Assembly (NCBI GenBank): GCA_964106645.2
Contig: OZ067049.1
From: Podarcis pityusensis
Lineage: Eukaryota
Direction: 5' to 3' (one strand)
DNA length: 64,000 nt
The notes under the pieces were generated by a model that saw only the letters and a program-made list of their open reading frames with translations, did not search any database and was not told the origin of the DNA. Within the stretch, counting starts at the first letter, position 1. Every line of letters begins with the position of its first letter. Positions 1 through 64,000 of this stretch are shown in pieces. Both the position numbers and the translations under genes were made by a program.

Positions 1-399
1 ATAGCTATGCTTTGAATATATGATTTGTAGGAGTGAATCTTTTTTTCCCTTCCAAATTCCCATGACTCTAGACTGACTAGTCACGAAAAACAAAGAATTA
101 ATAGCTGAGAGCTATACAGCAATCCTCATATCTATGTTTCTTCCTCTATCTTCCAGGAGCCAGTGTTGCCCCAAGGCATTCAGTGCTGTCTTCCCCACAA
201 ATATGTGGTAAGGCACGTACTGAAGCGAAATGAAGTAAGGAGGATAAAAACTGGAATGTAATAGCTGTAGGTATTTTTTCTTTCTTCTATTCAAGAATAG
301 GCGAGAAAGAGATCCTGTGAATTCAATTTCTCTTTTTATATATAAGAATATATTTTGTTTAATTATGTGCATTGTTTCTGACACACCATTTGTTTCCAG

Positions 400-473
400 G
401 CTTTAGGAAAACAGTTGAAAATATGTGGCTATAAGAAAAATAATGAAGTTACCGATTTGTATCTTGGTGAAAA
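400..473 (+). CDS. LRRC72: LRRC72 coding exon (first in window; upstream exon lies outside)
   Basis: tttccag|GCT...GAAAA|gtaagt; translates ALGKQLKICGYKKNNEVTDLYLGEK, resembling the LRRC72 N-terminal QLKICG motif; phases join with downstream exons. Confidence 0.85.
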
Positions 474-689
474 GTAAGTACCGTATATTCTTCTTCTTTT
501 TTTGCTGATTTAAGGCACTGTTCTGTTAGGCTCAGCTGAAAAGAATCAATTTTTAGACTGATTAATCTTTAAGCAATAGAAAACAGAACTTCTTTTTGGT
601 TCTGTGAAAATAAAATAGTTTGTTTCCAGGACCAGTAAGTTGCCATTTCATTCTTAAATCTTTATTTTGTGAGGCCAGTGCTCATCTTA

Positions 690-1054
690 AAAAAGGTAAA
701 GGACCCCTGACCATCTTAAAAAAGGTAAAGGTAAAGTCCAGTCATGAATGACTCTGGGGTTGCGGCACTCATCTCGTTTTACTGGCCAAGGAAGCCGACG
801 TTTGTCCACAGACAGTTTTTCCAGGTCATGTGGCCAGCATGACTAAGCCACTTCTGGCGAAGCCAGAGCAGCACACGGAAACGCCGTTTACCTTCCTGCC
901 GGAGTGGTACCTATTTATCTACTTGCATGTTGACGTGCTTTCGAACTGCTAGGTGGGCAGGAGCTGGGACCAAGCAACTGGACCTCACCACCGATCTTCC
1001 GATTGGCAAGCCCAAGAGGTTCAGTGGTTTAGACCACAACGCCACCCGCGTCCC
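690..1054 (-). mobile_element. Sauria (Squam1-type) SINE
   Basis: Minus-strand head GGGACGCGGGTGGCG..., (ACCTTT)n tail, TSD GCTCATCTTA at 680-689 and 1060-1069. Confidence 0.88.
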
Positions 1055-2960
1055 GTAGGGCTCATCTTAGAAAAGGCTAAATATCAGAATTCCCTTAGTG
1101 ATGTACAAATTGTGCTAGCAGAATGGTTTGCACAAGAGAAGGCGCAGGACCCAGCATAATGCACAATCATTATTATCTTCCTTACCATAACACAGTAGGG
1201 GTTGCTCTAGCAGTCAGAGAATGTTGAATGTAGGCCAGAGTTTGCACATCCAAACCAGCAAACTGATTTGTAGTTTCCCTCCAAATCATAATTGCTCACC
1301 ATGATTTGCTTCTGCTTTGCAGTTTAGGTATAGGCTAAGCAGGAAGCAGTTCATTGTATCTGCCCATACAAGGGGAAGAAAGGACCAAATAACCAGAGCA
1401 TGGTTGTTTCCACACCTCCCAAACCATAGTTTGCAACATTACTTCTAAACTGGCTGACTTGTGTTGTGTTGATTGGAGCAGGGCTGCTATAAAAAGCTAA
1501 TAAATATTTAAGTCTGTGCATTAAAATCCTCCAGTACTGTTAATGAAGCACAGGAAATTCTGCTTCTGAGAAAGCTGTCATCTTGAGGAAATTGATTAGT
1601 TTAGTTGTAAATTGGAAAAGAATGCTGGAGGCCCAAAGGGCATGCAAAGACTAGAAAGACCTGCATAAAGAGGCAGGTTAAAAAAATTATTGGAATTAAA
1701 CTCTCCTTGGAAGAAATGTAATGCCTTTGGGTGCAATCCTCAGATGAGTTTCTCCAGATATGTTCTATTTATTTCAGTAGAATGTCTCTAGAGTAAGTGG
1801 TTTGAGGGCTGCAGTCTGTTCATCAAAAGGGTAGGCCTGGAGATATGGGGCAGGGTGGGGGAATGAAGCCAATTAAAAGTAAGTTTAAAGTTTTGGAGAG
1901 AGAAATAGAAGATAACTTGCATGTGGATAGAAATCAATAAGGAAAAGTGATTGTTGTGTGTGCATTGTGCAGAGCTCCAGCATTTTATAAAAAAAACATC
2001 ATGGGATTGAGAATTTTGCCCAGGTATGTCAAATTTTGCCAAGAGTCCTTTAAGCCATGGCTAAATTGCCGAGAATCTGTGCCATAACAGAATGCAGTAT
2101 GCAGAGTATCTGTTCCGGGTTTTCTTTTTCTCTAGAGAGATCAAACCAATCACACTAGGCTTCCTTTGCCATTGTTAGACAGGCTCTTCAAGCCTGGCAG
2201 CAGACCAAATAGAAGACAAGTGTTCATTCACCACATCTAGCTCCCGTTAGGTGGGAAGCAATACATCTCCAGCTATTTCCTCACCCCAAATGGTTCATAG
2301 CTTTCCCCCTGTCTTGAATATACATTGATCATGACAAATGGAAAGAACATTGAGAAATGGCTGCAATTTCTTTTTAGATAACCACTTAGGGCCAAATGTG
2401 TCATGGAAGATCTGAGGTACATAGAAGATCTCACCTTCTTTTGTTTTCACCAACAGCAGTCATGGGTGGAGGAAGCTGGGCTTTTATGAGTACAGGAAGC
2501 TCCCCGCTTCAAAAGAGGCCCCTCTAACTTACTGTGATGGTAATTGTGATGCCAACATATAAGAGAAGGACCCTTGCTGCTCGTCTCACACCTGAAGAGT
2601 GCTAATGTTAATATATGAATGGACATTCCCCCCATGCACTCAGTTGCTTTGCAGTGTGATCACTCAGACCATTAAGTCTCTAATTAACTATGGTTTTTGT
2701 TTCATCCAAAACAAGCAAAACAACCCAGATTATCAGCTTCAGAAGAAGCCAGAATATTAAACCATGATATATCCTGGCTTGTTCCAAAGCTGCTAACCAA
2801 GCTGATACATGATCATCTGAAGTCAACCACTGATACTTGCGTTCCTCACCAAATATGAGGTAAAATTGTGGAGACTGAGAACTGTTGGTACTTAACAAAA
2901 GTCATTTATTTACTACTTTAGATGCTCAGCAACCACTGGGTGTGAATGAATTTCCATATA

Positions 2961-3201
2961 CAGTGGTACCTCAAGTTACAAATGCCTCAGGTTTCAGACG
3001 CTTCAGGTTACAAACTCTGCTAACCTGGAAGAGTTACCTCGAGTTGAGAACTTTGCCCCAGAATGAGAACGGAAATCATGTGCTGGCAGTGCAGTGGCAG
3101 CAAGAGGCCCCATTAGCAAAAGCACACCTCTAATTAAGAACAGTTTCAGGTTAAGAACAGACCTCCAGAATGAATTAAGTTCGTAACTAGAGGTACCACG
3201 G
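2961..3201. mobile_element. Tc1/mariner-pogo type MITE
   Basis: TIRs CAGTGGTACCTC...GAGGTACCACGG flanked by TA; same family as 26850 and 34719 in opposite orientation. Confidence 0.85.
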
Positions 3202-3397
3202 TATTACTTCATAAGCAGTACTGTATATGCTTTTCTGACAAAAGAGGATTGCTTACTGCCAACAGTATGTGAGCACATTGAATCAAAAAGCAGCTGTTAC
3301 TGATGCAATTACATAACTGCTTCAGTGCTTATTTCTGATGTATAATAGTATATTAAAGTGGGTATTAACAACTGAAGTTATATAACTTTTGTTTCAG

Positions 3398-3467
3398 AGG
3401 ATTAAAAGAAATCCCTGATTTATCACAGTTCCGGATATTAAGCCATTTGTGGCTAAATAATAATAAG
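3398..3467 (+). CDS. LRRC72: LRRC72 coding exon
   Basis: tttcag|AGGA...AAG|gtaata; GLKEIPDLSQFRILSHLWLNNNK, LRR LxxLxLxxN motif. Confidence 0.88.
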
Positions 3468-3695
3468 GTAATAAATATAAAGTTTACATTATTTTTTACA
3501 CTTTTGACTTTATTTTTGGCAATAAAAAGTAATGGGGGATTTTGTAGCATTAAAAAAAAAAGCTTAGAATTTGTTGAATTTATAGACTGGGTCCAAAGCT
3601 AGAATGCAACCCCATTCATTTCAGGAAAAGAGATTTAAACATATACCTAACTGCCACAATGGAATTAAATTTTGGCTGTGTGTTTAGTACTAGTA

Positions 3696-4159
3696 CAGTG
3701 GTACCTTGGCCCTCAAACTTAATCTGTTCCGGAAGTCCATTCCAAAACCAAAGCGTTCCAAAACCAAGGCATGCTTTCCCATAGAAAGTAATGCAAAGTG
3801 GATGAATCCGTTCCAGACTTGTAAAAACAACCCCTAAAACAGCAATTTAACGTGAATTTTACTGTCTAACGAGACCATTGATCCATAAAATGAAAGCAAT
3901 AAACAATGTACTGCAGTCACACAATCAATCAGTCAGTAGCTGAACTGGGTTCCACACAGTCATAAAAACAAAACAAAAAGAGCCACAAAAACAAAAATGC
4001 AAAAGAAATAGCAAAAGCAGACAGACCTCAGCATAACACTCAAAACGGAGCACGTTCGGCTTCCGAAAAAAGTTAGCAAACTGGAACACTTCCGGGTTTG
4101 CAGTGTTTGAATTCCAAGTTGTTTGAGTACCAAGGCGTTTGAGAACCAAGGTACCACTG
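3696..4159. mobile_element. Tc1/mariner-pogo type MITE
   Basis: TIRs CAGTGGTACCTTGG...CCAAGGTACCACTG, TA TSD. Confidence 0.85.
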
Positions 4160-4876
4160 TACAAGTATCACCATATGGTTGGGAGAAAGGGCTCTAAGGG
4201 ATGGAAAAACTCCCATGTGAAATTGCTGGTCAGTGCAAACAATCCTGAACTCTGGGGACAAATGATCTGACATTTGTCAGATACTTTCAGCAGCTTCCTC
4301 TGCTTCTGTATTGCTGAGGCAGGGACAATTTGCCCTTGGATACTTTCCCAGAGCCATTTGCTCCCAACCCCTGGTGAGCCACAAACACCATCCTTTACAG
4401 TTCAGAGCTATTTGGTGCCCCTGTCTGAGACTGAACATTGAGTGCATTTAGGCAGCCGCTATAGTGGGGCAGGTGCACTCCTTGGACTTTCAGGGCAGAA
4501 TATATACAAGTTTAAAAGCAGAAACATGAATACATGTTACAACAATGAATCAAGAAGAATAAATAGGCAGACGGAAGGCTTTTTGAAAGTCACACAATAG
4601 CCACAGGTTCTGTCACTGGCTGCTCACATATGACTGTAAATACATACATACATACATACATACATACATTTCTAAGGCTATGAAAAGATACTGTAAAATT
4701 CCATATAATTTGGGAGAACATACAGGTTTATCGCCTTGGGCTAAGAGTAATCACATGCCATATAATGTCAACCATGTTGAAAGGCTGCCGTTATTACAAT
4801 GTTTTGCATGTTTCAGTATGCTAGCTAGCAGACAGCTTCTTTGTACAGTTCAGGCCTGTACAATGTAGGGCCACCT

Positions 4877-4879
<3 letters not shown>

Positions 4880-4916
<37 letters not shown>
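4880..4916. repeat. (GCTT)n microsatellite
   Basis: About 9 perfect units; (TACA)n also at 4640-4668. Confidence 0.95.
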
Positions 4917-4920
<4 letters not shown>

Positions 4921-6139
4921 ACCCCTTGGGTTAATTCCAAATACCTGTTGCTTGTTTCCCATACCTGTGGAAAGTTGAAAGGCTGAGAGAGTGGAAGTCT
5001 TGTGAGCTGTTGCTGGTGGAGCAATAGACATAACGTACCAGGGCGTGCGGAAGGGGAGGGGAAAGGTAACCTAAACATGAAATATAGGATGCAGAAAGAC
5101 TTGTGAGGTGGAGAAAGAGCGTAAGAGAGGGATATTATATATTTATTTTAAGCAAAAGAGTGAGACTGTTGGATGGGAGAAAGGTAAGAACACCACATTT
5201 ATTGAATACAGAAAGTCTATGAGCGCTCTCACTCACACACGCAAACCTTTTATTACATCTATCCACTTCCACGATGCAGTTCAAGGTGGTTTACAGGCCC
5301 CTGAGCATGGCTAAGTTCAGCAAGCTTGCTGCATCTTGTCCCTTCAGCCCATGTGCTGGGACCAGCTTATCTCTTCCACCGTTTGTGAGAACTGAGCCAT
5401 TGTTATAGGTGCCTCAGACTTCTTTGGGAGGAATGGCACGATAGAAATTTAGTAAATAAAATGTGCATTCCACCTGATCCTTGTTTAACGCTCTAACACT
5501 GTGTATTTTCTGAGAGTCTGTATTCTACTATCACTGTGTTTACATAATTGTTTTGATTTCTACATTGTATAAATTATACATTCTATAAATATTAGGTTAT
5601 GTATTGACATTTGTATTCTGTGATGTAAACTACCCTGAAGTCTTTTGATGAAGGTCAGAATATAAATTTAATTAATACTAATATTAATACTTCTAATATG
5701 TAGCAGATTAAGTATTAGCAGACTATATATCCTTTGCTGAAGCTCTCCTTTTCCAGCTTTATGTGGTTTGTGCCACTTCAGGACAAAGGATGAAGAGGGT
5801 AAAATGGCTGAGGTTTCAGCAGACTGGGTGGCATTCAGTGAAGTTTTACTAAGAGCAGACTTACTGAAATTAATGGACCTAACTTAGATACGTTCACTAA
5901 TTTCAACAGTATGGAAATCATATGACATGCAAAAACATGTTATAGGTAGATGCTTAATATGGAAGAAAAGAACATTTCTACACTGTGCACTTTGGGGCCT
6001 GTTATGTTTCTAATCTGTTATATGGGAAATTTCACAGGCCTATTTAAACCCACAAAGATAGCATATAATATATGCTATATGGTATAGTTCTTCACCAATA
6101 AAATCACATGAACCTATTGTTCTAATTCTCATAATTCAG

Positions 6140-6221
6140 ATTCAGAATCTAACTATGTTGAAGCATAACTGCTGCTTGACAGAACTGTACCTCAACAATA
6201 ACGAAATCCGAGATATATCAG
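6140..6221 (+). CDS. LRRC72: LRRC72 coding exon
   Basis: ttcag|ATT...TCAG|gtatgg; IQNLTMLKHNCCLTELYLNNNEIRDIS, LRR repeat. Confidence 0.88.
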
Positions 6222-6624
6222 GTATGGCGTTAACATAATCTCTTTTGAACCGGGAGTGATTCCTGTGAGCATATATGTGTTAAATTTGGTTGAAATAGAC
6301 TGCAAGAAGTCCTGGAAATAAGACAAGTGGTGCTTCATGAAAATAGAAAAAAGAGAGAATAAGTCTCTAGTCCTAGAAAGAGGGCTTGGGGTCCCTTCCA
6401 ACTCTATGATTTTATGAGTGTATGAAAGTTATGAAGCAAAATGTGCAAGTATCCTTCTAAGCAATTTCTGTGAAATGACCCAGCCTGCCTGCTCTTGACT
6501 GTCAGTGTTTTTAGCCAATTAAGCAATCAGTGAAATCAAAGCTGTGATTGATAAGCGAGTTATTTCCCCTTAAGTGCACTTTCCCTGCTTCTCTCTTATT
6601 TTCTAGTTTTTGGAATTCAGAAAA

Positions 6625-7990
6625 CCTAAATAATTCCCAGCCAGTTGCCAATCTCCCCTTCTTGGATAAGGTTCTTGGGTGAGTGGCTGTGGAACAGATC
6701 CAGGTGCTCTTGGAGGAAACTGATTTTCCAGATCAATTTCAGTCAGGGTTTAGCCCTGGTTTTGGCACAGAAACCGCTTTGGTCAGCCTGTATGATGACC
6801 TTTGTCAGGAGAGAGAGGAAATGTGTCCCTGTTTAATTCTCCTTGACCTCTCAGCAGCTTTTGATACCATTGACCATGGTGTCCTTCTGGAGCAGTTGTT
6901 TGAGTTGGAGGTGGGTGGCAACACTTTGCAAAGGGTGCTTCCAGAGGGTGATGCTTGGGGAATGTTATTTGGCCCCGTGGAGCCTTCAGTGTGGGTTTTC
7001 TCAGGGCTTGATTTTATCCCTCATGCTGCTTAATCACTGAGTGTGGTCATCCTGAGTTTTGGAGTATGTTGTCGGCAATACGCTGATGACACACAGCTCT
7101 GCTTCTCCTTTACATCTGCAGGTGAGGCAGTGGATGTGCTAAATGGTTGTCTTGCCTCAGTAAAGAATTAGATGATAGTCAATAAACTGAAGCTCAGTTC
7201 AGATAAACTGAGGTACTAGTAGTTGGTGGCTCCCTAGCTCTGATGGCTGGGAGGTTGATGGGGTTACACTCCCTCTGAAGGAGCGGGTACAGAGCCCGGG
7301 CATTTTTCTGGTGTGGAGTGCCTTCCATCAGATTCAATTGGTGGTCAGGCTGCGCCTTTATCTGGACAGCTGGACAGTGATAGCCGAATTTCTGTTGTCT
7401 ATGCTCTAATAACCTCTAGGTTAGATTACTGCAATGTGTTATATGTGGGATTGTCTCTGAAGATGGTTCAGAAACTTCAGCTAGTGCAGAATCCAGTGAC
7501 CAGGTTTCTCACTGGGACAAGATGGTTTGAAAACATAATGCCAATCCTAGCTTGACTGCACTGGCTGCCAATTAGCTTCCAGGCCCAATTCAAATTGTTG
7601 GTTTTGACCTATAAAGTCTTAAACAGCTCAGGACTGCAATGCCTCAAGGATTGTCTCTCCCCATATGAATTTACTCCGTATGTTCACCCTATCTTCATAT
7701 GCCTCCTCCATGAGAGGTTCAGACGGGCAAAATGAGAACAGGCCTTTTCTGCAGTGGCTCCCTGTTTGTGGAGTGCTCTTCAGAGGGAGGTTTGCCTTAG
7801 ATATCTTTAGGCTCCATTCAGAAACTTTCCTCTCTAACCAGGCTTTCAGCCTTTTAACTACCTGTGATCTTTTAGAAGTGGGTTGGATGTTTTTTAATGT
7901 TTAGTGTATTTTGGTTCGAATGTATCCATATGGGGTTGTTGTTGTTTTTCTGTTCATTTGGTTTTTGGTTGTAAGTCGCTGGGCGAGATA
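6625..7990 (+). mobile_element. Degenerate L2-clade LINE, 3' half
   Basis: Frameshifted RT remnants QSGF.PG.GTETAL, LLDLSAAFDTIDH, YADDTQL (near 7079), SRLDYCN, LQLVQN, LHWLP. Confidence 0.85.
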
Positions 7991-8071
7991 AGGAGACGTA
8001 ACAAACTGAAGAAACAAAATAAAAGCACAAGTGAGGCATTATTTTATTGTTAATTGTTGTTGCCATTTTAG

Positions 8072-8185
8072 GTGCTCTGAAACATATTCATGTGTTGCAA
8101 ATCCTGATGCTTCACAACAATCACCTGAAAACCCTGGAGAAAACTGTGAAAGAGCTTCAAGGAATGCAACATCTGCAGACCTTAA
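8072..8185 (+). CDS. LRRC72: LRRC72 coding exon
   Basis: ttttag|GT...TTAA|gtaatc; GALKHIHVLQILMLHNNHLKTLEKTVKELQGMQHLQTL. Confidence 0.88.
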
Positions 8186-9393
8186 GTAATCATTTACCTT
8201 TCTCTCTCTCTCTTTCTTTTTCCTCCCCAGGCAGCACAACATTGACAGGACCCACTCATATATTTAGTAGAAAACAGATAGTTTTGAGGAGAAGGATTGA
8301 ATAAGATATATTAGCCTTTTTTGGAAATGCTTTTTGCTGAGCAAATAAGATTCTCTAATTGAACATACCAGTATCAGTTTTAACTAGTGTCTGCATTTGT
8401 TTTATTTTACGTTACTGACAGAGCAAGGGGTAGATGAAAATGCTTGAGACTCTGAAATTTCATATTAAGATAAACAAGACGGTGCTGGCGCCACTAAGCG
8501 TTGCTGCATTCAAATCGCCTTCAGGGAAGTAGGATTATAAACTGTTAACCTGTTGAAAGTGAAAGTGTAAGCAATCTTTCTCAGGTTTTTCCCCCTCCCT
8601 AAAGGAATGTGCTCATAGATCATACCAGGGCTTTCAGAACTTTTAAGAAGCAGGAACTAATTTAATGCCTCGGTAAAGTAATTAATAGAGGTATTTAATA
8701 TTGTTACAGGCCACCCTAATCTCTGCCGAGTGGCAGCAAGGGATTCCAGGGGTCTTGGCACTTAACCAAGCTTTGTGTTTCCTTGGGGGAAATGATGCTG
8801 TAATATCTTAGAAATACAGTTTATTGACACATGTTTACGCCTGAGTTTTATGGCGGGAGAGCTCACAGCAATTATATCCCGAGATGGGGATGCTGCCCTT
8901 CAGTCCCACATGGCGTTCTGTCCATGTCCTTCTCCTTCTTCCCAGAAACCCCTGCTCCAAAAACCTGTTGCAAAAGGACATCCTCTCTTCCTGTGATGAC
9001 ATCGCGCCCCACAGTTACCCTGGCAACCTCCCCCTCTCATCTCTGCTTTTGTCTTCTGCTAACTAACACACATCTGGGGGGAAAGGACAGCATCTGCATG
9101 GTCAATTGTTCTTTAATGGCCCAGTCACATTTCTCCTTGTGTTCTTAATGGCAACAATATCAACTTTTGGGGGGAGGGGGGCCTCAAATATTTTATTGGG
9201 GGTGTGTGGTAAAGGAACCTTGGCCCTTCAGTGTTGGCTCCTATGCCAAAGACCTTTCTATTCCAGCTTTCCATTCTCACAGTGGCCAACTTGATGCCTT
9301 TGAGAGGCTCACTAGCAGGAGATGAGCACAACAGCGCCCCCTTCTCATTGTCCTTGGCAAATGGCATTCAGAGGCCTGTGATACTTTTTAAAG

Positions 9394-9716
9394 CAGGGGT
9401 CAACAAACTTTTTCAGCAGGGGGCCGGTCCACTGTCCCTCAGACCTTGTGCGGGACCGGACTATATTTTGGAAGAAAAGAAATGAACGAATTCCTTTGCC
9501 CCACAAATAACCCAGAGATGCATTTTTAACAAAAGCACACATTCTGCTCATGTAGAAACACCAGGCAGGCCCCACAAATAACCCAGAGATGCATTTTAAA
9601 TAAAAGGACACATTCTACTCATGTAAAAACACGCTGATTCCCAGACCATCCATGGGCCGGATTTGGAAGGCGATTGGGCTGGATCTGGCCCCTGGGCCTT
9701 AGTTTGCCTACCCATG
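9394..9716. mobile_element. hAT-type MITE
   Basis: CAGGGGTC...TACCCATG ends, 8-bp TSD TTTTAAAG at 9386-9393 and 9717-9724; family shared with 30871 and 59929. Confidence 0.88.
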
Positions 9717-9859
9717 TTTTAAAGGCATCCAAGATGGCAGCCAGCGCACCAGTAAAAAATCCATGGTTCAACAATATGCTGAGTGAAGTATTTCCTCTTG
9801 TCTGGTATTCTGAGAGGGGGGAAGGTTGTATAATTTCTCCAAATTATGCACACCTCTAC

Positions 9860-10070
9860 CATGTCCCTTTCTTACTTGCTTTTTTACTGAATGAAAAAGC
9901 CTCCAATGTTGTAAACTTTCCTCAAAGAGGACTTGCCCCATTGATCATTTTGACTGTCCCCCTTTTCCAGCTCTATAACCTCCTTTTTCGAGGTGCGGCA
10001 ACCAACACTTTAGACAGCATTTCGACTGCAGTTACTCCATAGATTTATATAAAGGCCTTCTGATATTCTT
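9860..10070 (-). mobile_element. Old CR1 LINE fragment
   Basis: Resembles the reverse complement of the CR1 ORF2 C-terminal region; degenerate, boundaries approximate. Confidence 0.45.
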
Positions 10071-10176
10071 GTGTACGGAAGTTTTAGGCTCTGTACACTA
10101 TTCAAAGTGATGAGATTATTTCTACAGAGATGATTAAATCTCTACTTCATAGCCATAAAAGTAGTGTTCTTTCTAC

Positions 10177-10194
10177 TACTGCCATCTAGTGGTT
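10177..10194 (-). promoter_or_regulatory. CTCF-binding motif
   Basis: Minus strand AACCACTAGATGGCAGTA matches the CTCF core CCACYAGRKGGCRG. Confidence 0.55.
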
Positions 10195-10629
10195 CTTTGC
10201 ATGCAATCGATTACCATGATTTATTTTTGAGCGAGGAAAGAAGTCACAAAAATAGATGAACGAGATTTTTCAGGATATGGCCGGAAAAAAAGATAGATTA
10301 TGTTTTTTATCCAGATATTGTCATTATTAAAAGAAATCACTGATATATTGAAAGTGTCTTCCCGAAGCACAAGTCACTAATGTGCCTCACTACTGAGTTG
10401 CTTCTCTGGCAGTGTTTTAAAGCTTTCCCCCCTCTGCCATGAGACTAATGGAGTAGCATAATATTAAAACATGGTTTAGCACTATGTGTGTGAGTAGAAA
10501 TAAGCTTCAGCAAAATCTTGTGCTTTCACCCTTCCTCCTTCCCTCTCGTCCTCCCCATGTGGCCAGGAGAAGGACTTTGCTATCATTTACTTTGTGGGTG
10601 ATTTGTCTGCGTAATTAAATAATCTTCAA

Positions 10630-10900
10630 CCTGTTTTGAACGGGGTTGCACTTCTTCTAAGGAAGAAAGTTTGCAGTTTGAGGATGCTCCGTGATCCAAC
10701 ACAGGTTAGCCTCATAGGGAGAGAGAGTGTTATTTCTGTTTCATTGGATATACCAATTACGACCCTATCTGGGTAGAGATAAGCTTGCAGCAGTTATCTA
10801 AGCTTCGATAATCTCCTGCTTAGATAACTGTACTGTGTTATATGTGATGCTGCCTTTGAAAATAGCCTGGAAAGTCCAGCTGGCCCAAAATAGATCTGTG
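10630..10900 (+). mobile_element. Old L2 fragment
   Basis: Similar to the 7260-7500 part of the L2 copy (SCLDNC.VLYV.LPLK-like remnant). Confidence 0.55.
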
Positions 10901-10949
10901 AGATTATGAATGAGTACAGGTATATATATAAATATACACCTGTATATAT

Positions 10950-11516
10950 TTTTAAAAAGGTGATAGAACGGATTGTCAAAACTATCAAGGCATCTCTTTA
11001 TTAGCTGCGGACGGCAAAACTCTTGCAAGCATCTTAGCAAACTGTCTCCTAACAATAACAGAGGCTACCCTTTCTGAATCCGAAAATGGTTTTCGACCTT
11101 CTAGGGGGACAGTAGACATGATTTTCACTGCTCGACAGCTTCAAGAAAATTGCAGAGAGCAAAACCAAACCCTGTATATGGCCTTTATTGACCTAACTAA
11201 GGCCTTCAACAATGTAAATCATAATGCCCCATGGACTGTCCTTTTGAAAATCGGCTGCCCAGATAAATTTGTGAACATCCTTTGTCTCCTCCATGAAAAC
11301 ATGACAGCAACAATTGCAGATCACAATGGCTCTCAAAGTGCACCATTCAGTGTGGGATCATGTGTTAAACAGGGTTGTGTTATCTACCCAACTCTATTTA
11401 TTAGTTTCATCGCAATGATCCTACACTTTGTCGAAGGGAAACTCCCCACTGGAGTAGAAATCATATACTGAACAGATGGAAAGCTCTTTAATCTGAGTAG
11501 GCTGAAAGCAAAGACC
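10950..11516 (+). mobile_element. RTE-clade LINE RT fragment
   Basis: KKGDRTDCQNYQGISLL..., MIFTARQLQENCREQNQTLYMAFIDLTKAF, VKQGCVI.PTLF, typical of RTE RT. Confidence 0.85.
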
Positions 11517-11691
11517 ATTGTGTGCTTAGAGAGAGATGGTGGCCATTTCATGTGCTCTACCAGGGAAATGTCACGGCCTGCAGTATTCTGCCGGTATTAC
11601 ACTCTTTTATACTGTGCAATGCAGCAATAGAGAATCACATAAGATAGTTATGTAATGAGTTTAGGGTATGGAGGAGACTGCAGATGACTTA

Positions 11692-12013
11692 AAGGTAAAG
11701 GGACCCCTGACCATTAGGTCCAGTCGTGGACAACTCTGGGGTTGTGACACTCATCTCGCCGAGGGAGCTGGCATACAGCTTCTGGGTCATGTGGCCAGCA
11801 TGACTAAGCCGCTTCTGGCAAACCAGAGCAGTGCATGGAAACACCATTTACCTTTCCGCTGGAGTGGTACCTATTTATCTACTTGCACTTTGATGTGCTT
11901 TCGAACTGCTAGGTTGGCAGGAGCAGGGACCAAGCAAAGGGAGCTCACTCCATTGTGGGGATTCGAACCACTGACCTTCTGATCAGTTTAACCCACAGTG
12001 CCACCCGCGTCCC
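11692..12013 (-). mobile_element. Sauria SINE
   Basis: Same body as other copies; TSD GCAGATGACTTA at 11680-11691 and 12016-12027. Confidence 0.9.
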
Positions 12014-12431
12014 ACGCAGATGACTTACCTGCATTGAATTCTGAAGCATTTCAGCCACAAGACCAATCATGCTGATAAAATCCCAGACACCTAATTCCTG
12101 CTAGTCACTTTTTCTAATGGAATGATAACCAGCAATCTGCATAATAAGATGTGATTTGCCCCTTTGGCCAGGATCAGAGTATCAGAATATTTCTGGTTAA
12201 TCATAAAGAACAAACAAGAACTTCCAAGACTCATAACAAGTGGCAAAAAGGCATTTGTTACAGATCTTTTTTCATGTACCTCACAATGGGCCACAACGTT
12301 CAGGAAGGAGGTGCTTTGTGAATACAAACTGGTTGATTATGTCTGTATAGTATCTACTGAAATATGGAGGAGGTTGCCAAGTCTTTGCTCAGTCATTCTG
12401 ACCATTGTTCTCTTTGTTTCAACTCCTGCAG

Positions 12432-12521
12432 ACCTGTTTAATAACCCCATGTCTCATGATCGCAGATACCATCTGTACGTAATATACCACATTCCTTCAG
12501 TAACATTGTTTGACAGAAAAG
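12432..12521 (+). CDS. LRRC72: LRRC72 coding exon (LRRcap region)
   Basis: ctgcag|AC...AAAG|gtagaa; NLFNNPMSHDRRYHLYVIYHIPSVTLFDRK, LRRcap-like Y..YVI..P..L.D. Confidence 0.88.
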
Positions 12522-12934
12522 GTAGAAACTGTTTCTCCCCCACTTTCTTTTCTTAATAGACGTGAAGGATAATCACTTAATGCTTTTATATCTGAACAAG
12601 AAGCAATATATTTGTGGGTGCCCTTACTCAGCAGCCATCAATTTTGTAAGATATACTTGTTAGTATTGGGTGGATACATTGCAAGACATCATTCATCTTT
12701 AATAGAATTATCTGGCCCTACTTTTAAGAAACCTTCATGGAAATGAACGTGCATCTATAGCCTGGTTAAGTGAAACTGTAACAGCTTATTTATTTCAGTT
12801 TCCAGGGGAGTTGTCTTTGTTCGTGTATTACCACACAAGCAACAACATTTTATTGCTCCTTAAAGACACATAGATTTATCATGATTATTATTTGCTCTCC
12901 CATCAGATGTCAAGGAGATGTGTAACTATACAAA

Positions 12935-13077
12935 CTTTAGAAGACATCTGAAGATAGCCCTGTATTGAGAAGATTTTTAATGTTTAATGTTTTATTTTGT
13001 TTTTATATATTTGGAAGCCACCAAGAGTGGCAGGGCAACCCAGTCAGATGAGTAGGGTACAATTATTACTATTATTG
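12935..13077 (+). mobile_element. L2-type 3' tail fragment
   Basis: GGAAGCC..AGAGTGGC.GGGCAACCCAGTCAGATG..GGGTA followed by an ATT tail; repeated at 18675, 40005 and 55555. Confidence 0.6.
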
Positions 13078-13738
13078 CATGTATCTGTTGCATGAAAGAT
13101 TTATTATCCTCTGTTGATGGATGCAGTTGTGTGTGAGCATAAACAGTGAGGTCAGAAGGCAGCGAAATGCAAAAAGTACAGACCAAGCATCACAGAAGTA
13201 CTTAAATGTTTGTAAAGTAGGCATAGCGGCCATTCACAAAGCAGTGCTGAAAACACAAGCAGCCGGCATTGCTAAATTAATTTGCAAAGTTAATTCATTA
13301 ATTTCATGGAACAAGCCCTATGTAATGCTTACTAAAACTGGCCTATTCAAGGTGGACTATAGAGTCTATTATTTAACGCCTTTCACATACTAGCAGTAGG
13401 AAGTCCTCTCAATTCCCATAACCAAATCAATTGTAAGCGACATAGGGCAGTTTCAAAAGCAGTTTGGAATATATCAGGGGAGACTGTAGCTCGGGGGGGG
13501 GGGGGATGTCAAAAAGCCCCACAGGGAGCAGAGGTAACACATGGGTGCACCTAAAAGAGCTCTCTTGACTGTGACCAGAAGCCTGCCTCTCTAGAAACAT
13601 TAAGCTACTACTGTCTGTAAATCACACAAGTTGCAACATCCCTTAGTGCTAGGCTGTCACCCACCTAAAGAATAAAGAAATATAATATGTCAGCAGCTGG
13701 TTGAGCTCCAGATAATGCCATCTATTCCTATGTTACAG

Positions 13739-13897
13739 AAGTAACTCCAAAAGAAAGAGTATCAGCTGTTCATATATATGACCATGAACGGTCCCTCGTG
13801 CTTCATTCTATAGGATTTGGGAAGAAAATCGATGAACCGTTTTTGCCCAAGCAATCATTTTGCCTAACACCAACCAAAGTGATAAGATTGCCTCCAG
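13739..13897 (+). CDS. LRRC72: LRRC72 coding exon
   Basis: ttacag|AA...CCAG|gtattt; EVTPKERVSAVHIYDHERSLVLHSIGFGKKIDEPFLPK... Confidence 0.85.
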
Positions 13898-14691
13898 GTA
13901 TTTAACAGTGATTCAGAAAATAATAATAATAATTATAATAATAATGCAGATGAACAACCATTGCCTCCTTACATTAAATGACTTTCATAACTATATAATT
14001 GCCTTGCTTTTTAGCAGTCTACTTGGGATTCTTTGAGGGCTTGCTGTGATTTACACTCATTGTCATTCTAGGCATCTCAGTAAAAGCTGTTATCTTTTAG
14101 AAGAAGAAAATCATCGTTAAATTACTCAGGGTATTTACTGTATAATTCAGCTATTCTTCCCTTTTCCAGATATCTAATATTGGTCTTTAAGATTTTAAAG
14201 CTTGAAAATAAGAAGGGCTTGGCATGTGCTGCATACATATAGCTGCTTTCCTTCTCATTTATAGCTTTTTCACCTGGTGGGTCAGATACTCCCCCCACCC
14301 CACCCCTTTGGCAGTCAATGTTTGGCACATTAAGAGCAAATGAGCAAGCAGACTTGAACTCTACATATATCAGCTGGAGGGCAGGTTCAATCCTGCTTCC
14401 TGCAGGGATTAGGTGGGTGAGCAACCTCTCCTGCACATCCCAAACCAAGCAGAACTGAACTCCCCAAGCCCCAGCTTGATGGACATGTGTTGTCAGGTGT
14501 CAAGCAGGCAGGCGAAACTTAGCCCACAAGTCATAGATTTCCAGTTTTATGGCAAGTCTTTTCAGTTGTATTCCAGTGACTACTGCCACAGCCATTGAAG
14601 ATTCCTAATCGGTGCACAAAAATCTTTAGAAACCTCTACCTGCTGCTGCCTTTTTCTTAGTTATGTGTAGTTGAAGCAGGTGACAAATGGG

Positions 14692-15943
14692 TTTTGGAAC
14701 AAGATGGAGACAGATTGAAATTGCAGAGTTTTGAAAAACTAAAAAACAAAGTGCGAGACTGGCTTCATTATTATCAGATAATGGAGGCATACAATTTGGA
14801 TAAGAAAATTGGCTTCCAGGTGGAAAAATCAAAATTAGAAACAGAACTGTTAGAACCCAAAACTAAGAATTTGTCAAGAATGTATAACTTGCTGCTGAAA
14901 TGGAATACTCAGGATGAAACGGTGAAATCTGCTATGATTAAATGGGCACAAGATGTTGGACATAACATCATGTTCGCTGACTGGGAACAGTTATGGACCA
15001 CAGGTATGAAGTTTACGGCATGTAACGCCCTAAGAGAGAATATTATGAAAATCATATACAGGTGGTACATAACCCCAGTCAAGCTTGCAAAAATTTACCA
15101 TTTGCCTGATAGTAAATGTTGGAAATGTAAAGAAACTGAAGGTACATTTTTTCACCTTTGGTGGACGTGCCCAAAGATTAAGGCTTTCTGGGAGATGATA
15201 TATAATGAATTAAAAAAGGTATTTAAATATACCTTCTTGAAGAAACCAGAGGCCTTTCTCCTGGGCATAGTCAGCCAATTGGTGTTAAAAAAGGATAGAA
15301 CTTTTTTTATGTATGCTACAACAGCAGCAAGAATACTCATCGCAAAGTATTGGAAGACACAAGAGCTACCCACACTGGAGGAATGGCAGATGAAAATGAT
15401 GGACTACATGGAATTGGCGGAAATGACTGGCAGAATCCGTGACCAGGGAGAAGAGTCGGTGGAAGAAGATTGGAAGAAATTTAAAGATTATTTACATAAA
15501 TATTGCAAAATTAATGAATGTTAGAGTGATGTTGGATTGAAGCTAAGTGGCTTCTAGCTGTACAGGTTTTAAAGTTATAAATATATTAAGATTAAGGATT
15601 AGGATTAAAAAGGTTAAAAGAACGGAAAAATTGGTTTTTAATAGGTAAAAACTTAATGTTATAATATATTAGGATTAAGGATTGGGACTAAAAAGGAGGG
15701 AAAGAAATTGCTGGACTAACAAACTGAATTGGAATACAAAAGAGGGAGGTATGAGGAGGTCCGGGAAACAAGTAAATGTAAAAGAAGTTATGAAAAGACG
15801 GAATTGTTTTTAATTGTTTTTTCCTTTTCCTTTTTGTATTTTGTATTGTGTATTTTTCTTTTTCTTTTTAAATTTTCCTTTTTTATTAATGTGATTCCTT
15901 TTCTGTGAAACTTTAATAAATATTATTTTTTTTAAAAAAAGAA
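14692..15943 (+). mobile_element. 5'-truncated L1-clade LINE (ORF2 C-terminus, 3'UTR, A tail)
   Basis: Open frame to TAG 15524 with CCHC knuckle CWKC..EGTFFHLWWTC; AATAAA 15915; TSD CAGGTGACAAATGGG at 14677-14691 and 15948-15962. Confidence 0.92.
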
Positions 15944-16193
15944 GAAACAGGTGACAAATGGGAAGCAAATGATTTTGTCCACAGGGAGAAATCAATCACA
16001 AGTTAACTGTATATAAGGCTAAGCAAGTAACTAGAAAGAACTATCTCACTCAGTGAACCATTTAGGCCAAATTGCTAACTTACAAAACTTGCCATTTGAA
16101 TCTAATGGAATTTAGAATTGACTGAAGCTGTTCAGTATTCTGCATGTCAAGGGCTATGCAGACTTGAATAACTTTTTCCAATCTTTGTTTTAG

Positions 16194-16221
16194 GTTGCGA
16201 GTTTGGAAATCACCTGGTTAA
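16194..16221 (+). CDS. LRRC72: LRRC72 28-nt coding micro-exon
   Basis: ttttag|GTTGCGAG...GTTAA|gtaagc; GCEFGNHLVK; bridges the phase between the flanking exons. Confidence 0.78.
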
Positions 16222-16271
16222 GTAAGCAGAATCTGCCTTTCCTTTATTTCTAATCCATTAATATTTAGATA

Positions 16272-16523
16272 CAGTGGTGCCTCGCAAGACGAAAAGAATT
16301 CGTTCCGCGAGTCTTTTCGTCTTGCGATGTTTTTCGTCTTGTGAAGCACGGTCCGTCGCAACTGCGCCTCTTCAAGCGGCTTTAAAAAAAAGCGCAAGAC
16401 GTTTTCGTCTTGCGAAGCAAGCCCATAGGGAAATTCGTCTAGCGAAGCAATGCAAAACCGAAAAACCCTTTCGTCTAGCGAGTTTTTCGTCTTGCGAGGC
16501 ATTCGTCTTGCGGGGCACCACTG
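16272..16523. mobile_element. Young CpG-rich Tc1/mariner-pogo MITE
   Basis: TIRs CAGTGGTGCCTCGCAAGACGAA / TTCGTCTTGCGGGGCACCACTG, TA TSD, internal TCGTCTTGCGA repeats. Confidence 0.88.
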
Positions 16524-17538
16524 TACGAAGCTCCCAGTCTAACAACTTAAAAACAAAAGATTTATTTTGCCCTAATACATCATGCCCACTTCATCAGATG
16601 CTTGAAGTGTTATCCCCGGCTGGCAGATACAGGTTAGCCAGCCACTCCATTCACATTGCCCCCATGTGTGTAGTAACTGCCTACTGTGCATGGAGGTGAA
16701 CATAATCTGCTAATGAAAAAGGGAATTGTGGTCAGTACTAAAAACACCCCTTGTAGAATAAGCGCATCTCAAATGCATTTATTTATTTATTTACATTCTC
16801 TGGTCAATATGCAACACTCTCCAAGAAAATGCTGTTTATTTCTGTCTGTAGATCAGAAGCAGACAAATGGTTGCTTGCAGACCGCTTTCTAATTTTATGC
16901 AAATTGCGGCATCCCCTCTTGCTGATCAGCAGGGGAAAGGGGGCATTGCTGTAGTCTCATCTCCCTTCCCTCCCCACTTGTCATCGGCTAAGCAGAGGTT
17001 GGGGGGCTGTAAATACATGTCTACTCCTCATTCACCATGGGGCTCCACACAAGATTCCTTCCATTCATAAATGTTTCTGTGTGTGAGAAGAGGCAGATGT
17101 GGGTGGTTATCTCCCCCACCCCCGTAAGATCCCCACGTCCATTCATTTTGAGAGTACACGCCCATGAGGAATGGATTCTCACACGTACCTCAGCCCCACC
17201 TGTAAGCCATTCCTCCACCCACACAGAGGAGCAGTAGGGAAACAGCTGAGTTGTGCGGAAAGTGTGGGGCACAGCAGCAGAGTCTTGTTGCTCAGCTAGG
17301 AAGTGGGGGTGGGCTGCAGATAAATATTTGTAGCGAAACCACCCCCTGACTTTGCTTTACTTCTTGACTAAGTGGTACAAAAGAAACCATAAAAAATATT
17401 TACTATGCATTGGGTGCCAGATTAGTGTCAAATCCATTCACATTTAAACTTTAGTTTTCTCGTTGCAAAAGAGAGAAAAAAATCTGGTCATTTACTTTCT
17501 CCCCCCCCCCCCCCACTTTTTGTTTGGTTCTTTGGAAG

Positions 17539-17704
17539 GATTCCGTATGAAAACCCAGAACATGCTGTACTTGTGAGGGCCATGAGGCGATCTGTCATGG
17601 AGTTCGCCACTGTTGACTGGGAGAAGATGCCCACCTGCGAAGAGAAACGCCTTGGCAGCAATCCAGAAAAAAGGCCAGAGAGACTGACAATTAAGTTTCG
17701 ATAA
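17539..17704 (+). CDS. LRRC72: LRRC72 last coding exon
   Basis: acceptor ...ttggaag|G; IPYENPEHAVLVRAMRRSVMEFATVDWEKMPTCEEKRL...LTIKFR-TAA; joined in-window CDS is 783 nt and open; AATAAA near 18010. Confidence 0.85.
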
Positions 17705-18674
17705 ATGTGACTTTTCTCCGACAGTTGTCTCTTTTAAAAAACCCCAACACATTTCTTTTGCTGCTCTTGGTATTGTTGCTCTTTAAACATCAATTAAAAT
17801 CATTTCAAGCAGGAAAAAAAATCCAGTTACATTACCATTTTAGCACTTAATGCATAGTATGAAGGGGTGATATTTAAAGCTATAAAAATCATCTGTTAGT
17901 TAAACAAGCCTATGGTTTGAAGTTGGGTTATTGAGCAGTTGACCATGGTTTGCTGTAAACCATATTCCTGACTTGCATATAGGTTTAAGTTGAGACGCTG
18001 AAAAATGAAAAATAAACTTGGCAGCATGCCCTTTTTTTAAATGCCTACTTGCCAAGTTTGGAGAGGCTTTAATTTCCTAAGGTCACAATCTCTGGGGGTT
18101 GTAAAGCTAAGAAACAGAGTAGCTGTTTAGGGAGCTTGATTATGACTTAGGGGGCAGTAAGCTGACCACTGTTCTGTTGGTGATTAACATCTGCATATAG
18201 GAGAATAAAAGCCTTTCTGCCATTTTTACCAAGTATATAGTTAACAGACCAGAAGAGATGTCTCTCAATGCCTTTTGGGGGAGACTTTATTCATCCTTTC
18301 CCTGTAAATTCAGAGGATAATATAGCACAGCTTTATCTCCAAATACTATCATGAGCCCAAAGGCATGCTGCTGTGCATTTGGGCTGACAGACTGAATGCT
18401 CCTTCCTCCAAGAAGAAAGTGGCATGTAATGGGTGGGTGGGTGGAGACGAAGATAGAACTTGCTAGTTTTCTAGCTAGAGGGGAGTATGGAAGAGAATTC
18501 AGCCATATGCACTTCCATTTGCAGGTTCAAATGTTGCCAGTTAGTTGAGCCCTAGTCTTAAGATCAGAGCCACTGAATAGGCCAACTTTACTGACAGTTA
18601 TGAATATACAAATTCATAAGATTTCCTTGACATCCATCAGATGTAAAGGACACAATCAAGTATCTGACTTTTAG

Positions 18675-18806
18675 AAGATCAGATATACAGCAGCTCTGTA
18701 TAGGGGTGTTTTTAATGTTTGATGTTTTACTGTGGTTTTATATTTTGTTGGAAGCTGCCTAGAGTGGCTGGGGCAACCCAGTTAGATGGGTGGGGTATAA
18801 ATAATA

Positions 18807-18848
<42 letters not shown>
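18675..18848 (+). mobile_element. L2-type 3' tail with (ATT)n
   Basis: Same family as 12935; ends in (ATT)n at about 18808-18848. Confidence 0.6.
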
Positions 18849-19701
18849 GTCTAATCCCTTACACAACTCATTATGTGTAATTTCATCCTGCTTCTCTGGT
18901 AGGAAATGGACACTTGGTTGCAACACCTCAGTATGTGATTCAGTGTTTCCACTACTCTCCCCTAAAGCTTGCAAGTATTTGGAATAACTGGACCCCGGTC
19001 AACAACCCTCCCTCCTTACATTTGCACACACTCCCAATCCAACTGGAGCAGACCTTTCATGCTCTACCTATTAGTACTTAAAGATTAGTGATGCTAAGTA
19101 CAAACAAAATCATGATGTATCTTATAAAAGTGTAGCAAAATGCCACTGTGAGCCTATTTTCCTGGGGAACGCTAATATTTTTATGCTATGATGTGTTCTT
19201 AATAATTGAGCCACTTAAGTGGAAAGAGAAAGCTCAAGGAAATTAAGCTAACATAGATGAGCAGGATTTTGTTTAATGAAAACAGACTGGTAGCAGTACT
19301 GGCTTTCCAAATCTGTAGCCAGAAAAACTTAACTTTTAGATGGTTGCATCCCTTATGATCTAACAGTATCATGACCAAGCACTTTATTGCACTGAAGTCT
19401 AAGATATTTTTAAAATTTTTGCTAGCAAATGGCCTTCTTCTCAGACACCTTTTAAGTCTTCTACGCTTTGTGCAGGTATGAAGGCAGATGGGTATGCTCT
19501 TAGTTTTGATCAGATGGTTCAGCTCTTGTCATCACAGTCTAGGATGATGTGATGTAGTTACACAGGACAAATACGTTGACATATGCTGGATCACAGCATA
19601 TGTCAAGAGTGAGCATTATAACTGCATTCCATTGACCTGCATATCCCGATGTTGCGGTCTAGAGGAAATCCTCCATAAAGCCTTGGGCTCTCCAGCGTTT
19701 G

Positions 19702-19919
19702 TTACTCCTCAGACTCATGAGCTTTTTCAACCGTGATGTCTGCTAGACTAGTCTCTCCTTCAAGGGCCTTGTCATCCTGAGGGGACAGTGCCTCCTTCTT
19801 AGGAACCATCTCCTCAGTTCTCTCTCCCACGCATTTGAGGTCCTCTTCTTTACTGTCTCCTGGTTCAGAGGCCGACTGCTCTTCACTTGTTAAAGCAGAT
19901 TCTGCTGCACGTGTTGCCT
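19702..19919 (-). CDS. ANKMY2: ANKMY2 exon 10 (acidic C-terminal tail, stop)
   Basis: ctcctctag|AG GCA...GAG TAA; EATRAAESALTSEEQ...AHESEE*; minus-strand AATAAA at 19388-19383. Confidence 0.85.
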
Positions 19920-20645
19920 CTAGAGGAGAAACATGGGAAATGCATATATTGCAATGTGCAGCAATAAATAAATAAATAAATAAATACTCCCACAAGCAAC
20001 ACCAGCTCCTTCATCCCAGAAACTAACGGTAGTATTAGAAGCTATTTTGTAATAACTAATCAAACCAGGAATAGAAGTTAAATGGCTCAGAGAACAAAAT
20101 TAACTAAACTATGATTCCATGGGCAACTTCAGAAAGCAGCTGCTTGTTACAGAGCACAGGCAAGCTCAGCTGTTCTGAAACAGTACCTTGAGTTTAGGGG
20201 GCGGGTGGCTGCTAATCCATGAGAATAGGGAGTGCATGTGATGTGCATTTCTATGGCTGCAATCCTAACTCCATTTAGCGGGGAGAAATCCCCACTTAAC
20301 TCTGTAGGATGTACTTCTATACAGATGTTGTTAGGGGTTCCTTACTGACAGTGCAATCCTAACAGATCTGGAGGAAGAGGAATGAACCTCATTTATCCTT
20401 AACCAAAGCCAGCATGGCCAATGCTTTGTTTTTGTTTAGAAAATTCATAACCTGCTTGACAAACAAAATAATCTGCTAAGTGTTGCGAGCCCAACATCTG
20501 GATTGCCACTGTTCCCCCACCTGTTGTTTAGGAAAACACTGAGTAGTCAGGTGTTGCATGATTACTAGCATTGCTTTGAAAACCTCTCTGCTCTAATCTG
20601 GCCACAAACATGAAAGCTGTTGCAATGACAATGATGTGTGCCAAC

Positions 20646-20787
20646 CTCTCTTTTGCTTTGCTTCTTGCTGTTTCTTTGCTTTGGCAGCTTCCAACTCCTG
20701 CTTCTCGTGGGCTTCCTTTAATGTCTTGCATACTTTCTTGTGTGTAAACCAGTGCATTTTCTGGCAGTCTTGATCACAGTAGATCAC
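20646..20787 (-). CDS. ANKMY2: ANKMY2 exon 9 (MYND finger, second half)
   Basis: cgcag|GTG...AGAG|gttggc; VIYCDQDCQKMHWFTHKKVC... Confidence 0.93.
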
Positions 20788-21118
20788 CTGCGAATGAAAC
20801 AAGCCATGCCTCAATGCACAAAAAGGATGGGCTTGCATTTGAATCATCCAGGTTCTATAAGGCACCCATTCATTTCTGTATGGAAAACTGGAAATCTAAA
20901 CCTTGCAATAGCTGGCTTATTTTAACAACAACAAATAGTTTGTTTCTGTTGACTTGTGCAACCAGGAACAGCTATTGCTCACTTTCACTTTAGGAGATCC
21001 AAGATCTAGCACCTGTAACATCTATGCTGCTCCTATAAAGGAACAGTCTCCAGATACAGGAACAGTTGAAATCTCTTGCTGGAATCTCAGTCAGTGGTAT
21101 TTACCTGCAGATTCTTAC

Positions 21119-21247
21119 CATTTTGCATACGGAACATCTTTTGGCTGCACCTTTCCCCCCACATGTTGTACAAAACTCAGCATCCACAAAGCCCACTTGG
21201 CCAGTAACTGCTTGTGTCAGTACAGAGAAAGCTGTAGGATCAGAGCC
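21119..21247 (-). CDS. ANKMY2: ANKMY2 exon 8 (MYND finger, first half)
   Basis: ccccag|GGC...ATG|gtaaga; GSDPTAFSVLTQAVTGQVGFVDAEFCTTCGGKGAAKRCSVCKM. Confidence 0.95.
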
Positions 21248-22016
21248 CTGGGGGAAAAGATAGACAGTTAAGTCATTGCAAACATACACCCTCCCCCAGC
21301 CAATGAGACGCCTGCAGCTACAACTAATAGGGGGGGAAATCTGCAGATTTTCAATGTACACTTTAGTACTGTTGCACTGCTCTTAAATGCAAGATCTTAG
21401 CCTGGCATATGGAGGGAAGCAGAGAAATTATTCTTCCTCTCCCAAGATTTAACTTTGTTGATCCTTCCAGCGTAAGGTATACTGGTGGTGACATCACTGA
21501 GATTATTTGGGAATGAAAATCAATTCAGGGATGCATAAGGTTTGGCTTGTTGCCACTTATGCCTGAGTTTCCTGGCATGTGTAGTGTTTTGAGAAGAGAA
21601 GAAGGAAGAGGGGATTCCTATTACACTAGACTTTAGAGTGGACAAAGGCACATTGTCTCTTATGCTGCTTCTGCCTCCTCTGAAGCTCAGTGTGGCAGAA
21701 GAGGTAAATTCCCCCACACCCCGGTCAGGGTTTTGGAAAAGGAAAGATTATGTTTCTGCCTATATTCTCAGCAGCACATGATACCCCCTCCTCTCCTCTC
21801 CTATAAAGCTAAGAAGGAACTCTAGCTCCTGGATTGGGGAATTCAGAGACACTATCAGAATATAAAGGAAACTCATTAAAAAAGATCTTCCATCTTCTGT
21901 ATGAAATACAGTTCTTCAGAATAACTGCAAATATCAAGTGTACCCATTAAGCTGTATCTTGGGGATTTTAAATGTTCTGCCAAAGAAATAGAAGCTATTA
22001 AACTAGAGACACTCAC

Positions 22017-22152
22017 AATTTCAACTGGGGCAATGCTTCTCACAAGCTGCTGGAGCAAGGTTGCTTCACAGTAAGGAAATTTTCGAATGCATTCTCGGAT
22101 GAGCTTCTCTTGAAATACTGGGAAACCATCTGCATCTCTGCCTTTTAATAGG
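22017..22152 (-). CDS. ANKMY2: ANKMY2 exon 7
   Basis: ttccag|C CTA...ATT|gtgagt; LLKGRDADGFPVFQEKLIRECIRKFPYCEATLLQQLVRSIAPVEI. Confidence 0.95.
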
Positions 22153-22362
22153 CTGGAAAGATTAAAGCAAAAGATGAATGAAAAAAAACAACTCATGCCA
22201 ATCCTATTGGGCAATCACTTTGCTTTATTTGTAGTTGCCATGCCTGCCTTACGGTGCAATCAACACAAGATAATATCACCAAGGCAACTCTCTGTACACA
22301 AACAATAAACATACATAAAAATGGCAAAAGTAGTTTCTTTCCCAAATATGTTTTATCTTAAA

Positions 22363-22723
22363 GTAAAGGTAAAGGTACCCCTGCCCGTACGGGCCAGTCT
22401 TGACAGACTCTAGGGTTGTGCACCCATCTCACTCAAGAGGCCGGGGGCCAGCGCTGTCCGGAGACACTTCCAGGTCACGTGGCCAGCGCGACAAAGCCGC
22501 ATCTGGCGAGCCAGCGCAGCACACGGAAACGCCGTTTACCTTCCCGCCAGTAAGCGGTCCCTATTTATCTACTTGCACCCGGGGGTGCTTTCGAACTGCT
22601 AGGTTGGCAGGCTCTGGGACCAAGCAACAGGAGCGCACCCTGCCGCGGGGATTCGAACCGCCGACCTTTCGATCGGCAAGCCCTAGGCGCTGAGGCTTTT
22701 ACCCACAGTGCCACCCGCGTCCC
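22363..22723 (-). mobile_element. Sauria SINE, distinct CpG-rich subfamily
   Basis: A/B-box head, variant 3' body, 15-bp TSD ATGTTTTATCTTAAA at 22348-22362 and 22724-22738. Confidence 0.9.
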
Positions 22724-24096
22724 ATGTTTTATCTTAAACAATAGCAAACACAGTAAATAAAGAGCTCGCTTGTAATATATCAGCGGTTCAGTGCTCATTT
22801 CTTCTTTTTCCAAAATAGATTTTATCTTGAACAATTGCAAATGCAGTAATAAAGAGTCCACTTGTGATATAACAGTGGTTCAGTGCTCAAACCACGGGTG
22901 TCGATTGTGTTGGTTGCAGTGGTCATTGTACCACCACCCTGTTCATTGTTTTATTGTTATTTATGGTGCAGCACATAGGTCAAGATTTTAATATTTGAAC
23001 TACATGCCCACAGCATAACAGAGAAAGGTGCTAATGCACGAACTTTCTGTGTGCAACACTTAAAATATGTATCTATATCTTTCAGCTCTGAGATTTCACA
23101 ATAACGTTTCGGCAGCTAAAGATATTCTTGCCCTACAACGAAAGTTGAGGGCAACTGAAACGTAGACCTGATTCATGCAACATGGTAAGCTAAACTATGG
23201 GCTACTGGGAACAAAGGAACATGGTTGGAGTAACTGGGTATGACCGTAAATCACCCCATGGATGAGGTAATCGCAGGTGCAAGGCAGCCAAGCCAGCTGC
23301 TATGGTAACTCCCCAATGCCCCGACCATATCAGTGATTAATGCAAGTCAGCTTAGCAGGGTCTCAGTCATTTACTCAGTATGTTGGTGTTACTTATCCAG
23401 TATCATGTCTTGAATTGCTCGTTTATTTGGAGCAACGGATATACTTTTTCACTGTATGTATCAATAGCTGCAAAAGCCTACTGCTGTATATGTCTATCCC
23501 CAGAACTGTTTAACTAGGTCTTATCTTCTGCAACAATAAACCAACTGGATCTTAAGCTCCTTCCATGTAATGACTGGTACTGAGAGCAACTTCCACTGCA
23601 GGGTATCTCACCTAAGATTCCCTACAGACATGTGGGTACCTTGAGAGGAAATTGTAGCCACTTTACTCCTCTCAAGCCCTTTTCGCTCCCACAACATTGC
23701 ATGGAACTAAACCAAGCTTTGGCTTAGCATATCGTCCAGATCTGAGCTCATAGTTACACTGTGTCCTCACTAACCACAAGCTATAGCCAAAGCTTGCTTG
23801 GTTTGTTGTGCCATGTGAACCAGGTCATAGCGCCTTTTACTCAATTATCTTGTCCATCAGTGTGAATTACTGCAATAATAAAAAAATGAATTATTGCTGT
23901 TACAGCAGAACAGCCTAAAAAGAATCAGCAGCATCCTCAGATCTTTAAACACGATAGCAGATTAAAAGGCCTCAGCAAAGATTAAAAAATAATCTTGGTC
24001 TAGCATAAAAGAGACACAGAAGAAGAGCCCAGGGAAGGAGGATCAAGAAGAGAGGATGAAGGAGAGATGAGCAGCATCCCTTCCTCACGGGTAGGA

Positions 24097-24100
<4 letters not shown>

Positions 24101-24143
<43 letters not shown>
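24101..24143. repeat. (TA)n microsatellite
   Basis: About 21 perfect TA units. Confidence 0.95.
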
Positions 24144-24147
<4 letters not shown>

Positions 24148-24392
24148 AGGTGGATGTGTGTACATCTCAAAAGATGCATTTTTTTTGTCCCTTTCCTCAA
24201 ACTAATGGCTTAACCTGTAGATAACTATGGAGAATATTCATCTAGCTGTAGATAGCATGGGGATTTGAAGGAAACTGAGCAGCAAACCATTCATTTTAAC
24301 ATTCAAGGTAAGCAGTCTGTCTTTACTTGGATAGAAATGAACACAAATGCTTTTCTGTATGCATTAAATGTCATTCATGATGGGGATCATAC

Positions 24393-24607
24393 CTTTTGAT
24401 TAATCCATCCAATTTATCCTCTCGCTCCTTAAGGAAGAGGATGCATTTCTGGAAAATACAGCTAATGTAGTGCATTTTGATTGCCAGTACTTCATTCATC
24501 TCTCTCTGCTTCATACACTTCTCGCAAATCAGATCCAGCACTCTGTAGCATTTCTGCATTGCTTCAGCTTCTGCTAGGAGAGGGTTTTCTTTCACAAGCA
24601 ACACAAT
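24393..24607 (-). CDS. ANKMY2: ANKMY2 exon 6
   Basis: ctatag|ATT...AAAAG|gtatga; IVLLVKENPLLAEAEAMQKCYRVLDLICEKCMKQREMNEVLAIKMHYISC... Confidence 0.95.
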
Positions 24608-25426
24608 CTATAGGAAAAGATTAACAAGAGTTATCTTTCCTGGATAGATGATTTAAAACAGAATCAATAGGTAATTTTTAAGTGCTCATATTAACAGGAC
24701 TTCTTGCTTTTTTATCTTCTTAAATAAGCTATATTACCTAAGAAACTTGCCAGGCCATAGGTGGATCACATTGGGAATATGACTGACCCATTTTAGTGTC
24801 CACAATGCATGCAATACTTATTACAGGAAGTGATAGTCATACAAAACGAATGAATCTTTGATCAAGCAACTGAACATCATAACCCTTTCCAAGGTTCATG
24901 GTGTTAAGTGGCATTGCTTATATAGCCAAAAACACCTATGTACGGGCGGGCAGTATCAGCAGACTGGGGGGAACCCCCAAGTTTTGGATAAGTACCAAAA
25001 AAATCCCCTAAGCCACAAAACCCACAGGAACCCACAAAACAGCCCAACAAGGACCAAACAAGCCAACTGTAACAACAGTTGTTACAGACAGGGAATGGAA
25101 TGGAGTTGTTTGAATTCTGAATTGTAGCAACTCATACAGCTATTTTTTGTTGCAAGTCTCACTTGTAGCTTCCAGCTACAAGCATCAGGCCCTTTCTGAA
25201 ACTACAGGGTTTCACAGAAACTGATAACAGAGATGAGTGTCACACAAGTAGATTTCAGCTCTTCTTTTGCATGCAAGTCCTTATGAGATGCTGTCTTGCT
25301 TCTGCTAAATCACTGGTCTTGAACTAGTGTGTTGGGACACACTACTATGTTGTGACCTAATCTAAGGTGGGTCATAGCAGCAACATTACCATTGTACAAA
25401 TATATGATTAAGAAATGGGCTCCCAA

Positions 25427-26208
25427 TGCAATGAAAATGATATATAGATGGTACATGACCCCAGTCAAACTTGCAAAAATTTACCACCTGTCTGATAATA
25501 AGTGTTGGAAATGTAAAGAGAGCGAAGGAACATTCTTCCACCTCTGGTGGACTTGCCCTAAAGTGAAGGCGTTCTGGGAAATGATTTATAATGAACTGAA
25601 AAAGGTATTTAAGTACTTCACTAAGAAACCAGAGGCCTTTCTTTTGGGTATTGTCGGCCAAGGGGTGGTAAAGAAGGATTGGACATTTTTTATGTATGCA
25701 ACAACAGCAGCAAGGATACTTCTCGCAAAGTACTGGAAAACTCAAGATCTACCCACACTGGAAGAATGGCAGATGCAACTGATAGACTATATGGAACTAG
25801 CTGAGATGACTGGCAGAATCCGTGACCTGGGAGAAGAGAGGATGGAGGAGGATTGGAAGAAATTTAAGAACTATTTACAAAAACATTGCAACTTGAGTGA
25901 ATGCTAAGCAGGATGCTAGATCATAAATAATTGAGCACCACTAACTTAGATGATTTAAGAAAATAAGAGAGATTGAGAAAATATAACTCTTTTTTTTGAG
26001 AACTAGAAGACTATGAAATATAGAAGGGATATAAGAATGCAAATAAGATAACAAATTGCTGCTAAAAAGTTATAACGATGAAAGTGGGAGCGGGAGATGT
26101 GAGGAAGTCCAAAAAAAAATAAATGTGAAACTATGTTAAGATATTTGCTATATTGTCTGTTACATGTATTCTTATTGTAAACTCCAATAAATATTATATA
26201 TATAAAAA
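25427..26208 (+). mobile_element. 5'-truncated L1-clade LINE
   Basis: ORF2 C-terminus open to TAA 25907, CCHC knuckle, AATAAA and A tail, TSD AAGAAATGGGCTCCCAA at 25410-25426 and 26209-26225. Confidence 0.92.
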
Positions 26209-26586
26209 AAGAAATGGGCTCCCAAATGTCTGTTTGGGTTAAAAGTAGGTCCTGGATCTCAAAAAGTTGAAGACTACTATGCTAGTCTTAAGGTGTATAT
26301 ACTTGAGTACAATGATCTTCAGTGTGCTAACCTTTGAGTGTTTCATGTTGGGGACTATTTTACAATAAATATCTCTCCATTTGAGAATGAGGTACTAAAG
26401 CCCCTATGACCAGGCCAGGACTATGGAATATCAAGAAGAAGCTCAGAATCATAAATTAGCTGCTGGCCAAATTTTGCCACCCAACTCCATAGGCCAAATA
26501 TTTTTTCTTAGAGGACTGACCTCAGCAAGGTTGTAAGTTATTTGACAAGTATCCCTAAAGGATAAGCCAAAATATGAACACTCTAC

Positions 26587-26747
26587 CTTAACAGGATGCA
26601 AATTGGTAGTTGTAATGATCTTATGCAGAGGTCCAGCTAACTTGACTGGCAGTTTGGGTTCTTTGTCAAGTCCTTGTGGTTTTGTATAGTAATCCAACCT
26701 TTCTCGAGGAAAGAAGTTGTTGATAACAGTGACACAGTCATGTTGAC
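26587..26747 (-). CDS. ANKMY2: ANKMY2 exon 5
   Basis: ttttag|GT...AAG|gtagag; QHDCVTVINNFFPRERLDYYTKPQGLDKEPKLPVKLAGPLHKIITTTNLHPVK. Confidence 0.95.
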
Positions 26748-26849
26748 CTAAAAAGAGAACCGTGCATCTTTTATGAAGATGAAGAACAATTACTTCACAC
26801 ATGAAGCACAAATCACAGAGGTTGTTCACCATTTAGAGGAAGTACTATA

Positions 26850-27094
26850 CAGTGGTACCTCAGGGGTTAAGTACTTAATTCGTTCTGGAGGTCTGTTCTT
26901 AACCTGAAACTGTTCTTAACCTGAAGCACCACTTTAGCTAATGGGGCCTCCTGCTGCCGCCGCGCCGCTGGAGCACAATTTCTGTTCCCATCCTGAAGCA
27001 AAGTTCTTAACCTGAAGCAATTATTTCTGGGTTAGCGGAGTCTGTAACCTGAAGCGTATGTAACCTGAAGCATATGTAACCCCAGGTATCACTG
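26850..27094. mobile_element. Tc1/mariner-pogo MITE
   Basis: CAGTGGTACCT...AGGTATCACTG, TA TSD, internal TAACCTGAAGC repeats. Confidence 0.85.
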
Positions 27095-28474
27095 TACTAA
27101 TAAACCACTGTGGAACTAAATGGAAATAGCTTCACACAGAGGCAATATTTCAAGGCTCAAGGCCTACCGTATATGTAATATGAAGTTTACAGAACTAAAC
27201 TAACTCACCTTTTCAGAGAACTTAGGATCTGATGGGCAAAGCGGCTTTTAAGACACATTATGAAACAGTTCTAAAGTTATTCCCACTTTTAAAGGTTTGT
27301 TTTAGTTGACTGCATGAACTAAATCTAAAAATGGTGCTGCTAACCAGTCAAAAATTTAATTATTCTGGAAGATATGACATTACATGACATTTCAAAGCAG
27401 CTCATATGAGATTGCATGATTGACGCGGGCTCACCTTTCAGCCAGCGGTAGAATGCTTAGTGATTACGCCTCATTAATAGGTGTTTTTTTTATATATTAG
27501 AAACAATGATTGCAAAGCTTCCAATGCAGACAGGCAATTACAGTGACTGAATCTCTGACGAAGTACTGACTGTTCAGATGTAGTGGATGTGATATGTGGG
27601 TGTAATTTTCCCCAAGTTGTAAGCAGATTCCTGCAATAAAGTGGTAGGTCTTTTGACTGGATCCACTAGTCTCCTTGTCTCACAATCCTCTTTGTGTCTG
27701 GGTTGTTTTTTTTATGTAATCATCAAAAGACTTGACTTTAGAACACTTAAAAAAAAAAAATTGGGTAAAAGGTCTCTCCTCACCAATCCTTCCAACCCCT
27801 TTGCCAGGAAAAACAAACAAAAATATATTCTTCTTCTTCATAGTCTATCCTTAAAAGGAAATACAGCTCAAAGAGCACCACCGTTTATTTATTTAAATAT
27901 ATATTTACATACAGTTATCAGCTCACGGAGGCTACTCCTGTCTAGCAAACTCCTCCCTGCTCCTAGTTAAAATCTTCCTTCTCAAAGGGGGAAGTCAGCA
28001 AGGGGAATGACAGGGAAGGCTGGCCACAAATGGAGCTAAACCCATTTTTGAGCTGGACTCAGATTTTTACCAAAAATCAGATGGTTGAGTTTGAAATAGA
28101 GCAGATTTCTTTCCTAATTATGAATTCAAAATTCCCCCTCCTGCTGCCAACTAATGTTAGAGAGCAATTTGAGAAAAGCAGCAATCACCCAACGAATATT
28201 TTTTAAATGTCTTCCCCTAGTTAAGAACCTGGTACTGAACACCCCGTTGCCAATAAACATTAAGTCAAATCAATCTCCATCTTCTCAGAGCCTTAATGGA
28301 GGGGTGAGGAACCTGCAGCACTCCACTTGTTGTTGGGCTGTATCTTTCATCTGCCCTAGGCAGCACGGCCAATAGTCAGGGATGATGGAGTCAAAGTCCA
28401 GCAACAGTTGGAAGGTCACAGGTTTCCCACCCTGGACTTCATGAAGGATAATTCAAAATGGCCGCTCCATTTAC

Positions 28475-28573
28475 CCACAAAGGCAGCCATCTGTGCTGCT
28501 GTCCTTCCCACTGAGTTCACGACATCTGTATCTGCTCCAGCCTCCAACATCATCCACGTAATTTCCTTGTTGC
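28475..28573 (-). CDS. ANKMY2: ANKMY2 exon 4 (ankyrin repeat)
   Basis: gtttag|GC...GTGG|gtaaat; NKEITWMMLEAGADTDVVNSVGRTAAQMAAFV. Confidence 0.95.
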
Positions 28574-28769
28574 CTAAACACAGAAGAGAACACCTTTCAT
28601 TTAGATTTCTCATAATGAGTCTGTATAAAAGTTTCAGCCATACAAGGTTTTTTTGGTGGGTCGCTGTAATGGCTTGTGAATGCTCTTCGCAAGAAATGCC
28701 TCTGCTCACTCAGAGATACATATATACAGTCTTTATTTTACATATGTACAAGCAGCACATTACAATCAT

Positions 28770-29078
28770 GCATCCGAATCCTCCGGCTCAGATTCTGGGA
28801 GTGACTTATGCCCGCCCCTTCTCCAACAGAAAAGGCAGGGAATTTTCATGTGATGTCTCTGTCCCCTCCTCTTTAACACTCTCCTTTCTTTGGCAGACGG
28901 AATAGGCATTGTTTCACTGTCTGTGCCAGAACTTCCTGTGTGGTGTTGAGGCTCTGGTTCAACATCTGTGAGCCATTCCGCCTCCTGGCTTTCCCCTCTT
29001 TCCTCAATCGCCACTTCCGGCCCCCCTTCCTCTGCCTGTCTCTGCTCCTCCCCTTCATTCTCTGGCAATACCATGACA
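28770..29078 (-). mobile_element. Possible LTR-retrotransposon LTR fragment
   Basis: Minus strand starts TGTCATGG and continues purine-rich with retained CpGs; no clear CA end or TSD. Confidence 0.3.
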
Positions 29079-30606
29079 GTCGCCCCCCTACAAGACATTA
29101 AACATTTCGTCCCTTGTAAATCTGCAGTTTAAGGCTGTTGCTACTGCTGCCGCCAGTAAACATTTAGAAAATGGGGAGCTGCTTTATACCGAGTCAGACA
29201 AGTGCTTCATCTGGCTGAGATGAATACTGTCTACACTGACTGGCAGCAGCTCTTCCAAGTTCCAGACACAGGTCTTTCTCAGCCCTATCTGGAAACACCA
29301 CAGATTGAGCCTGGGTCTTTCTGCAAGTGAAGAAGGTGCTTTTCCACAGAGCTACAGTCCTTATTCATCCCCAGTAGCTGGAAATGAAGATGCCATTTGC
29401 TTTCTCAAGGTTTCACCCAACCCTCTGTCTTGCCAGTATGAATAGATTCTGCACCAAGGCCTGATGGCTGCTCTAGCCTTCCCCAGTGGCATCACTTTCT
29501 GCTGTTATCTAATCCATCTTTGGAAATTGCTAAATTTTTTGCAGTAGGGAGTTCCATAGCTTAGCTTTCCATGAGCTAAGTTCATATATGTGCTCTGGAA
29601 GTATTATGACTCAGCCTCCTGATTTTAGGCAGAATTTTCTAACCCAGAGGTTCTAGGTGAAGAGCACATTATTTTATATTTCAGTGGGTACTGATGCCTC
29701 TCAAACTACTTTTTGCACATATCCTGTAATTTCTTTTACTGTATTCCGCACCCCAAGAGAAAACCACCAGTTTCTTTCCTCTCCTTCTCCATGGTCCTTT
29801 CACATTCACTTCTTCCTCCCATAACGACTTTCCTCTCTTATCTCCTTCCTTTCCCTCATGTTATTTTAATAATTCCTATTGGCATTTCCTTTCACGTTCT
29901 TATTCCTTCAACGCTTTCACCACCTCTTTCCCCTCAGAGAGGCCTTCTTACTCCCACAATCTGATATATGCATTCACAAATATTGTTTGCTATTCATGCT
30001 TCTACCTTTTGCTAGAGAGAGACACACACATTTAATAGACCCTGAAATCTAAACCATATTTTTTAAAATAAAGATGTTACCCTTTAAGGGTATATTCCAG
30101 CTAAGCCCAAGAACAACACCTGGATGGCTGATGTTTGATTTTATTGGTTTAAAGAACAAAGAAAAACCCTGACAATTAATATGGACACACAATATAAATA
30201 CTGTACTCTGCTATACCTGTAACACCTTAAATGGCTCAAGGACCGCCTCTCCCCATATGAACTGACCCTGCAATCATCATCTGAGGCCCTTCTTCAAGTG
30301 CCTCCTCCATGAGAGGTCCAGAGGGTGAAAGATATCCAAGAGCAAAGCTGGGTCCTCAGAGTTGTCTGATTAGCTATTAATTCTACCCCAATTTTCCAGT
30401 AAAAGACTATCAGTGGCTTACAATAAAAACAGTATTTGGTTAAGAAAAGAAAAGCAATCTTGCCTATAAAGTAGAGGTAGACCTTACCTCTAACACATCA
30501 TCCTTTAACAAAAGATAAAAAATCTGCCTACACAAAGACACGAAGGATTCCTTTATCTGCACCAAGAAGCAGATGTAATTAACAACGGGGAAAACCTCAT
30601 AGATAC

Positions 30607-30745
30607 CTGAGAGCCCAGCAAACATCAGAGCCGTATATCCGTGTTCATGTTCATTGCAGTTAACATCAGCCCCATGCCGCAACAACAGTTTGCACACCTC
30701 AACTTTCCCTTTGTATGCCGCATGCATCAGAGGAGTCATGCCATG
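30607..30745 (-). CDS. ANKMY2: ANKMY2 exon 3 (ankyrin repeats)
   Basis: ccatag|CAT...TCAG|gtatct; HGMTPLMHAAYKGKVEVCKLLLRHGADVNCNEHEHGYTALMFAGLS. Confidence 0.96.
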
Positions 30746-30870
30746 CTATGGAAAGAAAAAATAAATAGAGGACCTTCAAATATATCTGTTCGTTCTTCTC
30801 CAGTAGTATTTAAACACAAGCAAGCTACGCTTCTAAAATGAAAGGATAGCACTCCAAATACAGTATAGCC

Positions 30871-31114
30871 CAGGGGTCAGAAAACTTTTTTGGCAGGGGG
30901 CCGGTCCACTGTCCCTCAGACTTTGTGGGGGGCCGGACTATATTTTGAAGGGGGGGGGGACAAATTCCTATGCTCCACAAATAACCCAGAGATGCATTTT
31001 TAATCAAAGGACACATTCTACTCATGTAAAACTGATTACTGGACCATCTGTGGGCTGGATTTAGAAGGCGATTGGGCCGGATCCGGCCCCCAGGCCTTAG
31101 TTTGCCTACCTATG
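30871..31114. mobile_element. hAT-type MITE
   Basis: 8-bp TSD GTATAGCC at 30863-30870 and 31115-31122; family of 9394. Confidence 0.88.
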
Positions 31115-32509
31115 GTATAGCCTTTTTGATGTTCACTTTGCTGCATTTGAATACTCTTTAACTATATATTCTTTCAACAAAATCCAGCTTTTAGAAAACC
31201 AACTACGTCTCCAATTTAGCAGAGGATACCTTTGTACACATTCAGCTTCAGTGTAAGCTACTAATGAGAAGGAAACTTCAGCTACCATTGCATGCCTTTC
31301 TATGTGGGCAACTGCAATTCTTCCCCACCCCGCACACCCATCAATACTTATGAAAATTATACTAATGACTATATTAATGAAAAGCTTTTCAGTTTTGCTT
31401 TTGGAGTAGCTAGTATGACTTAGTGTATCAGCGAATAATAGAGCCCCCTTACTTGTACTGGAGATAGGAGCAATTAAGTTGCAAAGCATCAATAATAAAT
31501 ATTTCTTTAGATTATTAAAAAGGGGGGGGGGAGTAGAATGAACACTGAAGTGTTTAAGCTTTTAATTCCTAGGCAACTATTCTAATAATAATCTGAAGTA
31601 TTAATAAAAGTATTAGTAAGATTTGTTTTTTTCAAAAATGTGCACATCAGTTGCTTTCACACAATTAACAACATGTCTAATTTGGTGGGAAACCACACAA
31701 TTCTCTGAGGAGAGTAACAGCTGCAAGCAGGGAGACCTGCAAAGGACCTCTTTATATTTGAGTTTGCAGTATGGCAATTTATATAATAGGCAAGTTTTAT
31801 ATTTGGGAAGCCATGTGGGAGAGATGGATCATTACCAGTTTTGGGTAGTTTCTTTAGCTGCAGGCACTGGTGAAAAACCTGTCATTTTAAGCAGCAGTTC
31901 ACACACACTCTCTGTTATGAATCATACATTTGTTAAGCCAGAAATGAACAATGGCATTTAGGACCTCTGCTTCCATTGTTTCTCATTTCCAGCAGCTCCC
32001 TTTGCTTTGTGTTCTTTTCTAAAGAGATTAAAATGCTTAAATTCAGGGAGACTTGCTCAAATTATACACACGAGTCTTCCACATGCTGAAAATATATTCC
32101 AAGCAGTGGGATGAAATTTTGCGCATTAAGGAGCAATGAGGTATTTGTACAGACCACCTGTACAGGAAGCCAACTCTAGAGTGGTGCCCTTTTCCCTGCC
32201 TTAATCTGCTCCCTACGAATTGATAATGAGGATTAAAAAAAAAAGACAACCACCTGGCCTCAGAGCTGTATAGGAGAGCCAACTCACACATTATACAGCA
32301 CTTCTGGAAGACATTTGAAAAATAATCTCAGAAGTGGAGGAAAAAGCCAAGTAACTGGAAGACGGAACATGATGCTATACAAACAACATGTGGACAACCA
32401 ATATGAAGAAACCACAAAGTGAGTGCCTTATCATGTTATGTAAATATAGTGAGCTGGATTCAGATGAATAGGAATAAAACCGTCCCTGCCGGCAGACTTG
32501 CAATCAAAA

Positions 32510-32794
32510 GTCACATGGAAGAGGGAACAAGCTTGTTTTATCCTGCTACAGAGGGTAGAATTTGAAGCAAGGGCTTCAAGTTATAAGAAAGGGGATTCCA
32601 AGTAAACATCAGGAAAAAAACTTTCTGACTGTAAGAGATGTTTGACAGTGGAACAGGCTCCTTGAGTTGTGGACTCTCCTTCCTCGGAGGTTTTAAAGCA
32701 GAGGTTGGATGGCTATTTGTCATGGATGCTTTAGTTGAGATTCCTGCATTGCAGGGGATTGGACTAGATGACCCTTGGGGGTCCCTTTCAACTC
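32510..32794 (+). mobile_element. CR1 LINE 3' end, interrupted by the SINE pair; tail resumes at 33503
   Basis: ...GGAGGTTTTAAAGCAGAGGTTGGATGGC...GGACTAGATGACCC...GGTCCCTTTCAACTC typical CR1 3' terminus; TATAGTTGTATG tail after 33510. Confidence 0.8.
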
Positions 32795-32796
32795 AA

Positions 32797-33148
32797 TGAA
32801 GGTAAAGGGACCCCTGACCATTAGGTCCAGTCATGGCCGACTCTGGGGTTGCGGCGCTCATCTCGCTTTATTGGCCGAGGGAGCCGGCGTACAGCTTCCG
32901 AGTCATGTGGCCAGCATGACTAAGCCGCTTCTGGCGAATGAGAACAGCGCACGGAAACACTGTTTACCTTCCCGCCGGAGCGGTACCTATTCATCTACTT
33001 GCACTTTGATGTGCTTTTGAACTGCTAGGTTGGCAGGAGCAGGGACCGAGCAACGGGAGCTCACCCCGTTGAGGGGATTCGAACCGCTGACCTTCTGATC
33101 AGCAAGCCCTAGACTCTGTGGTTTAACCCACAGCGCTACCCACGTCCC
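32797..33148 (-). mobile_element. Sauria SINE (left member of tandem pair)
   Basis: Full-length body with B box (GGTTCGAATCC on the minus strand). Confidence 0.9.
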
Positions 33149-33150
33149 TG

Positions 33151-33500
33151 TAAGGGTAAAGGGTAAAGGGACCCCTGACCATTAGGTCCAGTCGCAGATG
33201 ACTCTGGGGTTGCGGTGCTCATCTCACTTTACTGGCCTAGGGAGCCAGCGTACAGCTTCTGGGTCATGTGGCCAGCATGACTAAGTCGCTTCTGGCGAAC
33301 CACAGCAGCGCACGGAAACACCGTTTACCTTCCCACTTGTGCAGTATCTATTTATCTACTTGCACTTTGATGTGCTTTCGAACTGCTAGGTTGGCAAGAG
33401 CTGGAACCGAACAAATGGAGCTCACCCCATTGCGGGGATTCAAACCGCCGACCTTCTGATCGGCAAGCTCAAGGCTCTGTAGTTTAGACCACAGCGTCCC
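33151..33500 (-). mobile_element. Sauria SINE (right member of tandem pair)
   Basis: Near full-length body directly abutting the left copy. Confidence 0.9.
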
Positions 33501-34291
33501 ACTTCAACTCTATAGTTGTATGAAAACAACATGACACAAAAAAGGAAAAGGGGATAAAGAAGATGAGAACAAGCTAACTTGGGCAACAGTTCTTAAAGAG
33601 TCATAGTAGTAGTTCTTATAAAGATCACCAGGAATGGAAACAGTTCAGAGAGAGAACCAAATGGTCTCTCAGCAGAGCTGATGGGAGTGGCCTCCTTCCC
33701 ATCCCCCCCCCCTGCTGGAGCCTGATGGAATGGCTGCTGTCCAGTGGTGGTTGATGGAGGAAGGGGCCTGATAAATGGGGTTTACAAGATCCCATTGAAA
33801 ACAGTGGGACAAGATAGTCAGAAATCCCACCGATTTATATGGAAACAACTAAATGAATCCAGATCTGTTCAACATCTCCTATTCATTCACTGCAGTTATT
33901 TAATAGTTGTTTTTGGGGCCAAGCCTTCACAAAGCAACATATAGGGGGTGGGGTGGGATGACAACAGAAGTGCAGGGAAAGTATGAAGCATTGAATGAAT
34001 ACAAGCAAATAGAGGCAAGGCGTATAATAAGATCACCAAAATTCTCTTAAGGCAAGGCAATAAATAGAAAAATGTAAGTTTTAAAGGCCTTTCTTGAATA
34101 ATGCTCTCCCTCACGCATTAAAAAGCAGCTCTTATTTTTCTCATTTATGTCTTTAGAAACATTCCTATGGTCCTTTTCTGTATAAAAACGATTCATCTGA
34201 AGGACATTCAATATTGAGTCCAGAATGGATCCACATGCCTCATCCCATGACAAAGTTACAGTGATCAAATGCAGCAATTGCCCCAGCAATT

Positions 34292-34546
34292 GAGAGCCAG
34301 TTTGGTGTAGTGGTTAAGAGCGGTAGATTTGTAATCTGGGGAACCGGGTTCGCGTCTCCACTCCTCTACATGCAGCTGCTGGGTGACCTTGGGCTAGTCA
34401 CACTTCTTTGAAGTCTCTCAGCCCCACTCACCTCACAGAGTGTTTGTTGTGGGGGAGGAAGGGAAAGGAGAATGTTAGCCGCTTTTAGACTCCTTCGGGT
34501 AGTGATAAAGCGGGATATCAAATCCAAACTCTTCTTCTTCTACTTC
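34292..34546 (+). mobile_element. tRNA-derived CORE-type SINE (Squam3-like)
   Basis: A box TGGTGTAGTGG, B box GGTTCG, CORE-like GCTGGGTGACCTTGGGC, (CTT)n tail. Confidence 0.82.
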
Positions 34547-34718
34547 CAGTACATTAGATACACTGCGCCCCTCCCAACAGGACAACATTTCCCACTGCAT
34601 ATTAAGCAGACCAGCAGCTTTGCAGAGTATTTCCCTCTATACTAGAGAAAGGATATTCCACATGGGGCTCACTGTGGAACTTGTCTGGTTATGAAACTGA
34701 ATACTTTTTTTCCAGGCA

Positions 34719-34960
34719 CAGTGGTACCTCTGGTTATGTACTTAATTCGTTCCAGAGGTCCGTTCTTAACCTGAAACTGTTCTTAACCTGAAGCACCACT
34801 TTAGCTAATGGGGCCTCCCACTGCAGCTGCACCACCGCCACGCGATTGCTGTTCTCATCCTGAAGCAAAGTTCTTAACCTGAGGTACTATTTCTGGGTTA
34901 GCGGAGTCTGTAACCTGAAGTGTATGTAACCTGAAGCGTATGTAACGCAAGGTACCACTG
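34719..34960. mobile_element. Tc1/mariner-pogo MITE
   Basis: CAGTGGTACCTC...AAGGTACCACTG; closely similar to 26850. Confidence 0.85.
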
Positions 34961-35593
34961 TACTGCATTAAGTAGTGATGAAGCAGGTTTTCTGGATGAT
35001 ATGGGAAATACTTTCCTAGGACAATTCTACAGCTGAACAGCTCCTGCCAAGATGAACTATTTCACTAAAAAATAAAATAAAATCAAAAACCTACAGTCAA
35101 AATCCAGCATGATATGAGGCAGACTTAACCCATTGACTCTGCACTGGATTCTGGCCAGTTTGCGAGAAGTTAGTTGCAAAAGCACAAAATGTGTTATGGT
35201 ACATATTCCCATGAGGAAGTTGATCCAAAAATATGCTGTACGCTTTTCCCCACAGTAACACTTTTGATAGACTCACCTCTGACCCACTCCCGCCTGCAAA
35301 AAAAAGTCTAACAGAAACAGCCAATTGCAACTACATTTTTATTACAGCCCACTATGTTTGTGAAATATTCAGTTATGTAATATGTTGCTTTCACTCCTCA
35401 ATCCATCATAAGGCCTTGGGAAAGTTGAGGTTTCAGAAATGTAATCTCAGAAGATGATAAATAAATCTGACATTAACAAAAGTTCAGGTCACTTTTCTAT
35501 CAGAAATAGAGGATTTCTTATTTTTTAAAAAAGCATTAGCTTACTTTGAAAAATTAAAGAGGATATTTCAGGTCCAAAAAAATCTGCATATTA

Positions 35594-37343
35594 CCGTATT
35601 TTTCGCTCTATAGGACGCACTTTTTCCCCTCCAAAAATGAAGGGGAAATGTGTGTGTGTCCTATGGAGCGAATGCAGGTTCCTTGGCTTCGCAGCGACGC
35701 GCCTGTCCTGGAAGCCGGAGGAGGAACAGAAGGGTCTCCTTCTGTTCCTTCTCCAGCTTCGCTGAAGGGGCACTGCACCTTCTCCCTCTCTGCGCAGCAC
35801 CTCTCCTGTGAAGGAGAGGCGCTGTGCAGAGAGAGAGAGGGCGTAGCGCCCCTTGAGCGACGCACCTGTCATGCGAAGCCGGAGGAGGAACAGAAGGGAC
35901 TCCTTCTGTTCCTCCTCCCACTTCGCAGCGACGCACCTATCCAGCGAAGCCCGAGGAGGAACAGAAGGGTCTCCTTCTGTTCCTTCTCCAGCTTCGCTGA
36001 AGGGGCGCTGCGCCTTCTCCCTCTCTGCGCAGCGCCTCTCCTGTGAAGGAGAGGCGCTGCGCAGAGAGAGAGAGAAGGCGCAGCGCCCCTTGAGCAACGC
36101 GCCTATCAAGCGAAGCCGGGGGAGGAACAGAAGGGTCTCCTGTTCCTCCTCCCGCTTGGCAGTGATGCGCCTGTCCTGGAAGCCGGAGGAGGAACAGAAG
36201 GGTCTCCTTCTGTTCCTTCTGCAGCTTCGCTGAAGGGCGCTGTGCCTTCTCCATCTCTGCGCAGCGCCTCTCCTGTGAAGGAGAGGTGCTGTGCAGAGAG
36301 AGAGAAGGCGTAGCGCCCCTTGAGCGATGCGCCTGTCATGAGAAGCTGGAGGAGGAACAGAAGGGACTCCTCCCGCTTCGCAGCGACGCGAAGCCCGAGG
36401 AGGAACAGAAGGGTCTCCTTCTGTTCCTTCTCCAGCTTCGCTGAAGGGGCGCTGCGCCTTCTCTCTCTCTCTCTGCGCAGCGCCTCTCCTTCATAGGAGA
36501 GGCGCTGCGCAGAGAGGGAGAAGGCGCAGTGCCCCTTGAGCAACGCGCCTACCAAGCGAAGCCGGAGGAGGAACAGAAGGGTCTCCTGTTCCTCCTCCCG
36601 CTTGGCAGCGACGCGCCTTTCCTGGAAGCCGGAGAAGGAACAGAAGGGTCTTCTTCTGTTCCTTCTCCAGCTTCGCTGAAGGGCGCTGCGCCTTCTCCCT
36701 CTCTGCGCAGCACCTCTCCTGTGAAGGAGAGGCGCTGCGCAGAGAGAGAGAAGGCGCAGCGCCCCATGAGCAACGCGCCTATCACGCGAAGCCAGAGGAG
36801 GAACAGAAGGGTCTCCTTCTGTTCCTTCTCCAGCTTCGCTGAAGGGCGCTGCGCCTTCTCCATCTCTACGCAGCACCTCTCCTGTGAAGGAGAGGCGCTG
36901 CGCAGAGAGAGAGAAGGCATAGCGCCCCTTGAGCGACGCGCCTTTCATGCGAAGCTGGAGGAGGAACAGAAGGGTCTTCTTCTGTTCCTTCTCCAGCTTC
37001 GCTGAAGGGGCGCTGCGCCCTCTCCCTCTCTGCGCAGCGCCTCTTCTGTGAAGGAGGGGCGCTGCACAGAGAGAAGGCGCAGTGCCCCTTCAGCGATGCG
37101 TCTGTCCTGGCTTCTGCTTTAGCCCTGCGCAGCCTCTTTGGGCAGGGGGAGCCTTCATCCCGCTGCCCTGAGGAGGCTTGGCGCAGTTACCCCAGAAGCC
37201 AGAACAGCCGCACGGTATCCCAGAAGCCAGATCCCTCTTGCTGTTCTGGCTTCTGGGGTTCATAATAATTTTTTCTTGTTTTCCGCCTCCCATAACTAGG
37301 TGCGCCCTATGGTCCGGTGCGCCCTATGGTGCGAAAAATACGG
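35594..37343. mobile_element. Non-autonomous Tc1/mariner-pogo element carrying an internal hairpin array
   Basis: TIRs CCGTATTTTTCGC.CTATAGG.CGCAC / GTGCGCCCTATGGTGCGAAAAATACGG, TA TSD at 35592-35593 and 37344-37345. Confidence 0.88.
35690..37110. repeat. GC-rich composite tandem repeat built from palindromic units
   Basis: About 11 copies of hairpin A (GAAGCCGGAGGAGGAACAGAAGG-gtct-CCTTCTGTTCCTTCTCCAGCTTC) and 7 of hairpin B (about 94 nt, loop TGTGAA). Confidence 0.92.
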
Positions 37344-37396
37344 TATACCTCTGTTCAGGCATGTTACACGAGTTCATTTTTAGCAGGGAATACTGA

Positions 37397-37554
37397 ATAC
37401 TTGCTTGAACGTAATCATTTTCCAGTATACTCAAGGGATACTTTCTGATTGCAGTATGTTAAACAGGTTTCCTTGATACTTGCTTGAACGTAATCATTTT
37501 CCAGTATACTCAAGGGATACTTTCTGACTGCAGTATGTTAAACAGGTTTCCTTG
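37397..37554. repeat. 79-bp direct tandem duplication
   Basis: Copies start at 37397 and 37476 with one mismatch. Confidence 0.92.
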
Positions 37555-37660
37555 ATAAGTATTATTTTGCTTATAGAAATCTGCCAGCCTTTGAATTCCC
37601 AATGTTTCTTTAATTTGACTCTACCCAATCTAGACACATATTTTGAGTCAAGTCTTTTAC

Positions 37661-37725
37661 CTCATCCAAACAATTCACACGGACATTCTTGCTGCCAAGC
37701 AGTCGTGCAGCTTCTTCAGGGCTTC
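37661..37725 (-). CDS. ANKMY2: ANKMY2 exon 2
   Basis: ccttag|GA...GAG|gtaaaa; SPEEAARLLGSKNVRVNCLDE. Confidence 0.93.
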
Positions 37726-38279
37726 CTAAGGGAGAGGAAGAGTTTGTGAAGTCTACTGTTAAACAGAAAATCAATACAGTGAATCTAATAATTCGTTACA
37801 TTTGTATCCCATGCTTCCTCCAATAAGACCATGGTAACTATGTAGCTCTTATCTCTTCCTCCCCTTATTACCTTGTGAGACAGGCTAGGCTGAGAAATCA
37901 TGACTGACCCAAGCCCATCCAGTAAATCTCAGGGCTGAATGAGGATTTCAGCCTGAACTCCTCACTCCGAATCATGGAATCATAAAATTCTGCCATGATA
38001 AAGTATGAGGCACCTGTCAAACATTTGCCCTACCACACATATTGTAACAACGTTGTATGGCTTACTGCCCCTAAAACGACACTTTTGTAAAATTATTTTC
38101 AGAACGGGGGTTATTGTTTTTGTTTGTTACTACGTCATGATTTTTTTGTGTTTTTATATTGTAAACCGCCCTGTGATCCTCAAATGAAGTGTGGTATGGA
38201 GATTTAATGAATAAATAATAAACAAAAACAAACATTTATTCTATTCACATGCAATGCTAAGCTAAAGTATGGCTTAGTG

Positions 38280-38415
38280 AAGGCATAGGCAAACTCGGCC
38301 CTCCAGATGTTTTGGGACTACAACTCTCATGGTCCCTAGCTAACAGGACCAGTGCTCAGTGATGATGGGAATTGTAGTCCCAAAACATCTGGAGGGCAGA
38401 GTTTGCCTATGCCTG
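38280..38415. mobile_element. Palindromic hAT-type MITE
   Basis: Arms AGGCATAGGCAAACT..CCCTCCAGATGTTTTGGGACTACAA inverted; 8-bp TSD GCTTAGTG at 38272-38279 and 38416-38423; degenerate relatives near 28310-28435 and 61245-61370. Confidence 0.85.
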
Positions 38416-40004
38416 GCTTAGTGTAAATGTGTGGGTTCTTGGAGAGGTTATTAGGGTGTAATGTTTTTGTTTGTTTACTATGTTAGGTATTTATGTGTTT
38501 ATAGTAAACCGTCCTGTGAGCCTCAGATGAAGGGTAGAATGGAAATTTATAATAATAATAATAATCATGATGATGATGATGGTGCTACTTTGCTTGTCCT
38601 CTGGTCCTGCTGCTGCCCTGCTGCCATGAGCTAAGCCATGATTTAGTTTAGTATGCCATCCAACCATGGGTTTGTGGTTTGTCCCACTCCAGACAAACCA
38701 TGACTTGTGAAACCAAAAACAAAACATGGTTGCAGTTTGCAAAATGCAATGGCTGAAATCTCTGCTCTGGGAACCCTCTTTTCTATGCTAAGCCACAGTT
38801 TGACTAGCGCTGTGTGTAAAGAATCTCAGTAGCTACTTCCGTACGTAGAAAAGAACACATTACATTGTTCCCCTGCTAGTGATTCTCAGCAGCTGACATT
38901 CAAGAAGCATTGCAAAAAGGCAAGGCATTATTTCCATGAATAGATAAAGCACTATGACTGAATAAAGTAGCATTGAACTAAGTCTAGCACATGCAGTTTT
39001 GTGTGCATCATGTGGCTGCCTCCATCCCCAATACCAGCAACTTGCAGGTGGCATGAGTGGTGGCTCTCACACTAAGTTAGTTATGATAACGGGCTCTGAA
39101 GTCACGTGACCTTTACAATACAAAGATCACATCCAAAGGAAACAACAACCTGCCAACAACTTGAAAGTTTTGGTGCCAACACCTCACCCATTAGTAAACA
39201 AAACAACCACCTCCGAAATAAGGGGGTAATCTGAAAGGCATATTTCCTCCATCCGCCAGTTAACACTCTTTTATAGAAGAAGCATGTATTCCAGCAAAGG
39301 AAGGGAAACTTTCCATGTCCTGCTGTTGCTGCTGCAACAAAAGTGCTGCTTAGGAGCAGCCGCTGACAAGGTCTGCCATACCTCTGGAATCATATGACAG
39401 CTAGCAAAGTGTTGATTTTTACACGGGTCACTGCAGTCTGCCTTACGCCTCTCTGCAATCCACAGCGAGACTTTCCTTGAATGCAACTATTGAGTACACA
39501 CTGTGAATTTAAAGCACCCCCCCCCCCCAAGTTATAATTTCCAATACCCGTAAACTCGAGTTCACAAGATTCTTGGGTAGGTGTGTGCTAGAAATGTGTG
39601 GTATGTAGGTAGAGCTCATTCAAATATTTACTCAGACATGAGACTCACCGGATGACCTTGACCCAGGCCATAGGAGCCAACTCGTAAGGGCCAAAGTCCC
39701 TTTGCCCCCCCAATAAAACATTTGAGGAGGCTGCCCCCCCATGGGCATTGCCATTCAAATGTTGTGTGCATGCCATGTCTTGTGACTGATCATGTGGAGC
39801 TTACCTGGACCCTCCAATATTTTATTCAGGTTTGCACCTCGGCCCAGTTCGTCTCCCTAGCCCTACCTTGCAGGTTGGTTGTGAAAATAAAATGGGGTGG
39901 GGAGGGGGGAGGGTGAGATCAGAAGAAAGAAACATGTTGAATCATATGAACTCCTTGGAAGAAGGGGTAAATGGGATAAAATGAAACAGAGTGCCTTGTC
40001 TCAT

Positions 40005-40121
40005 TACTGAAGCCCTGTTTAGGGAAGTTTTTAAGCGTTTGATCATTTATCATGTTTTCAGTGTTCTTTTGGAAGCCACCCAGAGTGGCTGGAGAAACCC
40101 AGCCAGATGGGTGGGGTATAG

Positions 40122-40154
<33 letters not shown>
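40005..40154 (+). mobile_element. L2-type 3' tail with (AT)n
   Basis: Same family as 12935. Confidence 0.6.
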
Positions 40155-40659
40155 TCCATTTAATATTATACAACATTCACATCATCTTTATCCACTATCC
40201 TGCCCTGGCTCTTAGAGCCTATAGACTTCCTTCCCTCCCACCTCATGGCTTTCAAAATTAACCTTTATATCATTGCCATTTATACGTTTCCCAATTCTAA
40301 CTACACTCATTACAGAATGACTCAAAAGTTAAATAAATATAGAAAGAGAGAAAATTTCTCATTGCAAGTCTTCAGAAGACTTTTATTATTATTATTGCTT
40401 ATTTTGCATGAAAATATGCACGATCTGATAAAAAAGCAGGCGGCGTGCAACAGTCGCAGGGAGCAGCGCCCAGTCAAAGCACAGGAGAGGCGGCGAGGAA
40501 GCAAAAACCTAGGGGAAAAGCCCCTTCCAGAAGCAACCTCCTTGCGCATTAGCACGGGCCCGACGCGCAAGGCCCGGTCGCATAGACTCACATGCAGCCG
40601 ACACGCGTCACTCCGCCTCTCGGCTTGGCCTGGAGCCAGACTTCCCTTGTCCGCCTTAC

Positions 40660-40726
40660 CTTTCCCAATCACTCCCAGCAACTCCTTTTCCTCCTCGCTC
40701 AAGTCCCCTCTCTTCAGAGACGCCAT
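40660..40726 (-). CDS. ANKMY2: ANKMY2 exon 1, coding part
   Basis: gctATGG strong Kozak; MASLKRGDLSEEEKELLGVIGK G|gtaagg; the ten exons sum to 1371 nt = 456 aa plus stop. Confidence 0.93.
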
Positions 40727-41289
40727 AGCTCGCTGGCTGCCTTATTTCTTCCTCTCTCAGCCAGCCACGCGCATGCACCTTCCCCGCCGCCGCCGCCCTC
40801 CTCCTCCTCCTCTTTCCACTGAGGAGAAAAATGAGGGCAGCCCCCGCTGCTCCGCCAGAGCAGAAGGAACCTCGGCGCGCTCCCCCCGCCCCACGCCGCG
40901 CTTCGGCCAGCGGATATCCCCCCCTCTACGCCCGCGCCAGGATCCCCGCCGCTCGCGACATTGTAACTTCCTCTCCCGGAGCTGTCGTGAGAAACAAGGG
41001 GAGGGGGGGCTAAACCACTGGCTCAAAAGACGGGGGGGTGTATAGAATAAGTAAACAAAGCGACGCTCGCTCCCAGTTCGCATCTCAGCCTGGGAGGGGG
41101 AGCGAGGGAGTCGGCTTGGACTGTGCCTAAAGAGGAACGCGTGTGGACAGGAGAGTCCCCAACTGGACATGCACAATTTCCTTTATTTTTATTTCCACCC
41201 CCCCACTGGTAAAATGGTGCGGCCGGGCGGGGAAGGAGGCGGGGCCTGAGCCGGCGCTCTGCGTGTGTGTGTGTGTGTGTTAATGTGTC

Positions 41290-41398
41290 CGTCCTTCACT
41301 TCTCCATTGTCTGTGGCTGCTGCTTGTGGCGGAGGCGCTGCTGCCGCTGTTGTCTCTTTGCTTCTTCTCCTTAGACAAGAGCCACTTCCCCCAGAGAG
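41290..41398 (+). other. BZW2: Putative BZW2 non-coding exon 1 (5'UTR); start approximate
   Basis: Pyrimidine-rich initiator-like CTTCACTTCTCCATTGTCTG downstream of GC boxes, (GCT)n-rich leader, donor GAG|gtaaaa at 41399. Confidence 0.6.
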
Positions 41399-41825
41399 GT
41401 AAAAGCCTGGCAGTGCGGGGAGAGGGGCAGGCGCCGAGGTCGGGCGGGTGGGAAAGAGGGTGCGGGTCCAGGAGGAAGGGAGACAAAAGCTGGGGAGTGT
41501 CCGCGAAATGCACAAAAGAGGCAGAAGCGCGCCTGCACGACCCTCTCCTGCAAAAGGCAGGGGGAGAGAGGGGCGCTGCTCCTCAATTGCCTGCTGCTGC
41601 TGACGCCGCCGCCGGAAAAGCAGGGAGTTCAGCAGCCTGGGAGGGTCCGCTTTCCTCTTTCCGCGGTGAACTTCGAGGTTGCGTGTCTTCCTTTCGCAAG
41701 GTGACACGAGACAACTCGGGGGTCGGTGTTGCGGGTGGGGGGAAGCTGTCATTTATATGGGGTAGGGGGAGAAAAACAACAAGCCGGGTGAATTGAGCGC
41801 CTCTAGGAGACGGGGATGCTGGAAG

Positions 41826-41970
41826 GATAGCTCAGTCCGTGGAGCACGAGACCCTTCAGCTTAGGGTTGTGGGTTCGAATCCCGCGTTGGGCAAAAGATT
41901 CCTGCATTGCAGTTTGGGGTGCCGCGGTTGGGCTAGATGACCCTCGTGGTCCCTATGATTCTATCATTCT
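41826..41970 (+). mobile_element. SINE with tRNA-like head and CR1-type tail
   Basis: GATAGCTCAG A box, GGTTCGAATCC B box, then AGATTCCTGCATTGCAG...CTAGATGACCC...(ATTCT) tail shared with the CR1 end at about 32740. Confidence 0.78.
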
Positions 41971-43206
41971 GGCGGAGAATTGCTTGCTGGTTGCTTCGGC
42001 CGGTGCTCGGCAGTGGCTGCTGCATGCGAAGAAACGTGTTGTGTATGGGAGGGTTCAGACGTATCGCCTCCTCCTTGCCTGCATCCTTGGCGGGAGTCCG
42101 TTCTGCTGGGTGCAAACAGGCGGCAGAAGGAAGGAGTTGCCTTTGGTCCCTTATAGAGCCTTTCTGGCTTTGGTGAGGTGGTGGTGGTGGGGTGGCAGCA
42201 GACCCACTGGGCGCTGGCTGCGGTGGGGAGGACGCGGTGGTTGCTTCGCTCCGGAGCCGCGCAACAAATCTGTGTGTGCAAGGAGAAGGGGACGGTGCTG
42301 CCTTGTGCGCAGTTTTATTACCGAGGCGCCATTGGCACTCCAGAGACCTTGACCTGCGTGGTGCCACCAGCCCGCCTGGCTGCATGTGGGGAGCCATCCC
42401 GGTGTCAGGTTGAGACTGCAATCCCATACCCATTTTCCGGGGAGTAAGCTCCATGAAACTGAATGGGACTTGCTTTTGGTGCATAGGATGGCGCTGGAAA
42501 CGTTTCCCTTAAAAAAGAGAGAGAGACTCTTATTAAATCTGGACAGCGATGTCTCAATTTTCAGGCTTTTAAAAGGAAGGTGTGCTTCAAAAGTTGGCTG
42601 AGATTCATTATTTAGTCATCCTAGTGGTTACAGGTGTTTTGTAAGCCTCTTGGAGGAAGGAAAAGTCTAGACATCGCTCAGCTGTTTACTTTCTGTTTAC
42701 GCATTAAATTGGAGATCTGAGTTCTTTGAGGGAGTTCAGATTTTCTTCTTCCACTTAAAAAAAAGGGGGGGGGAGGGAAGGGAGTTGCGTAAAAGCAGGA
42801 AATATCATTTTAAATAATTGTTTTATCCGCTGGATACAAGTCACTAGTATTGCTTAGCCCCGTGGATTTCTTGGAGATTAGTTTTTTGGATTGGGTAGTT
42901 TTGCAGTCCGCAGCGTAAATGAATTACAGTACATTGAATTTATAAGTTAAGAGCCTTTTGCTGCTCTTTTTTCAGTTGAGGATTAAGAGAATTTCTGCTT
43001 GGCATGCTTGAGTTGTAAATTAATACACCTCCTGCATAATACTATTTTTGGTAGGCAAAGTGATTTAAATAACATTTAGATCTTGAACTAGAGAAAAACT
43101 TGTGTTAAATGAAGTCTGATCCTAAACATGCTTACTGAGCAAGAGGTCCAGTTGTGCTCCATAGGGATTTAGCCCCTGCTAAGAGTAATTCAATTGGAAT
43201 AATCAT

Positions 43207-43370
43207 AGTTACAGGTAGGTAGCCATGTTGGTCTGCCGTAGTCAAAACAAAATAAAAAAAATTCCTTCCAGTAGCACCTTAGAGACCAACTAAGTTTGTT
43301 ATTGGTATGAGCTTTCATGTGCACGCACACTTCTTCAGATACCTACTGGAAGGAATTTTTTAATTTTGTT
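43207..43370 (-). mobile_element. Penelope-like element fragment with inverted terminal segment
   Basis: pLTR-like ...AGCACCTTAGAGACCAAC...ATGAGCTTTC..CTTCTTCAGATAC; inverted repeat 43243-43274 vs 43343-43373; TSD TTGGAATAATCAT at 43194-43206 and 43371-43383. Confidence 0.8.
43304..43343 (-). ncRNA. Minimal type I hammerhead ribozyme motif
   Basis: Minus strand GGUAU-CUGAAGA-A-GUGUG(CGUG)CACAU-GAAA-GC-UC-AUACC. Confidence 0.65.
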
Positions 43371-43839
43371 TTGGAATAATCATGTGTACTTTCCCAGAGG
43401 CCAGAATGGGACGAACAATGTTGTTTCCCCTCTTCTTTCAATGCTTAAAGGTAGGGTGTGATATCAAGCAGTGTTTGTGATTTCTGAGCATGGAACCAGA
43501 AAGTGTGGTTAGTCTACAGTACACATGCAGCAGAATAGGATGATGGGCCATAGGAGTGAATGCAGGAGGTGCTCTTTTTGAATGATTCCAGTGTAAAACC
43601 TCACTGGCAGTAAAACACACACACCCCTCTTAAAAAAAACCAATAATGCAGCAGAGTGGAAGGTTTTAATTCAGCCCCCTTCCTACTCTGTAAAATTTCC
43701 ACTAGTAGGGAATTTTGCATGTATAGTATTATTGAAAATGTGAGTTGTATAATAGTGCAACCCATTCTGTCATCATACTTTCAGATACTCAGGGCCATAT
43801 ATTTTTATTTCCCACTCCCTTAGATATGCTGTGCTTTAA

Positions 43840-44132
43840 GGTAAAAGGTAAAGGTAAAGGACCCCTGGATGGTTAAGTCCAGTCAAAGGCAACTTTGGGG
43901 TTGTGGCGCTCATCTGACTTTCAGGCCAAGGGAGCCAGCTTTCCGGGTCATGTGGCCAGCAGGACTAAACTGCTTCTGGCACAATGGAAACCAGAGTGCA
44001 CGGAAACACCGTTTACCTTCCTGCCGCAGTGGTACCTATTTATCTACTTGCACTGGTGTGCTTTCGAACTGTGAGGTTGGCAGGAGCTGGGACAGAGCAA
44101 TGGGGTTTAGACCACAGCACCACCCGCATTCC
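43840..44132 (-). mobile_element. Sauria SINE with internal deletions
   Basis: TSD TGCTGTGCTTTAA at 43827-43839 and 44133-44145; B-box region deleted. Confidence 0.87.
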
Positions 44133-45299
44133 TGCTGTGCTTTAAAGACTCTTTGATGTAGGATGTCATGCCAACTTTGTGCAAAATGTATAAACTGGCT
44201 TGTGCATGATGCAGCTGTTGAAGTGTATGTAAGTTTGCATGTCATCCTTCTATGTATAAACAAGACAGAATGTTAATTTATTATATAAGATTTATAAAGG
44301 ACTTTTTAAGAGGAAAAATACTATATTATTTACTGTAGCTTGACATTTTTGTAGTAACTCAGTGCCAAGGTCAGTTAAAAAAAAATTCAGATTCCATGGT
44401 GCAATTAATTAGCATAGCTTGTACCTGAATGACAACTCTGAATTATTTACATTGTTGAGGCAAAATGGAAAACCCCCTCTTTATGGCTTTCTGGTTTCTG
44501 CAAATTCACCCACAATTTACAAACATTATTTCCTTGGGAAAATGACCCTCTGGGATGCTTTATAAAAAGCAAAATGTCATCACTATGTTCACAATAAAAC
44601 CTAACTTAGGTAACTGTAGTTTGACTGGAAAATAATTGAAACAGTAGGTCAGGTGTATTATAACTAATTAGAATTTTGTTGTGATTATTGCTCGACCTTT
44701 AAGAGATAGGTCTCCTCTCCCATTTGCAGATGGTTGCTAAATGCACTTTATATCTCTTGATTCCATTATGCCTATGGCACACACTGGCAATACTTGTAAT
44801 TAGATGTGCTCCTTCATGTTGACATTTGATCATCAACCCAGTCATCACATGCCATGGTTAATGGTTCACTATGAATCCCCACTAATGAGTGAAAGCAGCA
44901 ATTCACAACCCTTGGCTTTATGTTTATGTCTGCACAAGGATCCTGGTTTGTCTCACTCTAGCCAAACCACAATTGGTAAGCTAAGAATAAGCAGTGGCTT
45001 CAGATAATGGCTTGTTTGGCGTGAAGCAAACCATGATCCTTGGTTTGGATAGAACACTAAGCCACGGATTGTGGCCTGTCACTTCTGCCCCCTAGTAGGG
45101 GCGAGTGATCTGCACATCTATGGAAAACTATTAGCTTGACCGAGATATGTGAATGCAGCCAGTAATGGATATTAAAAGCCATTCAAAGCTGTGGGCATCT
45201 CTCTTGCTTGTGCATATTATTTGCTGTGGTTTAAGGTAGCAAAATCTTTAGGCTGCAAAATAATAGATTTTGTAGTTATTACATGCATGTAGCAATAAA

Positions 45300-45697
45300 A
45301 TAATTTTATGATTTCCATTTATATACATTTTGCTAGTAGTTTAACAGTAAATCAAACATTTCAAAACGACTTCTTTCCTCTTTCTGCAGTTCATTATTTT
45401 TTAAATCCTCATTCCCTGCGTATTCCAAGTTATATTAAATCATTCTTTTATTCATCTATTTTCATGTATCTATAATTTAAAAACTGCAGGTTATTACAAT
45501 AGTCCTGTTGATGTTTTTATCTGTTTGCAATTTGTTTGTAAATATTCAATATACCATTTCCATTCCTTTTATAAAAAAAATTGTTATCCTCATTTCTTAT
45601 TCTTCCGGTAAGTTTCGCCATTTCTGCATAGTCCATAAGTTTTTGTATCCATTCTTGTTTCGTTGGGATTCCTTCATTCTTCCATTTTTGGGTGCAT
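45300..45697 (-). mobile_element. Older L1 3' fragment
   Basis: Minus strand QKWKNEGIPTKQEWIQKLMDYAEMAKLTGRIRNED, homologous to the ORF2 ends of the other L1 copies. Confidence 0.75.
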
Positions 45698-47064
45698 GTA
45701 GCATTTCTGAATCACTTATTTTTCTTCTGACAGTTTTCAGTGCTTTATGGTTTTTGTCTCAATTTGTTAATGAACAAGTAATTACAGTGTATGTTAAGCA
45801 GTGCAGGGCAGATTGCTAGTCTATGGACTGGTCTAACGTGTTTGATTTAGAACAGGCAACTAAAGTTGTAAAGCAATAGCTCCCCCTCACCCCACTGTAT
45901 CCTGAGAATGTTTTCCATCACCCTACCTCCTCCCCTTGTGTTATATATATAACTAAATGGAATGTACTCCCCCCCATTGCAGAAAAATAAATAAATCGAT
46001 GTCTATGATTGCAGCCTTTTTCCTGTTGTGTGACTCTCTGATTTGACATAGCTTCAATTCTTCCTGTGGTTTCTTCTGAAAATGCAAAAACAAGCAAGTG
46101 CCACCGAATAGTTAAGGATAAGACTGTAGGTTTCTATTTACATTAAGCTGTCTTTTTTCGGCAATATCAACATGACCTGTGTAGGATGTTAATTCAGTCT
46201 GTAAGAAGAAAAATATGTACATTAGTGCCTACCACATTTATTCTTCTGCTATGTGCCTCTAAAAAGAGATGGGGAAACTATTTATATCTTTGATCACATT
46301 TTTAGAAAAATAGGAACACTTGATTCCATGTTTATTAGATGAGTTTGAAAGAATAAGCACTGTACAGGTAGAGAGATTCTTGTGCAGCCCAAGGAAAGCT
46401 AATTGGTCACTGAAGAAGTGTTCTAGTATGAACCTTGTTTCTTTTCCAAAATCACTCTCATCTTCCACAAATCAGTAACAAGTGACTAGGCTGTATGCAA
46501 CTAAATTTACTCAAGAGTAGATCCAATGAAATTCATGGACCCAAGTTAGTCGTGCCTATTAATTTCAATGGGTCTACTCGGAGTGTAACTGGGACTGGAT
46601 AGAACCTAGTGTTTTTAGTCTCTTCTTTATTTTGTCATAATGTTAAAAATGTTTTTAATGGAACATCCAAACCATGGCAATTGAAGTATATCCCCAGGCA
46701 TTCCTAGCTTAAGGCATTTCATCAGTTTTCTATAGAATCACAGAATTGTAGAGTTGGAAGTAGCCATGAGATTAAGAGCCTCATGCTCTACTGACTATCT
46801 TGTGCCAGGGTATTGTAATTCTTTAGGCAAAGTTCATCCCCCATCAAAAAAAGGAGTCCATTGGTATAGAAAGTCTTCTGTTCACCCCCAGATTCCCTTC
46901 ATAATTGCACATACACCTTAGGTAACTAATGCACACATAAACACCCCCATGTAGGAAAAATGTCAATTGTAAAGTGACTGCAATGCTTTATGCTTCTTGG
47001 ACTTCCATTTCTTTGTTACCTTAACTTTAAGCGGATAGGGAGAAGGTGGAAACTATGACATTCT

Positions 47065-47330
47065 CTATCACAATATGGCCATCAGCTTGGATGGCTTTAA
47101 AAGGGGGTTAGTTAAATTCATGGATAATAAGTCTGTCAGTGGCTACTAGCCATGATGATTTATGCTTTACATTCTTCTAAATACCAGTTGCTGGAAATCA
47201 TATGTAGGAAAATTACTGTTGCCCTTGTGTTCTGCTTGTGGGCTTCCCATGGGAATTTTGTTATGAGGACAAAATTCTGAATTAGACACGCCCTTAGCCT
47301 GATCTAACTGGTCTCTTCTTAGGTCCTAAG
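47065..47330 (+). mobile_element. Old CR1 3' fragment
   Basis: TGGCCATCAGCTTGGATGGCTTTAAAAGGGGGTTAG..AAATTCATGGA..GGCTACTAGCCATGATG. Confidence 0.6.
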
Positions 47331-47544
47331 ATTTGTCAGCTGGTTCAGTCTGCCCTTAATTGCTCTTCTGCTAAGCAACTTGGGACACATTTTCCTGTCC
47401 AGAATTGTGCAACATATAGTATAATGATAAGATATTGCTGAGGAATGGTTGACATGGTGGGGAAGAACATGAAATGTGACATTTTGGAGAGGAGCAGGGA
47501 GAACACGTCAAAGGATCCCTAATTCAAGAGGTGCAAAGGAGCTG

Positions 47545-47545
<1 letters not shown>

Positions 47546-47577
<32 letters not shown>
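47546..47577. repeat. (ATT)n microsatellite
   Basis: About 10 perfect units. Confidence 0.95.
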
Positions 47578-47578
<1 letters not shown>

Positions 47579-49336
47579 GCAATCAATCTACAATTTTTGA
47601 AGCCTGGTGCTTATGTGCAGGGCTGGATATGTTTTTACTACATTTCAGCAAACCTTAAATCTCAAAAAACAACCCAAAACTAAACCCAGCCCAGAAGCTT
47701 TAAACAGCATGAACACAGAATGAATTCAAAATTTTCTTTTTAGCAAGAAGTTAAACATGTCTGATCCTAATAAGAGCATTATGCTGTCAACTTAGCCCAT
47801 GAATAGGTTTCTTGAAATACTTTCATTAAAAAAAAATCCAAGGTTGAGCATGATAAAATAATCTCAAGAAGCCAAAGGCACGGCAAAGGAAAACAATAAA
47901 TATATCCGTAATGCTTGCAGAATTGTAAACTTCTCTCAGTTGGTGACATTTCTTCCTCCCAGGCCACACCCCTCACCATGAACTTCTTAAGTGTTTTTGG
48001 CTCCATTCCCCTTTTAAGTGCATTTGGAATTTGTCCTTGCTGTGGTGATAAATATTGATTTCTTGAAGGGAGGGATGTATGTGTCTGTGTAGAAACCTAT
48101 GACTTGTGTGTGGCTGGAATGTAGACGTATTGGACTGCAATAGTCACATGATCCCCTGCTTCTTCCACTTACACCACTGGCCAAGCTCACTTTCACATCC
48201 AGCAACACTGGCATGTGGCCTCAGGTTGAGAAGCATGCCCTACACAGTCTACACTCACCGGCTCTCAGGGTTTCAGAGAAAAATGTTTCCTATTCTTCCC
48301 TGGAGATGCTAGGAACTGAACCCACAATCTTTTGCATTAAATCATGTGCTGTATCACTGAGCTATGGCCCTCCCCTTAACGCTGTCTACTACCCCACAGT
48401 GCACACACACACACACACACACACACTTAACGTTTGCTAATCCACTTGCAAAATTTCAGGTTGTCAAGTTCCTGAGCCAGCTGAATTCTTCCATTATTCC
48501 CCCTCACTCCCTGTCTTATCTGTTTCTTTGGAGTTCCTGGGAGATTGAGCATCAGTTTGTCAGCAACGCTCACAAAACAGCTTGCTTATTAGCAAAGTGT
48601 ATTGAGTTGGAGTGGCATCAATAACTGCCTGAAGAACAGCAAGCTGACATATCCGCAAAAGACGGGTTTCTCCGGGCCTTTAATTATCCACTGCTTTTTG
48701 ACTATGTGTTTTAGGGGTAACCATGTCAATGAAATTACCGAGTGCTCTCAACATGCCTCGCTTCACAGATACTCCATTTGTGACATGTCTACCCTTTCTT
48801 TAAAATGGTGAAAAAATGAGGGGAGTAAGAAGCTTCAGTAATGAGTGACAGCTTTTTTGTGCTCTCTGGGCAACAATCTGCTGGGAACTTCTCTTGAGCA
48901 GGCCCCGTGAAACATAAATAAATTGCACACATGAGAAAATTGTGGGGTTGGCTTCTTCTGAGTCCAAAACCAGGTACGGTAACTGACAAGCTTCATGAGA
49001 GGAGGGCCCAGACTCTGAGCTTGCTCTTTCTTTCTTTCTTTCTTTCTTTCTTTAGAACATTATGAAGCAAAATGCTGGCACCATTCAAAGCAATTACTTT
49101 GTGAATCCCACTCCATTTTGGAGAAGATCCAAGACCAGCTTCAGAATAGCTCCAAAGTCCCTTCCCCAAACAACGAAGAAGGGACTTTTTAGTTTATTTT
49201 GAAGCTGTTTTGGGGTCTTTCTTGGTTCATTTGTCACCCTAGAACTTTCTCTCTAGACATGGAGAATGGGGAAGGGACCGCCTGGCTTTGTTTCAAAGTT
49301 GTGTTTTCATCTTTCCTGACAGAGAAGTGATGGTTT

Positions 49337-52095
49337 TATAAGGAACTGTATAAAAGAGGAAAGGAAATAGATTATGAAATAGACCGATACCTGGAAGATC
49401 ATCATTTACAACAGATTGCCATAGAAGAGAAAGAGTTATTAGACCAGAGGATTACAGAAGATGAGATAAGGAAGGCAATAAAAAAGATGAAAATTGGGAA
49501 AGCGCCGGGGCCGGATGGCCTACCAGCCAAGTACTATAAAACATTAAGTGAGCAATTATGCCCAATTCTATGTGAAGTGATGAATAATATTGTAAAAGAG
49601 GGAAGGATTCCGAATACCTGGAAGGAAGCATATATTACTTTAATACCTAAAAAAGATGTGGATGCCTTAGAGGTGAAGAACTATAGGCCGATTTCGTTAT
49701 TAAATAACGATTATAAACTGTTTGCGGATATAATGGCAGAAAGACTAAAAAGGGTATTAAAAAATAGAATTCATAAAGATCAAACGGGCTTCCTACCAGG
49801 AAGACAACTAAAGGATAACGTAAGAAATTTGATAGATATTATTGAATACCTGGAAACTAGAATAGATAAACAGGTGGCCTTGATATTTATCGACGCAGAG
49901 AAGGCATTCGATAATGTCTCTTGGCGCTTTCTGATGGAAAATTTGAAAAAGATGGGGATGGGAGAAAGATTCAGAAAAGGTATAGAGGCTATCTATCATG
50001 AGCAAAAGGCAAAACTTATAATAAATAATACTACATCAGAATTTTTTGATATTTCTAAAGGGACGAGGCAAGGCTGCCCTCTGTCCCCCCTATTATTTAT
50101 CTTAGTATTGGAAGTACTTACTAAGAGGCTGAGGGATACAGCAGAGGTTAAAGGAGTCAGGGTAGGAACTAAGGAACACAAAATTAAAGCTTTTGCGGAT
50201 GACATTGCTCTAACATTAGAAGATCCAAAGCACAGTGTAAAAGAAGCCCTACAAAAAATTGAAGAGTTTGGTGCTGTGGCAGGCTTTAAGGTCAATAAGA
50301 ATAAGACTAAAATACTGACTAAAAATGTATCTAAAGAAGATATAGTAGACCTAGAACAAAAAACCGGAATTATGACGGCAAAGAAGGTGAAGTACCTTGG
50401 AGTCTGGATTACGGCTAAGAACATCAATCTATATAAGGATAACTATGAGGTCACCTGGAAGAACATTAAGAAAGACTTAGAAATCTGGGAGAGAATGAGA
50501 TTATCTTTTTTGGGGAGGATAGCGGTTATTAAAATGAACGTTTTGCCTAGAATGTTATTTTTATTTCAAACCATCCCGGTACTTAAAGGTTTAAAGCAAT
50601 GTAAAGAATGGCAAAGAGCCTTGGCGAGATACATCTGGCAGGGAAAAAGACCGCGAATAAAAATGAAAATACTGGTAGATAAAAAAGAAAGAGGGGGTTT
50701 CTCCCTTCCGGACTTATGTTTATACTATGAGGCGGCGTGTTTATCGTGGTTGAAAGACTGGATAACGCTAGAAAACAGAGACATCTTGGATCTTGAAGGC
50801 TTCGATAACAGGTACGGGTGGCACTCGTACCTGTGGTATGAAAAGGTGAAAGTACATAGAGGCTTTTTAAACCATATTTTTAGAGGGCCAATATTCCAAG
50901 TATGGGAAAGAAATAAAAACTTATTGGAAAGGAAGACACCCTGGTGGATCTCACCAACAGAGGTGTTAACGGTCAAAAAAGTTAATATGGAAGGGAAGAA
51001 TCCTACCTATGAAGAACTGACTAGGAAAACGGATCAAGGTATAAAACTTAGACCCTATGAAGAGATTAAAAACTCATTTACTGGGTGGTTGCAATACCAC
51101 CAGGTAAATGACCTGTTAAAAGAAGATAAAAAGAAAATAGGATTCGAAGATAAAAAATCCAAATTCAATGTGGAAGTTGTTGAAGGAAAGAACAAAATAC
51201 TGTCTAGAATATACAATATTTTACTGGAGTGGTATACAAAAGACGAGGAGGTGAAGGACGTTATGACTAAGTGGGCAATAGACATCGGCTATAACATCGA
51301 TTTTGAGAGATGGCTAGAATTATGGAATACTAACATGAAGTTCACGGCATGTATGGCATTAAGGGAAAATATGTGGAAAATGATATTTAGGTGGTACCTC
51401 ACACCAGTGAAACTGGCTAAGATCTATAGGTTAAAGAACAAAAGATGTTGGAAATGTGGGGAAGTAGATGGTGACTTCTACCATATGTGGTGGTTATGCA
51501 GCAAAGTGAAAGGCTTTTGGGAATCGATTTATAACGAGCTTAAAAAAATTTTTAAATACACGTTTCCCAAAAAACCCGAAGCCTTTCTGCTAGGAATGAC
51601 AGGTAAAGAAATCAAAAAAGAAGATAAGGTACTATTTTTATATGCCACAACAGCCGCAAGAATCATGTTAGCACAAAATTGGAAAACGGACGCCATACCT
51701 AATGTAAGTGATTGGCAGATTAAATTAACAAATTATGCCAAGCTCGCTAGAATAACAGGAAGAATAAGAGATCAAGATGAACAGAAATTTCATGATAACT
51801 GGATTAAATATTGGATATATATTGGGACTAAACTTTAAACGACACTGGCGGGATTGGAATAACTCTAACAGTAAAAGGTTATTATGTAAAAGAGGTAAAA
51901 TACGTGAATATAAAGTCTATTTGATACTTACCAAAGGAGTGGAAGGAAGTTCAAGGCTTGGCAGAGCCTAAAATAAATGTATTTATGATTTATGGAATGA
52001 ATATATTATGTGTAATTTAAGTATTGGACTTTGTATAAGTTTATATGTATATATGTATAATACCAATAAAAATTTATCAGTAAAAAAAAAAAAAA
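49337..52095 (+). mobile_element. Young 5'-truncated L1-clade LINE with uninterrupted ORF2 (RT and CCHC, no endonuclease)
   Basis: Frame open 49337-51838; KAPGPDG, YRPISLLN.DYK, DAEKAFD, GTRQGCPLSP, FADD, YLG, CWKC..H...C; AATAAA 52065, poly(A); TSD AGAGAAGTGATGGTTT at 49321-49336 and 52096-52111. Confidence 0.95.
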
Positions 52096-53651
52096 AGAGA
52101 AGTGATGGTTTCCCAGAGAAAATAATTGGGAAATATGGGATTGTACTGTAGGTGTGACTGGGCAGCAACTTGTCCACCCAAAAGCCAAAGGTGGTCACAA
52201 CGGCAGGCGTTCATATTTTCTCATGTGTTTAATTTTGTGGTTCGAGGCAGGAGTGTGACATGTTCAGAAAGTTATGGCAGAAAGATAAACACAGAGTGGG
52301 GAAATATAGCATATAGATTTAGGCTTCATTGTTTGAAAGGAGAGCTAGGGGTGAGCTTTATTTTGGGTGTTGTTGTTTTAAAGAACTGGCACATTCAGAG
52401 GAAGGATAGGTTAGAGCAGGGTTGGGGAACCTTTCCCAACCACAATGCCGCATTCCACCACAGACACTAATCTGGGGGCCACATTCTGCTAACAGGTGGG
52501 GCATAGGCAATAACAGGCAGTAGATCTGCAGCTTGCTTTTGCACATAGGCTACATTTTGGTCAGAACACTCTACACACAGATTCCCCTCCCCATTGAGGC
52601 AAATAAAGAGACTTTATCACTGTTCAATGATGCGTTCCAGTAAGGCAGAGGCACTTGGGGTTGTGAAGCAGAGTCCGCAAATACTGGGACCTGAGAAGAG
52701 TCTCAGGGGCCAAGTAGCGAGGCCTGGAGGGATGTATTCGGCTCCTGAGTTACTCACCTCAGGGCTACAATTCATCACTGTCTGGCATACTGGCTTTCTA
52801 CAGGCTTCAGTCATACAGCTCCTCCTATATTCTGTTTAAAAAATAATAGTTCTTGATACTAATTCAAAGAGATACAAAAACACGCAAAGTGTCTTTTTAC
52901 AATATATTGAGATAAAACAGCTACTTAGTCTATAAGAGAACAAAGCCAGAAGGAAGAAAAGGCACGGAAAGGAGAAGCCTAAAAAAGAGAAAGCGAGGAA
53001 AAAAAGAAAAAACTAAAGATGAAGAAAATAAAAGAACTTCTGGTTCTCTGCACTGCAGCTGTATATGCTATTCATTCCTCAAGATCCAACCATTCTATCG
53101 TCTATAAACCAGTATTTTTTCAATCTTCAAATCCAGATATTACAAGATCATTTTCTCTTTCATGCAAAAAGTCCATAAGAAATGTCCAATCCTTAACACC
53201 TCCTACATTCTGAAGTGATACTGTCATTGAAGGATATTACCACACGGTGTGTTTTTTCTGAATGGGAAGAGCAGCCCTATGCTCCAGTTTTAGGTATTTC
53301 GGTCTCTGTGTGCATTTATGGGTGGACCTTCCAGCTGTTGCTAGCTGTCAGTCATACTTGGGCAGCATAGGTAACTTCCTGTGTTCTGTTCTTGTACTGT
53401 GGTGACTTATTTCTCTATCCATCTGCAGCAAGGATGAGAGACAAATTCCATATATACCCTGGCAGCATTTGATGGGGATTTCACAAGAAGCTGCTGCTCT
53501 TCCATCTCATTCCAGATGCATCCTTTCATCCTGTCAACACTTTACAGCACTTTCTTTTTTCCAAACTTGAGTGATGCACGTACACTTGTTTTTCCACTTA
53601 CAAATTTAGTTTGTGTCTAACTTTGGATGTTCTTTGACTTTGTTGCACAAT

Positions 53652-53921
53652 GAAGAAGAAGAAGAAGAAAAAGAAGAAGAGGAGTTTGGATTTGATATCC
53701 TGCCTTTCACTCCCCTTCAGGAGTCTCAAAGTGGCTAACATTCTCCTTTCCCTTCCTCCCCCACAACAAACACTCTGTGAGGTGTGTGGGGCTGAGAGAC
53801 TTCAGAGAAGTGTGACTGGCCAAAGGTCACCCAGCAGCTGCATGTGGAGGAGCGGGGAAGCGAACCCAGTTCACCAGATTACGAGACTACCGCTCTTAAC
53901 CACTACACCACACTGGCTCTC
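53652..53921 (-). mobile_element. Squam3-like SINE
   Basis: Reverse complement of the 34292 family; (GAA)n tail on the + strand. Confidence 0.82.
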
Positions 53922-55554
53922 AGTAAATGAAGTAACAGCTTTTCAGACCTGGCTGGGTCTGCATCCTGCAAAGCATCTCTCTATCTCTGACTGCATGCAA
54001 ACCATACACCTAAAGCACACCCCCCTCGAGAATCTTGGGAATTGTAGTTTCCGCTCAACAGAGCTGCAATTCCCAGAATGCTTAACAACCTACAGTTTGA
54101 CAGACCGCTCTTCTTCCTAGGCTGCGAGGAAAAATGGAGAAAACAGGTAATTTACTGGGGTGGAGTGACTTTTGCAGCTGTTGTCAAAGTTGCAAAAACA
54201 ATGAAGCACAGGACTGAGGGAGGGAGAAATTTCTAGAAAAACAATGGGATATCATCTCCGCTCAAGGCATGATGGATAACAGCAACAACTGGGAAAAGAT
54301 AGACATAACACTTTACAAGGACGGGAAGAAACATCACAGACAGAATAAATGTCACACACAGGAAGAACAAGGATATAGTTTGAGATCCTCGCTTGTAGTT
54401 CTATAAATCATTTAATGTGTCAACGTGAATAGAAGTTTTAAATATTGCAGCTGTTGTATAAGGGATTATTATTATGACTGGAATGTAATTGAAATCAGTA
54501 AGATTTTGGAATGCAGAAATAAAGAAAAGCATCAATTATAGCATGTGGGCCCCCACTAAATTATATAATTTGGTATTTGAATGATTGATAATAATAATTT
54601 TATTTTAAATGGGTATTGTTATAATGAGGCTATCATTGAATTATAATTAAAAATTAATAAAAAGCATTATAATAATCTACAGTTCCCAGGATACTTTGGG
54701 GTAAAAAAAATGTTCTTTAAATGCATGGTGTATACACAGCCCCCACTTTTTGTAGTTGCTCCCCAGTGGGCCATGGAATAAGCTTTAAAGAAGCCAATTT
54801 GCTGTGATATTGTTGGACTCTGCGGGCTTTCTCTTGTGTTGTAAAGCCTGCATCTGAGCTGGAATGTGTGTGCTGCACTGATCGCTGCCCAATCTCCATC
54901 TCCAGTAACCTGTAGTCGGCAAAGTTCTGAATCAGAGAGCTTAATAATTAGGATTCTATATTATAGGGTGAGTCACACTGAGTAGAGAAGGCTCCCCACT
55001 TCAGAACTTTGCTTTCCATGAGTTGGTGGTGATGGTGATGTGGGATGAGCTTCACACATTCATCTCTGCTCGCATGTAGATTTTACAGCACATAACAGTA
55101 TGCACATAATCCTTTTGTTCCACAGTAAGAGGCTGGGTGCCGAATAATGACTAATCAAGGCCTTGCACTTTTGCTTTATAATGTAAGAGCATTTCTCTCT
55201 CAAAGAGGAAGCATGATGGCAAAGTGTTTGTTTCTGTGCCCTGCTCTGAAGATGCTTCTCCAGGGTGATCCTCCGCTCCATCAGCTGGCATGCGGACAGC
55301 AAGTTTACGTGTGCTACTGGCTCTAGCACTGCTGGCTCTGCATTTTGATGGCAACAAATCAATCAGTGTACAATGAGAGTGAAGATAGCATTGATCAACG
55401 CCATGCCTTTTGGTATAGGCCCCGCCTGCCCTGCAGACTCTATGGCAGCAGAAAGCAGAGAGGATAATTTCCCACTGCCCTGCCATCATGTGGTCCAGGC
55501 TAGGGATATCGGAGAATTCTGACAAAAATGGAAAAACAAGTGGGAATTTGCTGC

Positions 55555-55705
55555 AGTCTGCATGTTCAGGGAAGTTTTTAATGGTTGGTGTTTCATTATG
55601 TTTTTAATATTTTGTTGGGAGCTGCCCAGAGTGGCTAGGGCAACCCAGTCAGATGAGTGGATGATAATAATAATAATAATAATAATTAATAATGATGATG
55701 ATGAT
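55555..55705 (+). mobile_element. L2-type 3' tail with (ATA)n/(ATG)n
   Basis: Same family as 12935. Confidence 0.6.
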
Positions 55706-57827
55706 GGGAGCGGAAATCAGTCAGCCAAATGTGATTGGTATTTGTTTACATCATTGCTGTTTTTCTTAAGTCCAGAAATGACAGTGAATGGACACTTTTC
55801 ATATTGTCCTGAAATTTCCTTTACATTGAAATGAATGTAAGTTATGTAAATAGTTGTTGGAACTTATATTAAATAGTGGCCAGTAGAATGATTAATGTAG
55901 TATTTGTTGGAAACCAAGCTGTGGCAGAATGGAAATGGCACAGTCTGTGACGAATACATGTCAGAATGGAAATCTTACATCCCTAGTCCAGGCTGAGATG
56001 TCAGTCATCCCTTCACAGCCCTCTGTGTTCCTGCTGCCATTTCTGCTTTACTACTTCCACTGCTCATGGAGCAGCTACCATGAACAAGCTGATTGTTTGA
56101 GGTGGTTAGGCTTTCAACTCTTTTCACTGCATGTCCTCACCGTATATTGTGTTCATATGGTAACACCCCTTTGCATGGGAGTTTTAGATGAGGCTAACTC
56201 ATTGAAAACTTGTCAAACTTAAGCTTATATAAATAGGAAATCAACATTATTGGAGGGTAGTGAGATACAGCTGGAGGTTAGCTTTGCCATTTTGTTTTGA
56301 AGAAACTGACAACGTTAACAGCATGCCAGCTGCAATATTTTGTATGTGCTTTGTTATATTTTTGGGAATATAACAAAAGGCATAGAAAAAGACGTCTAAA
56401 GCATAACCTGGGTGGAGAATGGCTTGCATGATTTTTTTTAATAGCTACACCTGTTTCCTCCCTCTGTCATCTCAAAAACTGGAGTCACTCTTAAGTTTTA
56501 GTGCTTTCTTTTGGATAGTGCTCTGCTGTACTTTCTTGCATGTGCATGAATGCTGCAATTCACTCCTGTGATTAAAAATATTAAGGAAGGAGGCCCCAAA
56601 GTGTGTCTGTACCCAGAATAGGCAAAGCTTCATTGCTCTCCTCAGGGATCCCCATTCACTTATCAAAATGACAAGCACTTCACTAGTATAATGTACTGGT
56701 GATGCTGCTGGCATGAAACAAAATAGCCAAGATATCAAAGTACCATTCTTCTTAGCCTCCAGTTCTGTTACACAACTCTGTAAGGCAGTTAAGAGTCTTC
56801 TGGACTCTGCTTTTGTTGGAGGCAGTTTTGATTCAGTGCCTTCAGCTTCCCCCTCCCCCCTTCTCTCTCTTTTAATCATCCACTTTTCTTCTTCATCCAT
56901 GCTTTGATTAAGTCATACTCCAGCTTGTAAACAGAATTACCCTTCTCTCTACCCCTCTGTCCATGCCTTGTTTGGTTTTGCTTTTGAACGACTGCCACCG
57001 TGCTTCTGTTTGACATTCAAAAAATGTTGCCTCTTGCACAAAAACAACCTGTTTGGGGTTGCATGGTCTGACATTTTGGAAGATGTATGCTTTCTGAAAA
57101 AAGCAGATAAGGGTTACCATAATTGCAGTTTTGGCTTTCAGAAACTCAAATTATCGTCTGAAGGAAGTTCAATGTATGATGCAGTGTAGATATAAAATCA
57201 CAGAGCAATAGGAATTTGTTGTGCGTGTTTCCTCAGAGGGAAGTCTTTCTGTGTTTAATTGGGCTTTCTTCAAGATGAGTGGGATTAGGGTTTGCAGCCT
57301 AATTCAACCATATTTTGAGAATCTCACATACCTGCTGCCTCCTGAGGTATTCTACATAGGTGACTTTCTAGCTGTGTTTCAGAGAACTCGGGGATTTACT
57401 GTATGCTTCTCAGAGTTTCTCACCAAGCAGATTATTAAATGTGGACAAGCTGCTGAAGAACAGCTTAGTGGAGGGCAACATTCCCCTGCAATGGGATGAT
57501 ATCAATGCCTACCATCCACTCACTTGGAACAGCAACTGAGTAAACACCTGGAGCATGTATTGCAATTGTTTGCAACATGCAGAGAGGGCCCAGGAGATGC
57601 AGAAGAGCTCCATGGCAGACAAGTGAATGTGGGAAATACTCCTTAAAGTAAAAGGTTAGAAAATCATAGTTTTGCATCATTCCCCTGCCCTTTCACCTAG
57701 ACCAGTAGCCCTTGTGATTCCTTGTCAGCCATGTGTTGGGTGATCAGAAGTATGCAAAGCTTTAAGGCAATGCTGTTGATTTCACTGCCATCCCCCTCCA
57801 AGGCTCACAGCTGCTTAGATTTATAAT

Positions 57828-58182
57828 GGTAAAGGGGCCCCTGACCGTTAGGTCCAGTCGCGAATGACTCCAGGGTTGCGGCGCTCATCTTGCTTTACTG
57901 GCCAAGGGAGCTGACGTTTGTCCTCAGTTTTCCCGGGTTGTGTGGCCAGCATGACTAAGCCGCTTCTGGCAAACCAGAGCAGTGCACAGAAATGCCATTT
58001 ACCTTCCTGCTGGAGCGGTACCTATTTATCTACTTGCACTTTGCCGTGCTTTCGAACTGCTAGGTTGGCAGGAGCAGAGACCGAGCAACGGGAGCTCACC
58101 CCGTCGCTGAGATTCGAACCACTGACCATTGATCAGCAAGCCCTAGGCTCAATGGTTTAGACCACAGCACCACCTGCGTCCC
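57828..58182 (-). mobile_element. Sauria SINE
   Basis: Full body; probable TSD TTAGATTT at 57815-57822 and 58184-58191. Confidence 0.87.
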
Positions 58183-59139
58183 TTTAGATTTTTTAAGACT
58201 GGGCTAAAGACTCCTCCTTAGGGGTGTATTTACACCTGCTTTTAACCTGCCTTTCCTCCTAGCAGCTTAGGCTAGGTTGAGGTATGTTGTATTTCCCCAG
58301 TCCCCTTCACTTAATTCCCACAAAATCTGAAAGGGATTATTGTTCCAAACCCAAGGTCACGCAGCAAGTTTCATGGCTGAGTGAGGATTAAAATCTGGAT
58401 CTGCTCAGTTTTAAGTCCATCACACACAAATTCACCTGTAACTGTGGCTGTGTGAGGTCTAGTTGTGTGTGGGCTCAGGATGTGGCCTGTAAAGAGACAC
58501 AGGGCCACCATCTAGTTGCTGCTAAGTAGGCCTGGTCATCTCCCGGATGGGTAACTGCCTGGGAAGGAACCACTTCTATACCACCTTGAGGTCCATAATG
58601 GAAGAAAGGTGGGGTAAGGAAATAAACAAATGCACTTCCCTAGGGCAGGGGTGGGGAACTGCAGATTTATGTGGCCCTCCATGCCTCTCTATATGGCCCT
58701 CAGGACTTTTCCCAGGTCACACCCACTCCTGGCTCCTGCTTTGCACCATTCCTGAGTGTTTATGCTTGGCTGGAATATGTCATTGACACTGATAATGCTC
58801 CTTGCTTCCTTAGACAAAGGATATAAAATGGTTTGCGCAGAAACCAGCCTACTCTGCAAAGGTAATAATTGCATCTATTGCTCTACCCAATTTTGTCTTC
58901 GACCCTACTGATGTGTGGCCCCCAGAAAGTGGCCCTCAGGCTGAGAAGATTTTCCCACCCTTACGCTAGGGGAGCTCTTTTTTCCTCCTTTGCACTCCAA
59001 AATATTAACTGGGTAGACTAGTCTAACCAGAAATGAGAGGTTTTCTCATGCCATCCTGCCACAATTAGTGACATGGGTCTCTGTGTTCTGTTATTTTGGC
59101 TGCTGTTTTTATTGTTTGCCACATTCTGGCATAGGGGAT

Positions 59140-59425
59140 TGCATTCCTCTCTTTACATGCAGACCTGCAGAGTCTGACCTGACGCGCCTGAAATGTGTCT
59201 GACTAGCAGTTGCTGCCTTTTGCCCTTTCCTTTGCTCTTTCTCCCTCTCGTGCGTATTCCTTGACCCCGTCCTTTAACAGCTACCTTATAAAGCCCCGAC
59301 CAAAGCAGATTAGAGTGTGATGCATTTTAAAGCTAAATATAGAAACAAGATCCTGTTCTGGTACTAATAACCTCTGGAGTGACACTCCTGTACGCAATTT
59401 GTCAAATCCGCTACAAGTGGTGAGT
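59140..59425 (+). promoter_or_regulatory. Candidate muscle-type alternative promoter and first exon of BZW2
   Basis: MCAT CATTCCT 59142, E-box 59207, CArG/TATA-like CCTTATAAAG 59284, MEF2 CTAAATATAG 59333, donor GTG|GTGAGT at 59420. Confidence 0.45.
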
Positions 59426-59883
59426 TTGCTTTTCTCCTCTTGGTTTTTGCTTAGATTTGGCACTCGCCCCTCCCCCATTACCTCAGTGTTTTTAAAGGGC
59501 TTATTTGTGCATTGGAGGCTGGGTTCTGGAGTGGGGGGGGGAGGAGAGTTGCTTCTGTTGCACCCATATCCACTCAGAAAGAAAAACACGCATTAATAGA
59601 AGTAGGATGGTGACCAAAAGTCTGCACAACAGTTAGAAGGCTCTGAGCCCTGTGGAAAAAAGCTAGCAGCCTTCATTAGCCTTGTTGCCTCAGTCTGAAA
59701 AAGACTTCCCTTGGTCCCAGTGGGGAAGGGAGATCCACCTTGCATATTTTTAGATCTCTGTTGCTGCAGAGTCGGGTGTCTGTTGTGTTTATTCAGTGGC
59801 TGCTCTTGGTGCCAGCTTCTTGTGTTTATTCTGAGAGGCGCCTACCATCGTTAATGCACAGGGGTATTTTTTATTTATTTATT

Positions 59884-60271
59884 TCATAGACTCGTGGAGT
59901 CGGACAAGGCCACGAGGACCATCTAGTTCAGGGGTAGGCAACCTAAGACCCAGGGGCCGGATGCGGCCCAGTCGCCTTCTCAATCCGGCCCATGGACGGT
60001 CTGGGAATCAGCGTGTTTTTACATGAGTCGAATGTGTCCTTTTATTTAAAATGCATCTCTGGGTTATTTCTGGGGCATAGGAATTCTTTCATTTTTATTT
60101 TCAAAATATAGTCTGGCCCACCACATGGTCTGAGGGACAGTGGACCAGCCCACGGCTGAAAAAGGTTGCTGACCCCTAATCTGGTTCAACCTCTGCACTC
60201 TTTTGGCCAATGTGAGACTCAGACTCACTGCCCTGGGATTAAGAGTCTCGTGCTCCACCAGCTGAGCTATC
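59884..60271 (-). mobile_element. tRNA-head/CR1-tail SINE interrupted by a hAT MITE
   Basis: Minus-strand GATAGCTCAGCTGGTGGAGCACGAGACTCTTAATC head and GAACTAGATGGTCCTCG tail on either side of the MITE. Confidence 0.7.
59929..60178. mobile_element. hAT-type MITE nested in a SINE
   Basis: Family of 9394 and 30871 in reverse orientation; TSD ATCTAGTT 59921-59928 vs ATCTGGTT 60179-60186. Confidence 0.85.
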
Positions 60272-61471
60272 TATTAACCTGTTTTGTAAAGTTTGAACCC
60301 TTTAAGGTTTGCTGTGTCAATAAGTGCTGTTTCCAAGAAAGAGAGGAGATGATTTCAGAGGGCAGGCAAATAAAAACTTGACCCTTGCTCAGATGGGTGT
60401 GATTCAGTGTGTTGTTTTTAATTTTTTTTGATGCAGCCGTTTTACCTTGTGTGGAACTGCTCTTGCTGTTTGCTAACCCCCAAAATCATTAACACCATGA
60501 AATATATCAGCCAGGGAGTTTATCCTAAGAATCAGATTGAAGCAGGAGAGAGTCAGAGGGACTCCAACACTTGCTAATGTGTTCTGGTTTGTTTATTCCC
60601 CACACTAAGTTTTCTTCTGGACAACTCTTGCTGAACTGAGGGCTGAAATATGTCTGGAAAGTCTAATCTCTGGCTTGGGACTCTTTCTTCTGAGACCCTA
60701 TCTGCAGTATACATTTAAAGCAGTATCATTCCAGTATCATAAACGGTCATGGCCTCCTCTGAGAGCTAGTGGCTTGTTCTGGAAAATTCACCTTGGAAAC
60801 ATGGTGATGTTGGAACATAGAGGTGGATTCCTGGTATCAGAGTTCAGGATTGAGAAGGGGGTGTTCTGATCTTCAGGAAACACAAGGAATGTGATAGATT
60901 CAATAACCGGAATGAGTAAATAAGAGGCAAAATCTTTTGGAAGATAAGAAGTTGTTTGGATGCAAGGTCAGGATGTAAGAGTCACAAGAGAAGGAGGAAG
61001 TTAAGAGGTGACCAGGGAGTTGATTGAGACAGTGGGAAACTGGAGCTAACTGGAATTTGAAGTGGTACAGCAGAAAAGATTAGGCTACATTGAATGGAAT
61101 GTATGGAGATTATATGGCCACCCGCAAAATTAATAGCATCAAGTGGTAATCGCTTGGCATGCAAGTTGCATCAAGTGTGGCTTTTATGGGTTCCCAAATC
61201 AGGACCTATCAATGTCACCAGTAATTTGTCCTTCACTTGTCTCTGGGATGGGGAACCTGCAGCCATTCAGGTGTTGCTGGACTACAACTCCAGTCATCCC
61301 TGACCATGGCCATTCTGGCTGGGACTGATGGGAGTGAGAGTTCGGCAACATCTGGGGGTTCCTATCCTGTATAGTTCATATTATGCTAAGGGTTTGATAT
61401 CCTTTTGATTTAAAATATCTCCATTAAAACTGTACACCTGTAACATTCTACACTTGTATTCCAGAAATTTT

Positions 61472-61529
61472 ATGAATAAGCATCAGAAGCCGGTGCTAAC
61501 AGGCCAACGGTTCAAAACTAGGAAGAGGG
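61472..61529 (+). CDS. BZW2: BZW2 first coding exon (exon begins 61465)
   Basis: ttccag|aaattttATG; MNKHQKPVLTGQRFKTRKR G|gtaggt, the BZW2/5MP1 N-terminus. Confidence 0.95.
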
Positions 61530-62158
61530 GTAGGTTTGATCACTTCATTTTGTTGTTTATTGCAGTTTATTGAAGACTTTGCACAGTGCTGCCTGCTGTG
61601 TTTTGTTTCCCCTGCTTAGCAAATCAGTATTTAACATTAAAGAGTAGATGGACTGAATCAGTTGACTTGCTGGTATATATTGAGCTCCCTGTGAACAAAA
61701 GTGTAATACTTATTCACCATACTGGAAGACTTTTCTCTAGCTGTATTCATGTCACCTATATTGTCTTACTAGAAAACTTTGCTTTTTAAGAAATCAACAT
61801 CAAACCATGACTAATAACCCTGGCTTGTTTTAATAAACCAGCTTTAATGCTAGCCACAGTTCCAGATTTTGAGATAACAGCAAGCCATGGTTAGTTGAAA
61901 ATGGAAGTCCTTCTGATCTCATCTTCATAGACCTTATCAGTGGAGAAAACCAGCTTGTGGTTTGTGTACATAACAATAACCAAACCATTGTGATGTATAA
62001 CTTTATTTATATATGAAGGACTCTCCCATTACACAGAAGAAACATGATTCTGATATACCCTTCTACCACAACAGGCCAATCCAGTGAAATATAACCAGCT
62101 TAACTATTTTGTATGTTGCTCTCTGGGACCAACACTGTAACATGCCAAGCTCATTCAT

Positions 62159-62265
62159 TGCAATAGATTGCCCCATTGCTCAGTTTGCAATACGTGCCCC
62201 ATTGCTCAGTTTGTAATATATTGCCCCATTGCTCAGTTTGCAATACATGCCCCATTGCTCAATTT
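62159..62265. repeat. 26-27 bp minisatellite, about 4 copies
   Basis: Unit TGCCCCATTGCTCAGTTTGCAATAC. Confidence 0.9.
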
Positions 62266-62539
62266 CCTCTTGAGAGGATGACCTTAAATGCAATCAAGAA
62301 AAGGTGATTGGGAAGAAGAAAAATCAACAAGAAAATAAAATACTTCATGTGCAGCTTTATATTGTATAAATTCTGCAACCTAGTGAGTAGCATGTTACGA
62401 TGCATATGCAAAGTGGGAAGAGAACAATTCAGCAAAGGTTGTTTGAGCACCTGTAGAACAGAATGTTTGAATATGACTGAGAAATGGAAACTGGCATTCA
62501 GCTTCCATAAAATGATTCGGCGCTGGCTATCTGTTTTAG

Positions 62540-62716
62540 ATGAAAAAGAGAAATTTGAACCGACCGTCTTCCGGGATACAATTGTCCAAGGTCTCAATGA
62601 AGCTGGTGATGACCTGGAAGCTGTAGCCAAGTTTCTGGATGCTACAGGCTCAAGGCTAGATTATCGCCGCTATGCCGACACTCTGTTTGACATCTTGATA
62701 GCTGGCAGCATGCTAG
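62540..62716 (+). CDS. BZW2: BZW2 second coding exon; gene continues beyond window
   Basis: ttttag|AT...CTAG|gtatgt; [59 protein letters not shown]. Confidence 0.96.
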
Positions 62717-63126
62717 GTATGTATGTCACACTGAAAACTTTCAACGCTTTCAAAGCTGATCCTGGAAACATGCCCTCTTGGTTTTATCTGTCTGGCAGCT
62801 AATGTTCAACAACTGTGGCTCTCCCCTTGGTCTGGATCCTCCTCTTCCTCATTTTCAGTTATCTGTGTTTTGTTTTCATGTTTCTCTTACCTTTTTGGTA
62901 CAATTTGGAAAACTTTGTGGGCTGTGCCCAACTAAGTTCAACTCAAGTAGACCCACTGAAATTAATGGACCAAAGTTAGCCATGTGCATTCTTTTCAAAG
63001 GGTGGTCTTCAACTTAGTTTTATTCAGAGTACACCCATTGAAATTAATGAACATGGCTACATGGAGTCCATTCAGTACAATGGGTCTACTCTCAGTATAA
63101 CTAGCATTGGATGCAACCCTAAAAAT

Positions 63127-63363
63127 GAAGAAGAAGAAGAGTTTGGATTTGATATCCTGCTTTATCACTACCCGAAGGAGTCTCAAAATGGCTAACAATC
63201 TCCTTTCCCTTCCTCCCCCACAACAAACACTTTATGAGGTGAGTGGGGCTGAGAGACTTCAGAGAAGTGTGACTAGCCCAAGCTGCAGGTGGAGGAGCGG
63301 AGATGCGAACCCAGTTCCCCAGATTACGAGTCTACCGCTTTTAACCACTACACCACACTGGCT
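63127..63363 (-). mobile_element. Squam3-like SINE
   Basis: Same family as 34292 and 53652. Confidence 0.82.
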
Positions 63364-64000
63364 TGAAATAGTGTTGTTAAAGTTGTTGTAGAGCGTATCT
63401 AGAATAGCAATGCTGTTCTCTTTTACCTGAAACAAAATGGCAACAGGTTGGAGCCTAATGACTAGAGAAAGTTGATCAATATATGGGATTGTAAAGTCTA
63501 CACTGGACTCCTCCAGAGGACCTGTTTATTGAGCATTCATCCTGATTTGCTTGCAGAAAACTTAGGTGCACTGAAGCATTGCACAAAGCAGAATTGACTT
63601 CCCCTCACATCTGTCGATAGAAAGGGAGGCCAATCCTGCTAGGTTCAGGTGCTCAAGAGAGCTCACTCCAGGGAACTCTCTAGCACACCCAAACCCAAAC
63701 CGCTGCCAAAATTATCCTTTCCCCCTTTGCTTTAGCAGTGGTTTCAATGCAAATGCCTTTCTGAATCAGGAAGGAGCTTGCACTGAATATTGTCAAACTG
63801 AGCAGGCTTTAATACCACCCCCTTCAGTTTGGCTGCACTTTGAAGTCCCAAAGTTAGGACTCCTAACTTTGACATCATTTGTGCTTTCAGACGCTGGACA
63901 GGTGGGTGGCTCAGCTCACCAGTCAAATTTGGCTCCTGAGAGCCAAAAAGGTTCCCCATCTATATTGTTGTACAGTGCCATTGTCAATGGGTGGGGCAGA

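Follow-up and report, generated by a model that had tools for sequence, protein, structure and literature searches.

A hairpin-array transposon in intron 2 of a presumed ANKMY2 gene of the lizard Podarcis pityusensis: probable origin of the array in DNA copying errors

Tandem arrays inside non-autonomous transposons are known in frogs, bivalves, and flies. miDNA4-Xt (a Tc1/mariner MITE of Xenopus tropicalis), Xmix/Xstir, and FEDoR of Rana are non-autonomous TIR elements of the Tc1/mariner-pogo (ITm) group with a variable internal tandem array, most copies of miDNA4-type elements being short and a minority having many units (PMC9659126, PMC12054243). The pearl-like tandem-repeat MITE DTC84 of Donax trunculus holds ordered unit variants inside conserved flanks, and the palindrome present in each of its units was proposed to be a hotspot of length change (PMC3879986). 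As to transposon ends, the Tc2-related families TcMar-N4, N6, and N13 of Anolis share a TA duplication and TIRs shorter than 30 bp starting with C(C/T)GTA (PMC3014272, table 2), and the TC2/Passer branch of pogo elements combines a TA duplication with a similar TIR start (PMC9976928, PMC7386202, PMC7325037). Finally, the palindromic Harbinger repeat of X. tropicalis exemplifies a self-folding DNA transposon, which needs no second copy to form long dsRNA and undergoes hyper-editing (PMC5625713).

Here, we analyze an element found in a 64-kb stretch of Podarcis pityusensis DNA (hereafter the window), whose tandem array lies between conserved arms, as in miDNA4 and DTC84, and which is best read as a palindromic variant of elements of this type. 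Like DTC84, it arranges unit variants in order between conserved flanks; DTC84, however, has another shell and a palindrome of 12 nt per unit, while here nearly the whole unit is stem (PMC3879986, in excerpt). miDNA4 elements are AT-rich (63%) and 300–600 bp long, as against 1.75 kb and 61% GC in the present case (PMC9659126, PMC12054243), and they differ from it further by the lack of long nested palindromic units in two-level order with one unit flipped, as well as of a dominant short form seemingly devoid of units. The TIRs of the Anolis families diverge from ours past the first bases, and the excerpted text on these families mentions no array (PMC3014272). The Xenopus Harbinger repeat consists of one palindrome of ~200 bp, belongs to another superfamily, and has its editing shown, whereas the duplex considered here is predicted only (PMC5625713). 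A literature search returned no description of this lizard element, which Repbase and Dfam, lying outside that search, may contain; the Tc1/mariner fragment in Zv817 of Zootoca (PMC10058329) may or may not belong to the same family. We consider it probable that a Tc2/pogo-like non-autonomous transposon was recently inserted into intron 2 of ANKMY2 and that its hairpin array was produced by errors of DNA copying (slippage and template switching) and not by selection on RNA.

Ends, class, and host gene of the element

The element occupies 1,750 bp (35594–37343), contains no gene, and is delimited by TIRs with TA on both sides, in full agreement with the TA-flanked shell that a preliminary description of this DNA had proposed. 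The left TA target-site duplication (35592–35593) is the point beyond which contigs of two related organisms, B and C (see below), match no further, and the right one (37344–37345) was read directly as TA. The left TIR of 27 bp (35594–35620, plus strand) begins with CCGTATTTTTCG and is identical in 24 of 27 positions to the right TIR of the same length (37317–37343, minus strand), the latter being overlapped by a subterminal 17-nt direct repeat in two copies (37299–37332, plus strand, repeat family D10). The 14-mer composed of TA and the TIR start is found in the window at exactly two sites, 35592 (plus) and 37345 (minus), against a chance mean of 0.12, two sites being reached in none of 100 shuffles. 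TIRs shorter than 30 bp that start with CCGTA conform to the CYGTA ends of the Tc2/Passer branch of pogo elements, so that the element is likely a non-autonomous transposon of Tc2/pogo type, a family label taken from the ends alone. Its size is above the strict MITE range (about 100–600 bp), into which an inferred short form of ~250 bp would fit. Among the 23 stop-to-stop frames of 60–327 aa, which by eye are the repeat translated, no transposase ORF was seen, the longest one (327 aa) being the repeat itself; the transposase driving the element is likely made elsewhere. The rest of the window (outside 35500–37400) gave only short chance matches to the element (best E=0.33). The TIR pattern was found in neither metagenome nor viral contigs (0 in both), and the core of hairpin B was likewise absent from metagenome contigs (0).

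The element lies in intron 2 (37660–30746) of a gene transcribed from the minus strand, 317 nt away from the donor of exon 2, and is hence a part of the pre-mRNA, as had been supposed. The 65-nt exon 2 (37661–37725, minus strand) joins in frame with coding exon 1 (40660–40726, delimited by eye) and with exon 3 (from 30745). The minus-strand exons encode ankyrin repeats (Pfam Ank, E=5.6e-12) and MYND-like cysteine stretches; a search of Pfam with the 48-aa MYND-like piece returned DZR only, below the cut-off, and with the 22 aa of exon 2 nothing. We take the host gene to be ANKMY2 and its head-to-head neighbor to be a BZW2-like gene. Between the ANKMY2-like (minus) and BZW2-like (plus) genes, a CpG-rich bidirectional promoter region extends over 40440–42400, ~3 kb from the element. 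A 17-nt micro-exon at 35278–35294 (minus strand), suggested by good look-alikes of acceptor and donor, is probably no exon, since it has two substitutions in organism B and a 1-nt deletion in organism C, and since the reading frame already passes intact from exon 2 to exon 3 when these 17 nt are left out.

Other repeats were also observed in the surroundings. A 79-bp tandem duplication with 99% identity (37397–37554) is situated in intron 2, 52 bp past the right end of the element. An interspersed repeat of ~361 bp forms two head-to-tail copies (87%) at 32801–33496, recurs near positions 736, 11690, 22364, 43849, and 57824, and resembles, as we assume, a SINE of Squam1/Sauria type. Another TA-flanked element of ~250 bp with CAGTGGTACC ends and internal repeats of 16–17 bp occurs three times (34718–34964, 26849–27098, and 2959–3210), one copy being 630 bp from the hairpin-array element; it is presumably a Tigger-like MITE. 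Near a BZW2-like exon, 62158–62265 contains a tandem repeat of 53 bp in two copies (26 bp in four).

Organization of the hairpin array

Being cut at unit starts, the array of 1.4 kb enclosed by the TIRs resolves into 18 hairpins, 11 A and 7 B, exactly in the order A-B-A'-A-B-A'-A-B-A'-A-B-A'-A-B-A-B-A-B that the preliminary description had given, and TRF reports periods of 230 (x5.0), 446 (x2.5), 163 (x2.9), and 71 (x2.0). The base unit consists of a linker of ~22 nt and hairpin A (49 nt), while hairpin B (96–104 nt) stands between A and the next linker and is missing in A'. B is a palindrome of palindromes: a single 10-mer occurs in it four times in alternating orientation, which enables either arm to fold on itself. 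Some measures given earlier required adjustment: A is indeed a hairpin, but in place of arms of ~23 bp it has stems of 19–22 bp, of which only 12 bp are left in the A' at 36342 owing to its deletion; the arms of ~44 bp around TGTGAA ascribed to B correspond to stems of 41–46 bp with a 4-nt loop, except for the B at 36439, which has an inverted core with the loop TTCATA; and the higher-order period of 445–470 bp is real (468 and 446 bp), but only two full copies follow it, giving way rightward to an A-B period of 163 bp.

The array-bearing subfamily is entered through 35679–35710 (plus strand), as delimited by unit cutting and relatives' contigs, where an entry segment is followed by the first linker of ~22 nt. 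Higher-order block 1 (35711–36178, defined by TRF and alignment) comprises A (35711), B1 (35760), A' (35875), A (35946), B2 (35995), and A' (36112, with a 3-nt deletion). In block 2, the alignment assigns to the first half, from 36179, A (36179), B3 (36228), and A' (36342, with a 12-nt deletion followed by an 11-nt deletion in the linker), and to the second half, up to 36624, A (36390), B4 (36439), and A' (36558, with a 3-nt deletion). Three 163-bp A-B units defined by TRF and unit cutting complete the array at 36625–37095: A (36625), B5 (36674), A (36788), B6 (36837), A (36951), and B7 (37000). The higher-order copies result from the alternation of two block types. Aligned over 444 positions, block 1 (468 bp) and block 2 (36179–36624, 446 bp) differ by 20 substitutions, 12 of them of CpG type. 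Lesions of the array thus include deletions of 3, 11, and 12 nt, changes in the length of GA tracts, and an inversion in place in B4. An apparent likeness between the linker and an inner TIR motif was dropped as a probable consequence of CpG decay.

The additional hairpins noticed earlier in the right arm are present beyond the array as C and D. Hairpin C (37124–37186, family D6) is degenerate, has the motif CTGCGCAG in common with B, and spans with its right arm the junction of the short form, which continues into the left arm of hairpin D (37189–37259, family D11, with an internal 16-nt duplication). The CpG richness reported before is confirmed as well: GC content is 60.6% and CpG o/e equals 0.70, compared to 0.33 for the whole window. 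A 441-nt piece has an MFE of -341.6 kcal/mol (z = -25), and none of 100 shuffles was as good.

The most peculiar unit is B4 (36439–36542), whose core is inverted in place, that is, the loop and the asymmetric CT/GA tract are swapped while the outer ends stay the same. Its mean alignment score is 134.2 in forward and 156.7 in flipped orientation, the other six B units scoring better forward. Since B2, the higher-order partner of B4, is unflipped, the inversion followed the higher-order duplication. One contig of organism B switches strand at symmetric positions of hairpin B (35776->35838), the behavior expected of a flipped copy. Template switching is known to produce loop inversions (PMC8794818); recombination from arm to arm would lead to an identical outcome. 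In-place loop inversion and arm matching, both known for template-switch mutations, fit B4 and the arm-matching changes of A units, though the described events are short and belong to RNA genes (PMC8794818), while here at least about 60 nt were inverted inside a transposon array.

Copies in relatives, age of the insertion, and origin of the array

Comparison with related organisms covered 34970–35875 and relied on assembled contigs, as all 24 listed runs are of this kind: X1, X3, and X4 represent DNA of organisms A, B, and C, respectively, and X17 is guessed to be RNA of a more distant organism. X1 had the highest word content among the 24 runs listed (0.51), and contig details come from the 32 pieces listed out of about 20,400 and the 24 loose ends listed out of 405. 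Over 35590–35682, the summed contig depth amounts to 0.57–1.9 million against 9.9–22.6 in the flank, a ratio that is not to be read as copy number, and contigs enter from unrelated flanks before 35590–35592 in 333 (A), at least 234 (B), and 314 (C) cases. It is this depth at the element start, together with hundreds of unrelated flanks, that indicates a large interspersed family. The left arm (35621–35678, plus strand) is common to a very abundant short form, as evidenced by contig depth and by 66, 54, and 63 contigs exiting at 35678 in the three DNA runs, and the exit consensus of organism A matches 37179–37208 in 26 of 30 letters by eye. The dominant form of the family thereby appears to be ~250 bp long and free of the array; AGG is present on both sides of its junction (35676–35678 and 37174–37176). 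The A1 signal in summed contig depth is ~1% of the TIR signal. At 35690, 17 contigs of organism A and 18 of organism B leave the shared left arm for another interior with an agreement of 0.92–0.93; this second long interior is another subfamily. In the more distant organism, contigs matching the TIR were numerous and those matching A/B units few, and the intronic flank was represented by one piece at depth 3.4, such contigs being uninformative on expression and editing.

In organisms B and C, 21–38 contigs match variant sites of hairpin B, and tandem joints are represented by one contig each: 35855->35693 (163 back), 35762->35711 (via the linker), and 35838->35711. Judging from these joints, A/B array units exist at other loci as well. 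A joint 35612->35784 seen in all three DNA runs was left unused, its short side having only 22 letters. At the locus under study, the match of organism B (record 17) runs over 34970–35593 and then continues for 322 letters without entering the TIR, and that of organism C (record 27) over 35107–35593 and then for 746 letters, again without entering it, so that the site is apparently empty in two of the three DNA runs, judged from where the match stops. Since these taxa nevertheless have A/B junctions elsewhere, the array appears to travel with a subfamily of the element. Many insertion sites, apparently empty sites in two relatives, and A/B junctions elsewhere bear out the earlier claim of a mobile array in a DNA-transposon shell: the element is real, well defined, and mobile. 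The term nascent satellite, also suggested earlier, is applicable only if weakened to mean an array that is short and dispersed, as expansion past the TIRs has left no sign here.

Record 1 of organism A enters the TIR by 22 letters, the bridging rule being 31 letters. Its flank differs from the window in 2 of 646 positions, and that of organism B in 8 of 624 with a gap in addition; organisms B and C have three flank alleles in common versus the window and organism A. The simplest reading of the contigs is a single insertion on the branch leading to the window and organism A, although excision or lineage sorting could result in a similar picture of filled and empty sites. Private variants of B1 were met in no contig of organism A among the matches listed, and none there has the window's base at 35839; its copy at this site may have a different interior, or this part may have dropped out. 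One could therefore imagine, as a local event, that a short MITE was inserted first and that the array was later copied in from another copy by gap repair or conversion, or mostly grew in place. The presence of the TIR in organism A combined with the missing B1 variants, as well as the capability of Anolis non-autonomous elements to recombine (PMC3014272, in excerpt), speak in its favor; we nevertheless hold it to be unlikely, as the left arm is unlike the dominant short form at 35625, 35628 onward, and 35657, and hairpin C is intact across the short-form junction. Dating of the array leads to the same assessment: outside CpG sites, the two alternating block types differ in 9 of 190 columns, whereas the flanks of the window and organism B differ in 8 of 624 (Fisher p=0.007), and since the former exceeds the divergence between filled and apparently empty flanks, the core of the array, given similar mutation rates, was likely built before insertion. 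The mutation rate of hairpin DNA may, however, be higher than that of the flank. For the higher-order copies, the difference (8/375 versus 8/624, p=0.31) does not demonstrate an age above that of the insertion, and their last duplication may have occurred before or after it, a point that in-place growth can claim for itself.

For the preferred reading, insertion of a transposon that carried a hairpin array, the following course of events may be proposed. A long non-autonomous ancestor would have gained nested palindromes through template switching, as suggested by the four alternating 10-mer copies in B. Replication stalled at hairpins, or repair of gaps after excision, could then have duplicated linker-A and A-B units and later the two-block unit, the same hairpin structures giving rise to short deletions and to the arm-to-arm flip of B4. 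A deletion between the AGG triplets at 35676–35678 and 37174–37176 would have generated the MITE of ~250 bp, later the dominant form, unless the change went in the reverse direction. An array-bearing copy would subsequently have jumped into ANKMY2 intron 2 on the branch common with organism A, to be methylated in the germ line and to decay irrespective of RNA pairing. In B units, 16 of 140 CpG-site cells differ from the majority compared to 13 of 553 others (the cells are not independent), and C-to-T and G-to-A changes are about equally frequent; this symmetry is what methylation in the germ line would produce if neither strand were under selection.

Predicted RNA duplexes and the meaning of the locus

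The preliminary description interpreted the array as a polycistronic miRNA/siRNA cassette, a reading that finds little support in the sequence. The transcribed strand is not preferred, as the MFE summed over 18 hairpins equals -978.0 kcal/mol for the plus and -967.3 kcal/mol for the pre-mRNA strand, and compensatory changes were detected in none of 45 consensus pairs (0/45 changed on both sides), a comparison of low power with its seven close B units. Stems predicted on the pre-mRNA strand comprise 12–21 pairs in A and 41–46 in B, none of the 18 falling within 33–39 nt, and loops of intact units have 4 nt, while the Drosha optimum is a stem of 33–39 nt with enrichment of loops of 8–16 (PMC5340965, in excerpt). 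TGTG is on the plus strand in 6/7 B loops, and UGUG is thus antisense to ANKMY2. No match to Rfam was obtained at the gathering threshold. Made1 elements spread human miR-548/579, and by this precedent Drosha and Dicer might cut B from the ANKMY2 intron, from antisense transcripts, or from transcripts of other loci, the element spreading a functional cluster. The intronic B stems of 41–46 bp, the plus-strand TGTG of their loops, and a family large enough for recruitment of some copy agree with that, as does human MIR579, whose 44-nt stem gets processed and which indicates that long stems are allowed (PMC5340965). Given, however, the unfavorable stems and loops, the antisense position of the motif, the absence of strand bias, compensation, and Rfam matches, the adjacency of B to A, which leaves one side without a single-stranded flank, and an insertion apparently absent from two close relatives, we regard a functional cassette as very improbable; low-level processing of B hairpins may still take place.

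Editing by ADAR is, on the predicted structures, the better bet. About 81% of the element is predicted to be paired on folding, and the helices predicted for the pre-mRNA strand run without interruption over 41, 35, and 32 bp, long duplexes of the sort found in ADAR hyper-edited repeats. In the frog, no repeats are edited more than the palindromic Harbinger ones, and 122,793 hyper-edited sites were reported for lizard brain (PMC5625713). From this predicted folding it is plausible that the intronic RNA is highly double-stranded and incidentally edited as a by-product; editing, if present, requires no function. Splice-like motifs were also noted on the minus strand within 35707–37323, where the CT tracts of B hairpins terminate in CAG, and exonisation of the element is conceivable. 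The insertion might even have been retained owing to a changed output of ANKMY2: its duplex might recruit ADAR, or might sequester or provide splice sites at a distance of 317 nt from the donor of exon 2, or the element might act as a methylated, CpG-rich sequence 3 kb away from the promoter of ANKMY2/BZW2. The extent of predicted pairing, with helices reaching 41 bp, the splice-like motifs of the pre-mRNA strand (22 resembling acceptors and 3 resembling donors in a crude, uncontrolled scan), and the editing known in frog and lizard are compatible with this idea, which we find hardly credible all the same: among 171 paired adenosines, 73 have the 5′ G that ADAR disfavors and just 1 has 5′ U (PMC5625713), the element is young and decaying, and editing is expected without any benefit.

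Rather than a new RNA system, of which present evidence shows none, the locus offers an amniote case of an array-bearing transposon with units that are almost pure palindrome, a flip in place, and an array seemingly older than its insertion. As closely related organisms appear to differ in having or lacking the insertion, a single locus allows tests of how repeats evolve by template switching and of how editing and splicing respond when an intron abruptly acquires a 1.4-kb duplex. As a broader and admittedly unlikely conjecture, a lizard lineage of Tc2/pogo type with a self-remodelling palindrome cassette, which flips, duplicates, and deletes, may still be seeding introns with ready-made arrays of long dsRNA, so that tens to hundreds of loci would be species-variable ADAR substrates and, in some copies, sources of small RNAs or splice changes. 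If this were true, presence/absence alleles such as that of ANKMY2 would serve as natural experiments in which the seeding of satellites and of hairpin RNA genes by transposons could be followed.
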